Assembly (NCBI GenBank): GCA_964016885.1
Contig: OZ024754.1
Location: 39,184,001 to 39,248,000 of the forward strand
Direction of reading: 5' to 3'
Origin: Eledone cirrhosa
Taxonomy: Eukaryota
DNA length: 64,000 nucleotides
In this document: piece by piece, positions 1 to 64,000 of the stretch
Position numbering within the stretch: position 1 is the first letter of the stretch
How the letters are laid out: the number at the start of each line of letters is the position of its first letter
The notes under the pieces: model-generated
Told to the model about the DNA's origin: nothing
Database searches by the model: none
What the model saw: the letters and a program-made list of their open reading frames with translations, nothing else
Position numbers and translations under genes: made by a program

Positions 1-3000
1 TTCTGCTAAATCAGTATAAGATGTTAAGAGTTAAGCTGATGCTCACAACAAAATAAAAGTTTCTCATTCAAAATTATGTTAGATGTTTTGTATTGTAAAA
101 GTAGAGGCAGTTTCAGGTAGGTTGGTATCAGTAGGTGAACTCCAGTTTCTGTAGTTAGTAAATTAGTCACAAACTTGACTGAATGGTTAAGAAATTTGAT
201 TTTCTATGATTGGATCTCATTTTCAATCTCTCTGCATGACAGCCTGAAACAAATGTCTTGGGTTGACTAAAGTTTTAGGAATGAACTTATGAAGGAGACC
301 TGTTGTGAAGGCATGTGGCCTAGTGGTTAGGGTATTTAACTCTCATTCATATGGCTGCAAGCTTGATTGCAGGACCAGGTAGTACAAGTTGTGTTCTTGA
401 GAAAGAGGCGCCATTTCATGTTACCTTTCATGACATCACTGGGATGCCTATCATTAATACATTTAAGAAACTTTCTATGAGATACACCTAGGACAGCTAA
501 ATCTACATAAGTATGCGACTGTAAATCCCCACCCCTCTTTTTTTTTTCATTTCATGTTGAAAAGTGAGGATTTAGGGGTTAGTAAGCTCAGGTTTAGAAA
601 GCTCCTCCCCATCCTCTCTAGAAGATATCAGGTAATTATATATGAAATATCCTGTTTAGCACATTACGTGAGAAAATTGTACATTACTACTCTGTGACCT
701 GTCAAACTTGGATCTCTAGTCCTCAACTTAACCTGCCACTGCTGGAATCACTGTCAAAATATCTAGTTCATCTCTTACCATCCCATCTGTTTTTGTAAAA
801 ATATCTAGTAGAAAGGTTCAGACATAGCTGTATGGTTAGTTCCACTTTGCAAAGATATGAGATTTTGTGGTTCAATCACACTAACGGCACCTTGTCTTGT
901 ACTAAAACTTCAGGTTGACCAATGCCTTGTGAATCAAATTTGGTAGACAGAAACTCTGTGGAAACCTGTCATATAAATAAAACAGTTGTAGTCCTGTACA
1001 TGTAATTTCTATATAAAATAACTATGTATCTTCTCTACTAATGAACTGTGCCCCATCATGGCCACAATCTCATGACTGGAACCAATAAAATGAGACTTCA
1101 AGGCTGTGCCCCAGCATGGCCACACTCATGACTAAAACCAATACAATCAGGCTCCAAGGTATGACCAGTCTCATGACTAAAAGCTGTAAAATAATAAATA
1201 ACTCTGGTTGAGTGAACAAGGAGGTTGTGCTCACTCAACCATGGTTCCCAAGTAGCTGCCATTTTTTTTTTATAGAAATCATTATATAAGAAACATAGAA
1301 GCATTTGTAAAGCTGTAGTTTCTCATTGAAATATCTTGTGGTGGTGGTGGTAGTAGTAGTAGGTGTGTGGGTAGTGTAGTTGTTTTTATTGTCAGTATGT
1401 TGGTACTCTGAGGTGTCTTGTCTGTCGTGTGTGTGTATGTATGTTATGTATCTTGTGTGTTATGTATCTTGTGTGTGCTATGTGTTGTGTGTGTGTGTAT
1501 GGCAAAGATTTCAGATCAGATATTTTAAGTTTGCAATGCAATCTGTTTGCAATTTTATCAAAACATTTTTGTAAAAGACAAAAAACATATTTTTAAAGAA
1601 TACAGAAAAGATATATCAAAACCAAGTTATTTTCTATAAAGTATCTGGTTTATATCTACACTGGATATGAAACAAAAGTTTTTCTTAACTATGGAATCTC
1701 AATGAACTGTGCCCCATCATGGCCACAATCTCATGACTGGAACCAATAAAATGAGACTTCAAGGCTGTGCCCCAGCATGGCCAGTCTCATGACTAAAACC
1801 AATACAATCAGGCTCCAAGGCATGACCACAGTCTCATGACTAAAAGCTGTAAAATAATAAATAACTCTGGTTGAGTAAACAAGGAGGTTGTGCTCACTCA
1901 TTTTTGTAAAAGACAAAAAACATATTTTTAAAGAATACAGAAAAGATATATCAAAACCAAGTTATTTTCTATAAAGTATCTGGTTTATATCTACACTGGA
2001 TATGAAACAAAAGATTTTCTTAACTATGGAATCTCATATGGGTATGAATTAAAACTTGGTTTTTGTATCGGTTTCAATTGTTCTTAATGTTTACTTTTGA
2101 TCTTCTTTAAACCTTTTTGTGACCATATTTCTCACAAAAAATGCTGCCTTTGTATTTCTATTAATAAAATAATGAAATATAAACTCATAGGGAGCCTGCT
2201 AAATCTACATATGTGTGAGCTGTAACAACATGATAGGACTGGGGCCTCTCTCATTAAAATGCCCGAGAAGCCTCCTATGGGATACAACCTCATAGGAAGC
2301 CAGCTAAACCTACAAAGGTGTGAGCTGTGACATGATAGGACTGGGGCCTCTCATTAAAACACCCAAGAAACTTCCCATGAAACACAACTTTGTAGGAGGC
2401 CAGCTAAACCTACATAGGTATGAGCTGTAACAACAACATAGTAAGACTGGAACCACTATCACTAAAACACCCAAGAAACCTAACATTTTCTTCTTCACAT
2501 TGGATGGTTTGATGCATCAACCATCCAAAATGGCAGCATTAATATTAAATTGTCCCATAGAACTATAAAATACTAACAAATTGCACTCACTAACCCATAT
2601 TTTTTGTTATCTAAATAAGCTTAGCAGCACATAAATCTGCAAATATTTAGCATGCTCTTAACTAGTATAGATAGGCAGTGAATTGGCAATCTTTAGAATA
2701 TTGGATACAATGTTTAGCAGTATTTGTTCTGGTTGTTTGTGTGCTCTGAGTTAAAATCCTACTCAGGTCAACCTTGCCTTTCATTCTTTCAAGGCCGATA
2801 CAAAAAAAAAAAATGTACCAGTCTAATACTGAGGTTAATTCTTCCTCTACATTTTTTCTCACTTTCTCTTTCTTTCTCCCATTCTCGCTGTCCCTGAAAG
2901 AAATTGACCATATTCGCCCCAGGGTCAAAATGGCCAAGACATGATCCCCAAGACTCAATCAGGAGTTATAAATTCATACATACATGGAGTAAACTGAAAA

Positions 3001-3624
3001 GATAAACTGGATGTTCCTAGATATTTTAACAGACAACAACAACAACGTGACAGTTTTGAGAGCATTTGACAAAATTCCTTGTTTTGGCCCTCTGCACTCA
3101 ATTCAAATCCTGTCATGGCCAGCTTTGTCTCTCAGCCATTAGCCCAGGTTTGCAATATTTAACATGGTCAACATATAATGGTTTCTGATTTAGTAACAAG
3201 GCCAACAACTTTGGGGGAAAGGGAAAGTTGATTAAATCAACCCCAGTACATTACTGGTATGTTATATTATCGACTCTGTAAAGATGAAAGGCAAAACTAA
3301 CCTCAGTTGGATTTGAACTCAGTACGTAAATGTCCGTAAGTCTATTCCAGTAAGCTTGTTGTCCGACGCTCTACCGATTCTGCCAGTCCACTGCACCACA
3401 TGGCCAACATAGAATAAAATGAATTCACACCAAAATAGAAATCTATAATTTACACTAAACATGTGAATGACATGTTTATTATGACAGTACAAGAATAGAA
3501 ACAACAAACAAAACAGACATGAATATAACTGTATTCCCCCACTTCAACATCTAACATGGCTCAGCTAAAAATATCAAACTGACAACTCCATATTTAGATG
3601 TAAATATATACTGATGTAATATGC

Positions 3625-4362
3625 ACCCAGTACACTCTGTAAAGTGGTAATCCCATGATAAAATGTATTTTGTACACTCTGTAAAGTGGTAGTGTCATGA
3701 TAAAATGTATTTTGTACACCTTGTAAAGTGGTAGTGACATGATAAAATGTATTTTGTACACTCTGTAAAGTGGTAGGGTCATGATAAAATGTATTTTGTA
3801 CACTGTAAAGTGGTAGTGTCATATTAAAATGTATTTTGTACACTCTGTAAAGTGGTAGTGCTATGATAAAATGTAGCCAGTACACTCTGAAAAGTGGTAC
3901 TGCTGGTTATAAGAAAAATACACCTTCAGCACACTCTGTTTATTTGGTAGAGTTGGTGCCATGAAAAAACATACCCAGTACACTCTGTAAAATGGTAGTT
4001 TGTGCTATGAAAAAAACACACCCATAGAGTTGGTGTTACGAAAAAATATACCCCTACTACACTCTGTTTATGTGGTAGTCTGGTGCCATGAAAAAAACAC
4101 ACCCAGTACGCTCTGCAAAGTGGTAGTGCTTGTGTCACAAAAAACACACCCAGTACGCTCAGCAAAGTGGTATTGCTTGTGTCACAAAAATACACCCTGT
4201 ACGCTCTGCAAAGTGGTATTGGTTGTGTCACAAAACACACCCAGTACGCTCTGCAAAGTGGTAGTGGTTGTGTCACAAAACACACCCAGTACGCTCTGCA
4301 AAGTGGTAGTGGTTGTGTCACAAAACACACCCAGTACCCTCTGCAAAGTGATGGTGCTGGTA
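3625..4362 (+). repeat. 42-46-bp diverged tandem repeat of the TACACTCTGTAAAGTGGT module
   Basis: The unit drifts along the array. Related arrays lie at ~14655-15012 (-) and 20110-20520. Confidence 0.85.
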
Positions 4363-4787
4363 CCCTAAAAAAAAACATGCTCCCAGAACACCATGTTTTG
4401 TTTCTATCCCTATTAGCTAAAAACCATCAATAAATGCCTACATAGTGACAGTTAAAGTTCACACAGTTTTAAAATGTCAATTATAAAGCCTATTATTATG
4501 GACTGCCTTTAGATTCTCTTTCATAAAAGGAACACTACAAAGAGAAATTACAGAATAAAACCTAACATGAGCCATTAAACGAGACAACAATTATTTAGTG
4601 AACCCAACTATAGAATAATACAGAAACAAATTCAACCCTTTCATTACCATATTTCTAATGGAATACACTGCCTCTGATTTTCAAATAATTTTGGAAATAA
4701 TCAAAAATTTGGATGGATTAATAGTGGTATAGCTAAAGGGGGGAGGCAAAGGCTGGCACAGCTTATTTACCAGTGTTGTCACAACCT

Positions 4788-5523
4788 GCACATGGCTTAG
4801 TGGTTAGAGCATTGGCCTTGCAATTGAAAGGTTGTGAGTTCAATTCTCAGACCGGGTGATGTGTTGTTTCCTTGAGCAAGACACTTTATTTCACATTGCT
4901 CCAGTTTACTCAGCTGTAGAAATGAGATGATAGGGATTGGGGTCCATATCATTCCACTGCAAAGTGGTCGTGGAGGTGCCACGGCAAAAAAGCACCCAGC
5001 ACTCACTGTAAATGAGGTTGGTGTTAGGAAGGGCATCCAGCTGTAGAAATCAAGCCAGAATCAGTTCCTGTATGAGCAAGGCATGGTCAGCCGACCAGAC
5101 GCTGCCCACAACAGGACAACCCGTCTAACCCATGCCAGCGTGGAAGAACGGACGTAAAACGGTGATGATGATGATGATATATATATAATGTAAATGACAA
5201 TCAAAAGCAACACTACAAAGAGAAATTACATTGTCATTTACATTGTATTTCGGCTCTATACTTGTTATTTTACATTGAGCTATTTTCATACTTGTAACTG
5301 GATAATATTTACCCACATTACCCACATTACATGATGGCGGTGGATTGGCGGAGGATGCGACGCCATGCTTTGCAGCAAAGAGTTAGTCTTTTATGGTCTG
5401 AGTTCAAATCCTGGTGAGGTTAACTTTGCCTTTCATCCTTACAGAGTCGATAAAATAAAGTACCGGTAATGCACTGGGGTAATTGGTGGGCTTGTGCCAA
5501 AAGTAGAAACAATTATTACCCAC

Positions 5524-5593
<70 letters not shown>

Positions 5594-5924
5594 TTAGTGT
5601 TTAGAGCATTGGCCTTGCAATCAAAAGGTTGTGAGTTCAATTCTCAGACCGGGTGATGTGTTGTTTCCTTGAGCAAGACACTTTATTTCACATTGCTCCA
5701 GTTTACTCAGCTGTAGAAATGAGATGATAGGGACTGGGGTCCCTATCATTCCACTGCAAAGTGGTCGTGGAGGTGCCACAGCAAAAAAGCACCCAGCACT
5801 CACTGTAAATGAGGTTGGTGTTAGGAAGGGCATCCAGCTGTAGAAATCAAGCCAGAATCAGTTCCCGTCCCACCCTTGCAAGCAGGGAAAAAGCGGACGT
5901 AAAATGAGATGATGATGATGAGAT
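4788..5924 (+). mobile_element. Cluster of SINE A, SINE B and SINE A copies
   Basis: Family A at ~4788-5177 and 5589-5924; family B at ~5336-5518; (TA)n between the last two. Confidence 0.85.
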
Positions 5925-6055
5925 GATATGCCCCAGCATGGCCTCAGCCAGATGGATGGAACAGGTAAAAGAGTAAATATATATATATATATATGCGCGC
6001 GCACGCACACACGCGCACAAACACACGCACGTGCACAAACGCACACAAACACACG

Positions 6056-6100
<45 letters not shown>

Positions 6101-6128
6101 TAACGTGGAAGATGGACGTTAAACAATG

Positions 6129-6170
<42 letters not shown>

Positions 6171-6659
6171 CATACAATGTTGTTCAAAGCAAAGATAAAG
6201 ACCAATGCATATTGGCCCCAGTGTTGTCATGTCCCATATATATTCACTATATGTGTTGTTGTCCATAGTGAAAGCCAATACAGATTAGTATCAGTCATCA
6301 CAACAAAACTTTTCCTGCTGAGTGGATTGAAGCAACAGGGGAAATAAAATGTCTTGCTCAAGGATACAACACACACTGTCTGGACCTAGTATTGAACTCA
6401 CAACCATCCAATTGTGAACCTAACCACTAATCCACATACTGTTATATATTGGCCCTAAAACTACTACCATAGTTTCTCACCTAGCCATCATTAGCGCTAT
6501 AAATAGAAAAACTGAAAATTGCCAACTCCAAGATTATAAAAGGCTGATAAGAAAAGATTCAACGATAACACAAACTTTCTTTTATAGAATTCCATGGAAT
6601 TCTCTGGAAACTGGTTGTTGTTTCTTCTTTGTCATCATTATCATCTTAGTTTTATGTCT

Positions 6660-6691
<32 letters not shown>

Positions 6692-7170
6692 CATACCTGG
6701 TTGGATAGGCAGTTAGTGTGACTCTTATATTCTGTGATGGTCATTGTTGTGTGATGGTAAAAAATTATTGATACTTTATTTTATCAACCCCGTAAGGATT
6801 TGAACTTAGAATGTAAAGGGAAGTAACTATATGCTGCAAAGCATGTTGTCCGCCGCTCTACCGATACTGCCAATCCACAGCCTTTGTATGATAATAATAA
6901 TAATTGTTTCTACTTTTGGCACAAGGCCAGCAATTACCCCAGTGCATTACTGGTGCTTTATTTTATTGACTCCGTAAAGTTGAAAGGCAAAGTCAACCTC
7001 GGCGGGATTTGAACTCATAATGTAATAATTGTTCTAACTTTAGGCACAAGGCCAGCAATTACCCAGTGCATTACTGGTACTTTATTTTATCGACCCCGTA
7101 AGGATGAAAGGCAAAGTCAACCTCGGCGGGATTTGAACTCAGATCGTAAAGGGACGTAACTATGCTGTAA

Positions 7171-7433
7171 AGCATGGCGTCCGACCCTCTACCGATACTG
7201 CCAATCCACCACCCTAGCATGGCGTCCGACCCTCTATCGATACTGCCAATCCACCACCCTAGCATGGCGTCCGACCCTCCACCGATACTGCCAATCCACC
7301 ACCCTAGCATGGCGTCCGACCCTCCACCGATACTGCCAATCCACCACCCTAGCATGGCATCCGACCCTCCACCGATACTGCCAATCCACCACCCTAGCAT
7401 GGCGTCCGACCCTCCACCGATACTGCCAATCCA
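7171..7433 (-). repeat. 45-bp tandem repeat (6 copies) of the SINE B head
   Basis: AGCATGGCGTCCGACCCTCCACCGATACTGCCAATCCACCACCCT starting at 7171, 7216, 7261, 7306, 7351 and 7396. Confidence 0.92.
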
Positions 7434-7998
7434 AATGTAATAATGAACTGGAATGGCACACATTTTCATGACTTGTCTGGTGTTCCTACAGAAAGTTTGA
7501 ATCATTGGAAATAACATTTGTTAGGATACTGGATATGTAGAATGGTGGGGATATAGTGGGTTAAGACGCGAGAGGGGACATGGTGGGTTAAGACGTTAGA
7601 GGGGATATAGTGGGTTAAGACGTGAGAGGGGACATGGTGGGTTAAGACATTAGGTATATATAATTTAGAATGGTGAGATATATTGGGTTAAGACATTAAA
7701 TATAGTGGGGATATAGTGGGTTAAGTTGTTGGTGGGGATATAGAGGGTTAAGCCGTGAATATTCACAGAAGGAAGGAAGAGTAAGATAGATAAATAAATC
7801 GATAACAAGATTTATTTTTGTCTAGATATATCAAAGATGTTTGAGCTAAATACTGTCTAAATCTGCAAATCATGACAAGTGATTAGGAATTTTAAGAATT
7901 ATTCCATTGACACTGGATTGGAATAGTTTCCAATTCTGTGGGGAATTACTGCATTGGATTATTTTGTTTGTGTCTGCATGCAAACTCACATGCATGTG

Positions 7999-8047
<49 letters not shown>

Positions 8048-8539
8048 GTCATCATTTCACATATATTTTCCATATTTTCATGATCTGAGGCTAAGACCAA
8101 TCAAGTGGCCTTGCCTTGCTCATATGTTCCAATTTTAGCAAGGTTTCTACAGCTGTATACCCCTTCCCAATGCCAACCACTTTATGATGTGGACTGTGAG
8201 TACTTTATCATTGCTCCAGCACTACCCCCTTACTAGGTGGACTGTTACCTTTTTCGCATCACATCAGCACTACCCCCATACAGGGTAGAGTGGGTGCATT
8301 TTGTCATGGAACCAGTACTACCACCTTATCGATCACAAACGATCGATTGTAATTGAACCACCGCAGACTCAGAAAACTCATCAGGGGTATAGGGGTATAG
8401 TCTCTAGCATTCTAATGGAAATATAGCCGACCGGAGCTCAACCATCGGGGTCCTGAATCTTTTCATATTACCCACTCTACTACCCCAAGTATCAAGTACT
8501 CTGGTGGGTTATGGTCTACTTGGTTTTTTACCCACCCTA

Positions 8540-8598
<59 letters not shown>

Positions 8599-8747
8599 GT
8601 GCAGTTGAATTTTGTCATAAATACCCAAAGTTGGCGGAACACTCAGTCCATGGGGAGCTGTGCTATATAATTTTTTTTATTAGAATAGAAGCTCATGTAT
8701 TCAGAAAATGTTTTGATGTATATACATATATGTATATATATATATTA

Positions 8748-8787
<40 letters not shown>

Positions 8788-8796
8788 CACGCACAC

Positions 8797-8851
<55 letters not shown>

Positions 8852-9434
8852 TATCCTGCCCACACTGTTAAGTGGTGGTCGTCTGGGTGTCACTGCAAAA
8901 AGCAATCAGCACACACTGTAAATGTAATTAACGTTAGGAAGGGCATCCAACCATAGAAATTTATGAGCAATACACGGTCACCTGATGCAACTTGCCTCTA
9001 ATGGGACAAACCTGTCTATCCCATGCTAGCGTGGAAAATAGACGTTAAATGGTGATTATGAAATATCAATTGAAATAAAATCTCAATTTAGTTGCACTAT
9101 AAAATTTCAATGAAAATTAGATATGAAAAAATTTAGAGCATACTTTTATGACATTAGGGAAACAGCAATAATTGTGTGTGTGTGCGTTTGCACGCTCACA
9201 CAAGCAAACGTTCTGATTTTCTGGTAGAAGACTGTTTTTCAAATGTTTATATTTATAAAAAAAACTTCCACTATAGTTTTATATAAAAACCTTTAAGCAC
9301 CAATTTAATGATGAGAAAATTAGTTTTATCATTAAAACCCCCTAAATTCTTGATTATTTTTGAAATGATTTACAAATCATAGTCAGTTTTTCATTAGAAA
9401 TATGGTAACAGAAGGTTTAAGGTTCCTTGACATA

Positions 9435-9629
9435 CAAGGGCCAACTGAAAACTTCATAGGCTGACCAAGATACTCTGATGGGATGACCAAATGTGGCTTA
9501 TTTTTTAACACGGTCTTTGGTAAAGGACAGTGCAGTTATTAATAAGAGTTGAAATTAATGCATGCAAGATTTCACAGCCCTAGCATCACTCTTTCATAGT
9601 CAGCCTATGAACTTTTCAGTTGACCCTCG
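9435..9629. mobile_element. mariner-like MITE
   Basis: ~31-bp imperfect TIRs CAAGGGCCAACTGAAAACTTCATAGGCTGAC / GTCAGCCTATGAACTTTTCAGTTGACCCTCG; TA at the left flank. Confidence 0.7.
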
Positions 9630-10061
9630 CGTCTGTTCCCCACTCATAGTTTTCATAATTGTCAGTTGATGGTTGGATGCCATGCTTTGCAGCATAGTTA
9701 TGGCCCTTTACGGTCTGAGTTCAAATTCCGCCACGGTTAACTTAGCCTTTCATCCTTACAGGGTTGATAAAATAAAGTACCAGTAATGCACTGGGGTATT
9801 TACAGGCCTTGTGCCTAAAGTAGAAACAATTATTAAATGTGAACAATCCAGAGTTATTCCAGGAATATATTTTATAACTGGAATAGATTTATATCTTTTA
9901 ACATAACTGGAATAGATTTATATCTTTTAACATAAACCATGTGCTTAGAGTGGTTTTGATAGATAGTGTGTTTGTGTGTGTGTGTATGAGAACAAGAGTG
10001 TGTGAGATAGATAGATTTTCTGAGTGAGGGAGAGTGTGTGTGTTTGTATGTGTGAGATACA

Positions 10062-10109
<48 letters not shown>

Positions 10110-11649
10110 AAGACAGATAAAGAGAAAGTTGTTGTTCCTATTTATTTTGAGTCACCAGTATATCTGTCATGGTAATTATATATATTTAGACATATTGTCA
10201 CCCCCGCCTCACTCTCCGTTCTATCCCAAATATCTACCCTGGGGTTTTTATTGTCTATAAACATTCTGGCAAATTTTTGTAGCTATAGTCATCATTGTCA
10301 TTGGTGTCACCTTCATCATCATTTTTACCTGCCACTATCCCTTCCATACTGGCATGGGCTGGAAGAGACCTTTTGAGGCTGCGTTATGGCCAGATTCCTT
10401 TCTGATGACAACACTTTTAGTCACCTCCTACAGCACACAAGGGATATGGTGTATGTATCCTAAAAACTGGGATATATATACATGAATATTAAAACTATTT
10501 TTGCCAGTTAACATTTTCATTTTATTTGTATTACTTGTGTGTCTCTCAGTTTAGAATAGATACACCATATCCCTGCATGTTGTAGGAGGCGACGAAAAGA
10601 GTTGACACCAGGAAGGGAATCAGACTATAAAACAACACAACCCTTTTGATAATTACGAACCCTGTGGTGTGCGTGTGTGTCGTCCCCCCCCCCCCACGCA
10701 CAAGGCTAACCCCTATTTTAGCAGGGAAAATGGTCTTTAAATACTTGTTGATGAATGAGTTACACATGAACCTCTCGCTCTACATGTTGTTAAAGTTCAA
10801 CAGGTCTTCTCTCTCTACATGTAGTTAGACAGGTCCTCTCTCTCTCTACATGTAAAAGTTTAACAAGTCCTCTCTCCATACATGTTGTAGTTAGACAGGT
10901 CCTCTCTACATGTTGTAAAAGTTTAACAAGTCCTCTCCCTCTACATGTTGTAGTTAGACAGGTCCTCTCCAACATGGCCTCTCTCTCCACATGTAAAAGT
11001 TAGACCAGTGTGTATCAGCGCACCAGTGTACCAGTGTGTATTCTTGCAAAGTTTAATTAAAATTTCTCTCTCACTACACCAGCTTTCACCACCTCTGCCC
11101 ATGTCTTTCCTGATCTTCCTTTTATGCAACTTCCTTCCATTTGGTACTCCTTGCACTTCTTTACCCAACTATCCTTCATAAACCCTACATGTCTGTACCA
11201 GTGCAGTCTTCTCTCATATTTTAATGAATCAAATTTCTTGCTTCACTACTTTCAGTATGTTTGTATTTCAACTGTAATTCTTTAGTTTCAATGTGCCTTA
11301 CTTATCTTTAAATGTTAATCACAATAGCAGAGCAGATAGTAACTTTTCCTATGTATCCTATTTCTATATCTTTCCTACTTGTACTTTGCTTACTGATTAC
11401 CTTATCAACTAAGTGTTTAGTAAAATGAAAAAAAATAAAAATAAAAAATGCAATATAGTATTTGTTCTAGCTCTTTACATTTTGAGTTCAAATTCTGTCA
11501 AGGTCAGTATTGTCTTTCATCCTGCTGGAGTTGATAAAAGTACCTGTCTAGAACTGGGGTCAATAGACTTTCCCCTCACCCTAGAAAATTGTTGGCTTTC
11601 TTCCTAAATTTGAAACCATTATAATATTACATGGTTTCTCATTGCTGCT

Positions 11650-13757
11650 TGGTTAAGTCCTAGAAATACCTGTGTTATGGTGGTTAAGTCCCTAGAAACA
11701 CCTGTGTTATGGTGGTTAAGTCCCTAGAAATACCTGTGTTATGGTGGTTAAGTCCTAGAAATACCTGTGTTATGGTGGTTAAGTCCTAGAAATACCTGTG
11801 TTATGGTGGTTAAGTCCCTAGAAATACCTGTTATGGTGGTTAAGTCCTAGAAATACCTGTGTTATGGTGGTTAAGTCCCTAGAAACACCTGTGTTATGGT
11901 GGTTAAGTCCCTAGAAATACCTGTGTTATGGTGGTTAAGTCCTAGAAATACCTGTGTTATGGTGGTTAAGTCCTAGAAATACCTGTGTTATGGTGGTTAA
12001 GTCCTAGAAATACCTGTTATGGTGGTTAAGTCCCTAGAAATACCTGTTATGGTGGTTAAGTCCCTAGAAATACCTGTGTTATGGTGGTTAAGTCCCTAGA
12101 AATACCTGTGTTATGGTGGTTAAGTCCTAGAAATACCTGTGTTATGGTGGTTAAGTCCCTAGAAATACCTGTTATGGTGGTTAAGTCCTAGAAATACCTG
12201 TGTTATGGTGGTTAAGTCCCTAGAAATACCTGTGTTATGGTGGTTAAGTCCTAGAAATACCTGTTATGGTGGTTAAGTCCCTAGAAATACCTGTGTTATG
12301 GTGGTTAAGTCAATAGAAATACCTGTGTTATGGTGGTTAAGTCAATAGAAACACCTGTGTTATGGTGGTTAAGTCCCTAGAAATACCTGTGTTATGGTGG
12401 TTAAGTCCCTAGAAATACCTGTGTTATGGTGGTTAAGTCCCTAGAAATACCTGTGTTATGGTGGTTAAGTCCTAGAAATACCTGTTATGGTGGTTAAGTC
12501 CCTAGAAATGCCTGTGTTATGGTGGTTAAGTCCCTAGAAACACCTGTGTTATGGTGGTTAAGTCCTAGAAATACCTGTGTTATGGTGGTTAAGTCCCTAG
12601 AAATACCTGTGTTATGGTGGTTAAGTCCTAGAAATACCTGTGTTATGGTGGTTAAGTCCCTAGAAATACCTGTGTTATGGTGGTTAAGTCCCTAGAAATA
12701 CCTGTGTTATGGTGGTTAAGTCCTAAAAATACCTGTGTTATGGTGGTTAAGTCCTAGAAATACCTGTGTTATGGTGGTTAAGTCCCTAGAAATACCTGTG
12801 TTATGGTGGTTAAGTCCCTAGAAATACCTGTGTTATGGTGGTTAAGTCCCTAGAAATACCTGTGTTATGGTGGTTAAGTCCCTAGAAATACCTGTGTTAT
12901 GGTGGTTAAGTCCTAAAAATACCTGTGTTATGGTGGTTAAGTCCCTAGAAATACCTGTGTTATGGTGGTTAAGTCCCTAGAAATACCTGTGTTATGGTGG
13001 TTAAGTCCCTAGAAATACCTGTGTTATGGTGGTTAAGTCCCTAGAAATACCTGTGTTATGGTGGTTAAGTCCCTAGAAATACCTGTGTTATGGTGGTTAA
13101 GTCCTAGAAATACCTGTGTTATGGTGGTTAAGTCCTAGAAATACCTGTGTTATGGTGGTATAGTCCTAGAAATACCTGTGTTATGGTGGTATAGTCTTAG
13201 AAATACCTGTGTTATGGTGGTATAGTCCTAGAAACACCTGTGTTATGGTGGTTAAGTCCTAGAAACACCTGTGTTATGGTGGTTAAGTCCCTAGAAACAC
13301 CTGTGTTATGGTGGTATAGTCCTAGAAACACCTGTGTTATGGTGGTATAGTCCTAGAAACACCTGTGTTATGGTGGTATAGTCCTAGAAACACCTGTGTT
13401 ATGGTGGTTAAGTCCTAGAAACACCTGTGTTATGGTGGTTAAGTCCCTAGAAACACCTGTGTTATGGTGGTATAGTCCTAGAAACACCTGTGTTATGGTG
13501 GTTAAGTCCTAGAAACACCTGTGTTATGGTGGTATAGTCCTAGAAATACCTGTGTTATGGTGGTATAGTCCTAGAAATACCTGTGTTATGGTGGTATAGT
13601 CCTAGAAACACTGTTATGGTGGTTAAGTCCTAGAAACACCTGTGTTATGGTTGTATAGTCTTAGAAACACTTGTGCTATGGTGGTTAAGTCCTAGAAATA
13701 CCTGTGTTATGGTGGTGTAGTTTTAGAAATACCTGTGTTATGGTGGTTTAGTCCAAG
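11650..13757. repeat. 29-32-bp minisatellite, roughly 65 copies
   Basis: Unit TGTGTTATGGTGGTTAAGTCC(C)TAGAAATACC. Confidence 0.95.
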
Positions 13758-15416
13758 ACACACCTTCAAAGTAATGCCCCAGTATGGCCAGAGTCTAATG
13801 AGTAAAATCAATAAAATAATATATATTTTCAGTATGTTTTTCACATGAATATTATCTAGAACAAGAATGCAAAGATTTGTGGTTGGGTATATTTTTTTTC
13901 AGATCTGATTTTAATTATAGAGGCTGCACAAAGCCAATTAATTATACACTTTAAATTAATTTATAATGGTAAAAAAGCTATGTATTTTTAGAATGAACCA
14001 TAAAAAACATATCTACGAGTCTGGATGTTTTGTTGGAAATCTTTTCCAAGCCACCACCGAGACAAAACTGGTTTGATTTAGTCGAGCAAGAAAAATGTTC
14101 ACTTTAGCTATATTTGTACACAACAATAAATAATACAAGTTAGAGAGACAGAGAGAGAGACATAGTATTTTTTTTAAGAGCTTATATTTGAAATCAATAT
14201 AGAGGGACCAAGAAATCTATGTTTGCCAAGTAACCATTGATTAACAAATCGGGTTATCTGGAGAACATAACAATAAATAGCGTGTTGTTTGTAATTATAC
14301 AGTTCTGAAAGAAAGGAAACAAAAAATCCTTCTTCTCAGATGTGACAATTAGTTGTGATAATGTGACCATTATTATTGCATATACTGGAAAGTGATTAAT
14401 GTTAGGAAGGGCATCCAATCATATCAACCCCAGTACTTATTTTTTTCATGTACTGGTACATATTTTATCGATTTCTTTTTGTCAAGCTGCACACGCACAC
14501 ACAAGAATGTGTTTAAAATAGCGAATAAGGAAAATGAATAGGACAGCAAGGGCCTATGCCATGCAGACAAGTTAGGTCAATTGACCGTGTCCTGCTTACA
14601 CAGAACTGTTTCTGGCATGGTTTCTACGACTGGATGCTCTTCCTAACGCCAACCACATTTACAGTGTAGTCTGGCCGCTTTCTGTCATGTCACCAACATG
14701 ACCCCTTTACAGTGTGGTCTGGGCGCTTTCTGTCATGGTACCAACATGACCACTTTATAGTGTGGTCTGGGCGCTTTCTGTCATGGCACCAACATGACCA
14801 CTTCACAGTGTGGGTTGGATGCTTTTTGTCATGACACCTACAGAACCAACAAACAGTGTGGATTGGGCATGTTTTGTTATGTCACCAACATGACTACTTT
14901 ACAGTGTGGACTGAGCGTTTTTTGATATGTCATCAATACAACTACTTTACAGTGTAGACTGGGCGTTTTTTGTCATGTCACCAACATGACTATTTTACAG
15001 TGTGATCTGGGCCTATTAAATACAATCTAGTGTGGAAGAAAAGGTCAGTTGAGACTAAAAAATAATTATAAATTTAGGCACAAGGCCAGCAATTTTGGTG
15101 CAGCGGGCGAGGGGTTGTCTATTATATCGACCCAGTATTTGAATGGTTCTTTATCTTATCCCCCCCCCCCCACCTGAATGAATGAAAAGCAAATATGACC
15201 TTGGTCAGATTTAAACTCGGTTCAAACAAAACAATGAGCAGTGCATTGACATTGTTTATCTATTGTAGCAATAGTAATAATGGCTAGCTTTGTTTTAGGC
15301 ACAGTAGTAGATGATCAAAGGCCAAGAGGCCTCCATATGGCTGCACCAGCCCATCCCACCCTTCCACTTCTCACAAATATGCAGATAAGAGAACAGCTTT
15401 GATAGTTTCAGTTTAA

Positions 15417-15623
15417 CCCTTTAGCATTCACATTACTCTATATATACTATTATATTTTCATGGTAAAGGCTTTATCTCGCATAATATCGAATCTATGAGA
15501 TTTTGAAAGTATTTATTTTGAGAACAATACCTTAACATCAGTTTGAGTGACCAGTTACAGCCAGTTTCAACAGAAAGAGGTAGAGAATTCTGGCTGGTTT
15601 TGGCCGGTTTAAACATTAAAGGG
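15417..15623. mobile_element. piggyBac-like MITE
   Basis: TTAA-CCCTTTAGCATT...AAACATTAAAGGG-TTAA. Confidence 0.85.
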
Positions 15624-15749
15624 TTAAAGTCAACACGACTAGATTAGCTGGTGATAGTTATCATTCTGTTGCAGATTCTACAATGATTTCCGACAATAAG
15701 TATTCTACACACAAACACACTCATTCATTCATTCATTCATTCATTCATT

Positions 15750-17150
15750 CATCATCATCATCATCATTGTTGTTGTTGTTGTTTTAACGTCTGCTTTCCC
15801 TGCAAACAAGGGTTGAACAGGTCTTCATACACCAAGTCAGTACTGAAGCAGATTCATTGATCTTCCAGGCAGGCCAGGGATCTTTATGTATGGTCAACAC
15901 TTCACCAAGTGCTCAGGAGAGGCTGTCATGTCCTCCTAACCCTTTTGTTTGGCAAGATTTCTACGGCTAGATGCCCTTCCTATCACCAGCCACTTTATAG
16001 CATATACTGGGTGCATTTATTGTGTAGATCACCAAAGACTAGGGTGGCTGTCGAGTCCTCATGACCTTTCATTTGGCAGATCCTCCACGGCTGAATGCCC
16101 TTCCCATCACCAACCACTTCACAGGTGGGGAGGGGGGCATACATGGTGAGGTTGAAGTAGTGATGTTGAGGATAACTGTTGGGGAGTGCTACAGTAGTCA
16201 AGGCCCATGTTTCACTGCCATATAGCATATCAGTTCGCACACAGGCATCATACAGTCTACCCTCCACTCTCAGAAATAGTATTTTGTTGTTAGCAGTGGT
16301 AATAGATCTCTAAACTTCTTTCAGTCTGTTCTTATCCTAGCTATCACATTTTCAGCACATCCTCCCCCACTACTAATTTGATTGCCTAGGTAACGAAAGC
16401 TGTAAACAACTTCTATGGAGTTCCCCTGGCAACTGAGGAAATCTATTTCATGTGTGTTCTTTGTGCTTACTTGCCCTGTGCATCTGCTGCATACAAAGTC
16501 TATCTTTTCCATTAACCCTTTAGTATTTACATTACTCTATATATACTATTGTATTTTCAGCATAAAGGCTTTATTTCTCATAATATCTCACATGATATTG
16601 GATTTATGAGATTTTGATATTATTTATTTTGAGAACAATACCTTAACATCAGTATGAGTGGCCAGCTACAGCCGGTTTGAACAGAAAGAGGTGAGAGAAT
16701 TCTGGCTGGATATGGCTGGTTTAAATGCTAAAGAGTTAACCTACCTGGAATCCTACTACATCTCTTGTGTGTCCATAATTCATATTGTGAGCACCTTATG
16801 GAATATCTGTCCACCCCTTTCTGACATATCAAACAAGGTCACTTTTCTGATCATATCACCTTCCTATCTTCTTTTCTACTTATTAAAACTTTTGTCTTTG
16901 ATAAATTTACTTTCAGACCCCTCAGCTCTAGGTTCTTCTTCCATGCTTGAAATTTTGCTTTCAAATCTCCTACAGATTCAGCCATGAGGAATAGATCGTC
17001 AGCATATAGGAGCTCCCATGGAGTGCCATTTTTAAACTCCTCAGTGATGGCCTGAAGCATACAATGGTAAACAGAAGTGTACTAATGAATGATCCCTGGT
17101 GGACTCCCACTGTACTCATTGCCAACTCTCACTCTGCTAGTTGCTCTTCT
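15750..17150 (-). mobile_element. Degenerate RTE LINE copy interrupted by a TTAA MITE
   Basis: ORF pieces LQAITEEFKNGTPWELLYADD, SFRYLGNQISSGGGC and GRLYDACVRTDMLYGSETW match the 24864 copy. Boundaries are approximate. Confidence 0.85.
16516..16735. mobile_element. piggyBac-like MITE inside the RTE LINE
   Basis: TTAA flanks; same body as the 15417 copy. Confidence 0.85.
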
Positions 17151-17567
17151 ATGCATGGCCCTCACAAGCCATCAACACGTAGGGGATATAACTGATTTTT
17201 TTTTGTTGTTGTTTGTGTGTAAAGAAATGTTTTTACACACAAGCGACAACAAAAAAAATCAGTTGTATCCCTTACTTTAGCAAGGACAGAAGTGACCCAA
17301 ACTATGCAATCAAAAATCAGCAGACAGGAGTTTTAGCAAAAACAATTTAAACTAATAAGAAATGTTTTGAAGATCCAGAACAGAGAAAGCAAGCTTTACT
17401 AACATAAATTTTTTTATACCTGTTATAAAGATCCTTTATATATATATATATATACCAGGTGTGCTTTCAAACTTTTTTTTTATCATTTTCCTTATATAAC
17501 ATGATCTGTATAGATCGCTTTCTAAATGTCCACACTTTTTTTCACTACATATATATATATGTATATG

Positions 17568-17611
<44 letters not shown>

Positions 17612-17898
17612 GTGATTAAATTTGTAGTTGTAATATCATGGAAGAGGTTAAAGTGTTTCTAGTAAGTCTGTTGTAAGGTTTTCTCATTGACCTGTAGTCT
17701 TAACTTGTAAGAATTCTTCTGTTGAGTTCCAAATTAATTATTTAATTACTTCCTATTTTAGTTCAATCTTTGAGATTAGAAACCAAAATTAATGATCCTT
17801 TAAATAGCTGTCTCGTGTTTTTTCTATTTTTTATTGTCTTCAATTGTTTTACCATTTCTACATTAAACTGACTTGGCTGTGTTTTGGTAACACATTCA

Positions 17899-17943
<45 letters not shown>

Positions 17944-17944
<1 letters not shown>

Positions 17945-18281
17945 CATCATTATTTCATTTTACGTCCACTTTTCCCTGCTTGCAAGGGTGGGACGGGAAC
18001 TGATTTTGGCTTGATTTCTATAGCTGGATGCCCTTCCTAACACCAACCTCATTTACAGTGAGTGCTGGGTGCTTTTTTTGCTGTGGCACCTCCACGACCA
18101 CTTTGCAGTGGAATGATATGGACCCCAGTCCCTATTATCTCATTTCTACAGCTGAGTAAACTGGAGCAATGTGAAATAAAGTGTCTTGCTCAAGGAAACA
18201 ACACATCACCCGGTCTGAAAATTGAACTCGCAACCTTTCGATTGCAAAGCCAATGCTCTAACCACTAAGCCATGTGCCTCC
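17944..18281 (-). mobile_element. SINE family A copy
   Basis: Reverse complement of the 28509 copy. Confidence 0.88.
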
Positions 18282-18889
18282 ATATATATATATGCAATGT
18301 CGTGAAAAGTCCTGTCTTTAATGCATTCCAAGCTATAATGATACACAGAGGACAGTTGATGAACAGGAATTGTCCTTGTGTTTGTGTCTTGTGTTTTCAC
18401 CCACAGGTTTTTTGAATATACACCACTATATACACCACTATATACACCACTATACACACCACTATATACACCACCACACTATACACCACTATATACACCA
18501 CTATATACACACCACTATATACACCACCACACTATATACACCACCACACTATATACACCACCACACTATATACACCACCACACTATATACACCACCACAC
18601 TATATATACCACACTATACACCACTATATACACAACAGATGTCCACATAAACAGATGTGAACCTCCAACAAAAGTGTTTCTCGAGAGTTCTGAGTAAAAA
18701 AGGTGAATCTGTTGTTTGAATGTTTTGTGTGGTTATATTGATTGGGAATAATCAATATGTTGATATGTCTTGTTGAGTAATACACACACACACTCACACA
18801 CACACTCACACACACACATACTCACACATACACACACACACTCACTCACACACACTCACTCACACGCACACACTGCACCATACACACAT

Positions 18890-18921
<32 letters not shown>

Positions 18922-20109
18922 ACTTGCACACACGGTCTCAGACACACTCGCATATACACACACACACTTGCATATACAAACACACACACCACTTCTCTCT
19001 CTCCCCATATCCCTCAATATTGCTGTCCCCCATCTCTCTCTTTATCCCTCACTATTGCTGCCCCCCCCTCTCTCTCTCCTTATTCCTCACTATTGCTGCC
19101 CCCCTCTCTCTCCTTATTCCTCACTATTGCTGTCCCTATCTCCCTCTCATTAACAGGTCTCTACATAAATATTTTGCTACCCTCCTCTCTTTCCCTACTT
19201 TTTCTTCATCCATCTTTCTTTATCTCTGCCCCTCTCCTTCTATCTACAGCCCCCCCCCCGTTCCCTTCCGATTTCTCCCCCCCCCCTCTCTCCCTGGTCT
19301 CCTTCTCTCTCCCTCCTCCTTTCTCCTCTCCGTATGCTCTTCACCTGATACTAAGCTACTTCTCAATATCCCAATTATTTGTTGTCCAGAAGTTCGTTAG
19401 ATATTAACGAACTGTTTTGAAACATATCCGTTATAATACATCTGCTGGCCATTAGGCCACATTTATTGCCTTGGCTTCTATCAACTGTGGCCTTGCTAAT
19501 TATATATGATTTATGGAGGGCTTATAAATAATACATGTTCTGTCCATGATGTATTTACAGCTAATATGATTTAGGTAGGGCTTACAGGTGTGTGTGATAT
19601 ATTTAGAGGCAACACGATTCATGTAGGTCTTATAGGCATATATGTGTGTGTGTGTGTGTGTGTGTGTCATCTAGAAACGATCGTAAAGCAGTGAAGTATA
19701 TCTCTAATGACTTTATATATATCTATATATAGATATATATATATGAAAAGATTCAGGACCCCCGATGGCTGAGCTCTGGCTGTTTCGAAAGCTAAATCCG
19801 AAACTTTTCATACTACCTACTCTACTACCCGAAGTATCGAGTACTCTGGTGGATTATGGTCTAGCTGGTTTTTACCACACCCTATCTGATATATATATCA
19901 GAGGTAGACCACGAAAAACATGGGTGAAGGTGGTGAGAGCAGACCTCAGATCGCTGAAGCTCACAGTGGAGATGACGAAGGACCGTGATAAGTGGAGAGA
20001 TGCTGTGCTGAATAGGACCCGTCCCACCCTTGCAAGCAGGGAAAAGCGGACGTAAAATGATGATGATATATATATATAGTGGTCATTTTGGTGCCATGAC
20101 AAAAAGCTC

Positions 20110-20520
20110 CCAGTCCACACTGTAACGCTGTCATGTAGGTGTCACAACAAAAAGCGCCCAGGTCCACACTGTAAATTGGTCGTGCTGGTTTCACCACAAA
20201 AAGCGCCCAGGTCCACACTGTAAATTGGTCGTGCTGGTGTCACCACAAAAAGCGCCCAGGTCCACACTGTAAATTGGTCGTGCTGGTGTCACCACAAAAA
20301 GCGCCCAGGTCCACACTGTAAATTGGTCGTGCTGGTGTCACCACAAAAAGCGCCCAGGTCCACACTGTAAATTGGTCGTGCTGGTGTCACCACAAAAAGC
20401 GCTCAGGCCCACACTGTAAATCGGTCGTGCTGGTGTCACCACAAAAAGCGCCCACTCCACACTGTAAGGTGGTCGTGTTGGTGTTATGACAAAAGGCACT
20501 CAGCCCACCCTGTAAATGTG
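20110..20520 (+). repeat. 49-bp tandem repeat of the CACACTGTAAA module
   Basis: Unit CCCAGGTCCACACTGTAAATTGGTCGTGCTGGTGTCACCACAAAAAGCG. Confidence 0.9.
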
Positions 20521-22157
20521 ATGTTAGGGTGGACATTCAGCTGTAGAAACGAAGCCAGAAACAGTTCTGTACGAGCAAGGCACGGTCATCTAATCTGACT
20601 TCCCGGACAATGGGTCAACTCGCTTAACCCACGCTAGTGTGGAAAAATGGACGTTAGACAGTGATGCTGATATACATATATAGTGTATATAATGTGCTTA
20701 CAGTAACATTTGATCTAAGAATGGTTACAGGGGTGTGTGTCTGTATGTATGTGTGTGTATATATCTATGTACTCACTCTTCATACTCCTGGAGATGAGGG
20801 TTGCACATTTTTTCGGGGGTATGTTTTACCCATATGTAATGTCTCCCCTATTGGGGAAAATTGATTAATTTTTAAGTTGCATTTGTGATAGTATTTTATA
20901 CATTTTTATTGTATGTAAACTTCCCCCTTTGTATTTGTCCCCTGCTTTTGTGCCCCTGTGGCTAATAAAGAAACCTCTCTCTCTCTCCACGCACACACAC
21001 ACGCGCGCGCGAAAGAACTCAGCACAAGGAAGCTGTTAAAACAGCAAAATGGTGTCAATAGCAATGTCAGGTAAAATTTACCTCAAAGGATAGAAATGTG
21101 TTGTCCCATAGAAGTGATAGAAAGAAATGAGAAAGGGCTAAAATAGAGGAGAGGGGATCTCAGCTTTTAGACTGCCACTGGTGAGTTTACCTGATGTATT
21201 TACAGATAACACCACAGAATAAAAGAACTATAATTGGAAGCAAGTATCCTCAGCCTCTTTATTTAGGTAGCCCTGTCTTGTTTGGAAGACCAGTCGCTAC
21301 ATGAACTGACGCTGCGGGTTTAATATAGACAAGTAGCCTAGTGGTTAGTTACATTCACAATCATAAGGTTATGGGTTCGATTCCTGGATTGGATGGTGTC
21401 TTGGGTTTCTTGAGTAAGACGCTTAATTTGATATTGCTTTTCATGAAGGATTGCAATCTTGCAGGAGGGCAGCTAAACCTACATAGGGATGAGGTGTAAC
21501 AATATGATAGGATTGAGGTCCCTATCATTAAAACATCCAAGAAACCTCATGTAAGATGCAATTCCATAGGAAGCCAGCTAAACCTACATAGGTGTGAGAA
21601 GTAACAACATGATATGACTGAGGTCCCTATCATTAAAACACCCAAGCAACTTCTTATAAGATTCATCTTTGTAAGAGGCCAGCTAAACCTACATAGTTGA
21701 GAACTGTAAATTTCACACTCCATTTCAATTCATGGCTGTGTGCTAAAGGAATTTAATTTGCAACCCCATGGTTTTGGAAGGCTGGTGAAAAATAAACCAG
21801 TAGCTGGATGTTGTCAGAAATGCAAATGCTTTACCTCAAATGATAGCTGGGAGGATGTTCTGAAAGAATCAGTCCAAATCGTGGAACTCATTCCTGTAGA
21901 TGACCATCTTCATCTCAGTCACAATAAGGAGGGAGATGTTTTAGGGGCCCAGGACACTATGGCTTCAGCAGTAATTCTGTCAGAGAGTGGCTGGTACTTT
22001 GACAGCTTACCATCTTCAGTCTGTTGGGCAATTAAACCTGGGTCTGATGCTGAATTCAGCAGGTTGCTGCTGGAGATAGTATCACCGTTGTTTAGCGTTT
22101 CTAAATAATGGTTTTATTTACCACTTGAAGAACAATGGAATTGGTTTTAACTATTGC

Positions 22158-22204
<47 letters not shown>

Positions 22205-22480
22205 TGCACTATTTCTTTCTCTCTTAAACACACTCTCTGCTTCACATACATACACACAGCCTCCTCCTCCTCCTCTCTCGCTCCCTCACACACAGCTCCC
22301 CTCTCTCTCCCATATACTGTTTGCCCTCTCTATCTCTCACACACATACTGTTTCCGCTCTCTATCACACACACACACTGTTTCCCCTCTCTATCTCACGC
22401 ACACACAATCTCTCACACTCCGATTCCCTCACACACACACACACAATCTCTCCCTCACACTCCGGTTCCCTCACCAGCTC

Positions 22481-22516
<36 letters not shown>

Positions 22517-22538
22517 TCTCCCTCACACACTCCGGTTC

Positions 22539-22574
<36 letters not shown>

Positions 22575-23709
22575 TCTCCCTTATCTAATCTACAAACCTC
22601 CAACGCAATCTTCCATTCTCTTCTGTTATATGTGTCATTTTATATAAGATACTTTACTTTACATGGAAAGGTTAACACAGTAAATAGAAATACATTTACA
22701 TCTTGCAACTGTCATTTCAAATCTAAAATATATATACACACGCACGCGCACACACACACACATATATATATACAAACTTAGTATGTGTGTGGGTATATAT
22801 ACATATATAGGTTTATACACATACAAGTCTATTTTATATATATACATGCAGACATATATACAAACTTAGTATGTGTGTGGGTATATATACATATATAGGT
22901 TTATACACATACAAGTCTATTTTATATATATATACACGCAGATATATATACAAGCCTAGTGTGTGTGTGTGTGGGTATATATACATATATATAGGTTTAT
23001 ACACACCCTTGCAAGCAGGGAAAAGCGGACGTAAAATGATGATAAGCGTATTATATCATCATCACCGTTTTAGGTCCGTTCTTCCACGCTAGCATGGGTT
23101 AGACGGGTTGTCCTGTTGTGGGCAGTGTCCGGTCGGCTGACCATGCCTTGCTCATACAGGAACTGATTTGGCTTGATTTCTACAGCTGGATGCCCTTCCT
23201 AACACCAACCTCATTTACAGTGAGTGCTGGGTGTTTTTTTGTGGCGCCTACACGATATATATATATATATCACCGTCCAAACCCATGCAAGCATGGAAGA
23301 TGGACGTTAAACGATGATGATGATGATGATACATACTCACACACACATATATTATGAGTCAGGACCCTGACGGTTGAGCTCTTCCCGTTTCAACAGCTAA
23401 CAAACCTATTATATACACACACACATATATGTATGTATATATATATATATATGCATGTTAAAAATGCTATCATTTGAAATGGAATATATATACATTTGCA
23501 TATGTATATATATATTACATAGCAGACATACTTATATATGTAAAATATACCCTGGCACCAAACAATATCAACTAGTTATCTGCTGCCATTTGTTAAATGT
23601 TAGATATTTAACCCTTCTAATATTTACTACATATGCCAACTGCCAAACGTTTTATCTCAATAAGCCAGTATAAGAGAGAGACAGAGATTTTGATACTTCT
23701 CCCTCCCCG

Positions 23710-23754
<45 letters not shown>

Positions 23755-23918
23755 ATATAGTCCATATATATATGTGTGTGTGTGTATATAGTCCATATAT
23801 ATATGTGTGTGTGTATATAGTCCATATATATATATGTGTGTGTGTGTATATAGTCCATATATATATATATGTGTGTGTATATAGTCTATATATATATATA
23901 TATGTGTGTGTGTATATA

Positions 23919-23962
<44 letters not shown>

Positions 23963-24251
23963 ATATAGTCTATATATATATATATGTGTGTGTGTGTGTA
24001 TAGTCTATATATATATATATATGTGTGTGTGTGTGCGTGTTTATATAGTCCATATATATATGTGTGTGTGTGTGTATATAGTCTATATATATATGTGTGT
24101 GTGTGTGTATAGACCAAATATGTGTATATAGTCCAAATATATATGTATGTGTATATAGTCTATATATATATGTGTGTGTGTGTGTATATGGTCTAAATAC
24201 ACACACACACACACAATATGAATGGCAATCAAAGAGTGTTTAAAACATTTG

Positions 24252-24303
24252 ATCACTTGCGATCGTTTCATCCTAGCACAAGGCTGGAATCATCAGAGTT
24301 GAT
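24252..24303 (-). ncRNA. Degenerate hammerhead motif (U16.1 replaced by C)
   Basis: Minus strand reads ATCAACT-CTGATGA-TTCCAGC(CTTGT)GCTAGGAT-GAAA-CGATCG-CA-AGTGAT. Confidence 0.6.
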
Positions 24304-24548
24304 AACAAAAGTCAAACATAAATATAATATCAAAACTTTGTCACAAAAACATTAGGAGGATACATGATATGGGAGGCTGTATAAGTATCAACTCACTGCA
24401 AAGTGGTCGTGGAGGTGTCACAACAAAAAAGCACCCAGTCCACATTGTAAAGTGGTCATGTAGGCACCACAGTAAAAAAGCACCCAGTATGGGAGGATAG
24501 ATAAGCATAAGTCTCAACATTTATATATATGTATAGAAAATAGTCCAA

Positions 24549-24588
<40 letters not shown>

Positions 24589-24642
24589 TTTCATACATAC
24601 ATATTGATGTATAGATGTGTGAATGTTTAGACGGATGTATTT

Positions 24643-24673
<31 letters not shown>

Positions 24674-24863
24674 GGAATGAGTAGGACCCCGACGGCTGAG
24701 CTCAAGCCGTTTCGACGGCTAATTCTGGACTAAAAGTCCTACTCGTCGGGGTCCTACTCGTTCCTATTTCCCACTCTACTACCCTAAGTATTGAGTACTT
24801 GGGTGCATTATGGTCCATCTGGTTCCTTACCACATTTTCTTTGTTATATATATATATATATAT

Positions 24864-26257
24864 CAGGCTATAACAGAGGAGTTCAAGACCGGCTGCCCAT
24901 GGGAACTCCTATACGCAGACGACTTGACACTCATAGCGGAATCAATGGCCGAGCTAGAGAAGAAATTCCAAACATGGAAGCACGGCCTAGAATCAAAAGG
25001 CCTTAAAATTAACCTGGCTAAGACTAAAGTTCTAGTTTGTAGGAAAGAAAATAAGGCGGCAGTCCCTTCTGGGAAATGGTCATGCTCGGTGTGTAGGAAA
25101 GGCGTAGGTAGAAACTCCATTTTATGTCCTAAATGCAAAGTATGGGTGCATAAAAGATGTAGTGGGATCACAGGTAAGCTAACTAAGAACATAGATTTTA
25201 CATGTGGCTGGTGTTCTGGTGCAATAAGTAGCAGCAAGTGCCCACAAAATACTAGCTCTTTCAATTGCGCAGAGGGTTCTATAGAAATAGTGGACAGTTT
25301 CCGTTACCTGGGTGATAAAATCAGCAGTGGGGGAGGGTGCTCTGAAAGTACAGTAGCTAGAGTCAGAACTGGTTGGAAAAAGTTCAGAGAGCTTATACCA
25401 CTATTAGCTGCTAAAGGGTTCTCCCTAAAAATGAAAGGCAGGTTGTACGATGCCTGCATACGAACAGCAATGTTGCATGGCAGTGAGACCTGGGCATTGT
25501 GTGCAGAGGATATACGCAGACTAGAGAGGAACGAAGCTTGCATGCTCCGCTGGATGTGTAACAGTAATATACGTGAACGGCAAAGCATAAACGAACTAAG
25601 GAAAAAATTAGAAATAAGAGGGATCAGATGATGTTTACTCGAGAGAAGGCTACGTTGGTATGGACACGTGATGCGCATGAAAGTCGATAGCTGTATAACA
25701 AAGTGCAGGGCAATAAAGATAGACGGTAGCCACGGAATAGGCAGACCTAGAAAAACCTGGGACGAGCTGATAAACTCCGACCTCACACACTTACACCTCT
25801 CCAAGACAATGTCACTGGACCGAGACCTTTGGCGGTACTCAGTAACAGAGAAGACCCGCCTTACCTAAATACATAGTAAAACCTACTACAGCCAGTAGGC
25901 ATATCTAACAAAATAACCCCCCCCCCCCCTGTCCCACCACCCCCACCCCGTCCACACCACCCCGTTCTATGTAAAGTTATGTTGGTGCCACACCATCCAG
26001 GCCGAAACAAATGAGATCGTGTAGGTGTCACGACAAAAAAACACACAGTCCACGCTGTAATGTGGCCGTGTAGGCAACACGGTAAAAACCTCCCAGACCC
26101 ACACTGTAAATGTGGTTGGTGTTAGGAAGGGCATCCAACTGTAGAAAACCTGCCAGACAGTCCTATGCGAGCAAGACAATCACTCTTGCCTCAAGTGGGA
26201 CTACCCCCGTCCAAACCCATGCAAGCGTGGAACACGGACGTTAAACGTTGATGATGA
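24864..26257 (+). mobile_element. 5'-truncated RTE-clade LINE: C-terminal RT with inserted PHD-type finger, 3' UTR and (GAT)n tail
   Basis: WELLYADD, KINLAKTKV, FRYLG, RRLRWYGHV and GRPRKTW motifs lie in one frame (24864-25868) with a single in-frame TGA at 25629; ends in ggacgttaaacgttgatgatgat. Confidence 0.92.
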
Positions 26258-26416
26258 TATTAAAATAACAGATTAAAGTTTAAGCAAAGAATCGTTGCTT
26301 TCACCCTTAACGGGATCTTCTAAAGCGGATGTAAAAACGATAGAGATAATGATATGTGTGTGGATATATATATGTGTGTATGTTTGTGGATATGTGTGTG
26401 TGGATTGTGTATGTGG

Positions 26417-26450
<34 letters not shown>

Positions 26451-27275
26451 ATATAGTGAATTAAGTAATTAGAGAGGAGAGTAATTGAAGCATTAGTAAA
26501 TGTATAACTTAAATGGAAGCTAATTCAAAACATAAACAAACTTATTTGCTCATCAGATACTCTTAACCATATGACCTTGGGGGGGGGGGGGGGGGGGGGG
26601 TTGTAGTATAAGTTCTGGTACCATGATAAAATGCACCCCGTCCACTCTGTAAAGGGGTAGTGCTGGTCTCACAAAAACAATTGCTTGACAGATTTTACAG
26701 GTAAAACTAACTAGCAGGATGACCATGTGGAAGGCCATGAGCTAGGTTATTCTCGCTTGCTTCTGATAAGACCCTGTGAAAGGCAAGGCTTGTTTGAGGA
26801 CTCTACCTTCAAGCCCCTCCCAGGAATAAATGGGCGCAGAAGGGAATATAGTTTAGATGAGGTCTTTGAGACAGTTTGTTGCAACTGATGTCAACTCCTG
26901 TCTTTTTGTTTGAAGTGAGGTACTGAGGAACCACTTAGCTGCAGGACATAAACAAATGTCACTGTTTGTGCTATAGATGTCAAATGTAAAGCAAACACAC
27001 ACACACCATGATCATCACCAACATCACCACCACCACTACCACCATCACCACTACCACCATCACCACTACCTCCATCATCAGCATCACCATCACCTCCATT
27101 ACCATCATCACCACCACCACCGCCATCATCATTTTTATATCCACTTTTCCATGCTGGTTGGGTAGGATGTTTTGAGACAATGTTTTACGGCCAAATCTCC
27201 TTGTCACCAACCCTCTTACAACTTGCAGGGTTATGACGTACCTGTTCTAAAAACTAGGACACATATGGCATACTA

Positions 27276-28250
27276 AAGTGAACACCTTAACCATACAGCT
27301 ATACCTGTACCTATGTTGTGAAGTGAACACCTTAACTACATAGCCATACCAACACCTATGTTGTGAAGTGAACACCTTAACCACACAACCATACCTGTAC
27401 CTATGTTGTGAAGTGAACACCTTAACCACACAGTCATGCCTGTACCTATGTTGTGAAGTGAACACCTTAACCACACAGCCATGCCTGTACCTATGTTGTG
27501 AAGTGAACACCTTAACTACATAGCCATACCAACACCTATGTTGTGAAGTGAACACCTTAACCACACAACCATACCTGTACCTATGTTGTGAAGTGAACAC
27601 CTTAACTACATAGCCATACCAACACCTATGTTGTGAAGTGAACACCTTAACCACACAACCATACCTGTACCTATGTTGTGAAGTGAACACCTTAACCACA
27701 CAGCCATACTACACCTATGTTGTGAAGTGAACACCTTAACCACACAGTCATGCCTGTACCTATGTTGTGAAGTGAACACCTTAACCACACAGCCATGCCT
27801 GTACCTATGTTGTGAAGTGAACACCTTAACCACACAGCCATACTACACCTATGTTGTCAAGTGAACACCTTAACCACACAGCCATGCCTGTACCTATGTT
27901 GTCAAGTGAACACCTTAACCACACAGCCATATCTACACCTATGTTGTGAAATGAACACCTTAACCACACAGCCATTCCTACACCTATGTTGTGAAGTGAA
28001 CACCTTAACCACACAGCCATACCTACACCTATGTTGTGAAGTGAACACCTTAACCACACAGCCATACCTACACCTATGTTGTGAAGTGAACACCTTAACC
28101 ACACAGCCATATCTACACCTATGTTGTCAAGTGAACACCTTAACCACACAGCCATACCTACACCTATGTTGTGAAGTGAACACCTTAACCACACAGCCAT
28201 ACCTGTACCTATGTTGTGAAGTGAACACCTTAACCACACAGCCATACTAC
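27276..28250 (-). repeat. 45-bp minisatellite (~21 copies) resembling a SINE 5' head
   Basis: Unit AAGTGAACACCTTAACCACACAGCCATACCTGTACCTATGTTGTG. Confidence 0.92.
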
Positions 28251-28508
28251 ACCGATGTTATACACTGAACTCCTTAACCATACTTTGGGCATAAAATAAA
28301 ATATATTAAAACTGTTATCTCTATCTTTTAGTTTATAATTATTAATGAAATAGAATTAAGTATGTACATGTTTATTCAATAAAGGAAGACCATAACTATC
28401 AAGGTTCTATATTTAGAATTTCACTTTGTATTTGGATTGTGTTTCCTCTCAAGTATTATATTTTTGTGCTACAACATTTGCAAAGTATTGACCTATATAT
28501 ATTCTGAT

Positions 28509-28844
28509 GGAGGCACATGGCTTAGTGGTTAGAGCATTGGCCCTGCAAACGAAAGGTTGCGAGTTCAATTCTCAGACTGGGTGATGTGTTGTTTCTTTGA
28601 GCAAGACACTTTATTTCACATTGCTCCAGTTTACTCAGCTGTAGAAATGAGATGATAGGACTGGGGTCCCTATCATTCCACTGCAAAGTGGTCGTGGAGG
28701 TGCCACGGCAAAAAAGCACCCAGCACTCACTGTAAATGAGGTTGGTGTTAGGAAGGGCATCCAGCTGTAGAAATCAGGCCAGAGTCAGTTCCCGTCCCAC
28801 CCTTGCAAGCAGGGAAAAGCGGACGTAAAATGATGATGATGATG
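28509..28844 (+). mobile_element. tRNA-derived SINE family A with RTE-LINE tail
   Basis: A box TGGCTTAGTGG, B box-like GAGTTCAATTC, central CTTGAGCAAGACACTT-like motif, (GAT)n tail. Copies at ~4788-5177, 5589-5924, 17944-18281 (-), 48443-48789 and 54585-54922. Confidence 0.9.
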
Positions 28845-29672
28845 GGTGATTGGACTGGTAGGAAGGTGGATATGAGGTTACTTAGATTCTACTGGACTGT
28901 CATAGGCAGGTAGGTTTAAGTGAGTTACCTATGTAGATCTTGCTGGATCTATGTATGTATGTTGGTTGGCTTGAATTGCTTTTGTAGTACTAACAGAAAA
29001 ACCACTGTGCATATTGATATTATATGCAAGTATATATGCATGTAGATATGATACATCAAATAAAATCGTAATTGACAATATACACAGAAATAAAATAAAA
29101 TACCAGTAATGTACTGGGTAATTGCTGGCCTTGTGCCAAAAAGTAGAAACAATTATTTATTCAAAGTAATCCAACTTATTTTACTAACTGGATTAAAAGA
29201 AATAAACCGTACACAGTCCCGCACTCCTTACTTTATTATAGTTTAGATAGATCTTGCTAGACTGTGGTAGCTAGGAAGATAGATAGCTTAGTAAGTTGGT
29301 TGGTTGGTTGGTTGGTTGGTTGGTTTGGATTGGATTGCTGTGGATCCTGCTAGACTGTAGTAGGGAGGTAGATAGATAAGTAGGTTGGCTTGCAGTGCTT
29401 TAGTAATATAGATCCTGCTGGATTTGCTTCATGTTGTGTACAGTGAAGACAGTTCATGCTAGCATGGGTTTGGTGAGACATTTTGAGGCAGTATCCCATG
29501 TCCCCAGATGCCCTTCCTGATACCAAGCCATACTTTATTTTTATGTTTCTTACTTATTCCACTGGTGTACTAAACTGCAGGACATAAACAAGCAACAGCT
29601 TGCTTTAATGGTATCAGTGTCAAGACACAACTTTATTATATCTGAAATCCATTGAAATATTTCCAAATTAAT

Positions 29673-29859
29673 TGTTTCTACTTTAGGCACAAGGCCAGCA
29701 ATTATCCAGTGCATTACTGGTACTTTATTTTATCGACCCCGTAAGGATGAAAGGCAAAGTCAACCTCGGCGGGATTTGAACTCGGATCGTAAAGGGACGT
29801 AACTATGCTGGAAAGCATGGCGTCCGACCCTCTACCGATACTGCCAATCCACCGTCTCA
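29673..29859 (-). mobile_element. SINE family B copy with 19-bp target-site duplication
   Basis: GAAATATTTCCAAATTAAT at 29654-29672 and 29860-29878. Confidence 0.9.
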
Positions 29860-29884
29860 GAAATATTTCCAAATTAATGAGGGA

Positions 29885-30203
29885 CAGACAGACATTCAAA
29901 TATTGTGAAATGTGTCACTAGCTACCTTAGCCAATGGTCTTTACTATGACGTGAAGATTTCACAATTTATGAAGGACACGCAGACATTCAAACGGTGTGA
30001 AATGTGTCACTAGCTACCTTAGCCAATAGTCTTTACTATGGAGCAAAGATTTCACAATTTTGAAAGACATACAGACATTCAAACAGTGTGAAATGTGTCA
30101 TTAGCTACCTTAGCCAATAGATTTTACTATAGAGCAAAGATTTCACAATTTTGAAGGACAGACAGACATTCAAACAGTGTGAAATGTGTCACTAGCTACC
30201 TTA
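29885..30203. repeat. ~91-bp tandem repeat (3.5 copies)
   Basis: CAGACATTCAAA starts at 29889, 29981, 30072 and 30163. Confidence 0.88.
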
Positions 30204-30462
30204 ATCAATGAAGCTGTTAGAAAGATTGTAACTCTTCACATATAGATGCCTATAGGTAACTAACAAACTTTTCCTTTTATATAATCAGAAAATATGATAA
30301 TGAAAAGGTTACATGTCAATTATTTAGCAAAGATATTTTTATTGAAAATTTTTATTTTTTCTCTATTTTCAATTAACAATTTGATTGCAAGACATTTTTC
30401 TAACAGCATTTTCTCTCTCTTTATCTCTCTTTATCGCTCTCTTTATCTTTTTCTTTTCACAG

Positions 30463-30630
30463 GAATTTTACAAAGAACCATTTTATGAATCTTTTGAAGC
30501 TACCCCATTACTGGCTGCCATCTTAACCTACCTTAGTTACAGCTTGTTAACAATCGTAGGTCACATTCGAGAATGGCTACAAATGGCCGGATTGCAGAAG
30601 TCCCACATGCTCAAGGAACCAAAACAAGAC
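30463..30630 (+). CDS. SPTLC2: Serine palmitoyltransferase catalytic subunit, first coding exon seen (168 bp, phase 0/0)
   Basis: Polypyrimidine tract and AG at 30461-62; encodes EFYKEPFYESFEATPLLAAILTYLSY...EPKQD; GTAAGT donor at 30631. Resembles the LCB2 N-terminal FxExFExTP region. Confidence 0.9.
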
Positions 30631-31865
30631 GTAAGTAATGTTTTATATTTTATTCTTATTTTGAGGGTGGTAGATTAGCAGAATTTGTAGAACGTCAAAC
30701 AAAATGACTTTGTGGTATTTATTCCAGCTCTTTACGTTCTGGGTTCAAATCCTATTAAGGTCAACTTTGCCTTACATCCTTTCAGTGTCAATAAAATACC
30801 AGTTAAATACTGGCATTGATTTACTTGCCTAAGGTGCCACATGGTTGGATTGAACCCCAAATCTTGTGATTATGAAGCAAACTCCTTTAACCCCACAGTC
30901 ATGCCTGCACAACATTTTCTACATCATCACAATAAAGCAGTCATATGATTGATCTTCTCTACTATTATAATCTTACTTAATCCGGTACAATAATTAGCTA
31001 ATGAAGTTTTAATGAAAGTAGTTTTGACGCTCTTTCTCTCACTCTGTGATTAGAAGAATTTCTGGAGAAATTGTGTGCATGTATGTGTTTATTTGTCTGT
31101 ACTTGTGTGTGTATGTGTGTATTTATTTGTCTGTTTGTTTGTGTGTGGTGATTGGAAGAATTTCTAAAGAAATTATGTCTTGTGTGTGCATGTTTGTGTG
31201 TATTTGTGTATGTATGTGTGTGTGTGTGTGTGCATGCTCATATGTGTCTGTGTATATATCTGTGTGTATGTGTCTTTATGTGTGTGTGTTTGTATATGTG
31301 TCTTTATGTCTGTGTAATGTAAATCCAAAGAAGCCATGTTAAATACTTGTCCAAACGATATATAAAGACATAAAAGAGATGAGATTGAGATTGCTGAGAA
31401 GATGTGAATGTTCGTGAATTTCTCTGAGTTAATCAATATACTAAGAAACCTTGTTCAAGTCTGTAGCTGTCCATTTTCCTCTTTTTGTCAGCCATCAAAG
31501 ATGGTTGTGACAGTCTTGCTAATTGAACCAAATCTCATTTTTACTGAACAGCTTTTACGAAGCGCTTACTTTAACTAACTTTAAATCCTACTTCTCTGCT
31601 GCTTTAAGGTGTTTTTCTTGGCTTTTTTTACACTTACAGAAACTGGATTTTACAGGTGGTAGAAAGTAATAAAAATTTCAATCATTAAACATTTTTTTTT
31701 TTTGTAACTCCATCTTACATTAGCAGAGGTTAACAGGCATGATTTTGTGATCAAGAAGTTCACTTAGAATATTGGCCATTCTGGGGCTATCATCATCATC
31801 ATCATCATTTTATTTTACGTCCGCTTTTTCCCTGCTTGCAAGGGTGGGACGGGAACTGATTCTGG

Positions 31866-31902
<37 letters not shown>

Positions 31903-31906
<4 letters not shown>

Positions 31907-32096
31907 GATTCAGGACCGCCAATGGGTGAGCTCCGGCTGTTTCAACAGCTAGATCCAGCTGGACCTAGCTGTCGAAATGTCCAGAGCTCAGCCGTCGGGG
32001 TCCTGAATCTTTTCATATTACCCACTCTACTACCCCAAGTATCGAGTACTCTGGTGGGTTATGGTCTACCTGGTATTTTACCACACCCTTTCTGAT
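31903..32096 (+). mobile_element. (TA)n-associated element with a 5' hairpin and ~80-bp tail
   Basis: AAAAGATTCAGGAC...GTCCTGAATCTTTT, then TACCCACTCTACTACCCCAAGTATCGAGTACTC... Copies at ~8425-8545, 19744-19890, 23355-23405, 24673-24845 and 41999-42167 (-). Confidence 0.8.
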
Positions 32097-32097
32097 T

Positions 32098-32130
<33 letters not shown>

Positions 32131-34185
32131 TAATTATAGAAAGAGAGAGTGGAGGTTATAGTATATTTGACGACCATTTACAGTGAGATACTTGGAGCCT
32201 CTGCAGAGATCTTCAAACATTTGTAGAGACTAGACTTTCTCCCACCATTCATTAAACTCTACTGGTAAAGTCTGTTGTAGCAATATTTACACTTTACTTT
32301 AAGCACAATTAGCAGTAAGTGTCATTAAGTATATTTTCAATGGAATTCTACTACATAAAGACAACCCCACTTTAATATTAAATGTTTACACAGTTAATAA
32401 AGAGTCCTTATTAAACATGTCACAGCTAATAAAAGAGAAAGGAGCTGATAGTCAGATCAAGGAAACATGTTTCTTTTTTTTTTTTCATTGTTAATTGTAT
32501 CTGTTGGTTGCAGCTCTTGGCAACTTTTGTTATATTGAACTAAGTAAACAATGTTTCCATTGGTCTTTTCATTATTGATACTGTCATCTGGTCACAATTC
32601 CTGGCCAAAGGAGGCAGGATATGAACTCAGAAGACACAGGTCAGATCAGACACTGCAAAGCATTAAGTTTGTAACAATTCAGCCAATCCATCCCATCCCA
32701 TCCCCTCCTGGACTGCTGTTAGAGTCGTTATAGGTGCTGTCTTACCACACTTTGTGTCTTGGGCCTTTTAAAACCTAGCAGATCCCATCCTTCTCCAGGT
32801 CTGAATACAGCTGACAGAGAGGAATTATAATAATAATTGTTTCTACTTTTGGCACAAGGCCAGCAATTATCCCAGTGCATTACTGGTCCTTTATTTTATT
32901 GACCCTATAAGGATGAAAAGCAAAGTTAACCTCGGCGGGATTTGAACTCAGACCGTAAAGGGGCGTAGCTCTATGCTATACAAAGCATGGCGTCTGACCC
33001 CCTACCGATACTGCCAATTCAAATTATTGCTCAGGTGCACTACAACTCATCAAAGGTGCATGTATAGTGCATAGAATAATGTACAAATGTCAGGAAAGTG
33101 AACAGTGTATGAGTCGTGATATACATGTATGCGTGTGTATGGAGGGGGGATATCAGGTGTAGTGTTGGCGAATCTCAGGGAGCATGGAGGTTTTATAGGA
33201 TGCAGTGTCTTGACAGCTAACAACTGATGCAGGTAGTTTGTTCCATGCTTCAGCAACTCTGAGCGTGAATGTATAAACTAGCAAGAGTACCTGTCACAGG
33301 GTGACTGTGCTAGAGAGAGCAGTAAAATCTCCTCCCTCAATCCCCACCGACCCCGTTCCAATTCTGTTTTTGGAGAAAAAGTTGATGGCAAACATGTCGA
33401 AGGTCACATGAGTTGAAAACACGGAAAGCCTTAATTAATACCAATTTTATTTAGTGTTTTTAACAGTCAACGTATAAACAAACTTCCTTTTTATAAGTAT
33501 AAAGAAATGGAGCAGTGTGTGTGTATGTATGTATCAGTGGCAAAGGGTAACCTGGAAAGCAGGGCATGCAGTCCAATCGCCATGGCGGAAAATGGGGCTG
33601 TGCAGCTTCCCCCCCCCCCCCCCATTCCTCTAAATGACCCTCCCCATCAAAGCCGCATGTAGTGTTATCTAGTGTGTGTTATTTTTTTGTGTCTACGATT
33701 TAGTAAGCAGCCAAAATTCTGCTTGCTTCAACCGACGTTGTCGTGTGTGTGTGTGTGTGTTATCTTTTTATGTGTCTATACGATTTAGCAAGCAGCCAAA
33801 ATTCTGCTTGCTTCAACCAACGCAATTGATCAACTCAAGATTCTATAACGCATGCACGCACCCACCCTTCGCCCCTGGTATGTCTATATATATACACTGG
33901 GAGTGAAGGATCCCTAGCCTTTGTCAGGGCATTCTTCTAGAAAGCAACTCAGGAAACTGGGATAACTCCGACATTAAACCTGCAGCTCAGGAGTTACCGA
34001 TGATGTTGATTTCTTCTTTTCAGGTTACAGCTACTGTCACTGAGAGTGGGATTGGCTCAGTGCACAGGCATTGCATGATAGCATTAATTAATTAATAATT
34101 ATTAATAATGTTATATCGTGCAATGGCCATATTGATAACGAGGGGGCAGCGATCATTATATATATATATATATAGAAAGAGAGAG

Positions 34186-34335
34186 AGAGAAAAGGTGAAG
34201 TTGGAAATAGCACAGAAAATATATTTAAGGGTCTGTTTTTCTCAATTTTTCACTAATGTCACTTTGACGAATCAAAAAAGAAAAACAGACCCTTAAATAT
34301 ATTTTCCGTGCTATTTCCAACTTCACCTTTTCTCT
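34186..34335. repeat. Inverted repeat (57-bp arms, 36-nt spacer)
   Basis: Arms 34186-34242 and 34279-34335 with one mismatch. Confidence 0.9.
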
Positions 34336-34421
34336 GTATCCACTGTATAGAACCTTACTTCCCTTTTCTTATATATATATATATACATACACACACACAT
34401 ATGTATATATATATATATATA

Positions 34422-34645
34422 TATTAAAATAACAGATTAAAGTTTAAGCAAAGAATCGCTGCTTTCACCTTTAACGGGATCTTCTGAAATTAACAAAGTC
34501 AATCTGTAAACGCAGAAGTGGATATTTCAAAAAATGTTGAAATATCCACTTCTGCGTTTACAGATTGATTTTGTTAGTTTCAGAAGATCCCGTTAAAGGT
34601 GAAAGCAGCGATTCTTTGCTTAAACTTTAATCTGTTATTTTAATA
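34422..34645. repeat. Near-perfect fold-back palindrome (109-bp arms, 6-nt loop)
   Basis: Arms 34422-34530 and 34537-34645 with two mismatches. A partial copy lies at ~26258-26321. Confidence 0.92.
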
Positions 34646-34733
34646 AATATTTGCTCTACGGTTCTTATATATTTGATATATATTTATCCTTATCGAGCCC
34701 TCTTTGGATTTTAGTCTTCAAATTTATTATTAT

Positions 34734-34770
<37 letters not shown>

Positions 34771-34951
34771 GTTCAGCAGTGTATATATCATCATCATCAT
34801 CATTGTTTGATGTCCATTTTCCATGCTAGTATGGGTTAGACAAGTCAGATCAAGTGACCATGTCTTGTTCATACAGAACTGATTCTGGTTTGATGCCATT
34901 CCTAATGCCAACCACATTTCAAGTGTTGGCAAGTTGCACTGGCTACTTGTT

Positions 34952-34991
<40 letters not shown>

Positions 34992-35060
34992 ATGATGATA
35001 TATATATATAAAAACCAATATATGGAACATTATATTATGTAACATTATTTTAATTTATAT

Positions 35061-35192
35061 TCCTTAGAGTTCCGATGAGCCACTCTGTTTTTTTAAATAT
35101 GTTAATTATTTTCAACTGAACCAGATCAATTATGATATATAGTCATCTGATCCAGAAATATTATATGGAGAAGCGAAACAATTGTAAACGGA
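35061..35192 (+). ncRNA. Degenerate hammerhead motif with long stem II (U4 replaced by C)
   Basis: TCC(ttaga)GTT-CCGATGA-GC...GC-GAAAC-AATT-GTA-AACGGA. Same ACAATTGT palindrome as the 41566 motif. Confidence 0.55.
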
Positions 35193-35465
35193 CATTATAT
35201 GCTTTCCAGCATAGTTACGTCCCTTTACGGTCTGAGTTCAAATCCCACCGAGGTTCACTTTGCCTTTCATCCTTACGGGGTCGATAAAATAAAGTACCAG
35301 TAATGCACTGGGTAATTGATGGCCTTGTGCCAAAAGTAGAAACAATTATTATTAATATTATTATTATTATTATTCTCTACATTCCTTACATCAAACTAAA
35401 ATATGTTGACAATCTTTTAATAATGTCTTCCTTGTGAAGTTTGTGGTCTTGTTTTGCTTAACTAA

Positions 35466-35546
<81 letters not shown>

Positions 35547-35852
35547 TCATCGTTTAACGTCTATCTTCCACGCTAGCATGGGTTTAGACGGAAATTGACC
35601 CACTTGAGGCAAGATTGGTCGGGTGACCATGTCTCGCTCGTATAGGACTGTCTGGCAGGTTTTCTACAGCTGGATGCCCTTCCTAACACCAACCACTTGT
35701 GTGTGTGTGTGTGTGTGTGTGTATGTATTTCACTATGTATATATAACAGATGTGAGTAGTTGGAATAAAACCTTTTTAAACTTATTAATTTCTAGTGGGT
35801 CATCTGTGCATTTCTGTTACATGAAATATTTCCATTGTATAAAATATACCCC

Positions 35853-35858
35853 CCTCTC

Positions 35859-35889
<31 letters not shown>

Positions 35890-35903
35890 ATACCTCTCTC
35901 TCT

Positions 35904-35940
<37 letters not shown>

Positions 35941-36124
35941 CCTCTCTCTCTCTCTCTCTACCTCTCTCTCTCTCTCTACCTCTCCCTCTCTCTCTACCTC
36001 TCCCTCTCTCTACCTCTCCCTCTCACTATCTATCTTTCTATATATATATATATATCTGTCTCCCAGTTCCTCTCTCTCTTTCTCTCTGAGCCTCTCTCTC
36101 TACCCTCCCTTTCACTATCTATCT

Positions 36125-36164
<40 letters not shown>

Positions 36165-37985
36165 GTCTCCCAGTTCCTCTCTCTCTCTTTCTCTCTCTCT
36201 ATATATATATCTCCCTCTCACTACCTATCTTTCTCTCTCTCTACCTCTCACTATCTATCTTTCTATATATAGCTGTCTCCCAGTTCCTCTCTCTCTTTCT
36301 CTCTGAGCCTCTCTCTCTACCCTCCCTTTCACTATCTATCTTTCTATATATATATATATATATATCTGTCTCCCAGTTCCTCTCTCTCTTTCTCTCTCTC
36401 TATATATCTCTCTCTCTCACTACCTATCTTTCTCTCTCTATATATCTCCCTCTCACTACCTATCTTTCTCTCTCTCTACATCTCCCTCTCACTATCTATC
36501 TTTCTATATATATATATATATATATATATCTGTCTCCCAGTTCCTCTCTCTCTTTCTCTCTCTCTCTATATCTCTCTCTCACTACCTATCTTTCTATCCC
36601 TCCCTCCCTCCCTCTCTCTCTCTGGTGTACAATACATGTGTTCAGATCTCACATTCACTGAAATGTCTGCCATTACCTCCCCTCACATATTTCACATTCA
36701 CTGAAATGTCTGCCATTACCTCCCCTCACATATTTCACATTCCAGTTTATATATCTCCAGCCTCTCTCCCCACTGTCAGTGGGGAGAGGACTTTATATTA
36801 ATTTCTTATGTATGTTTGAGTGTGTGTCGGTGTATGTATGTATGTATGTATGTATGTTTGTATGTGTGTGGGTGAATGTATGTATGTATGTATGTATGTA
36901 TGTTTGAGTGTGTCGGTGTATGTATGTATGTATGTATGTTTGTATGTGTGTGGGTGTATGTATGTATGTATGTATGTTTGAGTGTGTGTCGGTGTATGTA
37001 TGTATGTATGTATGTTTGTATGTTTGTTTGTATGTGTGTGGGTGTATGTATGTTTGTGTGCGTGTGGGTGTATGTATGTATGTATGTGTGTGGGTGTATG
37101 TATGTTTGAGTGTGTCGATGTATGTATGTATATTTGTTTGTGTGTGTGTGTGTGTGGGTGTATGTATGTATGTATGTGGGTGTATGTGTTTGTGTGGGTG
37201 TATGTATGTTTGTATGTGGGTGTATGTATGTATGTTTGTATGTGGGTGTATGTATGTATGTATGTATGTAGATGTGTGTGTTTATGTATGTTTGTGTGTG
37301 TGTGTTTATGTATGTTTGTGTGTGTGGGTGTATGTAGATGTTTGTGTGGGTGTATGTAGATGTGTGTGGGTGTATGTAGATGTGTGTGTGTTTATGTATG
37401 TAGTGTGTGTGTTTATGTATGTAGATGTGTGTGTGTGGGTGTATGTAGATGTGTGTGTGTGGGTGTATGTAGATGTGTGTGTGTGGGTGTATGTAGATGT
37501 GTGTGTGGGTATGTAGATGTGTGTGTGGGGGTATGTAGGTGTGTGTGTGGGTATGTAGATGTGTGTGTTTATGTATGTAGATGTGTGTGTTTATGTATGT
37601 AGATGTGTGTGTGTGTTTATGTATGTAGATGTGTGTGTGTGTTTATGTATGTAGATGTGGGTGTGTGTTTATGTATGTAGATGTGGGTGTGTGTTTATGT
37701 ATGTAGATGTGGGTGTGTTTATGTATGTAGATGTGTGTGTGTGTTTATGTATGGAGATGTGTGTGTGTGTGTTTATGTATGTAGATGTGTGTGTGTGTGT
37801 TTATGTATGTAGATGTGTGTGTGTGTGTTTATGTATGTAGATGTGTGTGTGTGTGTTTATGTATGTAGATGTGTGTGTGTGTGTTTATGTATGTAGATGT
37901 GTGTGTGTGTGTTTATGTATGTAGATGTGTGTGTGTGTGTTTATGTATGTAGATGTGTGTGTGTGTGTTTATGTATGTAGATGTG
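35853..37985. repeat. Compound (CT)/(TA) and (GTAT)/(GT) microsatellite fields
   Basis: Read directly from the sequence. Similar fields lie at 18420-18630, 22160-22580, 23714-24215 and 53070-53670. Confidence 0.9.
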
Positions 37986-38399
37986 TGATATAAATCTAAC
38001 ATGTAATTGTTACAATTCTCAGATATTTAACAATTTAGTAAATATCTAAACTGTAGTTCATTGTCACAGTTTTGTTGTTCAGTGGTGATGGTGGTGGTGG
38101 TGGTGGAAGTGATGATGGTGGTGGTAGTGGTGATGGTGGTAGTGGAAGTGATGATGGTGGTAATGGTAGTGGTGATGATGATGATGGTGGTAGTGGTGGT
38201 AATGATGTAATAGTGATGGTGGTAATGGTGGTGATCTACATTTCACATTTGACTTGGGTCTATTACCAGCTTTGGTTGCTTACATTTCACATCCGGGTTG
38301 GGCCTATTACCAACTTAATGGTGGTGGTGGTGGTGGTGGGATCTACCTATTACATTTGTCCTGGGTCTGTTACCAACTTTGGTTGCCTACATTTCACAT

Positions 38400-38750
38400 C
38401 TAGTCTGGGTCTGTTACAAGCTTTAGTTGCCTACATTTCACATTAGGCCTAGTTAGGTCTGTTACCAGCTTCAGGTGCCTACATTTCACATTAGGCCTAG
38501 TTAGGTCTGTTACCAGCTTCAGGTGCCTACATTTCACATTAGGCCTAGTTAGGTCTGTTACCAGCTTCAGGTGCCTACATTTCACATTAGGCCTAGCTAG
38601 GTCTGTTAGCAACTTCAGGTGCCTATATTTCACATTAGGCCTAGCTAGGTCTGTTAGCAGCTTCAGGTGCCTACATTTCACATTAGGCCTAGCTAGGTCT
38701 GTTACAAGCTTTAGTTGCCTACATTTCACATTAGGCCTAGGTCTGTTACC
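38400..38750. repeat. 48-bp minisatellite (~7 copies)
   Basis: Unit CTACATTTCACATTAGGCCTAGTTAGGTCTGTTACCAGCTTCAGGTGC. Confidence 0.9.
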
Positions 38751-39163
38751 TGGGTTTTTACCATAATGACAGTGTACATGGTACAATTGTTAGAGTATTC
38801 TGATCTTTCTCACTTGTTACTCAGATATTTAGGTTGAATGTGGAACATTCCACATTTAGGATGAATCTTCATTTAGTTTCATCATCATAATTACCATTTT
38901 TTCATCCATGCATGGGTTGGATGGCTCCTCCTTAGCACACCATCTCTCCACTTGTTGTGTTCCTTTGCCATCTCTGTAAGTCTCAGTGATTTGAGGTCAG
39001 CTCTCACAACATCTGCTCAGGTCTTTCTTGGTCTGCTTCTGCTGTGGTTTCCTTCTACTGGAATTTCTTGGTATTTCTTCACCCAGCGATCATCACCCAA
39101 GCACATCACATATCCATACGAACGCAGCCTTCTCTCCTGCACACCACCTCGGATTCCTCTTAA

Positions 39164-39369
39164 CCCTTTACCATTTACATTACTCTATATTACTATCATA
39201 TTTTCACAGTAAAGGTTTTATCTCACATTATATCGAAACTATGTCATTTTGATATTATTTATTTTGAGAACAATACCTTAACATAATTATGAGTGGCAGT
39301 TACAGTTGGTTTGAACAAAAAGAGGTGAGGGAATTCTAGCTGGATATGACCGGTTTAAATGCTAAAGGG
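39164..39369. mobile_element. piggyBac-like MITE inside an RTE fragment
   Basis: TTAA-CCCTTTA...AATGCTAAAGGG-TTAA. Confidence 0.85.
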
Positions 39370-41453
39370 TTAACCCAGCTTCTCCCTGAACTCATCCAAG
39401 CTCTGCCTTTCTTACATTGCACATCCAACAAAGCATGGTTTGGTTACTTCATTTCTCTCCAGTTTATGCATGTCCTCTGCAGTTACACCCCATGTTTCAC
39501 TACCATGCAGCATTGCACTTCACACACAGGCATCATATTATTTTATCTTATTTCATATTATTATTATATTTTAGCCGAGGTTGACTTTGCCTTTCATCCT
39601 TATGGGGTCGATAAAATAAAGTACCAGTAATACCCTGGGTAATTGCTGGCCTTGTGCCTAAAGTAGAAACAATTATTATATTTTATAATATAATAATATT
39701 ATAAAATATAATAATATTATTATATTATAAAAGGTTAACTTGCCTTTCATCCTCACGGGGTCGATAAAATAAAGTACCAGTAATGTACTGAGATAATTGC
39801 TGGCCTTGTGCCAAAAGTAGAAACAATTATTCTATTTTATATTTTATTTGAATCCCAACTAAGTTTATTTGTTAATAGATATTATTCATCACCAACTCCA
39901 GCTGTCAATGGTTTTGTTATTGATAGCCATTCACCATTGTATGTTTATTGTTGTGCTTGTAGTTGTTGCTTTTAATACTTTGTCATGTATTATTAGAAAT
40001 AAAAGGTATAGATAGATTTATTATCATCTCTCTGTGTTATGTTTTTGTTTCCTTTTTATGATCCAAAATATATTTGAAAAAAAAAAAATTATTTTCTTTT
40101 CCCTTGAATTTTTTTAATTACTTGACAAGAATTGATCTTGTGATGTTTTGTGTGTGTGTGTGTGTCTGTGTGGATGTATGTGGGGGTTGTATGTGTCTGT
40201 GAATGTGTGTAGTGGTGGTTGTATGTGTCTGGGTGTTTTGTGGGTGTGGGTGTCGATGGGTGTGTGTTTGTGTAGATGTATGTTGGGTTGTGTATGTATG
40301 TGTGTGTGTGTAGATGTATGTTGGGTTTGTGTGTGTGTGTGTGTGTGTCGGTGGATGTGGGAGGATGGGTCAGTTTTAGCTGTTTCTTCGGGGAAGGAAA
40401 GACAATGTCAAAGACCTTTTTCATAGCTTCTGAACCTGGTGGATGAGAGAGAGGGAATGTGGAAGGCCTCCTCTCCTTAAACCAGTCACCTGGTCTGAAT
40501 GCTTGCAATACAACAGAACGAACTCTGCTTAAAGCAACCAGGCCATGTGGTGATATTATGTTAACCCTTTTTGGAACAAAACTACACTTTTTAAAGGGCT
40601 CCTATTTAAACCTTCAAATATAATTTTAGTAATTCTCTCTAAATAATTAATTCAAATATTTTATTAGAAATCTAGTAACAAACAATAGATTGGGTCTCCC
40701 ACCCAAGTAAGCAACCAAGGGATTTGAACTTGGAACACAAAAGAGATGGAACTTTGGACTTCAGTTTAATGCTGTGTATTTTTGCCTTAATGCTGCTTGG
40801 CAGCTGGTAACCTTTGTTTATATCCTGCATAAACATCTCCTTCAGCTCAAATCAGCATGTGTTTTGCAAAAAAGTATCAAATGCCCGTAGCTCATGTTGA
40901 AATTGTACTGGTGCTGTGATGGGTATTTTAAACCTGGCAGAGCCCATCCTTCTAAACACAGCTGATTCTTTACACAGGGAGAAAGAATTTACCCCTGTAC
41001 TGGACTGATATTTTATTTATTGACCTCAAAAGGATGAAAGGTAATGTCAACCTTGGTGGGATTTGAACTCAGAACAATGAGCCAGAACAAATACTGAGAT
41101 ATGTTTAATCAAATGCCTTAACGAGTCTGTCAATATGCCACCTTAATAAGTGCCATTCTTAGAAAGAAATTCTAATAGTAAAAGGTTAGTGTGAGGATGG
41201 ACATTTGGTTATAGAAAATTACTTTAAAAAAGTCTTGTCTACTTGAAGCTAGCATAGAAATATGGTCAAGAAAATGATGATGGTGGTAATGATGGTGGTG
41301 ATGATAATGATGATTATGATTAAATATGCAATAAGCACTTCAAATCCCCAAGGCAAACTCGGTTTATACTTATATATGAACTCTTGTTTCTCTTTATCCA
41401 TTTCAACAAACATGAGTCACTATTTTAAGCATTTAGCTTCAAGGAAATATAAC

Positions 41454-41533
<80 letters not shown>

Positions 41534-41565
41534 TGTGTGTGTGTGTGTTAAGTATTTCAATACAA

Positions 41566-41682
41566 AGGTCTGACGACATGGTGTGTTTGCTTACAGTGTA
41601 CCTTCGGTTTATGATAATATTTTTATATTATTCAAATAGCGAGGTATAGGTAACCCATACACTATAGAAACAATTGTTACCT
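41566..41682 (+). ncRNA. Type I hammerhead ribozyme motif with extended (~90 nt) stem II
   Basis: AGGT-CTGACGA-c-ATGGTGTGT...ATACACTAT-a-GAAAC-AATT-GTT-ACCT. Stem I AGGT/ACCT; palindrome ACAATTGT; the insert folds as a long hairpin. Confidence 0.7.
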
Positions 41683-41726
41683 AATAAATTCTGTATACCC
41701 GCATTTCCATTTCATAAACTTCTTCT

Positions 41727-41770
<44 letters not shown>

Positions 41771-41861
41771 TAAGTATTTCCATAGAAAAGGTAAAGGAAA
41801 GAAGCGTGCTCAATGTATTGTACAGAGCTATTTAATTACATAATAAACAACAGAATATAAT

Positions 41862-41931
41862 TATTCCATTACTGAAGGTTTCGAGAAACTAGATGATTCT
41901 TACAGAAACGTCTAGCTCGGTCGTCAGACAA

Positions 41932-41935
<4 letters not shown>
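41862..41935 (-). ncRNA. Degenerate hammerhead motif
   Basis: Minus strand reads TGTTTTGT-CTGACGA-CCGAGCTAGA..TCTAGTTTCTC-GAAAC-CTTCA-GTA-ATGGAATA. Stem I arms resemble those of the 42244 motif but are G-U rich. Confidence 0.5.
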
Positions 41936-41994
<59 letters not shown>

Positions 41995-42161
41995 TCATCA
42001 TCAGAAAGGGTGTGGTAAAATACCAGGTGGACCATAACCCACCAGAGTACTCGATACTTGGGGTAGTAGAGTGGGTAATATGAAAAGATTCAGGACTCCG
42101 ACGGCTGAGATGGATCTAGCTGTCGAAACGGCCAGAGGTCAGCCGTCAAGGTCCTGAATCT

Positions 42162-42203
<42 letters not shown>

Positions 42204-42243
42204 GATATTAAATAAATGGAAACTATATTTATAAAACCATATT

Positions 42244-42309
42244 TATTTCATTATATATATTTCAGGGATATCATATTAACAATATGTTATGCCTTCTTCA
42301 GACAAAATA
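42244..42309 (-). ncRNA. Type I hammerhead ribozyme motif
   Basis: Minus strand reads TATTTTGT-CTGAAGA-AGGCATAACATATT(GTT)AATATGATATCCCT-GAAA-TATATA-TA-ATGAAATA. Stem I 8 bp with 2 G-U; stem II 12 of 14 paired; palindromic stem III. Confidence 0.75.
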
Positions 42310-42388
42310 CAATATAGACAGTTTTATAGATAAATAGATTTGACATGCCGTTCAACATCGACTTGTATTTGAAAAAGTTGATTTGGCA

Positions 42389-42429
<41 letters not shown>

Positions 42430-42502
42430 GTATTGTATTTTCCTCATATTTTTGGTATCTAAATTACATTCTTTATCTCTTTTTTTATGTTGTTCCTTTT
42501 AG

Positions 42503-42657
42503 GATTTTGTTCCCCTCTATCAAAGCTGGGAAAGTTTCTACACTAGAAACCTGTATCGAAGAATAAGTGATTGTTGGAATCGTCCAGTTTGTACGGCTCC
42601 AGGAGCAGAAATAGATGTCTTAGAACGGGTATCTCCAGACTTTGGTTGGAACTGGAA
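42503..42657 (+). CDS. SPTLC2: SPTLC2-like coding exon (155 bp, phase 0/2)
   Basis: tttttAG acceptor; encodes [51 protein letters not shown]; GTAAGC donor. FYTRNLY..I.D.WNRP is a conserved LCB2 motif. Confidence 0.95.
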
Positions 42658-45011
42658 GTAAGCTTTCATTTTTGATATTGAATTTATATTTAGATTTTAA
42701 ACATTCTTCACTTGTGTTCTTTATATATATTATATATATATATAATATATATACATACACACACACACACACACACACACTTGTGTGTTTATAATAATAA
42801 TAATAATGAAATTATTGTGTACAGTGCTCAGGTGCACTACAACTCATCAAAGGTGCATGTATAGTACATAGAATAATGTACAAATGTCAGGAAAATGAAC
42901 AGTGTATGAGTCATGATATAATAATAATAATAATAATAATAATGAAATATTGTGTACAGTGCCCAGGTGCACCACAACTCATCAAAAAAGTGCATGTACA
43001 TACAGTACATAGGGCAATGCACAAACATCAGTAAAATGAACAGTGCACGAGTCATGATACACACATGTGTGCATGTGTATGGAAGGGGTACATCAGGTAT
43101 AGTTTTGGCGTATTTCGGGAAGCATGAGTGTCTTAAAGGATGCAGTGTCTCGGCAGCTAACAATTGACGCAGGCAGTTTGTTCCATGCTTCAGCAACTCT
43201 GAGCGATATTTAATTATTGTAATGGGATATTATTTTAAGATAAGGCCACAAAATTTATATGAAATATTATATACTGGTGGATCTATAATATTTAATAACT
43301 TGGACCCTGTACTGCCGAGTTCCTCCACAAGATCGGAATGTTGGCGGGGGGCCCATCTGAGGAAGGAGCCCCACAAGATGAGGTGGCTGTTGCAGCGGTG
43401 TCATTGGCCATTGTCTGCGGGGCACAGGCCCATTACCGCTATGCCCTAGGCCCAGAGCTCAATCCCCCCTCCCCATCCTTCTGTAACACAAGAGCCCTTG
43501 CCATTCCTTTCCTTTTCCGTTTTTTTTTCTTTATATTTTCTTATTTTACATTACATTCTCTCTTCTCAATCTAAATTTTCTTTTTTTTTTTTTTTTCTTT
43601 TTCTATTAAATTGTATTTACATGATATAATTTTACTTAGGAAAAAAAAATTTAATAACTGAGATATAATTTTAAGATGAGGTTACAAAATTTATATTAAA
43701 ATATTATATACTGATGTGTTTATATTTAAGAACTGCAATGGGATATAATTTTAATATGAGGTTACAAAGTTCAAATATATATATATATAACATTTAAAAT
43801 TTGTGCTTGTGTCATCATCATCATCATCATCATCATTTAACATCTATTTTCCATGCTAAATAATATCTTTAAGTTTATTATATTAATACAGCACAATAAC
43901 ATTTCATACATTCTTGAGTTTTTTTTATAATTTCAAATGTTTGTGTGTTTGTTTTTATGTGTGTGTATATATTCGTGTGGGTGTGTTTAACTGTTGAGAC
44001 GTGGGTGTGGAAGATCAGTACTCATGATTCTTTCCAAAGTCTCCAAGACTGTAATGGGGTGGGGAGAGGTAGGAAAGAAAGTATCGTTGAATCAAATCTC
44101 CAAATGCTTGCGACAGATTATACTCTACTAAAGACATCCAACAACCATGTTGGGGTGTTAAGCTGGGTGACAGGTTAAGTCAGCCACTGGAGTAGGCCAC
44201 ACTGGGATTTGAACTCAGAACGCAAAGAGCCAGAACTGACACTCTAACAATTTCGCCACTCCACTGCATATGTATCTAGTTTAGAATAGGTGCATCATGA
44301 CTCTGTATATCATAGGGTTATGGTAAAATCTCCTTCGGTCACGAACAACCATGGGTTTTGCACCTAGTCCCTCTCCAAAGCACAAGTCTAGGCAATGTTT
44401 TTTGTTTGTTTTTTTGTTGTTTTTTTGTGTGTGGAAGACCAGCAGTCACCCATGCATACCAGTCTCTCCTCTCCATGCCACCAATGTTGTCCAAGGGAAA
44501 GGCAATGGCCAATACAGCTTGGCACCAGGGACATTGCAACTCATTTCTACAGCTGAGTAAATTGGAGCAACGTGAAATAAAATGTCTTGCTCAAGGATAC
44601 AACACATTGCTCGGTCCAGGAATCAAACTCATGACCTCGTGATTGTGAATCCCACATTCTAACCACTTAACTACATCTCATGAGAAGTGACTAAAAGGGT
44701 TGGTGTCCGGATGAACATAAAACATTGCCCCAAAATATCATGTCCAACCCATGCCAATATGAAATGATGATGATGATCGTGATTGCTTTAGACTGGTACT
44801 ATATTATAACAACTTTGAATGAATGAAAGGTTGAGTTGACCAGGGCAGAATTTGAACTCAGAGTGTTGTGAGCTAGAACAAATACTGCAAGGCCTCATGT
44901 TCCATGTTGGGATTTCATCAGTGACTGAGCATCTTTTTAACTCTCCAACTGGCTATAAATCTATAGATATAGTCTGTAGTACAGTACCATTTGGGGACCT
45001 TCCCATGGATT

Positions 45012-46496
45012 GTCCTTCCTATCACCAACACTAGGACAGTTGACATGTCTTTGACTCAACTGAAGAGTCCTTCCTATCACCAACACTAGGACAGTTGACA
45101 TGTCTTTGACTCAACTGAAGAGTCCTTCCTATCACCAACACTAGGGCAGTTGTCATGTCTTTGACACAACTGAAGAGTCCTTCCTATCACCAACACTAGG
45201 ACAGTTGACATGTCTTTGACTCAACTGAAGGGTCCTTCCTATCACCAACACTAGGGCAGTTGACATGTCTTTGACTCAACTGAAGAGTCCTTCCTATCAC
45301 CAACACTAGGACAGTTGACATGTCTTTGACTCAACTGAAGGGTCCTTCCTATCACCAACACTAGGGCAGTTGACATGTCTTTGACTCAACTGAAGAGTCC
45401 TTCCTATCACCAACACTAGGGCAGTTGTCATGTCTTTGACTCAACTGAAGAGTCCTTCCTATCACCAAAACTAGGACAGTTGACATGTCTTTGACTCAAC
45501 TGAAGGGTCCTTCCTATCACCAACACTAGGACAGTTGACATGTCTTTGACTCAACTGAAGAGTCCTTCCTATCACCAACACTAGGACAGTTAACATGTCT
45601 TTGACTCAACTGAAGGGTCCTTCCTATCACCAACACTAGGGCAGTTGACATGTCTTTGACTCAACTGAAGAGTCCTTCCTATCACCAACACTAGGGCAGT
45701 TGACATGTCTTTGACACAACTGAAGAGTCCTTCCTATCACCAACACTAGGGCAGTTGACATGTCTTTGACACAACTGAAGGGTCCTTTCTATCACCAACA
45801 CTAGGGCAGTTGACATGCCTTTGACTCAACTGAAGGGTCCTTTCTATCACCAACACTAGGACAGTTGACATGTCTTTGACTCAATTGAAGAGTCCTTCCT
45901 ATCACCAACACTAGGGCAGTTGACATGTCTTTGACTCAACTGAAGAGTCCTTCCTATCACCAACACTAGGACAGTTGACATGTCTTTGACTCAACTGAAG
46001 AGTCCTTCCTATCACCAACACTAGGACAGTTGACATGTCTTTGACTCAACTGAAGAGTCCTTCCTATCACCAACACTAGGACAGTTGACATGTCTTTGAC
46101 TCAACTGAAGAGTCCTTCCTATCACCAACACTAGGGCAGTTGACATGTCTTTGACTCAACTGAAAAGTCCTTCCTATCACCAACACTAGGACAGTTGACA
46201 TGTCTTTGACTCAACTGAAGAGTCCTTCCTATCACCAACACTAGGGCAGTTGACATGTCTTTGACACAACTGAAGAGTCCTTCCTATCACCAACACTAGG
46301 ACAGTTGACATGTCTTTGACTCAACTGAAGAGTCCTTCCTATCACCAACACTAGGGCAGTTGACATGTCTTTGACACAACTGAAGAGTCCTTCCTATCAC
46401 CAACACTAGGGCAGTTGACATGTCTTTGACACAACTGAAGGGTCCTTTCTATCACCAACACTAGGGCAGTTGACATGTCTTTGACTCGAAGGGTCC
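45012..46496. repeat. 54/55-bp minisatellite (~27 copies)
   Basis: Unit GTCCTTCCTATCACCAACACTAGG(A/GG)CAGTTGACATGTCTTTGACTCAACTGAAGA. Confidence 0.95.
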
Positions 46497-46809
46497 TCTC
46501 AGCTACTTTATTTATTGATCTCAAAAAGATGAACAACAAAGTTGACCTTAGTGTAATTTGAACTCCGATCTGAGTAAAGAGACCCAGAAGATATATGTTG
46601 AAGTAATTAATACAGTCCTCTCACTACTCTGTTAATTCACCAACTTTCAGGTGTGGTACCTGTAGAGCTGACACCAAAACCTAGTCAAACGTGACGTATC
46701 TTTTCAAGTTAATTGTAAAAAACCTAATTGATTTTTCTGTTAATATTGATTTAATGCTGCACAAGTTGATGACATTATCTACCTGAGTTAATGAGATTGT
46801 TTCAGTCTG

Positions 46810-47954
46810 CTGTACTATGTACAGGTGATATGGTTCACTACTGTACTATGTACAGGTGATATGGTTCACTACTGTACTATGTACAGGTGATATGGTTCAC
46901 TACTGTACTATGTACAGGTGATATGGTTCACTACTGTACTATGTACAGGTTATATGGTTCACTACTGTACTATGTACAGGTGATATGGTCCACTACTGTC
47001 CTATGTACAGGTGATATGGTCCACTACTGTCCTATGTACAGGTGATATGGTCCACTACTGTCCTATGTACAGGTGATATGGTCCACTACTGTCCTATGTA
47101 CAGGTTATATGGTTCACTACTGTACTATGTACAGGTGATATGGTCCACTACTGTCCTATGTACAGGTGATATGGTTCACTACTGTACTATGTACAGGTGA
47201 TATGGTCCACTACTGTCCTATGTACAGGTGATATGGTCCACTACTGTACTATGTACAGGTGATATGGTTCACTACTGTACTATGTACAGGTGATATGGTC
47301 CACTACTGTACTATGTACAGGTGATATGGTCCACTACTGTACTATGTACAGGTGATATGGTCCACTACTGTACTATGTACAGGTGATATGGTTCACTACT
47401 GTACTATGTACAGGTGATATGGTTCACTACTGTACTATGTACAGGTGATATGGTTCACTACTGTCCTATGTACAGGTGATATGGTTCACTACTGTACTAT
47501 GTACAGGTGATATGGTTCACTACTGTACTATGTACAGGTGATATGGTCCACTACTGTCCTATGTACAGGTGATATGGTTCACTACTGTCCTATGTACAGG
47601 TGATATGGTTCACTACTGTCCTATGTACAGGTGATATGGTTCACTACTGTACTATGTACAGGTGATATGGTTCACTACTGTACTATGTACAGGTGATATG
47701 GTTCACTACTGTCCTATGTACAGGTGATATGGTTCACTACTGTCCTATGTACAGGTGATATGGTTCACTACTGTACTATGTACAGGTGATATGGTTCACT
47801 ACTGTACTATGTACAGGTGATATGGTTCACTACTGTACTATGTACAGGTGATATGGTTCACTACTGTACTATGTACAGGTGATATGGTCCACTACTGTAC
47901 TATGTACAGGTGATATGGTCCACTACTGTACTATGTACAGGTGATATGGTTCAC
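46810..47954. repeat. 31-bp minisatellite (~37 copies)
   Basis: Unit CTGTACTATGTACAGGTGATATGGTTCACTA. Confidence 0.95.
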
Positions 47955-48442
47955 TTCACAGTTGCTACTGTTTGGCTGGTAAAACAGAAACATTCAACTG
48001 ATATGTCAATACCACAACTAACACTACCACTACTACAACAACCAACACTACCATTACTGCAACCACCAACACCACTACAACTACAACCACCAACACTACA
48101 ACCACCACCACAACCTCCAACATCAGCACCATTGCCCACCCCACCCTCTAACTTATTTCAACACTATCCAAATCTAGTGCAGGAGACTCTACACTGTTGC
48201 TTACCCTGTTAAAAATAACAGCTAAATCTTCCTCAAATCACAGCCTACTAGCTTTAAAAAATAGAAAAAGAAAGGCCCCATTACCTAACACAGTGATAGT
48301 TACACTATCTAAATATAAGATGAACTGCCACAATCCACCTAGGTGTCTAGGTACCCAGTCATGTTATCTGCAATACACTACTAACCTATCCTATGTTAGC
48401 GGGGTCACACCAAATGGTTTGTGGTATTTGTTTTGACATTTT

Positions 48443-48789
48443 GGAGGTACATGGCTTAGTGGTTAGAGCATTGGCCTTGCAATCGAAAGGTTGTGAGTTC
48501 AATTTCCAGACCAGGTGATGTGTGGTTTCCTTGAGCAAGACACTTTATTTCACATTGCTCCAGTTTACTCAGCTGTAGAAATGAGATGATAGGGACTGAG
48601 GTCCCTATCATTCCACTGCAAAGTGGTCGTGGAGGTGCCACGGCATAAAAGCACCCAGCCCACACTGTAAATGAGGTTGGTGTTAGGAAGGGCATCCAGC
48701 TGTAGAAATCAAGCCAGAACCAGTTCCCGTCCCACCCTTGCAAGCAGGGAAAAAGCGGACGTAAAATGAAATGATGAAATGATGATGAT
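48443..48789 (+). mobile_element. SINE family A copy
   Basis: Near-identical to the 28509 copy. Confidence 0.9.
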
Positions 48790-49394
48790 TTTGTCTTCTG
48801 AGTTCAAATAACTGCTGTGGCCTATATCGGTAGTAGACTTAATCCAGTAGGGGGTGGAAATGATATTTACAGGTCGCACCTATGTAGGTTTAATTGACCT
48901 CTTACAAGATTCTATCTCGTAGGAGGTTTCTTTTGAGTGGGGGTATAATTATAAAGAAGCCAGTTTGAAATTGTTGTTGCTGCTGAAAACTATATAAGTT
49001 TAGCTGACCTTTTACAAGGTTTATCTCATAGGTTCCTTGTTTGTTTTAACGATAGAGGTCCAATCCTATCATGTTGAAGTTACAGCCTATACCCATGTAG
49101 GTTTAACTGCTTTCACTTTCACACAAGGTTATATCTCATAGCAGGGTTTTTTTTTTAGCGTTTTAATGATAGGGACCCTAAACTTATCACATTGTTATAG
49201 CTCACATCAAAGAATGCGAATTATGCAGTGTGGGGGTGCCTAGATGGACTGGGTTCTGGTGTTGGGCATGCGGGGGTCACACTTGCAGGATGGGGTCATT
49301 GTGTGTAGCTGCAGACTGCATGGCACCTCTTAGTATGCCCCGTGCTGGGGCACCCCTTCTCAGCATTGGATTGGCGGAGTTTGGTGGAAGAGGA

Positions 49395-49557
49395 CAGCGA
49401 TAAAATTCCATTATAATGAATTTTTCAGTATAACAAATTTTTTTTCAATCCCTGAGGTAATAACAAACAAACAAACACTTGATTAGTTTTGGTCGATCTC
49501 ATCATAATTAATTTTATTTTAAACTCCTTGAATTTCGTTATAACAGAATCTCACTGT
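49395..49557. mobile_element. Degenerate pogo/Tigger-like MITE
   Basis: Right end ATTTCGTTATAACAGAATCTCACTG-TA (CAGT terminus); left TIR degraded. Confidence 0.45.
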
Positions 49558-49587
49558 ATATATTTCTATCATATCTGAAGTAGATCT

Positions 49588-50023
49588 TTTTTCAAATACC
49601 ACTTTGGAAGAAGAATCAGGATGGAGAGAGAGGTGCTGTACCCCAGCAAGTTTTATGAAAGGTGGGTGAAAGTGGCGAGAATGGCCCGAGTGAATGGGCC
49701 TTCTCTCTATGTCAGCCTGTAGGTTGAGGAAAAGGAGGAGGAGAGGAAAGGAGTACAAGCTCTTCGTGCTCCTGGAGATGAGGGTTGCACATTTTTTTTC
49801 GGGGGGTATGTGTTACCCATATAAACTGTCTCCCTCTATTGGGGAAAATCGACTAACTTTTAAATTCCATCTGTGATAACATTTTACACGTTTTTATTGT
49901 ATGTAAACTTCCCCCTTTGTATTTGTCCCCTTCTTTTGTGCCCCTGTGGCTAATAAAGAAATATATCTATCTATCTTTGTATTTGTCCCCTTCTTTTGTG
50001 CCCCTGTGGCTAATAAAGAAATA
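49588..50023 (+). mobile_element. 5'-truncated non-LTR element (L1/Tx1-like 3' end) with 21-bp target-site duplication
   Basis: TATCATATCTGAAGTAGATCT at 49567-49587 and 50024-50044; AATAAA-containing tail duplicated; the same 3' end recurs at ~20787-20975. Clade assignment rests only on a C-terminal FYERW-like motif. Confidence 0.7.
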
Positions 50024-50110
50024 TATCATATCTGAAGTAGATCTATTTTAGCTTCAGTTATTTTATTTTAAACTTTCTTTTATTGGTTTTCTTAACTTTA
50101 ACTCTTCTAG

Positions 50111-50256
50111 TTTGACCGGGAAGAAGAAAAGAGTGATGAATTTTGGTTCCTATAACTATCTTGGGTTTGGTCAAAACTACGGCCAGTGTACTGATGATGT
50201 CCAAGCCATCATAGAATCTCACGGAGTTGGTTCTTGTGCCAGTCGTCATGGCTTAG
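50111..50256 (+). CDS. SPTLC2: SPTLC2-like coding exon (146 bp, phase 2/1)
   Basis: ttctAG acceptor; encodes LTGKKKRVMNFGSYNYLGFGQNYG...VGSCASRHGL; GTAAAT donor. Contains the GSYNYLGF motif. Confidence 0.95.
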
Positions 50257-50306
50257 GTAAATCTCTGTTTAATATTGCTAATTCCAGTGTTGCATTCATT
50301 TCTTAT

Positions 50307-50735
50307 ATGTATGTATGTATGTATATGTACATTCATACATACATGTATATATGTATGTATACATACATATATACATACATACATACATACATGTATATAT
50401 GTATGTATACGTACATTCATACATACATGTATATATGTATGTATACGTACATATATACATACATGTATATATGTATGTATACATACATATATACATACAT
50501 ACATACATATATGTATGTATACATACATATATACATACATACATCCATATATGCATGTATGCATACGTACATATATACGTACATTCATACATACATGTAT
50601 ATATGTATGTATACATATATACATACATACATACATACATACATCATCATCATCATCAGGTTTAGCGTCCGTGTTCCACGCTTGCATGGGTTTTATGTAT
50701 ACATACATACATACATACATACATACATACATACA

Positions 50736-50766
<31 letters not shown>

Positions 50767-51650
50767 GTATACATACATATATACATATGTATACATACAT
50801 ATGTATGTATACATACATATATACATACATACATATGTATGTATACATACATATATACATACATACATATGTATGTATACATACATATATACATACATAC
50901 ATATGTATGTATACATGTATGTATACATACATACATGTATATATGTATGTATACATACACACATACATACATACATGTATATATGTATGTATACATACAC
51001 ACATGGTGGCTGCCAACTCGTTTTCGAGTACGGCCACTACTTTATATCCATGTAGGAGAACCCCTACCGATGCGCTGAACGAATGTGACTTTTAAGTCCA
51101 GCCAGCGACTTGAAATTTCTGGTACAAACACTACACTTGTGACAATTATTGACACATAGTGCTGGGCCCATGGTACCATGTGACGACAAGTGCAGAGAGA
51201 TCTCCAGATATAAAGCAATGCCTGTGCCGTGAAGCTTTTATAGTGAGCAAAGGCACTGCACAAAGCCAGTCCCACTCTCTTAACCAAGAAGATATTTACC
51301 AAAAAGAACAACAAGTCAACATCATTGGATACCATCAGGGTTGCAGGTGTTATATCAGAGTTTTCCTTCTCCTAGAATTCTGCCTTGACAAAGGCTAAGG
51401 GGTCATCTCTCCCGGTGATTTATACATACATACATACATACATATATATGTACGTATACATACATATATACATACATACATATATATGTGCGTATACATA
51501 CATATATACATACATACATATATATGTATGTATACATACATATATACATACATACATACATACATATATATATGCATGTATACATACATATATACATACA
51601 TACATACATACATATATGCATGTATGCATACGTACATACATATATACATA
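50307..51650. repeat. Compound (TACA/TATG)n microsatellite field
   Basis: Read directly from the sequence; interrupted by the 50995 element. Confidence 0.9.
50995..51406 (-). mobile_element. ~400-bp bipartite RTE-derived non-autonomous element, copy 1
   Basis: Near-identical to 56783-57186. Minus strand has a CTAGGAGAAGGAAAACTCTG head motif and ends in (TATG)n. Confidence 0.65.
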
Positions 51651-51953
51651 ACTAACTAAAGCTGTCATTAGTTCTCTTGGTTTTCAGCCATTCAACTATC
51701 CACACTTGTTAAATATAAGTCATGTTTGTAAACATATTTCATTGACAGCAGTCCAATGACACCGCCCAACAATTGGCATGACATCAAGAAAATATCAAAT
51801 ATCACTTTGCTGACTAAACAGTGAAAAATAACTACTGTTCTATTATAAATTGAACTACGGACTCTAAAATGAACTCGGGGACAACATTATCAACAACAGA
51901 AGCTTTTACTTGCTCTACAGCTTCCCATCATCATCATCATCATCATTATTTAA

Positions 51954-52169
51954 CCCTTTAGCATTTAAACCAACCATATCCAGCCAGAATTCTCACCTTT
52001 TTTTTGTTCAAACCGTCACCAGCCACTCATACTGATGTTAAGGTATTGTTCTCAAAATAAATAATATCAATATCTCGTAGATTCGATATTATGTGAGATT
52101 AATATGTGAGGTAAAGCCTTTACCAAGAAAATACAATAGTGTATATAGAGTAATGTAAATGCTAAAGGG
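51954..52169. mobile_element. piggyBac-like MITE (opposite orientation)
   Basis: TTAA-CCCTTTAGCATTTA...TAAATGCTAAAGGG-TTAA; perfect 14-bp TIR. Confidence 0.88.
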
Positions 52170-53727
52170 TTAACGTCTATCCCCCATGCTAGCATGGATT
52201 AGACGGGATTGTCCCACTTGAGGCAAGATTGATCGGGTGGCCGTATCTCACTTGTATATCTTGCTGTATCTGGCAGATTTTCTACGGCTGGATGCCCTTC
52301 CTAACATCAACCACATTTACAGTCTGGACTGGGAGCCTTTATACCATGTTTCCTCCATGACCACTTCACAGTGTGGACTGGATGCTTTTTGTCGTGACAC
52401 CTACACAACCACTTTAGTGTAGACTGGATATTCTGTGGTACCAACAGAGAAAGGGTGGTGTTTTCCATTTTTCCTTTAGCTTCTGTTTTTATTCTTCTTT
52501 TGCCGCCTGCTAGCCCCTTCTTTGCCTTTTTTAACCTCTGTCTTTTCTGTTTTTGTGTTTCTTAATTATAAAAGGTACAAGGCCAGATACCCACCTAGCC
52601 TGTTGCTGTTTATTAACTATATGCAGGCATTAAATTGATTAAATAAATGAATAAATATTATATACAGCTGTCACATATTGTAAGATAGCACCAGGTTTGA
52701 CTTGATACTATAAACTTTGCTATAAACTTTAAACTATATCAGCTCTAACTTACATGTTATATAAGAGCTATAACAGGTTGTAAGATAACACCTAGTTGAC
52801 TTTATGCTATAAATGTTGCTACAAATTCTAAACTATATCAACTCTAACTTACATGTTATATAAGAACTATCACAGGTTGTAAGATAACACCTAGTTGACT
52901 TTATGCTATAAATTTTGCTACATACTCTAAACTATATTAACTTACATGTTATATGAGAACTATCATATATTGTAACATAATACCTGGTTGACTTTATACT
53001 CTAAACTATAACATTATCAGAAACATGAAATATAATGGTTAACTCTATACTACAGCTTGTGTAAGAAAACTCACACATGTTATATGAGGAATATCACACA
53101 CTCACACATGTTATATGAGGAATATCAAACACACACACACGCACGTTATATGAGGAATATCACACACACAGTTATATGAAGAATATCACACACACACATA
53201 GTTATATGAAGAATATCACACACACACACATGTTAAAGAAGGAATATCACACACACACATGTTATATAAGGGATATCAAATTGGCATAAAAACCTGTTTG
53301 ACTCTATATACACACACATAACAACATATCACATTTACACACATTATCAGATGTTCACATAACATCATCACATACACATTTACACATAACATCACACATA
53401 CACACACACATAACATTATCACACTCACAACATTATCACACTCACAACATTATCACACTCACAACATTATCACACTCACAACATTATCACACTCACAACA
53501 TTATCACACTCACAACATTATCACACTCACAACATTATCACACTCACATTATCACATACGCACACACGTTATCACATATGCACACACACACACACACACA
53601 CAAGATTATCACATACACACAGACACACACACACAAGATTATCACATACACACAGACACACACACACCAGAAATATGAGTGACATAAGACCCGCTATAAT
53701 TGAAGACCTTTCCCTGCTTTTCTTCAG

Positions 53728-53852
53728 GTTTACTCGATATCCACATGGAACTGGATCAAACTGTAGCAGACTTTTTGGGAGTGGAAGCAGCCATTACTTT
53801 TCCAATGGGTTTTGCTACGAATTCTATGAACATACCTTGTCTTGTTACTAAG
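53728..53852 (+). CDS. SPTLC2: SPTLC2-like coding exon (125 bp, phase 1/0)
   Basis: tcttcAG acceptor; encodes [41 protein letters not shown]; GTGGGT donor. Contains the MGFATNS motif. Confidence 0.95.
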
Positions 53853-54584
53853 GTGGGTAGTCATATAATTGTTTCTGCTTTTGGCACAAGGCCAGCAATT
53901 ACCCAGTGCATTACTGGTACTTTATTTTATCGGCCCCCCGTGAGGGTGAAAGGCACAGTTAACCTCGGCGGGATTTGAACTCAGACCGTAAAGGGCCGTA
54001 ACTCCATGCCGCAAAGCATGGCGTCCGACGCTCTACCGATACTGCCAATCCCAATTAACTATCATTATATTCTCCTCTCTCTACTCTTTCTCTCTCTCTG
54101 TCTTCTGTCTGTCTCTCTCTCTCCCTCTGACTTTGTCTGTCTGTTTATTTCTCTCTCTCCCTCTCTCTTTGTCTTTCTCTCTCTCTCTCTCACTCTCTCT
54201 TTGTCTCTCTCTCTCTCACAATAGTTGGCATTAAGGACATCTGGCCGTACAATCCATGCCCTATATGCAACTTATAATCAAGATGTCACTTTGACTCTTT
54301 GGGTTATGGACTGTCACATGACCAACCACAACACATCCAGTCTATAATAATTATATATATATATATATATGACCGGTTGATGTGTTATGTCCTTGAGCAA
54401 GACACTTTACTTCACGTTGCTCCTGCTACATGGAGTTGCGACCGATAGATAGTATAAGCAATTGGAAAGACCCATGGAAACATTGTTTCCTAGGCCCGAT
54501 TTGACGAAAGTTGATCAACTGACGATATATATATATACAGACAAACATATATATCCATATATATATATATATATATATATATAT

Positions 54585-54922
54585 GGAGGCACATGGCTTA
54601 GTGGTTAGAGCATTGGCCTTGCAATCGAAAGGTTGTGAGTTCAATTCTCAAACCGGGTGATGTGTTGTTTCCTTGAGCAAGACACTTTATTTCACATTGC
54701 TCCAGTTTACTCAGCTGTAGAAATGAGATGATAGGGACTGGGGTCCTATCATTCCACTGCAAAGTGGTCATGGAGGTGCCACGGCATAAAAGCACCCAGC
54801 ACTCACTGTAAATGAGGTTGGTGTTAGGAAGGGCATCCAGCTGTAGAAATCGAGCCAGAATCAGTTCCCATCCCACCCTTGCAAGCAGGGAAAAGTGGAA
54901 GTAAAATGATGATGATGATGAT
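54585..54922 (+). mobile_element. SINE family A copy
   Basis: Near-identical to the 28509 copy. Confidence 0.9.
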
Positions 54923-54997
54923 ATATATATATATATATATGTTGATTTAACACTTTACTGCTCGCAAGTGTTTTTTAAGCTTCATATCATGTCTCCC

Positions 54998-55068
54998 TAT
55001 TTTATCTGATGAGAACGCAAATATCATCCCATGATGATATTTGTTTTTGAAATGCGCATAATAAAATA
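54998..55068 (+). ncRNA. Type I hammerhead ribozyme motif (near-intact)
   Basis: Stem I TATTTTAT/ATAAAATA; CTGATGA at 55006-12; 16-position stem II with one mismatch and a CCAT loop; GAAA at 55049-52; palindromic stem III ATGCGCAT; AUA cleavage triplet. Confidence 0.85.
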
Positions 55069-55096
55069 CATAGAACTCTTTTAACCATCTTTTGAT

Positions 55097-55134
<38 letters not shown>

Positions 55135-55136
<2 letters not shown>

Positions 55137-55503
55137 CATGCTCCGTTGGATGTGCAGTGTAAATGTGCGTGAACGACCCAGCATAAATGTGTTGAGAGAG
55201 AAACTGTGTCTGAGAGGGATAGAATGTAGTGTACGGGAGAGGAGACTGAGGTGGTATGGACATGTGATGCGCATGGAGGATGACCGATGGGTGAAGAAGT
55301 GCCAGGAAATGCCAGTTGAAGGAAGACGTGGTAGAGGTAGACCACGAAAAACATGGGCGGAGGTGGTGAGAACAGACCTCGGATCATTGAAGCTCACGGT
55401 GGAGATGACGAGGGACCGTGACGAGTGGAGAGATGCTGTGCTGAATAAGACCCGTCCCACTCTTGCAAGCAGGGAAAAGCGGACGTAAAATGATGATGAT
55501 GAT
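55135..55503 (+). mobile_element. RTE LINE 3' fragment
   Basis: Encodes MLRWMC...RRLRWYGHVMRM...GRPRKTW...RPTLASREKRT* followed by (GAT)n. A shorter copy lies at ~19900-20067 and a minus-strand copy at ~38880-39530. Confidence 0.9.
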
Positions 55504-55875
55504 ATATATATATATGAGCAAGACACTTTATTTCACGTTGCTCCAGTTTACACCAACCACGTTTACAGTGTGGAACTGGGAGGTTTTTACCGTGTTACCT
55601 ACACGGCCACATTACAGCATGGACTGTGTGTTTTTTTGTCGTGACACCTACACGACCTCATTTGTTTCGGACTGGATGTTGTGACACCAACATAACTTTA
55701 CATTGAAAGGGGTGGTGTGGATGGGGTGGGGGTAGTGGGACAGGGGTGTATTTTGTTAGAGGTGCCTACTGACTGTAGTAGGTTTCACTTTGTACTTATA
55801 TATATATATATATATACACACACACATACACATATATACACAGATATATTTAGCATTCTATTTGTCAATCTATAT

Positions 55876-55987
55876 ATAATTCAATTTAGGTGAAAAACCA
55901 AAGATTTTATACTTCAAATCACTTTATTCATTTCTATAAAGTCATTTGAAGTACAAGATTTTGGGTTTTACACCTAAATTGAATTAT
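55876..55987. repeat. Inverted repeat (52-bp arms, 8-nt loop)
   Basis: ATAATTCAATTTAGGTG...ACTTTAT / ATAAAGT...CACCTAAATTGAATTAT with about six mismatches. Confidence 0.85.
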
Positions 55988-56192
55988 TATGCTCTGTATT
56001 TTTGCATAAGCGATTAACACAAGCTTTTATGCAATTAGTAATTAATGAGTGTTATAGCCACTCCTATTAATATATATATGTGTGTGTGTGTGCAATAAAT
56101 GATGTTCTCACTCTTCTGGAATGTGGTGTTTTAAATAATTTTGTAAATTTTTCTCTCTCCCCCTCCTCTCTCTCTCTCTATCTATATATGTA

Positions 56193-56252
<60 letters not shown>

Positions 56253-56782
56253 TGCAAAAAGTGATATAGTAGGAAAAGAACCTTTGTTTCGGACACTAGT
56301 CCTTCATCAGAAGATAGAATATAGAAATGAAAGATGGAATAGAAAGAAAGAGTGAGCAGAGGAAGAGAGAAACAGAAAATAAATTTTTGAGAAAAAGCAC
56401 GTGTGTATTGAGTCAGACAACACACTTACACATGTGGCTTCTCTCCAGGCATCATCTGTCCCACTCAGAACACTTATCATTTCAATCTTAGAGCTTTAAT
56501 ATAAAATTTGATATATCTGTTAAAATATTTCAGCCTGAATGTCTCAGAAAGAATTCTCCAGATAATGAGAACAGCTCACAACATATGAATAAGATATAAC
56601 ATCAGCATTTCCATCTAATCTGATGTTTTATTAACCATGGCATAGTTCAGGATTTTGCTTTACTTAATTGTATAAAACTATGCACATATATATGTTTGTG
56701 TGTGTGTATATACATATATATATATTTTTGTGTGTGTGTGTATATACATTCATTATATATATATATATACATACATACATAC

Positions 56783-57186
56783 ATACACACATGGTGGCTG
56801 CCAACTCGTTTTCGAGTACGGCCACTACTTTATATCCATGTAGGAGAACCCCTACCGATGCGCTGAACGAGTGACTTTTTAGTCCAGCCAGTGACTTGAA
56901 AACTCTGGTACAAACACTACACTTGTGACAATTATTGACACATAGTGCTGGGCCCATGGTACCATGTGACAAGTGCAGAGAGATCTCCAGATATAAAGCA
57001 ATGCCTGTGCTGTGAAGCTAATATAGTGAGCAAAAGCACTGCACAAAGCCAGTCCCACTCTCTTAACCAAGATGATATTTACCAAAAAGAACAAGTCAAC
57101 ATCATTGGATACCATCAGGGTTGCAGGTGTTATATCAGAGTTTTCCTTCTCCTAGAATTCTGCCTTGACAAAGGCTAAGGGGTCAT
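56783..57186 (-). mobile_element. ~400-bp bipartite RTE-derived non-autonomous element, copy 2
   Basis: Encodes a CSVCTRVFKSLAGLKSH zinc-finger-like ORF end; embedded in (TACA)n. Confidence 0.65.
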
Positions 57187-57230
57187 GTCACACATACATA
57201 CATACATACATACATACATATGTTTGTGTG

Positions 57231-57273
<43 letters not shown>

Positions 57274-57769
57274 GGAAAAAATGAAACGAAATTTCATTTC
57301 CCACTCTTAGTACGGCTGTTACTTAAATATAAGTATGTACACGTACATACATATATGTATACAGACGTACAGTAGTATGTATATATATATACATACATGC
57401 ACACATATATATATGTACGTATGGATTCACCAAACATTTATTATAATGCTCCGTGTGTTTGTAAACAAACATCCCATATTAAGCCGTAGTGTCCAGCAAC
57501 CATCGTTGCTCGTTTGTTCAACACTGATATATATATATATATATATATACAGAAAATAAATTTTTGAGAAAAAGCACGTGTGTATTGAGTCTGGCAACAC
57601 ACTTACACATGTGGCTTCTCTCAAGTATGGTATGGTGCATGCTTCTGATATTCTCAGACATGGCATCATCAATCTAATTTTGGTAGTGTATATATATAGA
57701 GAGAGAGAGAAAATTCAAAAAGGTCTTCAGGGTTTGTGTTTGTTGTTGGCAAGATTGTTAATAATTTTG

Positions 57770-57814
<45 letters not shown>

Positions 57815-58188
57815 TACAGATAACTAAACACACATTTACACATACTGAGGCGTCGTATGATAACTAAGATGAGGTAATTGTGATAAAAGAAACAGAAAAG
57901 TAATACAGCAGTTATCTCCCTTATCTACATCCAGTAATATGGTCGGAGTCAGTATTTTACTACCTAGCTGACCCTGTGAAAATTTCTCAGTTTAAATAGA
58001 TACAAGCTCCAAGTATTAAAGACCAATATGGCATTTGAAGTGTTTTATTTATAGATAATATATATCGTACTTCATTACATTACAATCTAAAAAATTTACC
58101 AAATAACAAACTTCTTAAAATGGAATATTTTATTCATACATTGAAGATAAAAAATAGGTTTTAAAAAATGTTGACACCACCACCGTTG

Positions 58189-58240
<52 letters not shown>

Positions 58241-58509
58241 TACCATCCCCTTTCCACACATACCTGTCCAAGATCACCCCTGTTTCTGTGAAGCCTACTC
58301 ATTCTAAAAGGTTCCATCTTAAATTGAAACCTTCCAACATAATTTTATATAAGAACATTTTTTTTTTTAATGCTACAAATACCATCTTAATGAAATTATA
58401 ATTTTTAAAAATCCTATTTTCAAATTAACTAAAATACAAAGTATTTCATTAGAAATACTTTAACAGAAGGGTTAATATTCTTTCCTTGGCTATTATTAGA
58501 TCCAGTAAG

Positions 58510-58700
58510 GGCGGTGGATTTGCAGTATCGGTAGAGGGTTTGACGCCATGCTTTCCAGCATAGTTACGTCCCTTTACGATCTGAGTTCAAATCCCGCCGA
58601 GGTTGACTTTGCCTTTCATCCTTACGGGGTCGATAAAATAAAGTACCAGTAATGCACTGGGTAATTGCTGGCCTTGTGCCTAAAGTAGAAACAATTATTA
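58510..58700 (+). mobile_element. tRNA-derived SINE family B (~190 bp, (ATT)n tail)
   Basis: GGCGGTGGATTGGCAGTATCGG-type head, GAGTTCAAATCC B box, CTTTGCCTTTCATCCTTACGGGGTCGATAAAATAAAGTACCAG core. Other copies at ~6770-7215 (-), 9665-9834, 32828-33018 (-), 35198-35360, 39574-39830, 53864-54050 (-) and 60372-60680. Confidence 0.9.
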
Positions 58701-58815
58701 GATCCAGTTGGCAGCATCGGTAGAGCATCAAACAGAATGCTTTGTGGTATTTAGCTATGGCTTTCTACGCTCTGAGTTCAAATCCTGCTGAGGTCAACTT
58801 TGCCTTTCATCCTTC

Positions 58816-59159
58816 TTATTCCTGGTAGTGTCGTGGGGACAGAGTCCTCAAAAACTCCTTCCAGCAGGTCCTGTCAGAAGCAACCATCTTCAACTGATCC
58901 GGTTGGGGCCCCAAGTGTGACCAGCCAAGCTCATGGATGTTATCCAACCATCTTGCTCGGGGTCTACCCCTGGGTCTCCTACCTTTTGCTTTCATCCATA
59001 AAATCTGTCCAGCAATTCTTTCCGTAGACATTCTAGCCACATACCCCTAGTATCAGAGCTGTGATCTCTCAATTCAGAGAAGTAGCAGCTCCACCTGGAG
59101 TGACTCACTGATCTCCAAGCTACGCATTTTATTGAGCAACGTTACTCCAAAGACCCATC
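58816..59159 (-). mobile_element. RTE-like LINE 3' fragment nested in a SINE
   Basis: Encodes GRRPRGRPRARWLDNI. It splits a family-B-like SINE between tttcatcc and aagggttgataaaat. Confidence 0.7.
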
Positions 59160-59284
59160 CAAGGGTTGATAAAATTAAATACCAGTTAAGTACTGGGGTC
59201 GACTCCAGGCCTTGTCTCAATGTTAGAAAGAATTATTAGATCCAGTTTGTTTTGTAATTTTAAATGTGGTTTCATTTCTTTCAG

Positions 59285-59378
59285 GGTTGTTTGATAATCA
59301 GTGATGAACTCAACCACGCTTCCTTGGTTCTTGGTTCACGGCTGACTGGAGCTACCATCCGTGTCTTTAAACATAACA
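59285..59378 (+). CDS. SPTLC2: SPTLC2-like coding exon (94 bp, phase 0/1)
   Basis: tttcAG acceptor; encodes [31 protein letters not shown]; GTAAGT donor. Contains the SDELNHAS and FKHN motifs. Missed by the ORF track. Confidence 0.95.
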
Positions 59379-60854
59379 GTAAGTAAACAGGGGTAAAACT
59401 TGCAATGTAGCAGCTATGTTGTCATCTTTTATTTCCAGATATGTGTGTTTGGGAGTGTGTGGCTGCATGTATGTTTGTGTGTGTGTGTATGTATGTGTGT
59501 GCATGCTTGTGTGTATGTGAGCATGTGTGTGTGTGTGTGTGTATGTATGTGTGTGCATGCTTGTGTGTATGTGAGCATGTGTGTGTGTGTGTGTGTGTAT
59601 GTGTGTGTCTGTGTGCATGTGTGTGCGTGTATGTGTGTATATGTATACATGTGTTTGTGTATCTGTGCTCTTGAATGTAGTCTGATGTTTGTAAGCTTAC
59701 ACTGTATATATTAGTTTACCACTTGATATAGGAGGAAAATAGTTTTTACATTTCGGACGTTAGTCCTTCATCAGAAGATAGAAAAAGAAATAAAAGATGA
59801 AATAGAGAAAAGAAAGGAGCTGATCATTAGATGAGACCAAGGAAACAATGTTTCTATTGCTGATATTATCTCCTAGTCAGTGTAAAATAACGAATGTGTA
59901 TTTTGTATATCTACGAATAAACATTTGAAAGCCTTTAGCTATGAATTTTGGAAGCTGGTGGTGGGGCGCCACCTAGTGAGTTCCAGCAGAAGCAAGGGGG
60001 AAATTACTGACAGCCGTTTCTGACTTGTGGTCGTTATCTAGGCAATGCTCCCCTTTATCTCACTTTCTGTTGGAACTCAATACAGGTGCAAACTTATAGT
60101 TTTGATGCCATCACTCAAGAGGACAACACAACCAATTTTTCCAGGAATTGAAATCACAACCTTATGATTGAGAGTCCAACACCCTAACCACACACACACA
60201 TACACCGACACACTCACACATACACACACACTCACACTCACACACACAGTCTGTTGCCAAGGAAAGCTAATATTGATTCAATTTTCAATCTTCATGAAAA
60301 TTAAGTCTAATTAATTTCTATTTAAAGTAATGCAATTAGTTTCATGAACGCAATTAAGATTACATTAATTAGCTGAGGTTTACTTTGCCTTTCATCCTTA
60401 CGGGGTCGATAAAATAAAGTACCAGTAACGCACTGGGTAATTGCTGGCCTTGTGCCTAAAGTAGAAACAATTAATTAGCATTATCATCAAGGGCGGTGGA
60501 TTGGCAGTATCGGTAGAGGGTCGGACGCTATGCTTTAACGCATAGTTACGGCCCTTTCCATTCTGAGTTCAAATCCCGCCAAGGTTAACTTTGCCTTTCA
60601 TCCTTATGGGATCGATAAAATAAAGTACCAGTAATGTACTGGGTAATTGCTGGCCTTGTGCCAAAAGTAGAAACAATTATCAACAGTTCTAAATGGAATT
60701 ATCATTAATTAGCATTGTCAAAAGTTTTAAATGGAATTCTTATTAATTAACATTATCAATAGTTTTAAATGGAATTCTCATTAATTACCATTATCATGAG
60801 GTAAATTGGTAGTCATTGGAATATTGGATATTCCTTCATGGTATCTATTCTGCC

Positions 60855-61165
60855 TCTCTCTGTAATAGAGTACTCCACAGTATTTATTCGAGCTTCACAG
60901 TATCTATACTGGCTCTCTCTCTCTCTAATAGAGTACAACGCAGTATCTATACTGGCTCTCTCTCTCTCTAATAGAGTACAACACAGTATCTATACTGGCT
61001 CTCTCTCTAATAGAGTACAACACAGTATCTATACTGGCTCTCTCTCTCTGTAATAGAGTACAACACAGTATCTGTACTGGCTCTCTCTCTGTAATAGAAT
61101 ACAGCACAGTATCTATACTGGCTCTCTCTCTCTCTCTCTAATAGAGTACAACACGGTATCCATTC
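60855..61165. repeat. ~36-46-bp tandem repeat with variable (CT)n
   Basis: Unit TAATAGAGTACAACACAGTATCTATACTGG(CT)n. Confidence 0.85.
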
Positions 61166-61678
61166 TGGTTCTCTCTGTACTTTGAGTTCAGATCTCACTT
61201 AGGTTAACTTTGTCTTTCTTCCTTTCAAGGTCAATAAAATACCAGTTCAATACTAGGGTCAATTCTTCCTCTCTGTCTTACTCTCTTTCTCAACAAGTCA
61301 TCAACTATGTTCAGACCTGGACTCCACCTTGTTTAAATACTAAAGTATGTTACTACAGCACCCTTATGACTTGATTAGATGTTAAGGTAGTAAGCTGATA
61401 GTGCTGGGAGTCACGATAAAATGCACCCAGTACACCCTGTAAAGTGGTTGTCATTTTATGATAGAAAGGCACCCAACTGTAGAAACAGAGTCAGAAGTGT
61501 AGCGTACATGTAACATGTGGTCACCCAACCAGTTCAGTCTCAGTGTATAGCAACCTGTCTAACCCGTACCCACATGGGAAAGAGATATTAAACAGTGATG
61601 ATGATGATGATAACGAAACAAAGTTTAACTTTGTTTGTTTCTCAGTGAAATGTCTAATATACTGTGTTTATTTTACAG

Positions 61679-61784
61679 ATATGGTATCGTTAGAAAAAAT
61701 CTTGAAGCAAGCTGTGGTCGAGGGGCAGCCTAGAACACATCAGCCATGGAAAAAAATCCTCGTTGTCTGTGAGGGTATTTACAG
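61679..61784 (+). CDS. SPTLC2: SPTLC2-like coding exon (106 bp, phase 1/2)
   Basis: ttttacAG acceptor; encodes [34 protein letters not shown](S); GTAAAC donor at 61785. Confidence 0.95.
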
Positions 61785-62008
61785 GTAAACAAATCAATAA
61801 ATATTGTCTGTGAGAGTATTTACAGGTAAATAAATCAATAAATATTGTCTGTGAGGGTATTTACAGGTAAACAAATCAATAAATATTGTCTGTGAGAGTA
61901 TTTACAGGTAAATAAAACAATAAATATTGTCTGTGAGGGTATTTGCAGGTAAATAAATCAATAAATATTGTCTGTGAGGGTATTTACAGGTAAATAAAAC
62001 AATAAATA
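61763..62008 (+). repeat. 41-bp tandem repeat (6 copies) spanning an exon end and splice donor
   Basis: Unit TTGTCTGTGAGGGTATTTACAG|GTAAACAAATCAATAAATA. Confidence 0.95.
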
Positions 62009-62381
62009 TACTGAAATAGTGTCTGAAGGTATAAACGCACACATACACACACACACACACAGAAACAATATACACTTCAACATACACACACATGCTCATA
62101 TACACATTAACATACTAACACATACACAATATACTCACACACACACTACATGCTCACACAATACATACACAATACACTCACTCATACTCACACACACACA
62201 TATTCACTCATACAATACATACACATGCACAATACTCACACACACACACACACATATACACAGAATGAAAGTTGTTTTAGAAGATATCTCATCCATGTAA
62301 AAATGCAGAAATGAATATTTTTTAACAAAAATTTCTAAAGTAAAAAATAAAAATTTATTTCTCCCTTTTTATCTGTTTTAG

Positions 62382-62601
62382 TATGGAAGGCTCCATCTGT
62401 CGACTTCCCGAAATTGTCCACTTAAAGAAAAAGTACAAGGCTTATTTGTATCTTGATGAAGCTCACAGTATTGGTGCCATTGGAGACAGTGGTAGAGGGG
62501 TCTGTGAATATTTTGGAGTTGATCCAAATGACGTTGATATTATGATGGGAACATTTACTAAAAGCTTTGCTTCAGCTGGTGGATATATTGGTGGATCAAA
62601 G
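62382..62601 (+). CDS. SPTLC2: SPTLC2-like coding exon with the PLP-binding lysine (220 bp, phase 2/0)
   Basis: ttttAG acceptor; encodes [12 protein letters not shown]...[10 protein letters not shown]...[22 protein letters not shown]; Lys codon at 62560-62562; GTAATA donor at 62602. The catalytic Lys distinguishes SPTLC2/3 from SPTLC1. Confidence 0.97.
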
Positions 62602-63759
62602 GTAATAAAGCAATCTTAGGTTTTTATATTTCCAAATGGGATATATTGGTGGATCAAAGGTAATAAAGCAATCTTAGGTTTTTATATTTCCAAATGGGAT
62701 ATATTGGTGGATCAAAGGTAATGAGACAATCTTAGGTTTTATATTTCCAAATGGGATATATTGGTGGATCAAAGGTAATAAAGCAATCTTAGGTTTTTAT
62801 ATTTCCAAATGGGATATATTGGTGGATCAAAGGTAATAAAGCAATCTTAGGTTTTTATATTTCCAAATGGGATATATTGGTGGATCAAAGGTAATAAAGC
62901 AATCTTAGGTTTTTATATTTCCAAATGGGATATATTGGTGGATCAAAGGTAATGAGACAATCTTAGGTTTTATATTTCCAAATGGGATATATTGGTGGAT
63001 CAAAGGTAATAAAGCAATCTTAGGTTTTTATATTTCCAAATGGGATATATTGGTGGATCAAAGGTAATAAAGCAATCTTAGGTTTTTATATTTCCAAATG
63101 GGATATATTGGTGGATCAAAGGTAATAAAGCAATCTTAGGTTTTTATATTTCCAAATGGGATATATTGGTGGATCAAAGGTAATGAGACAATCTTAGGTT
63201 TTATATTTCCAAATGGGATATATTGGTGGATCAAAGGTAATAAAGCAATCTTAGGTTTTTATATTTCCAAATGGGATATATTGGTGGATCAAAGGTAATA
63301 AAGCAATCTTAGGTTTTTATATTTCCAAATGGGATATATTGGTGGATCAAAGGTAATAAAGCAATCTTAGGTTTTTATATTTCCAAATGGGATATATTGG
63401 TGGATCAAAGGTAATGAGACAATCTTAGGTTTTATATTTCCAAATGGGATATATTGGTGGATCAAAGGTAATAAAGCAATCTTAGGTTTTTATATTTCCA
63501 AATGGGATATATTGGTGGATCAAAGGTAATAAAGCAATCTTAGGTTTTTATATTTCCAAATGGGATATATTGGTGGATCAAAGGTAATAAAGCAATCTTA
63601 GGTTTTTATATTTCCAAATGAGATATATTGGTGGATCAAAGGTAATGAGACAATCTTAGGTTTTATATTTCCAAATGGGATATATCTCTGGATCAAAGGT
63701 AATGAGACAGTCTTAGGTTTTATATTTCCAAATGGGATATATCTGTGGATCAAAGGTAA
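62581..63759 (+). repeat. 57/58-bp tandem repeat (20 full copies plus a partial) spanning an exon end and splice donor
   Basis: Unit GGATATATTGGTGGATCAAAG|GTAATAAAGCAATCTTAGGTTTTTATATTTCCAAATG. Confidence 0.95.
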
Positions 63760-64000
63760 CAAGAAGGTGTGTGGCTTAGTGGTAAGGGTGTTAGACTTAC
63801 AATCATAATGTCATGGGTTTGATTCCTGGACTGAGTTGTGTGTTGTGTTCTTATGCAAAGCATTTCATTTCGCTCCAGTATAGTCAGATTGGTAACATAG
63901 ACATACTGGTGTAGGTACAATAGCCAGTCAGCTTGGTAACATAGACACTGGTGTAGGTACAATAGCCAGTCAGCTTGGTAACATAGACATACTGGTGTAG

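Follow-up and report, generated by a model that had tools for sequence, protein, structure and literature searches.

The closest described relatives of the DNA analyzed here are Penelope-like elements (PLEs) of the Hydra clade. Their diagnosis, as given in the part of PMC8557442 used here, comprises an RWK motif, a DKG motif changed to DKT, a CxCX5C linker, and CxxC and CxH motifs around a conserved E and N, without CCHH; many of their hammerhead motifs have a mismatch at the base of stem II, often a U at the cut site, and a stem III of 3 to 4 bp. The supplement of the same paper, in the portion considered, gives Hydra-1_Obim of Octopus bimaculoides a preference for (TA)n and a hammerhead cut after U, and the corresponding main text reports a small number of extra families and no mass expansion (PMC8557442). 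A second described class is that of the metazoan non-LTR retrozymes, non-coding units of 170 to 400 nt that carry a type I hammerhead and are tied to PLEs (relevant parts of PMC7229834 and bioRxiv 10.64898/2026.07.22.740005). A ribozyme with a short palindromic stem III requires pairing between two copies within the same tandem transcript for its activity, and single minimal hammerhead motifs did not cleave (PMC4209133). Counts of about 4,000 and 9,000 hammerheads per genome, obtained with a descriptor other than ours, have been called remarkable (PMC4209133), and the sections of PMC7229834 used here give, again with other descriptors, over 6,000 and about 5,000 per genome, as well as 126,247 motifs for the axolotl. 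For O. vulgaris, 31 recently active Penelope-like families have been described, in a part of PMC13282606 that mentions no hammerhead; our literature search, with subscription papers mostly outside its scope, found no published hammerhead count for a cephalopod genome.

Here we describe four short segments (cassettes 1 to 4) that lie within 900 bp of each other in Eledone cirrhosa, in a stretch of 64,000 nucleotides that we call the window (GCA_964016885.1, contig OZ024754.1, positions 39,184,001 to 39,248,000, forward strand). Our main conclusion, drawn from sequence comparison and held with high confidence, is that they are very probably the 5'-truncated 3' ends of four separate Hydra-type Penelope-like families, likely brought together by successive insertions into (TA)n, and that their hammerheads are likely inert leftovers. 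The families are new and the Hydra clade is already published; the cluster itself is thus explained, since its kind is known, and the interest that remains lies in how large the radiation is, in a family that is apparently intact, in a U3-A8 variant of the ribozyme, and in the idea of palindrome-restricted dimers. As far as the part of PMC8557442 used here describes the Hydra clade, the elements of E. cirrhosa share with it a single ORF, a C-terminal endonuclease, a hammerhead in the pLTR, insertion into (TA)n, tandem and inverted 5'-truncated copies and a tail at one end, and cassette 1 shares two oddities of the published hammerheads, the U at the cut site and the mismatch at the base of stem II. 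They differ from what is described there in that at least four families share 900 bp, and 0.8 Mb of sampled genome yields about 22 hammerhead families, whereas one octopus family is listed; in that a 3.0-kb unit with clear pLTR tandems is present, whereas Hydra-1_Obim is listed without a pLTR; in a stem II of up to 90 nt; and in the U3-A8 core of one family, which is found in none of the Hydra motifs listed (PMC8557442). Tails are also longer, 85 to 110 nt against the 30 to 40 bp described.

The first-pass annotation of this DNA had noted short segments alternating with pure (TA)n tracts, and indeed five pure tracts set off four segments of about 170 to 200 bp each. From left to right, a (TA)36 tract (41458..41529) forms the left border and is followed by a flank duplicate, (GT)8-TAAGTATTTC (41533..41558, +), which copies the 3' end of cassette 2 and has its second copy at 41761-41780. 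Cassette 1 (41559..41730, +), the 3' end (pLTR) of a young Hydra-type family, then abuts a (TA)16 tract (41729..41760); cassette 2 (41761..41936, -), from an older family, abuts a (TA)28 tract (41937..41992). Cassette 3 (42000..42167) consists of two back-to-back 5'-truncated arms, a long one with a tail (42000-42109, -) and a short one (42111-42167, +), and is followed by a (TA)18 tract (42166..42202). Cassette 4 (42203..42389, -), the 3' end of another young family, is followed by the right border, also (TA)18 (42390..42425). The four cassettes have no sequence match to one another, and the three hammerhead cassettes that the annotation had taken for one diverse family belong to three separate families. 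Its fourth piece, described as a hairpin-tail element, is a two-armed hairpin as stated and is in addition hammerhead-derived, with only the 3' half of the ribozyme.

Downstream of the cluster lies an internal coding exon (42503..42655, +), the product of which matches residues 110-159 of PDB 7k0i_B (E 1.1e-18), identifying a homologue of serine palmitoyltransferase 2 (SPTLC2/LCB2); a homologue search with this 51-aa exon, a query short enough to limit the search, gave no match. We infer that the cluster sits in the intron preceding this exon, its right edge being about 80 nt upstream of the splice acceptor, with cassette 1 in sense orientation relative to the host gene and cassettes 2 and 4 in antisense.

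A type I hammerhead descriptor found three motifs in the window, at 41566-41682 (+), 42244-42309 (-) and 54998-55068 (+), compared with a mean of 0.05 (maximum 1) in 100 local dinucleotide shuffles. Cassettes 1 and 4 satisfy the type I core CUGANGA/GAAA/UH with three helices: stem III of cassette 1 is ACAATTGT, with a predicted cut after GUU at 41678, and that of cassette 4 is ATATATAT, with a predicted AUA site. The third strict motif, with stem III ATGCGCAT, represents a fifth family that was not traced to an ORF. Three hammerhead folds had been claimed between the (TA)n tracts; two of them are those of cassettes 1 and 4, and that of cassette 2 (41862-41935, -, within a decayed hammerhead at about 41858-41936) has a full core, yet is rejected by the descriptor, as a C.A mismatch interrupts stem III and the closing pair of stem II is C.C. 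The stem III pair lost in this copy is retained in 33 of the 43 aligned copies of its family. The window thus holds three strict motifs, two decayed ones and several half motifs, so that the earlier figure of 6 to 8 stands if decayed and half motifs are included, and falls to three for strict motifs. Among the stem III palindromes quoted in the annotation, ACGATCG(C) belongs to the decayed motif near 24269 (-), where U16.1 is replaced by C. This motif, whose stem III is CGATCG, lies at about 24200-24300; the same CGATCG family is also represented at 19674 (+), by a solitary 3' half that follows a (TG)n run.

That AT-rich DNA produces such folds by chance could be argued from the monomer folding energies of the three motifs, which are not below those of shuffles (z -0.8 to -1.3), and from an Rfam scan of the window, where the best 150 of 237 matches included no hammerhead and only microsatellite-driven miRNA matches; both results are, however, what is expected of motifs with short stems. 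The shuffle controls refute this reading, in the window and beyond it. Eighty 10-kb stretches, taken at fixed spacing from the 19 large contigs only (0.8 Mb in total), contain 73 strict motifs, spread over 27 of the stretches, whereas 12 shuffles gave 0.08, and in 55 of the 73 the stem III insert is perfectly palindromic, a feature that the descriptor did not require in full. Moreover, position 7 is free in the family of cassette 3 whereas U3 and A8 are constant, and its stem II exchanges A-U for G-C and A-U for U-A. We consider the probability of a chance origin to be next to nil.

Family 1, to which cassette 1 belongs, is apparently intact. A genome search with cassette 1 gave 1,117 candidates (here and below, candidate counts are not copy numbers), with 43 matches at 99-100% identity; since the 0.8-Mb sample contains no match, the family should number low thousands at most. 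At one locus (L242) the order is (TA)n, pLTR, an ORF of 760 aa, pLTR and (TA)n, with a unit of 3,017 bp, and three other loci (L241, L243, L244) carry further tandem or inverted copies. Of 31 distances measured from the ORF stop to the hammerhead core, 20 are 414 bp, and the cassette recurs just before the ORF start. With the C-terminal 260 aa, the endonuclease half, as query, all 147 scored matches had 93-100% identity and several sit in open frames of 760-793 aa; the family is therefore young and may be active. In 30 loci chosen by protein, pLTR ends meet (TA)n in 28 of 28 cases, 13 directly and 15 after a 110-nt tail, for a background of 0.10. Contigs from two sequencing runs of unrecorded kind span the L242 element; they have no bearing on RNA ends, strand or level. 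Several near-identical 3,017-bp tandem arrays with 778-aa open frames, in which the DKT motif reads GKT, occur within 0.45 Mb (G000:C4:204.13-204.57 Mb; L241 and L244); they may have arisen by segmental duplication or mark a source locus.

The AT-rich cassette 4 gave 16 candidates and 23 matches at 85-100% identity, and is identical over 188 of 188 bases to a copy on another chromosome. At two loci (L006, L002) DNA runs unbroken from the endonuclease end to cassette 4, about 1.3 kb downstream, and at a third (L079) cassette 4 with its tail stands directly ahead of the ORF start; the 5' region of the next unit begins with this tail. In all six two-armed insertions of this family with both ends read, exactly one arm is tailed.

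For cassette 2, the search gave 2,013 candidates, the best other copy having 96% identity. At L169 it lies immediately 5' of a decayed Hydra-type ORF, and in 30 loci chosen by the end of that ORF, with flanks of 1.5 kb only, cassette-2 sequence occurs in four at 0.8-1.3 kb downstream, in the same orientation, and in four more upstream and inverted; the ORF links of both cassettes 2 and 3 come from few, decayed loci. Alignment of the family (52 loci, of which 8 without usable match and 2 with internal deletions were left out) gave weak covariation, with a score reached by 24 of 500 shuffles and one clear U-A/C-G pair that is unpaired in 10 rows. Core change is 6.6%, compared with 2.7-8.5% in the flanks, and all 11 core bases are kept in 24 of 43 copies. 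With a core that is preserved no better than the flanking sequence, and weak covariation, the family points to neutral decay of copies after insertion. Stem sequences that change while pairing is kept, as claimed earlier, do occur from one family or subfamily to another, with little sign of them inside a single family.

Cassette 3 gave 3,450 candidates, with a best identity of 92%. It retains GAAA (42125-42128), stem III and GUC. A canonical C3-G8 core upstream of its stem was sought and gave no pattern matches; the core proved to be U3-A8. Longer copies read UUGANAA, a long stem II, GAAA, a stem III of 5-6 bp with a palindromic loop, GUC and stem I. A 19-base pattern for this upstream core, the 5' half, has 296 exact matches, against none for the control, and 27 of 30 such matches run on into the 3' half. 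The complete motif is present in 24 distinct copies (15 of these rows having been chosen by one 5' pattern), with all four bases at position 7 and constant U3 and A8; between subfamilies, stem II pairs change from A-U (14 copies) to G-C (6) and from A-U (14) to U-A (7). Given its longer stem III with a palindromic loop, this variant might cut as a monomer. A U3-A8 core is also known from Schistosoma PLEs, with about 1,300 hits (PMC4209133). Hydra-type endonuclease sequence lies upstream in 2 of 30 family-3 loci, and four loci have a common untranslated region over 500-850 bp. Five further fragments of the family, most of them two-armed, are found in the window (8437-8545, 19743-19890, 23356-23399, 24679-24834 and 31900-32096).

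Longer copies of each of the four families continue in the 5' direction, via an untranslated region of 0.4-1.4 kb, into an ORF of RT plus GIY-YIG type, which bears out both the linkage to Penelope ORFs and the option of Penelope pLTR remnants proposed in the annotation. The attribution of these ORFs to Hydra is based on their motifs, compared with Hydra-1_Obim by eye. Families 1 and 4 have RIRWKA/RIRWRA, ADKT/SDKT and YRDD, and the family-2 ORF start at L169, read by eye, encodes MRWKA. The linker and endonuclease motifs are CNCTKPGTC, CKLC and CNH in one ORF (P0001), and CNCRDRSKC, CDLC and CRH in another (L082); CCHH is absent, and the GIY-YIG core lacks the CxxC that a Neptune-type ORF has there. 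A profile match from YRDD through the endonuclease links the Hydra-type ORFs to this Neptune-type ORF, Pfam-confirmed as RT/GIY-YIG (probability 95%, E 3e-8). Among six ORF pieces and the exon, Pfam matched the Neptune-type ORF only and none of the five Hydra-type pieces, and a PDB profile search with the Hydra-type ORFs gave no match. The unit of family 1 is 3,017 bp long and the 3' UTRs are longer in families 2 and 4, Hydra elements being generally under 3 kb. General PLE traits are present: 5' truncation, partial tandems, an inverted 5'-truncated copy and a tail at one end. Element ends are fixed, either short or with 85-110 nt of extra tail, and both forms abut (TA)n.

The identification of these ORFs as RT plus endonuclease draws, beyond the motifs and the profile match, on 206 full-length relatives of the Hydra ORF and on its Atlas neighbours, in some clusters of which 26-50% of the members have GIY-YIG. 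Most of these full-length relatives are on metagenome contigs of 2-3 kb, and the label of some neighbour clusters is bacterial; animal DNA in marine samples is the probable source, and so the distribution of Hydra elements seems wider than the published list indicates. The Neptune-type Penelope ORF itself (559 aa, Pfam RVT_1 and GIY-YIG; L080:6044-7720, +) is nested among Hydra-type fragments, and Neptune-type matches make up 0.4% of the 0.8-Mb sample.

Because longer copies lead into coding ORFs, the cassettes are better described as truncated retrotransposon ends than as tiny self-standing elements or retrozymes, the other option of the annotation; they belong to separate coding families of about 3 kb. 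On the competing view, each cassette would be one monomer of a non-LTR retrozyme or of a SINE-like non-autonomous element that has a short RNA of its own, perhaps circular, and relies on the Penelope enzyme for mobilisation in trans. Retrozyme-like arrays do exist in this genome: four sampled stretches hold head-to-tail arrays with one hammerhead per unit, of 310 bp (L250), 311 bp (L316), 556 bp (L282) and 482 bp (L318), in which neighbouring units are 98.6-100% identical. They belong, however, to other hammerhead families than the four cassettes, for none of which a short head-to-tail array was seen. The cassette 3 tail, extrapolated to about 139,000 copies (37 in 0.8 Mb) that are mostly short two-armed pieces, and the decayed state of the ORF-bearing copies of families 2 and 3 would also suit such a view, but the 5' ends are ragged, longer copies extend into UTR and ORF, and cassette 3 copies mostly lack the 5' half of their own ribozyme. 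We rate it as unlikely. Unlike the non-LTR retrozymes, as characterized in the sections of PMC7229834 used here, the four cassettes are not tandem monomers and are truncated ends of coding elements.

As ends of Hydra-type families, the cassettes would have formed as follows. The element endonuclease would nick (TA)n, and the RT would copy from the RNA 3' end by target-primed reverse transcription, mostly halting after less than 200 nt. Since (TA)n is left on both sides of an insertion, the target would be renewed and stacks would form. In tandem element transcripts the hammerheads are predicted to cut as dimers, which would release RNA that is unit-length or circularisable. On either side of cassette 1 there is a copy of (TA)n-(GT)n-TAAGTATTTC, the 3' end proper of cassette 2; this duplicate is best understood as a target-site duplication from the insertion of cassette 1, which would therefore be later than cassette 2, an order that agrees with their divergence.

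The position of the cluster edge so close to the splice acceptor, and the sense orientation of cassette 1 with its complete core and stems, raise the question of whether selection has preserved the cluster for a regulatory role in the SPTLC2 intron, by cleavage or splicing control of the pre-mRNA. Cassettes 1 and 4 are nevertheless 99-100% identical to distant copies, and thus recent; cassette 2 is damaged, cassette 3 halved, and cassette 1 has no partner of its own family in the window. At least three hammerhead-family fragments within 900 bp were moreover found in 13 of the 80 sampled stretches (two arms, and array units, being counted separately). We judge such a regulatory role to be highly improbable. 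The same count led us to reject the notion that the cluster is exceptional: it is ordinary for this genome. More speculatively, only copies with the same palindrome would pair and cut, transcripts of active families would cut their own sense intronic remnants in trans, SPTLC2 pre-mRNA would be transposon-sensitive, and the densest hammerhead load yet described (50-90 per Mb) would stem from a live Hydra radiation; we find this scenario quite unlikely, and the idea of the palindrome as a family barcode is weakened since several families have ATATATAT in common.

At the scale of the genome (assembly of 3.0 Gb), the 73 strict motifs, which represent C3-G8 cores as the descriptor omits U3-A8, fall into 22 families at 80% identity and reduce to 39 after collapsing arrays. 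Extrapolation gives 273,000 motifs (bootstrap 161,000-401,000) for the former count or 146,000 (94,000-210,000) for the latter, which suggests about 150,000 to 270,000 genome-wide and agrees with the very large number foreseen in the annotation. The enrichment next to (TA)n that it had proposed was also found: a tract lies within 200 nt on the 3' side of 27 of the 39 independent motifs and on the 5' side of 7, for a background of 0.195 overall and 0.31 in hit-bearing stretches, two array families having a (TA)n tract inside the unit. Cassettes 1 to 4 have 0, 5, 37 and 11 matches, respectively, in the 0.8 Mb (at least 50 bp and at least 80% identity, related families included). Far from being single-copy, a condition that the annotation had named as refuting its view, every cassette is multi-copy. 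Hydra-type ORF matches make up at least 1.5% of the sample; as only 4 of the 39 motifs have such an ORF nearby, most of the 22 families are not traced, and as four stretches hold arrays, the genome total mixes truncated ends with retrozyme-like arrays.

These hammerheads resemble those of PMC4209133 in being of type I, with a palindromic stem III, in having many families per genome and mostly solo truncated copies, and in the occurrence of opposite-strand pairs 100-700 bp apart; they differ in number, 150,000-270,000 being estimated here against about 4,000 and 9,000, with different descriptors. Such a number in 3 Gb matches or exceeds the 126,247 motifs of the axolotl, for which the descriptor also differed. 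The axolotl genome is about ten times larger. These figures suggest that much of the unclassified short repeat in such genomes may be truncated Hydra ends. The intact 760-aa ORFs in perfect tandems offer a construct with which to study what the hammerhead does during Penelope-like retrotransposition and how (TA)n is targeted.

A few other features of the repeats were noted. A further retrozyme-like array, with one hammerhead in each unit of 467 bp, is present at L280, and some arrays have arms in both orientations. The window contains homogeneous minisatellites with units of 31, 45, 55 and 31 bp (91-97% matches) at 11650-13765, 27276-28280, 45012-46487 and 46810-47955, respectively. Near-perfect long inverted repeats lie at 34438-34630, 17174-17278 and 10392-10621, and are miRNA-like in Rfam, below threshold. 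The first of them is flanked by TA tracts and is likely another two-armed element end; similar sequence flanks two loci elsewhere (L003 and L028).

Follow-up and report, generated by a model that had tools for sequence, protein, structure and literature searches.

A donor-spanning minisatellite of the human F7 type in the octopod SPTLC2 gene

Minisatellites whose first unit lies across an exon-intron boundary have been described in several human genes. In F7, the first unit of the 37-bp VNTR of intron 7 spans the exon 7 boundary, and the most upstream donor alone is used, even when the later donors are raised to the consensus value of 91 (PMC1557585). Among 50 clones per transfection, none showed use of a downstream donor; once the first donor is mutated, splicing moves to the following site (PMC1557585). 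As summarised in that article, the first monomers in IFI6 (6-16) intron 2, CBS intron 13, LMNB2, and PDGF intron 4 also span the donor, with many pseudo-donors. Two pseudo-donors are also used in IFI6 and CBS, and the authentic donor only in LMNB2 and PDGF. In ABCA7 intron 18, which carries a 25-bp VNTR, use of the second-unit donor is reported to give an out-of-frame, stop-containing, NMD-sensitive transcript that retains one unit, and this isoform is unchanged with VNTR length (PMC5954066). Variable repeats are also reported at exon-intron boundaries of duplicated human genes (PMC2812944), and tandem duplications are described as largely neutral and as under-represented in coding regions (PMC13167724). 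A catalogue of splicing-associated repeats (PMC10078293) has no bearing on the donor-spanning geometry. In the literature searched, which covered few subscription papers, neither a cephalopod case nor a genome-wide test of donor enrichment was found.

Here, we describe an array of this type in octopod SPTLC2. Human genes already provide examples of the donor-spanning arrangement, to which the present array adds a mollusc case. The window, to which all coordinates refer, is the whole stretch of 64,000 nucleotides of Eledone cirrhosa DNA that was analysed. At 61763..62008 on the plus strand, six 41-bp units lie head to tail across a donor, the first on the real exon-intron boundary, and the donor is repeated in the intron. 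The F7 VNTR is alike in that its first unit spans the boundary and its donor is repeated as pseudo-sites. The two arrays are also similar in scale, with units of 37 bp in F7 and 41 bp in the octopod and with 5-9 and 6 copies, respectively. However, F7 repeats 4 exonic nucleotides and the octopod array 22, and some F7 pseudo-sites are free of a premature stop, whereas all of those in the octopod array give one. The mammalian VNTR is polymorphic and its upstream splicing has been demonstrated, whereas the mollusc array is known from the DNA of one haplotype. None of the IFI6, CBS, LMNB2, and PDGF cases is described in PMC1557585 as arrays on two adjacent exons, unlike octopod SPTLC2. The ABCA7 repeat unit, as reported, also contains the donor GT, but it begins at the GT with no exonic part, runs to 12-427 units, and influences whether the following exon is skipped (PMC5954066).

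TRF places the array at 61763-62009, with a period of 41, 6.0 copies, 94% matches, and 0 indels. Each unit consists of 22 exonic and 19 intronic nucleotides and contains CAG/GTAAA (the slash marks the splice position), with the donor G at 61785, 61826, 61867, 61908, 61949, and 61990. A sequence-only reading had claimed this layout, these six donors, and partly alternating variants, and TRF and the comparison of units agree with it on each point. Four of the 41 columns vary, namely -11 (GAGAGG), -4 (AAAAGA), +6 (CTCTTT), and +10 (TTTATA); units 1 and 3 are identical, and the mean identity between units is 95.3%. This pattern suggests that the array is young and that two units were duplicated together in the past. 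A 23-nt pattern taken from unit 1 matches six times in the window, always within the array, and at least six matches were reached in 0 of 100 shuffles. The ends of the unit overlap by just 1 nt. Microhomology-mediated tandem duplication, as described in PMC13167724, is likewise a short local duplication, but the octopod unit has no clear microhomology arm. The codon at the 5' edge of unit 1 (61762-61764) is GTT (Val), and Ile is found in 15 of the 16 named homologues; with an ancestral ATT, the junction overlap would have been 2 nt. Just beyond the array, 62014..62032 (+) may be part of a seventh copy, shifted by 10 nt from the register of the units. The match is weak (score 21, equalled at 126 of 7165 window positions and in 48 of 5000 shuffles), and it may represent either a unit in decay or the partner in the original slippage.

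The host gene is, by protein similarity, the octopod SPTLC2. Using tblastn with named octopod proteins, seven SPTLC2 exons were found in the window, all with AG..GT borders. When joined, they give 338 codons without a stop (0 stops), of which 316 are identical to the Argonauta protein (P0039). The array begins in the sixth of these, a 106-nt coding exon (61679..61784, +) defined by tblastn, its AG/GT borders, and the continuous frame; its final 22 nt form the exonic portion of unit 1. The authentic donor, CAG/GTAAAC at 61782..61790 (+), is in phase 2 and joins the next exon to give EGIY-S-MEG. The motif EG[IV]YSMEG, found in 16 of 16 named homologues checked, arises only from the donor at 61785 and the acceptor at 62382. 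The next exon (62382..62601, +; 220 nt) carries the motif GTFTKSF, the lysine of which we take to be the catalytic lysine that binds the PLP cofactor. This exon matches Pfam Aminotran_1_2 (PF00155; E 1.4e-11) and, among PDB entries, SPTLC2 (E 1.4e-35) far better than SPTLC1 (E 5e-16). Among the best 120 of 3887 matches, its nearest named relatives come from Argonauta hians and Octopus bimaculoides (both 95%) and from O. sinensis (93%), so the window belongs to an octopod distinct from all three. The exon sizes of 106 and 220 nt presumably correspond to human SPTLC2 exons 7 and 8. Five further exons lie upstream on the plus strand (30463-30630, 42503-42657, 50111-50256, 53728-53852, and 59285-59378; tblastn), and none of their splice sites carries an array. 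The first SPTLC2 coding exon did not turn up in the window (1-30462 upstream of the first mapped exon); either its intron exceeds 30 kb, or the exon has diverged beyond detection. No protein of the host species was among the best 120 of 3887 and the best 120 of 531 matches. Outside the named proteins, the closest of the matches listed is identical to the window SPTLC2 at 281 of 338 positions.

The five copies of the donor, delimited by comparison of the units (61823..61995, +), are close matches to donor 1. From -3 to +6, one is identical and four differ at +6 only. If any of them were used, the exon would become 147-311 nt long and would keep the TAA at 61786..61788 (+), which is in the reading frame of the exon; the protein would then end before the GTFTKSF lysine. 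The earlier claim that this in-frame TAA makes the downstream donors non-productive is thus upheld for every later donor. It is no special safeguard, however, because any phase-2 intron that begins with GTAA will have an in-frame TAA. The other phase-2 donor of the gene (42658), which carries no array, also starts with GTAA and has an in-frame TAA at 42659. In the exonic part of the copies, Gly is changed to Ser in units 2 and 4 and Tyr to Cys in unit 5, whereas unit 1 retains EGIY. Both changes are non-synonymous, as would be expected for non-coding copies.

Donor strength does not explain a choice of donor 1. When pairing was counted against what we take to be the motif at the 5' end of U1, donor 1 (GTAAAC) paired at 8 of 11 positions and four of the five copies (GTAAAT) at 9 of 11, with equal duplex energies. 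The copies therefore pair with U1 equally or better, as judged by pair counts and duplex energy. RNA structure was rejected as the cause as well. In predicted folding at 37 °C, the opening energy of donor 1 is 2.3-3.6 kcal/mol vs 2.0-3.3 kcal/mol for the copies, all six donors lying inside the range of the other donors of the gene (1.7-9.4 kcal/mol). At 15 °C, donor 1 is predicted to be the least open of the six. Donor 1 was no more open than the copies at either temperature with any span limit. Since neither strength nor structure favours donor 1, position remains as the likely rule by which donor 1 is chosen. The five spare splice signals are probably ignored, and nothing suggests that they are tuned.

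The best explanation, to which we assign a probability of about 0.75, is that the array is a young and probably neutral minisatellite of the F7 type, seeded by chance across a donor in a minisatellite-rich octopod genome. The first step would have been a duplication, in the DNA itself and with next to no microhomology, of a 41-bp segment (the last 22 nt of the exon and the first 19 nt of the intron). The array then grew, probably by slippage or unequal exchange, in a pattern that includes the duplication of units 1-2 into units 3-4. The 5'-most copy remains on the exon with conserved EGIY codons, and the other copies drift. If the rule seen in F7 applies, the spliceosome would pick the most upstream of equal donors and produce a normal mRNA. 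Any leak to a later donor would keep the TAA and stop before the catalytic lysine, and the transcript would probably be degraded, so that the cost would be a small loss of mRNA. The upstream-first step has two limits: the rule is established in mammalian cells only, and the next one or two donors are reported to be used as well in IFI6, CBS, and ABCA7 (PMC1557585, PMC5954066).

A second donor-spanning array is located on the next exon. It occupies 62581..63759 (+) and has 57/58-bp units, 21 donor copies, and a four-unit 231-bp higher-order repeat. The units follow a regular 58-58-57-58 pattern, the 231-bp unit shows 98% matches, the 57-bp variant is without AATAAA, and the most diverged units are the last ones. 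The likeness of the 41-bp and 58-bp units is confined to the donor and about ten intron bases (score 20, matched by 155 of 3000 shuffles). A common origin was rejected, as the exonic part of each array matches its own exon. The 41-bp unit had been called unrelated to its neighbour, and the same amplification of a donor was said to have arisen independently on adjacent exons; the first claim is essentially correct and the second is supported, with two separate donor-seeded minisatellites. The accompanying statement that two of seven donors, on adjacent exons, had seeded minisatellites is likewise accurate for the 41-bp and 58-bp arrays. The 58-bp array stops just past a GTAA. Sequence with tRNA-like A and B boxes, recognised by eye, follows at 63760-63880, a combination that we take to be the head pattern of a SINE. 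The original 3' flank of the array may have been replaced.

Two amplified donors in one gene raise the question of chance or bias. TRF returned 184 rows, which gave 62 clusters with a period of at least 20. One nested row was discarded along with 30 microsatellite-like clusters, and two array periods were set by hand; 31 complex minisatellites remained. Together they make up 19.4% of the window. Related sequence occurs elsewhere in the window for 18 of them and is absent for the other 13. As units of 13 of the 31 lack copies elsewhere in the window, local amplification is routine here. Complex arrays contain two of the seven SPTLC2 donors in the window and none of the seven acceptors. The sequence-only reading had named its own test, an excess over the overall minisatellite density. 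Within the window, such an excess does not appear, the probability of at least two of seven donors being 0.41 under raw coverage. This null is unfair, however, because an exon cannot sit deep within an array. In a seed model, every array was collapsed to one seed and the seeds were placed randomly, with 40,000 draws each. The probability of at least two of seven donors was then 0.015 for all 31 arrays, 0.004 for the 19 with at least 3 copies, and 0.001 for the strict set of 12 (at least 5 copies and 85% matches). Over all 14 junctions, the values were 0.056, 0.016, and 0.005, respectively. The rate in this model includes both donor arrays, the thresholds are post hoc, and the single window was chosen for its pattern; the donor excess is therefore suggestive and no more. 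At such rates, some windows of any large scan would display such a pair. Two arrays on adjacent donors are most likely a coincidence of modest improbability among many windows scanned.

The original argument for bias or survival is weaker than its observations. That the first unit is the real exon had been taken as a sign of bias or selection, but geometry forces it for any tandem duplication that spans a donor. The proposal that only arrays growing outward from the exon survive could explain why acceptors and exon interiors carry no array. It cannot yield a donor excess, because a survival filter only removes arrays and cannot lift donors above the intronic background; if the excess is real, a mutational bias is required. 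The separate donor-seeded arrays and the non-productive donors thus stand, whereas the bias and survival argument as made does not, and it left chance out. The window counts are suggestive in themselves, but they neither show nor exclude a junction bias of duplications.

The strongest rival is such a mutational bias, in which tandem duplications of this lineage arise preferentially at donors, for instance through transcription-coupled lesions, a step in chromatin or composition at exon ends, or 3'-end cleavage at an AATAAA near the start of the intron. We consider it unlikely, although several observations favour it and count against chance seeding. The first is the split between donors and acceptors, with seed-model probabilities low enough (0.015 to 0.001) that the coincidence is not comfortable. 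The 1-nt microhomology at the unit junction is also unlike the usual seed of slippage, which speaks against chance seeding. AATAAA occurs in the first 20 intron bases at both amplified donors and at none of the five remaining ones, an arrangement with a chance of 1 in 21; the background is 7 of 210 GTAA sites, and 25 of 217 and 35 of 763 in two AT-matched sets of GTR sites. The likeness of the two intron starts is as high at 12 of 425 GTAA sites for unit 2 and at 5 of 425 for unit 6, but the resemblance of unit 1 is ordinary (75 of 425). The 5' end of the 41-bp unit coincides with the base of a predicted 11-bp, G-U-rich RNA hairpin over the donor. This hairpin is weak, however (z -1.7 to -2.4; 8-31 of 500 shuffles), unremarkable as DNA (z -0.3 to +0.1), and not common to the 58-bp unit (z -1.2). 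All of these features were noticed afterwards in a single gene with two events. Three further complex arrays lie within the same 3.4 kb, and both donor arrays may share a locally active region, but the clustering is not significant (P=0.22) and a local hotspot was set aside. A DNA hairpin at the donor as the seed was also rejected. Donors 2, 4, and 6 each lie at the centre of a 7-bp inverted repeat, and a length of 7 is reached by 1 of 210 background GTAA sites; nevertheless, the sequence folds as DNA no better than shuffles, and the 58-bp donor is without an inverted repeat. The unit junctions contain neither poly(A) nor an exon-exon junction, so a spliced-mRNA template is out.

A more specific form of this rival is that donors closely trailed by AATAAA are preferred birthplaces of minisatellites in this octopod lineage, where co-transcriptional processing (U1 binding or 3'-end cleavage beside the donor) would mark the DNA for tandem duplication and many genes would have donor arrays through which mRNA leaks in a length-dependent manner. 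We regard this as a long shot. A genome-wide donor excess, if demonstrated, would tie the origin of minisatellites to RNA processing.

Equally improbable is a regulatory role, in which the number of units sets the leakage to non-productive donors or to intronic polyadenylation and thereby tunes SPTLC2 output. The copies equal or exceed donor 1 in their match to U1, every copy leads to a premature stop, and the 41-bp array contains 10 AATAAA. The second-unit donor of ABCA7 also gives an NMD-sensitive isoform, as reported in PMC5954066. However, the array is young (95% identity) and shows no sign of conservation or tuning. Furthermore, the ABCA7 isoform is described as independent of VNTR length, and downstream donor use remained undetected in the F7 clones (PMC5954066, PMC1557585).

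Splice-related origins of the array fare worse still. TTTACAG/GTAAA is present in each 41-bp unit, so that a CAG directly precedes the donor. Each unit could in principle hold a recursive splice site, or the array could be a relic of intron gain. Introns are reportedly gained through tandem duplication of an AGGT segment, and the duplicated octopod segment contains AG/GT. However, the octopod unit includes 19 intronic nucleotides with a stop, a new intron need not be invoked, and a 392-nt intron with its own acceptor remains when the extra units are subtracted. The internal AG also lacks a pyrimidine tract. Pyrimidines make up a share of 0.47 at -20..-4, and every one of the five copies has an upstream AG, whereas the seven real acceptors have 0.65-0.94 pyrimidine and an upstream AG in 0 of 7. 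An acceptor role of the internal AG was rejected on these features, and we consider both proposals very improbable. An assembly artefact is scarcely credible, because the substitutions are structured (an alternating pair, one private, and one common to units 4 and 6) with no indels, and the window is without any N.

Chance seeding, as the preferred reading, extends a known mammalian arrangement to a mollusc. Two adjacent exons of this housekeeping gene carry 6 and 21 near-identical donors, so the locus also lends itself as a natural experiment on whether the upstream-first rule extends beyond mammals. Donor usage in octopod SPTLC2 can be read by ordinary RNA-seq.

Two database models of octopod SPTLC2 look mis-annotated when judged against Argonauta and the window gene. 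In the O. bimaculoides model (P0040, 691 aa), some 190 residues of unrelated sequence stand in place of one exon; that of O. sinensis (P0041) is truncated, with 280 aa.

The window contains other repeats of several kinds. Long, homogeneous intronic minisatellites at 11650-13765, 27276-28280, 45012-46487, and 46810-47955 have units of 31-55 bp in 22-67 copies, and the units of these four have no copy elsewhere in the window. The arrays at 3627-4350, 7171-7433, 14652-15012, and 20099-20517 are made of dispersed repeats, with 3-11 related loci each in the window. A scan of 148 repeat-poor frames of at least 60 aa, which was insensitive and missed most of the known exons, returned only an SPTLC2 exon and two reverse-transcriptase fragments (Pfam RVT_1), at 24795-25628 (+) and 16854-17081 (-). 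The fragment at 24795-25628 has a PHD finger in frame directly after it and is probably the remnant of a non-LTR retroelement.

Follow-up and report, generated by a model that had tools for sequence, protein, structure and literature searches.

The window analysed here, by which we mean the whole stretch of 64,000 nucleotides of Eledone cirrhosa DNA, contains on its forward strand a part of a gene that is, judging from sequence similarity, an octopod SPTLC2. Seven exons bounded by AG and GT (table 1), the first starting at position 30463 and the last ending at 62601, join into a frame of 338 codons without a stop, and this frame is 93.5% identical to the Argonauta homologue P0039 over one ungapped block. 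The last of the seven ends at phase 0 after the residues GGSK and aligns without gaps with residues 320-392 of human SPTLC2 (E = 1.4e-35); by this alignment the lysine of its TFTKSF motif corresponds to human position 379, and we take it to be the PLP lysine of the enzyme. The closest named matches of this exon, among the 120 listed of 3899, are from Argonauta, Octopus bimaculoides and O. sinensis (93-95%); neither in these 120 nor in 11 cluster members that were read could a protein of the present species be recognised. The gene had already been named as SPTLC2 in the original prediction, an assignment with which the ungapped human match and the seven-exon frame both agree. The joined frame covers these seven exons, with exon 1 and the exons after 62601 lying outside the window; a tblastn search with the N-terminal 50 residues of two homologues found no match to exon 1 within it. 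The product of the gene is presumably the rate-limiting enzyme of sphingolipid synthesis. As a separate matter, the public SPTLC2 models of two octopuses, O. bimaculoides with 691 aa and O. sinensis with 280 aa, lack an exon matching 50111-50256 (compared in P0040, P0041 and P0121), and P0040 has unrelated sequence where this exon should be (residues 150-350); annotation or assembly errors are the probable cause.

Table 1. Features of the SPTLC2 locus, in positions of the window.
Feature	Position	Strand	Basis or remarks
Five further SPTLC2 exons	30463-30630, 42503-42657, 50111-50256, 53728-53852, 59285-59378	+	
Preceding SPTLC2 exon, 106 nt	61679-61784	+	
Sister ladder, 41 bp x 6	61763-62009	+	unit = 22 nt of exon end + 19 nt of intron start
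SPTLC2 coding exon, 220 nt, with the TFTKSF lysine	62382-62601	+	AG/GT bounds, open frame, ungapped human match
Minisatellite, 20 units of 57-58 bp + 25-nt partial unit	62581-63759	+	TRF, unit splitting at the donor
Authentic donor AAG/GTAATAAA, GT at 62602	62599-62609	+	sole donor keeping the frame stop-free
In-frame TAG that transcripts spliced at donors 2-21 would meet	62617-62619	+	
20 pseudo-donors at steps of 57-58 nt	62660-63759	+	consensus match, U1 duplex
Divergent 3' end of the array, comprising units 19 and 20 and the partial unit 21	63621-63759	+	1, 4 and 2 changes
Dispersed repeat, putatively SINE-like, adjoining the last partial unit	63760-63882	+	

The end of the exon with the lysine is drawn into a minisatellite whose unit consists of the last 21 nt of the exon plus the first 37 nt (type A, 58 bp) or 36 nt (type B, 57 bp) of the intron. 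Unit 1 (62581-62638) spans the exon-intron border and holds the donor at 62602, and the array as a whole presents a ladder of 21 donors of the form AAG/GTAA, with GT at 62602, 62660, 62718, 62775 and so on to 63756. The two unit types, which differ by one T and three substitutions directly after GTAAT, follow each other in the order AABAAABAAABAAABAAABB plus a 25-nt partial unit, that is AAB(AAAB)x4 B plus the partial, and the repetition of AAAB creates a higher-order period of 231 bp. TRF accordingly reports the stretch with a period of 58 (20.4 copies, 96% matches) as well as with a period of 231 (5.1 copies, 98%). The lag-4 periodicity of the unit labels (15/16 match) has a p-value of 0.0006 in 200,000 shuffles, or 0.0013 when any lag from 2 to 7 is allowed. 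The original prediction had described an array with this position, number of donors, unit order and long period, and it is recovered by TRF and by unit splitting alike; the composition of the unit, proposed as 21 nt of exon end and about 37 nt of intron start in types of 58 and 57 bp, is likewise seen when the units are compared.

The array has a homogenised centre and a divergent edge. Units 1-18 fall into two letter-identical classes (14 units of type A, 4 of type B), and units 19-21 carry changes. The identity within the two classes is what might be expected if mis-joined or over-polished reads had produced the array, or else most of the copies and their regular order, but the strictly phased unit types, the changes private to each of the last three units and the distinct flanks would be unlike the outcome of collapse or stutter, and many other arrays in the same window do show internal variation, so an assembly artefact appears extremely improbable. 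The last two units (63678-63759) have ATC-TCT and ATC-TGT in place of the ATT-GGT of the exon and the inner units; if ATC is ancestral, the exon end itself has possibly been homogenised with the array. Right behind the final GTAA begins a dispersed repeat, for which the window holds 11 further matches (66-80% identity), and right after it, at 63882, begins a 42-bp minisatellite. Derivation of the array unit from a dispersed repeat was considered and dismissed, the unit having no match longer than 15 nt elsewhere in the window.

The first donor of the ladder is the authentic one, since the frame is free of stops only there and since the cephalopod homologues continue directly beyond the border: all six that were compared go straight on with DL(I/V)N, with 164 residues left. 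Reading past donor 1 yields V-I-K-Q-S and then a TAG which, lying just behind this donor, would therefore be carried by transcripts spliced at any of the 20 later ones. This premature stop, shared by all downstream choices, had been foreseen in the original prediction and is found as described. It falls 164 codons ahead of the protein end, 40 nt before donor 2 and at least 98 nt before donors 3-21; in NMD, the distance between stop and junction is subject to the 50-nt rule.

With regard to their strength, the A, B and last donor types equal donor 1, each agreeing with the consensus at 7/11 positions, and the array's donor types form U1 duplexes of -6.5 to -6.6 kcal/mol, which is inside the span of the seven real donors of the gene (-4.5 to -11.5). 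By this modelling it is plausible that the later donors are functional sites. RNA structure was rejected as the reason for the choice of donor 1, because the predicted openness (0.097 at donor 1, 0.013-0.076 at the inner donors and 0.179 at the last one) shows small, non-monotonic differences that do not single this donor out.

A second ladder, absent from the finding originally reported, is present on the preceding exon. Its six donors lie at 61785, 61826, 61867, 61908, 61949 and 61990, and reading on from the exon leads at once into an in-frame TAA (61786-61788). Of the five later donors in this ladder, four agree with the consensus at 9/11 positions, compared with 8/11 for the real donor. 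At the five SPTLC2 exons between 30463 and 59378, no repeated donor or acceptor was found.

Several other roles and origins of the main array were considered and set aside. A coding or RNA-family role is rejected because neither strand has a long frame running across the array (the longest frame wholly inside it has 52 aa) and because no Rfam match at E <= 0.1 was found in 61500-64000, the dispersed repeat included. Recursive splicing, or an array of cassette exons, is rejected because the AG before each repeated GT is part of AAG rather than of a YAG acceptor, and because the ten AG sites in units 1-3 have 6-8 pyrimidines among the 20 nt before them, whereas all seven real acceptors of the gene have 13-18. 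Gain of the intron by tandem duplication of an AG/GT proto-splice site is rejected as well, since the intron position appears to predate the array: the O. sinensis-like protein P0122 and three more distant short proteins all depart from homology at the same point, GG.K/V, which would be explained by translated read-through. P0122 itself reads GGSK-VTTQVLNVF and stops 9 residues past the border, a tail that would fit translation continuing into an intron at the position of donor 1. At the protein level this tail bears a loose resemblance to VIKQ and VMRQ, as read from A and B units respectively, which is a hint that the intronic portion of the unit may go back to old intron sequence.

Sequencing runs were also queried with 31 sampled 31-mer words, from a query comprising 299 distinct 31-mers of which 191 are exonic. 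The share of words found was 0.87 in runs X1-X3 and 0.74 in run X4, and small in 16 of the 23 runs listed. The higher figure, 27/31 words, exceeds what is expected of a holder of the exon only (P = 0.004) but not of a holder of the exon plus the upstream intron (P = 0.14), and the lower one, 23/31, fits an exon-only holder (P = 0.16); the shares therefore bear on neither the array nor the use of its donors. The best-matching runs may come from the assembly's own sample.

The arrangement seen in SPTLC2 is of a known kind that was studied in depth in 2006. In a 37-bp VNTR of intron 7 of human F7, a row of identical pseudo-donors stands behind the authentic one and, according to the accessible part of the report, minigenes were spliced only in the normal way, the next donor being used only once the upstream one had been destroyed (Borensztajn et al. 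2006, PMC1557585). As in F7, unit 1 of the SPTLC2 array spans the exon-intron border and the pseudo-donors come after the authentic donor. F7, however, has 5-9 units with 4 exonic bases, as opposed to 21 donors, 21 exonic bases, two unit types and a 231-bp period in SPTLC2; all downstream choices in SPTLC2, unlike those in F7, end in a stop, the host is a mollusc, and it is for F7 that donor choice has been tested in minigenes. The introduction of the same paper lists further human cases, namely CBS intron 13 (15-20 units), IFI6/6-16 intron 2 (25 pseudo-sites), LMNB2 (10-15 x 100 bp) and PDGF intron 4 (16-18 x 81 bp), in the first two of which splicing also reaches the two nearest pseudo-sites, whereas in LMNB2 and PDGF it is confined to the first donor (PMC1557585). 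As far as these entries go, the numbers of repeated donors are similar to or above that of SPTLC2, and the unit sizes bracket 58 bp. The SPTLC2 array shares three structural features with border-spanning minisatellites of the F7/CBS type and of the amphioxus type described below: its unit 1 lies across the border, 20 further intact AAG/GTAA sites follow, and the inner units are homogenised while those at the edge diverge.

We thus consider it quite probable that the array is a tolerated intronic minisatellite whose unit 1 lies over the SPTLC2 exon-intron border, with the first donor used almost always and the other 20 silent or nearly so. Beneath this reading lie the array itself, its higher-order organisation, the intact frame via donor 1, the equal donor types and the stop, all of which are observed. 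The 58-bp border segment would have been duplicated locally in tandem, the B variant would have arisen, and the four-unit block AAAB would then have been amplified, while the 3' edge, cut off by the dispersed repeat, escaped homogenisation and eroded. The most upstream functional donor would be picked by 5'-to-3' scanning or by exon definition, by analogy with F7. Seen in this light, the choice of the first donor, one of the two alternatives in the original prediction, is likely the expected behaviour of such an array rather than a surprise. A leak of a few per cent to donor 2 or 3, such as CBS, IFI6 and ABCA7 show, would produce a stop-containing RNA without the last 164 codons, and this RNA would be waste, not regulation. 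Two points sit less easily with a tolerated repeat: the scanning rule has been shown in mammalian cells only, and most later donors of the sister ladder are slightly better than the real one.

A different view of the same stop, corresponding to the other alternative in the original prediction, is that it makes the ladder a rheostat, in which more units mean more splicing at downstream donors, each of which adds the TAG, and NMD lowers functional SPTLC2 as the array lengthens. The equality of the downstream donor types with donor 1 is in keeping with this idea, as are the loss of the same 164 codons with every downstream donor, the distance of the stop from donors 3-21 and the fact that both ladders, on consecutive exons, end in stops; moreover, a review tabulates the 31-bp VNTR of CBS, in the part accessible to us, as linked to lower activity (PMC1395315). 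F7, on the other hand, shows no competition even from stronger pseudo-sites (PMC1557585), one-unit retention in ABCA7 is independent of repeat length (PMC5954066), both again according to the accessible parts of these papers, and a stop within a few codons would be normal on reading into an AT-rich intron, where P0122 stops early too. A length-tuned NMD effect at the array is accordingly unlikely, and we accord the rheostat as a whole only a slender chance. If it were true that donor use scales with array length, the ladder would constitute a new regulatory device for sphingolipid synthesis.

ABCA7 deserves separate consideration. The 25-bp VNTR in intron 18 of this human gene shows one-unit retention of about 2%, and its length alters the skipping of exon 19 as well as total expression, judging from the accessible part of the study (De Roeck et al. 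2018, PMC5954066). As in SPTLC2, the repeat contains the donor of the exon. Use of the second ABCA7 donor shifts the frame and brings in a premature stop that exposes the RNA to NMD, an outcome similar to the one predicted for SPTLC2. The ABCA7 unit, by contrast, starts at the GT without any exon sequence, where that of SPTLC2 holds 21 exonic nt; the alleles reach several kb; and length drives the skipping of the next exon, not the use of the repeated donors. That repeat length has such consequences at all counts to some extent against a merely tolerated array in SPTLC2 and raises the thought of an indirect effect, with the donors silent and the array binding U1 or other RNA-binding proteins so as to alter the splicing of this or the next exon. 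The 3.2-fold rise in exon 19 skipping from the shortest to the longest ABCA7 genotypes (PMC5954066) and the 20 extra U1-matching sites within 1.2 kb speak for it; the effect in ABCA7, however, came with multi-kilobase expansions, compared with 1.2 kb in SPTLC2, and we find an indirect effect here just as doubtful as the rheostat.

Invertebrate parallels exist in amphioxus, where 'mirage' minisatellites are known from Adh3, troponin C, the globins BflGb6 and BflGb9, and PGBD5; in the accessible parts of the sources, splicing is reported as undisturbed, and the arrays have homogenised centres and excluded edges (PMC3087553, PMC3902484). The SPTLC2 locus resembles the mirages in consisting of tandem copies of an exon-intron border, in having more than one array per gene (as in PGBD5) and in combining a homogenised centre with a divergent edge. 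The mirages, however, include acceptor-side arrays and a documented instability of length, whereas the border arrays seen in the window are all on the donor side, in one assembly. Among the part of the literature matches that was listed, we found no cephalopod case of a donor-repeating minisatellite. A Cell paper of 2023 is said to deal with human VNTRs at splice sites. Two further papers have no bearing on the donor-ladder claim, the accessible text of one treating motifs up to 20 bp only (PMC10078293) and that of the other making no mention of minisatellites (PMC10700109). What is particular to the SPTLC2 locus is the clean higher-order organisation together with two ladders on consecutive exons. 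As a tolerated repeat, the array in itself matters little. It nevertheless adds a mollusc to a pattern known in humans and lancelets, and two ladders on consecutive exons, one with slightly better later donors, offer a natural substrate for asking whether the mammalian first-donor rule holds in a cephalopod. Arrays that repeat donors can, in addition, lead gene annotation and the mapping of reads astray.

The occurrence of two ladders in one gene has to be judged against the repeat load of the window, which contains 21 non-redundant minisatellites making up 16.9% of its bases (TRF coverage is 33%), so that arrays evidently form readily here. From this density, 0.084 donor-spanning arrays are expected among seven donors, and two are seen (P = 0.003); the window, however, was chosen for one ladder, and the probability of a second is 0.06, or 0.13 if acceptors are counted too. 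These adjusted values leave room for a local bias, which weighs somewhat against a simply tolerated minisatellite, as does the order of the AAAB blocks, which is cleaner than that of neighbouring arrays, given that only one of the five other long arrays tested for periodicity was periodic, and weakly so (p = 0.003). It may be envisaged that minisatellites of this lineage are born preferentially at donors, with seeding linked to transcription or splicing at exon ends and ladders enriched throughout the genome. Arrays overlap 2/7 donors but 0/7 acceptors, the units of both ladders begin 21-22 nt inside the exon, and amphioxus genes are reported, in the accessible parts of the sources, to have several mirages each (PMC3087553, PMC3902484). 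Against this stand the adjusted P values and the restriction to one gene; in addition, 0.6 kb separates the two ladders, which lie in a 3.4-kb stretch holding five arrays, so that a local hot spot explains them equally well. We hold such a birthplace effect to be very improbable. Scarcely more credible is the most far-reaching proposal, that the two ladders, with 21 and 6 donors and both ended by stops, form a length-coded NMD dial on enzyme dose, and that cephalopod genomes build donor ladders above chance as a genome-wide layer of splicing control.

The weakly periodic array just mentioned (11650-13765) has a unit of 31-32 bp in about 67 copies and a periodicity of six units. Four other minisatellites (4094-4350, 7171-7433, 14652-15012 and 20099-20517) consist of units with 6-15 matches each to dispersed repeats in other parts of the window, and since this applies to 4 of the 21, arrays also form inside copies of mobile elements.
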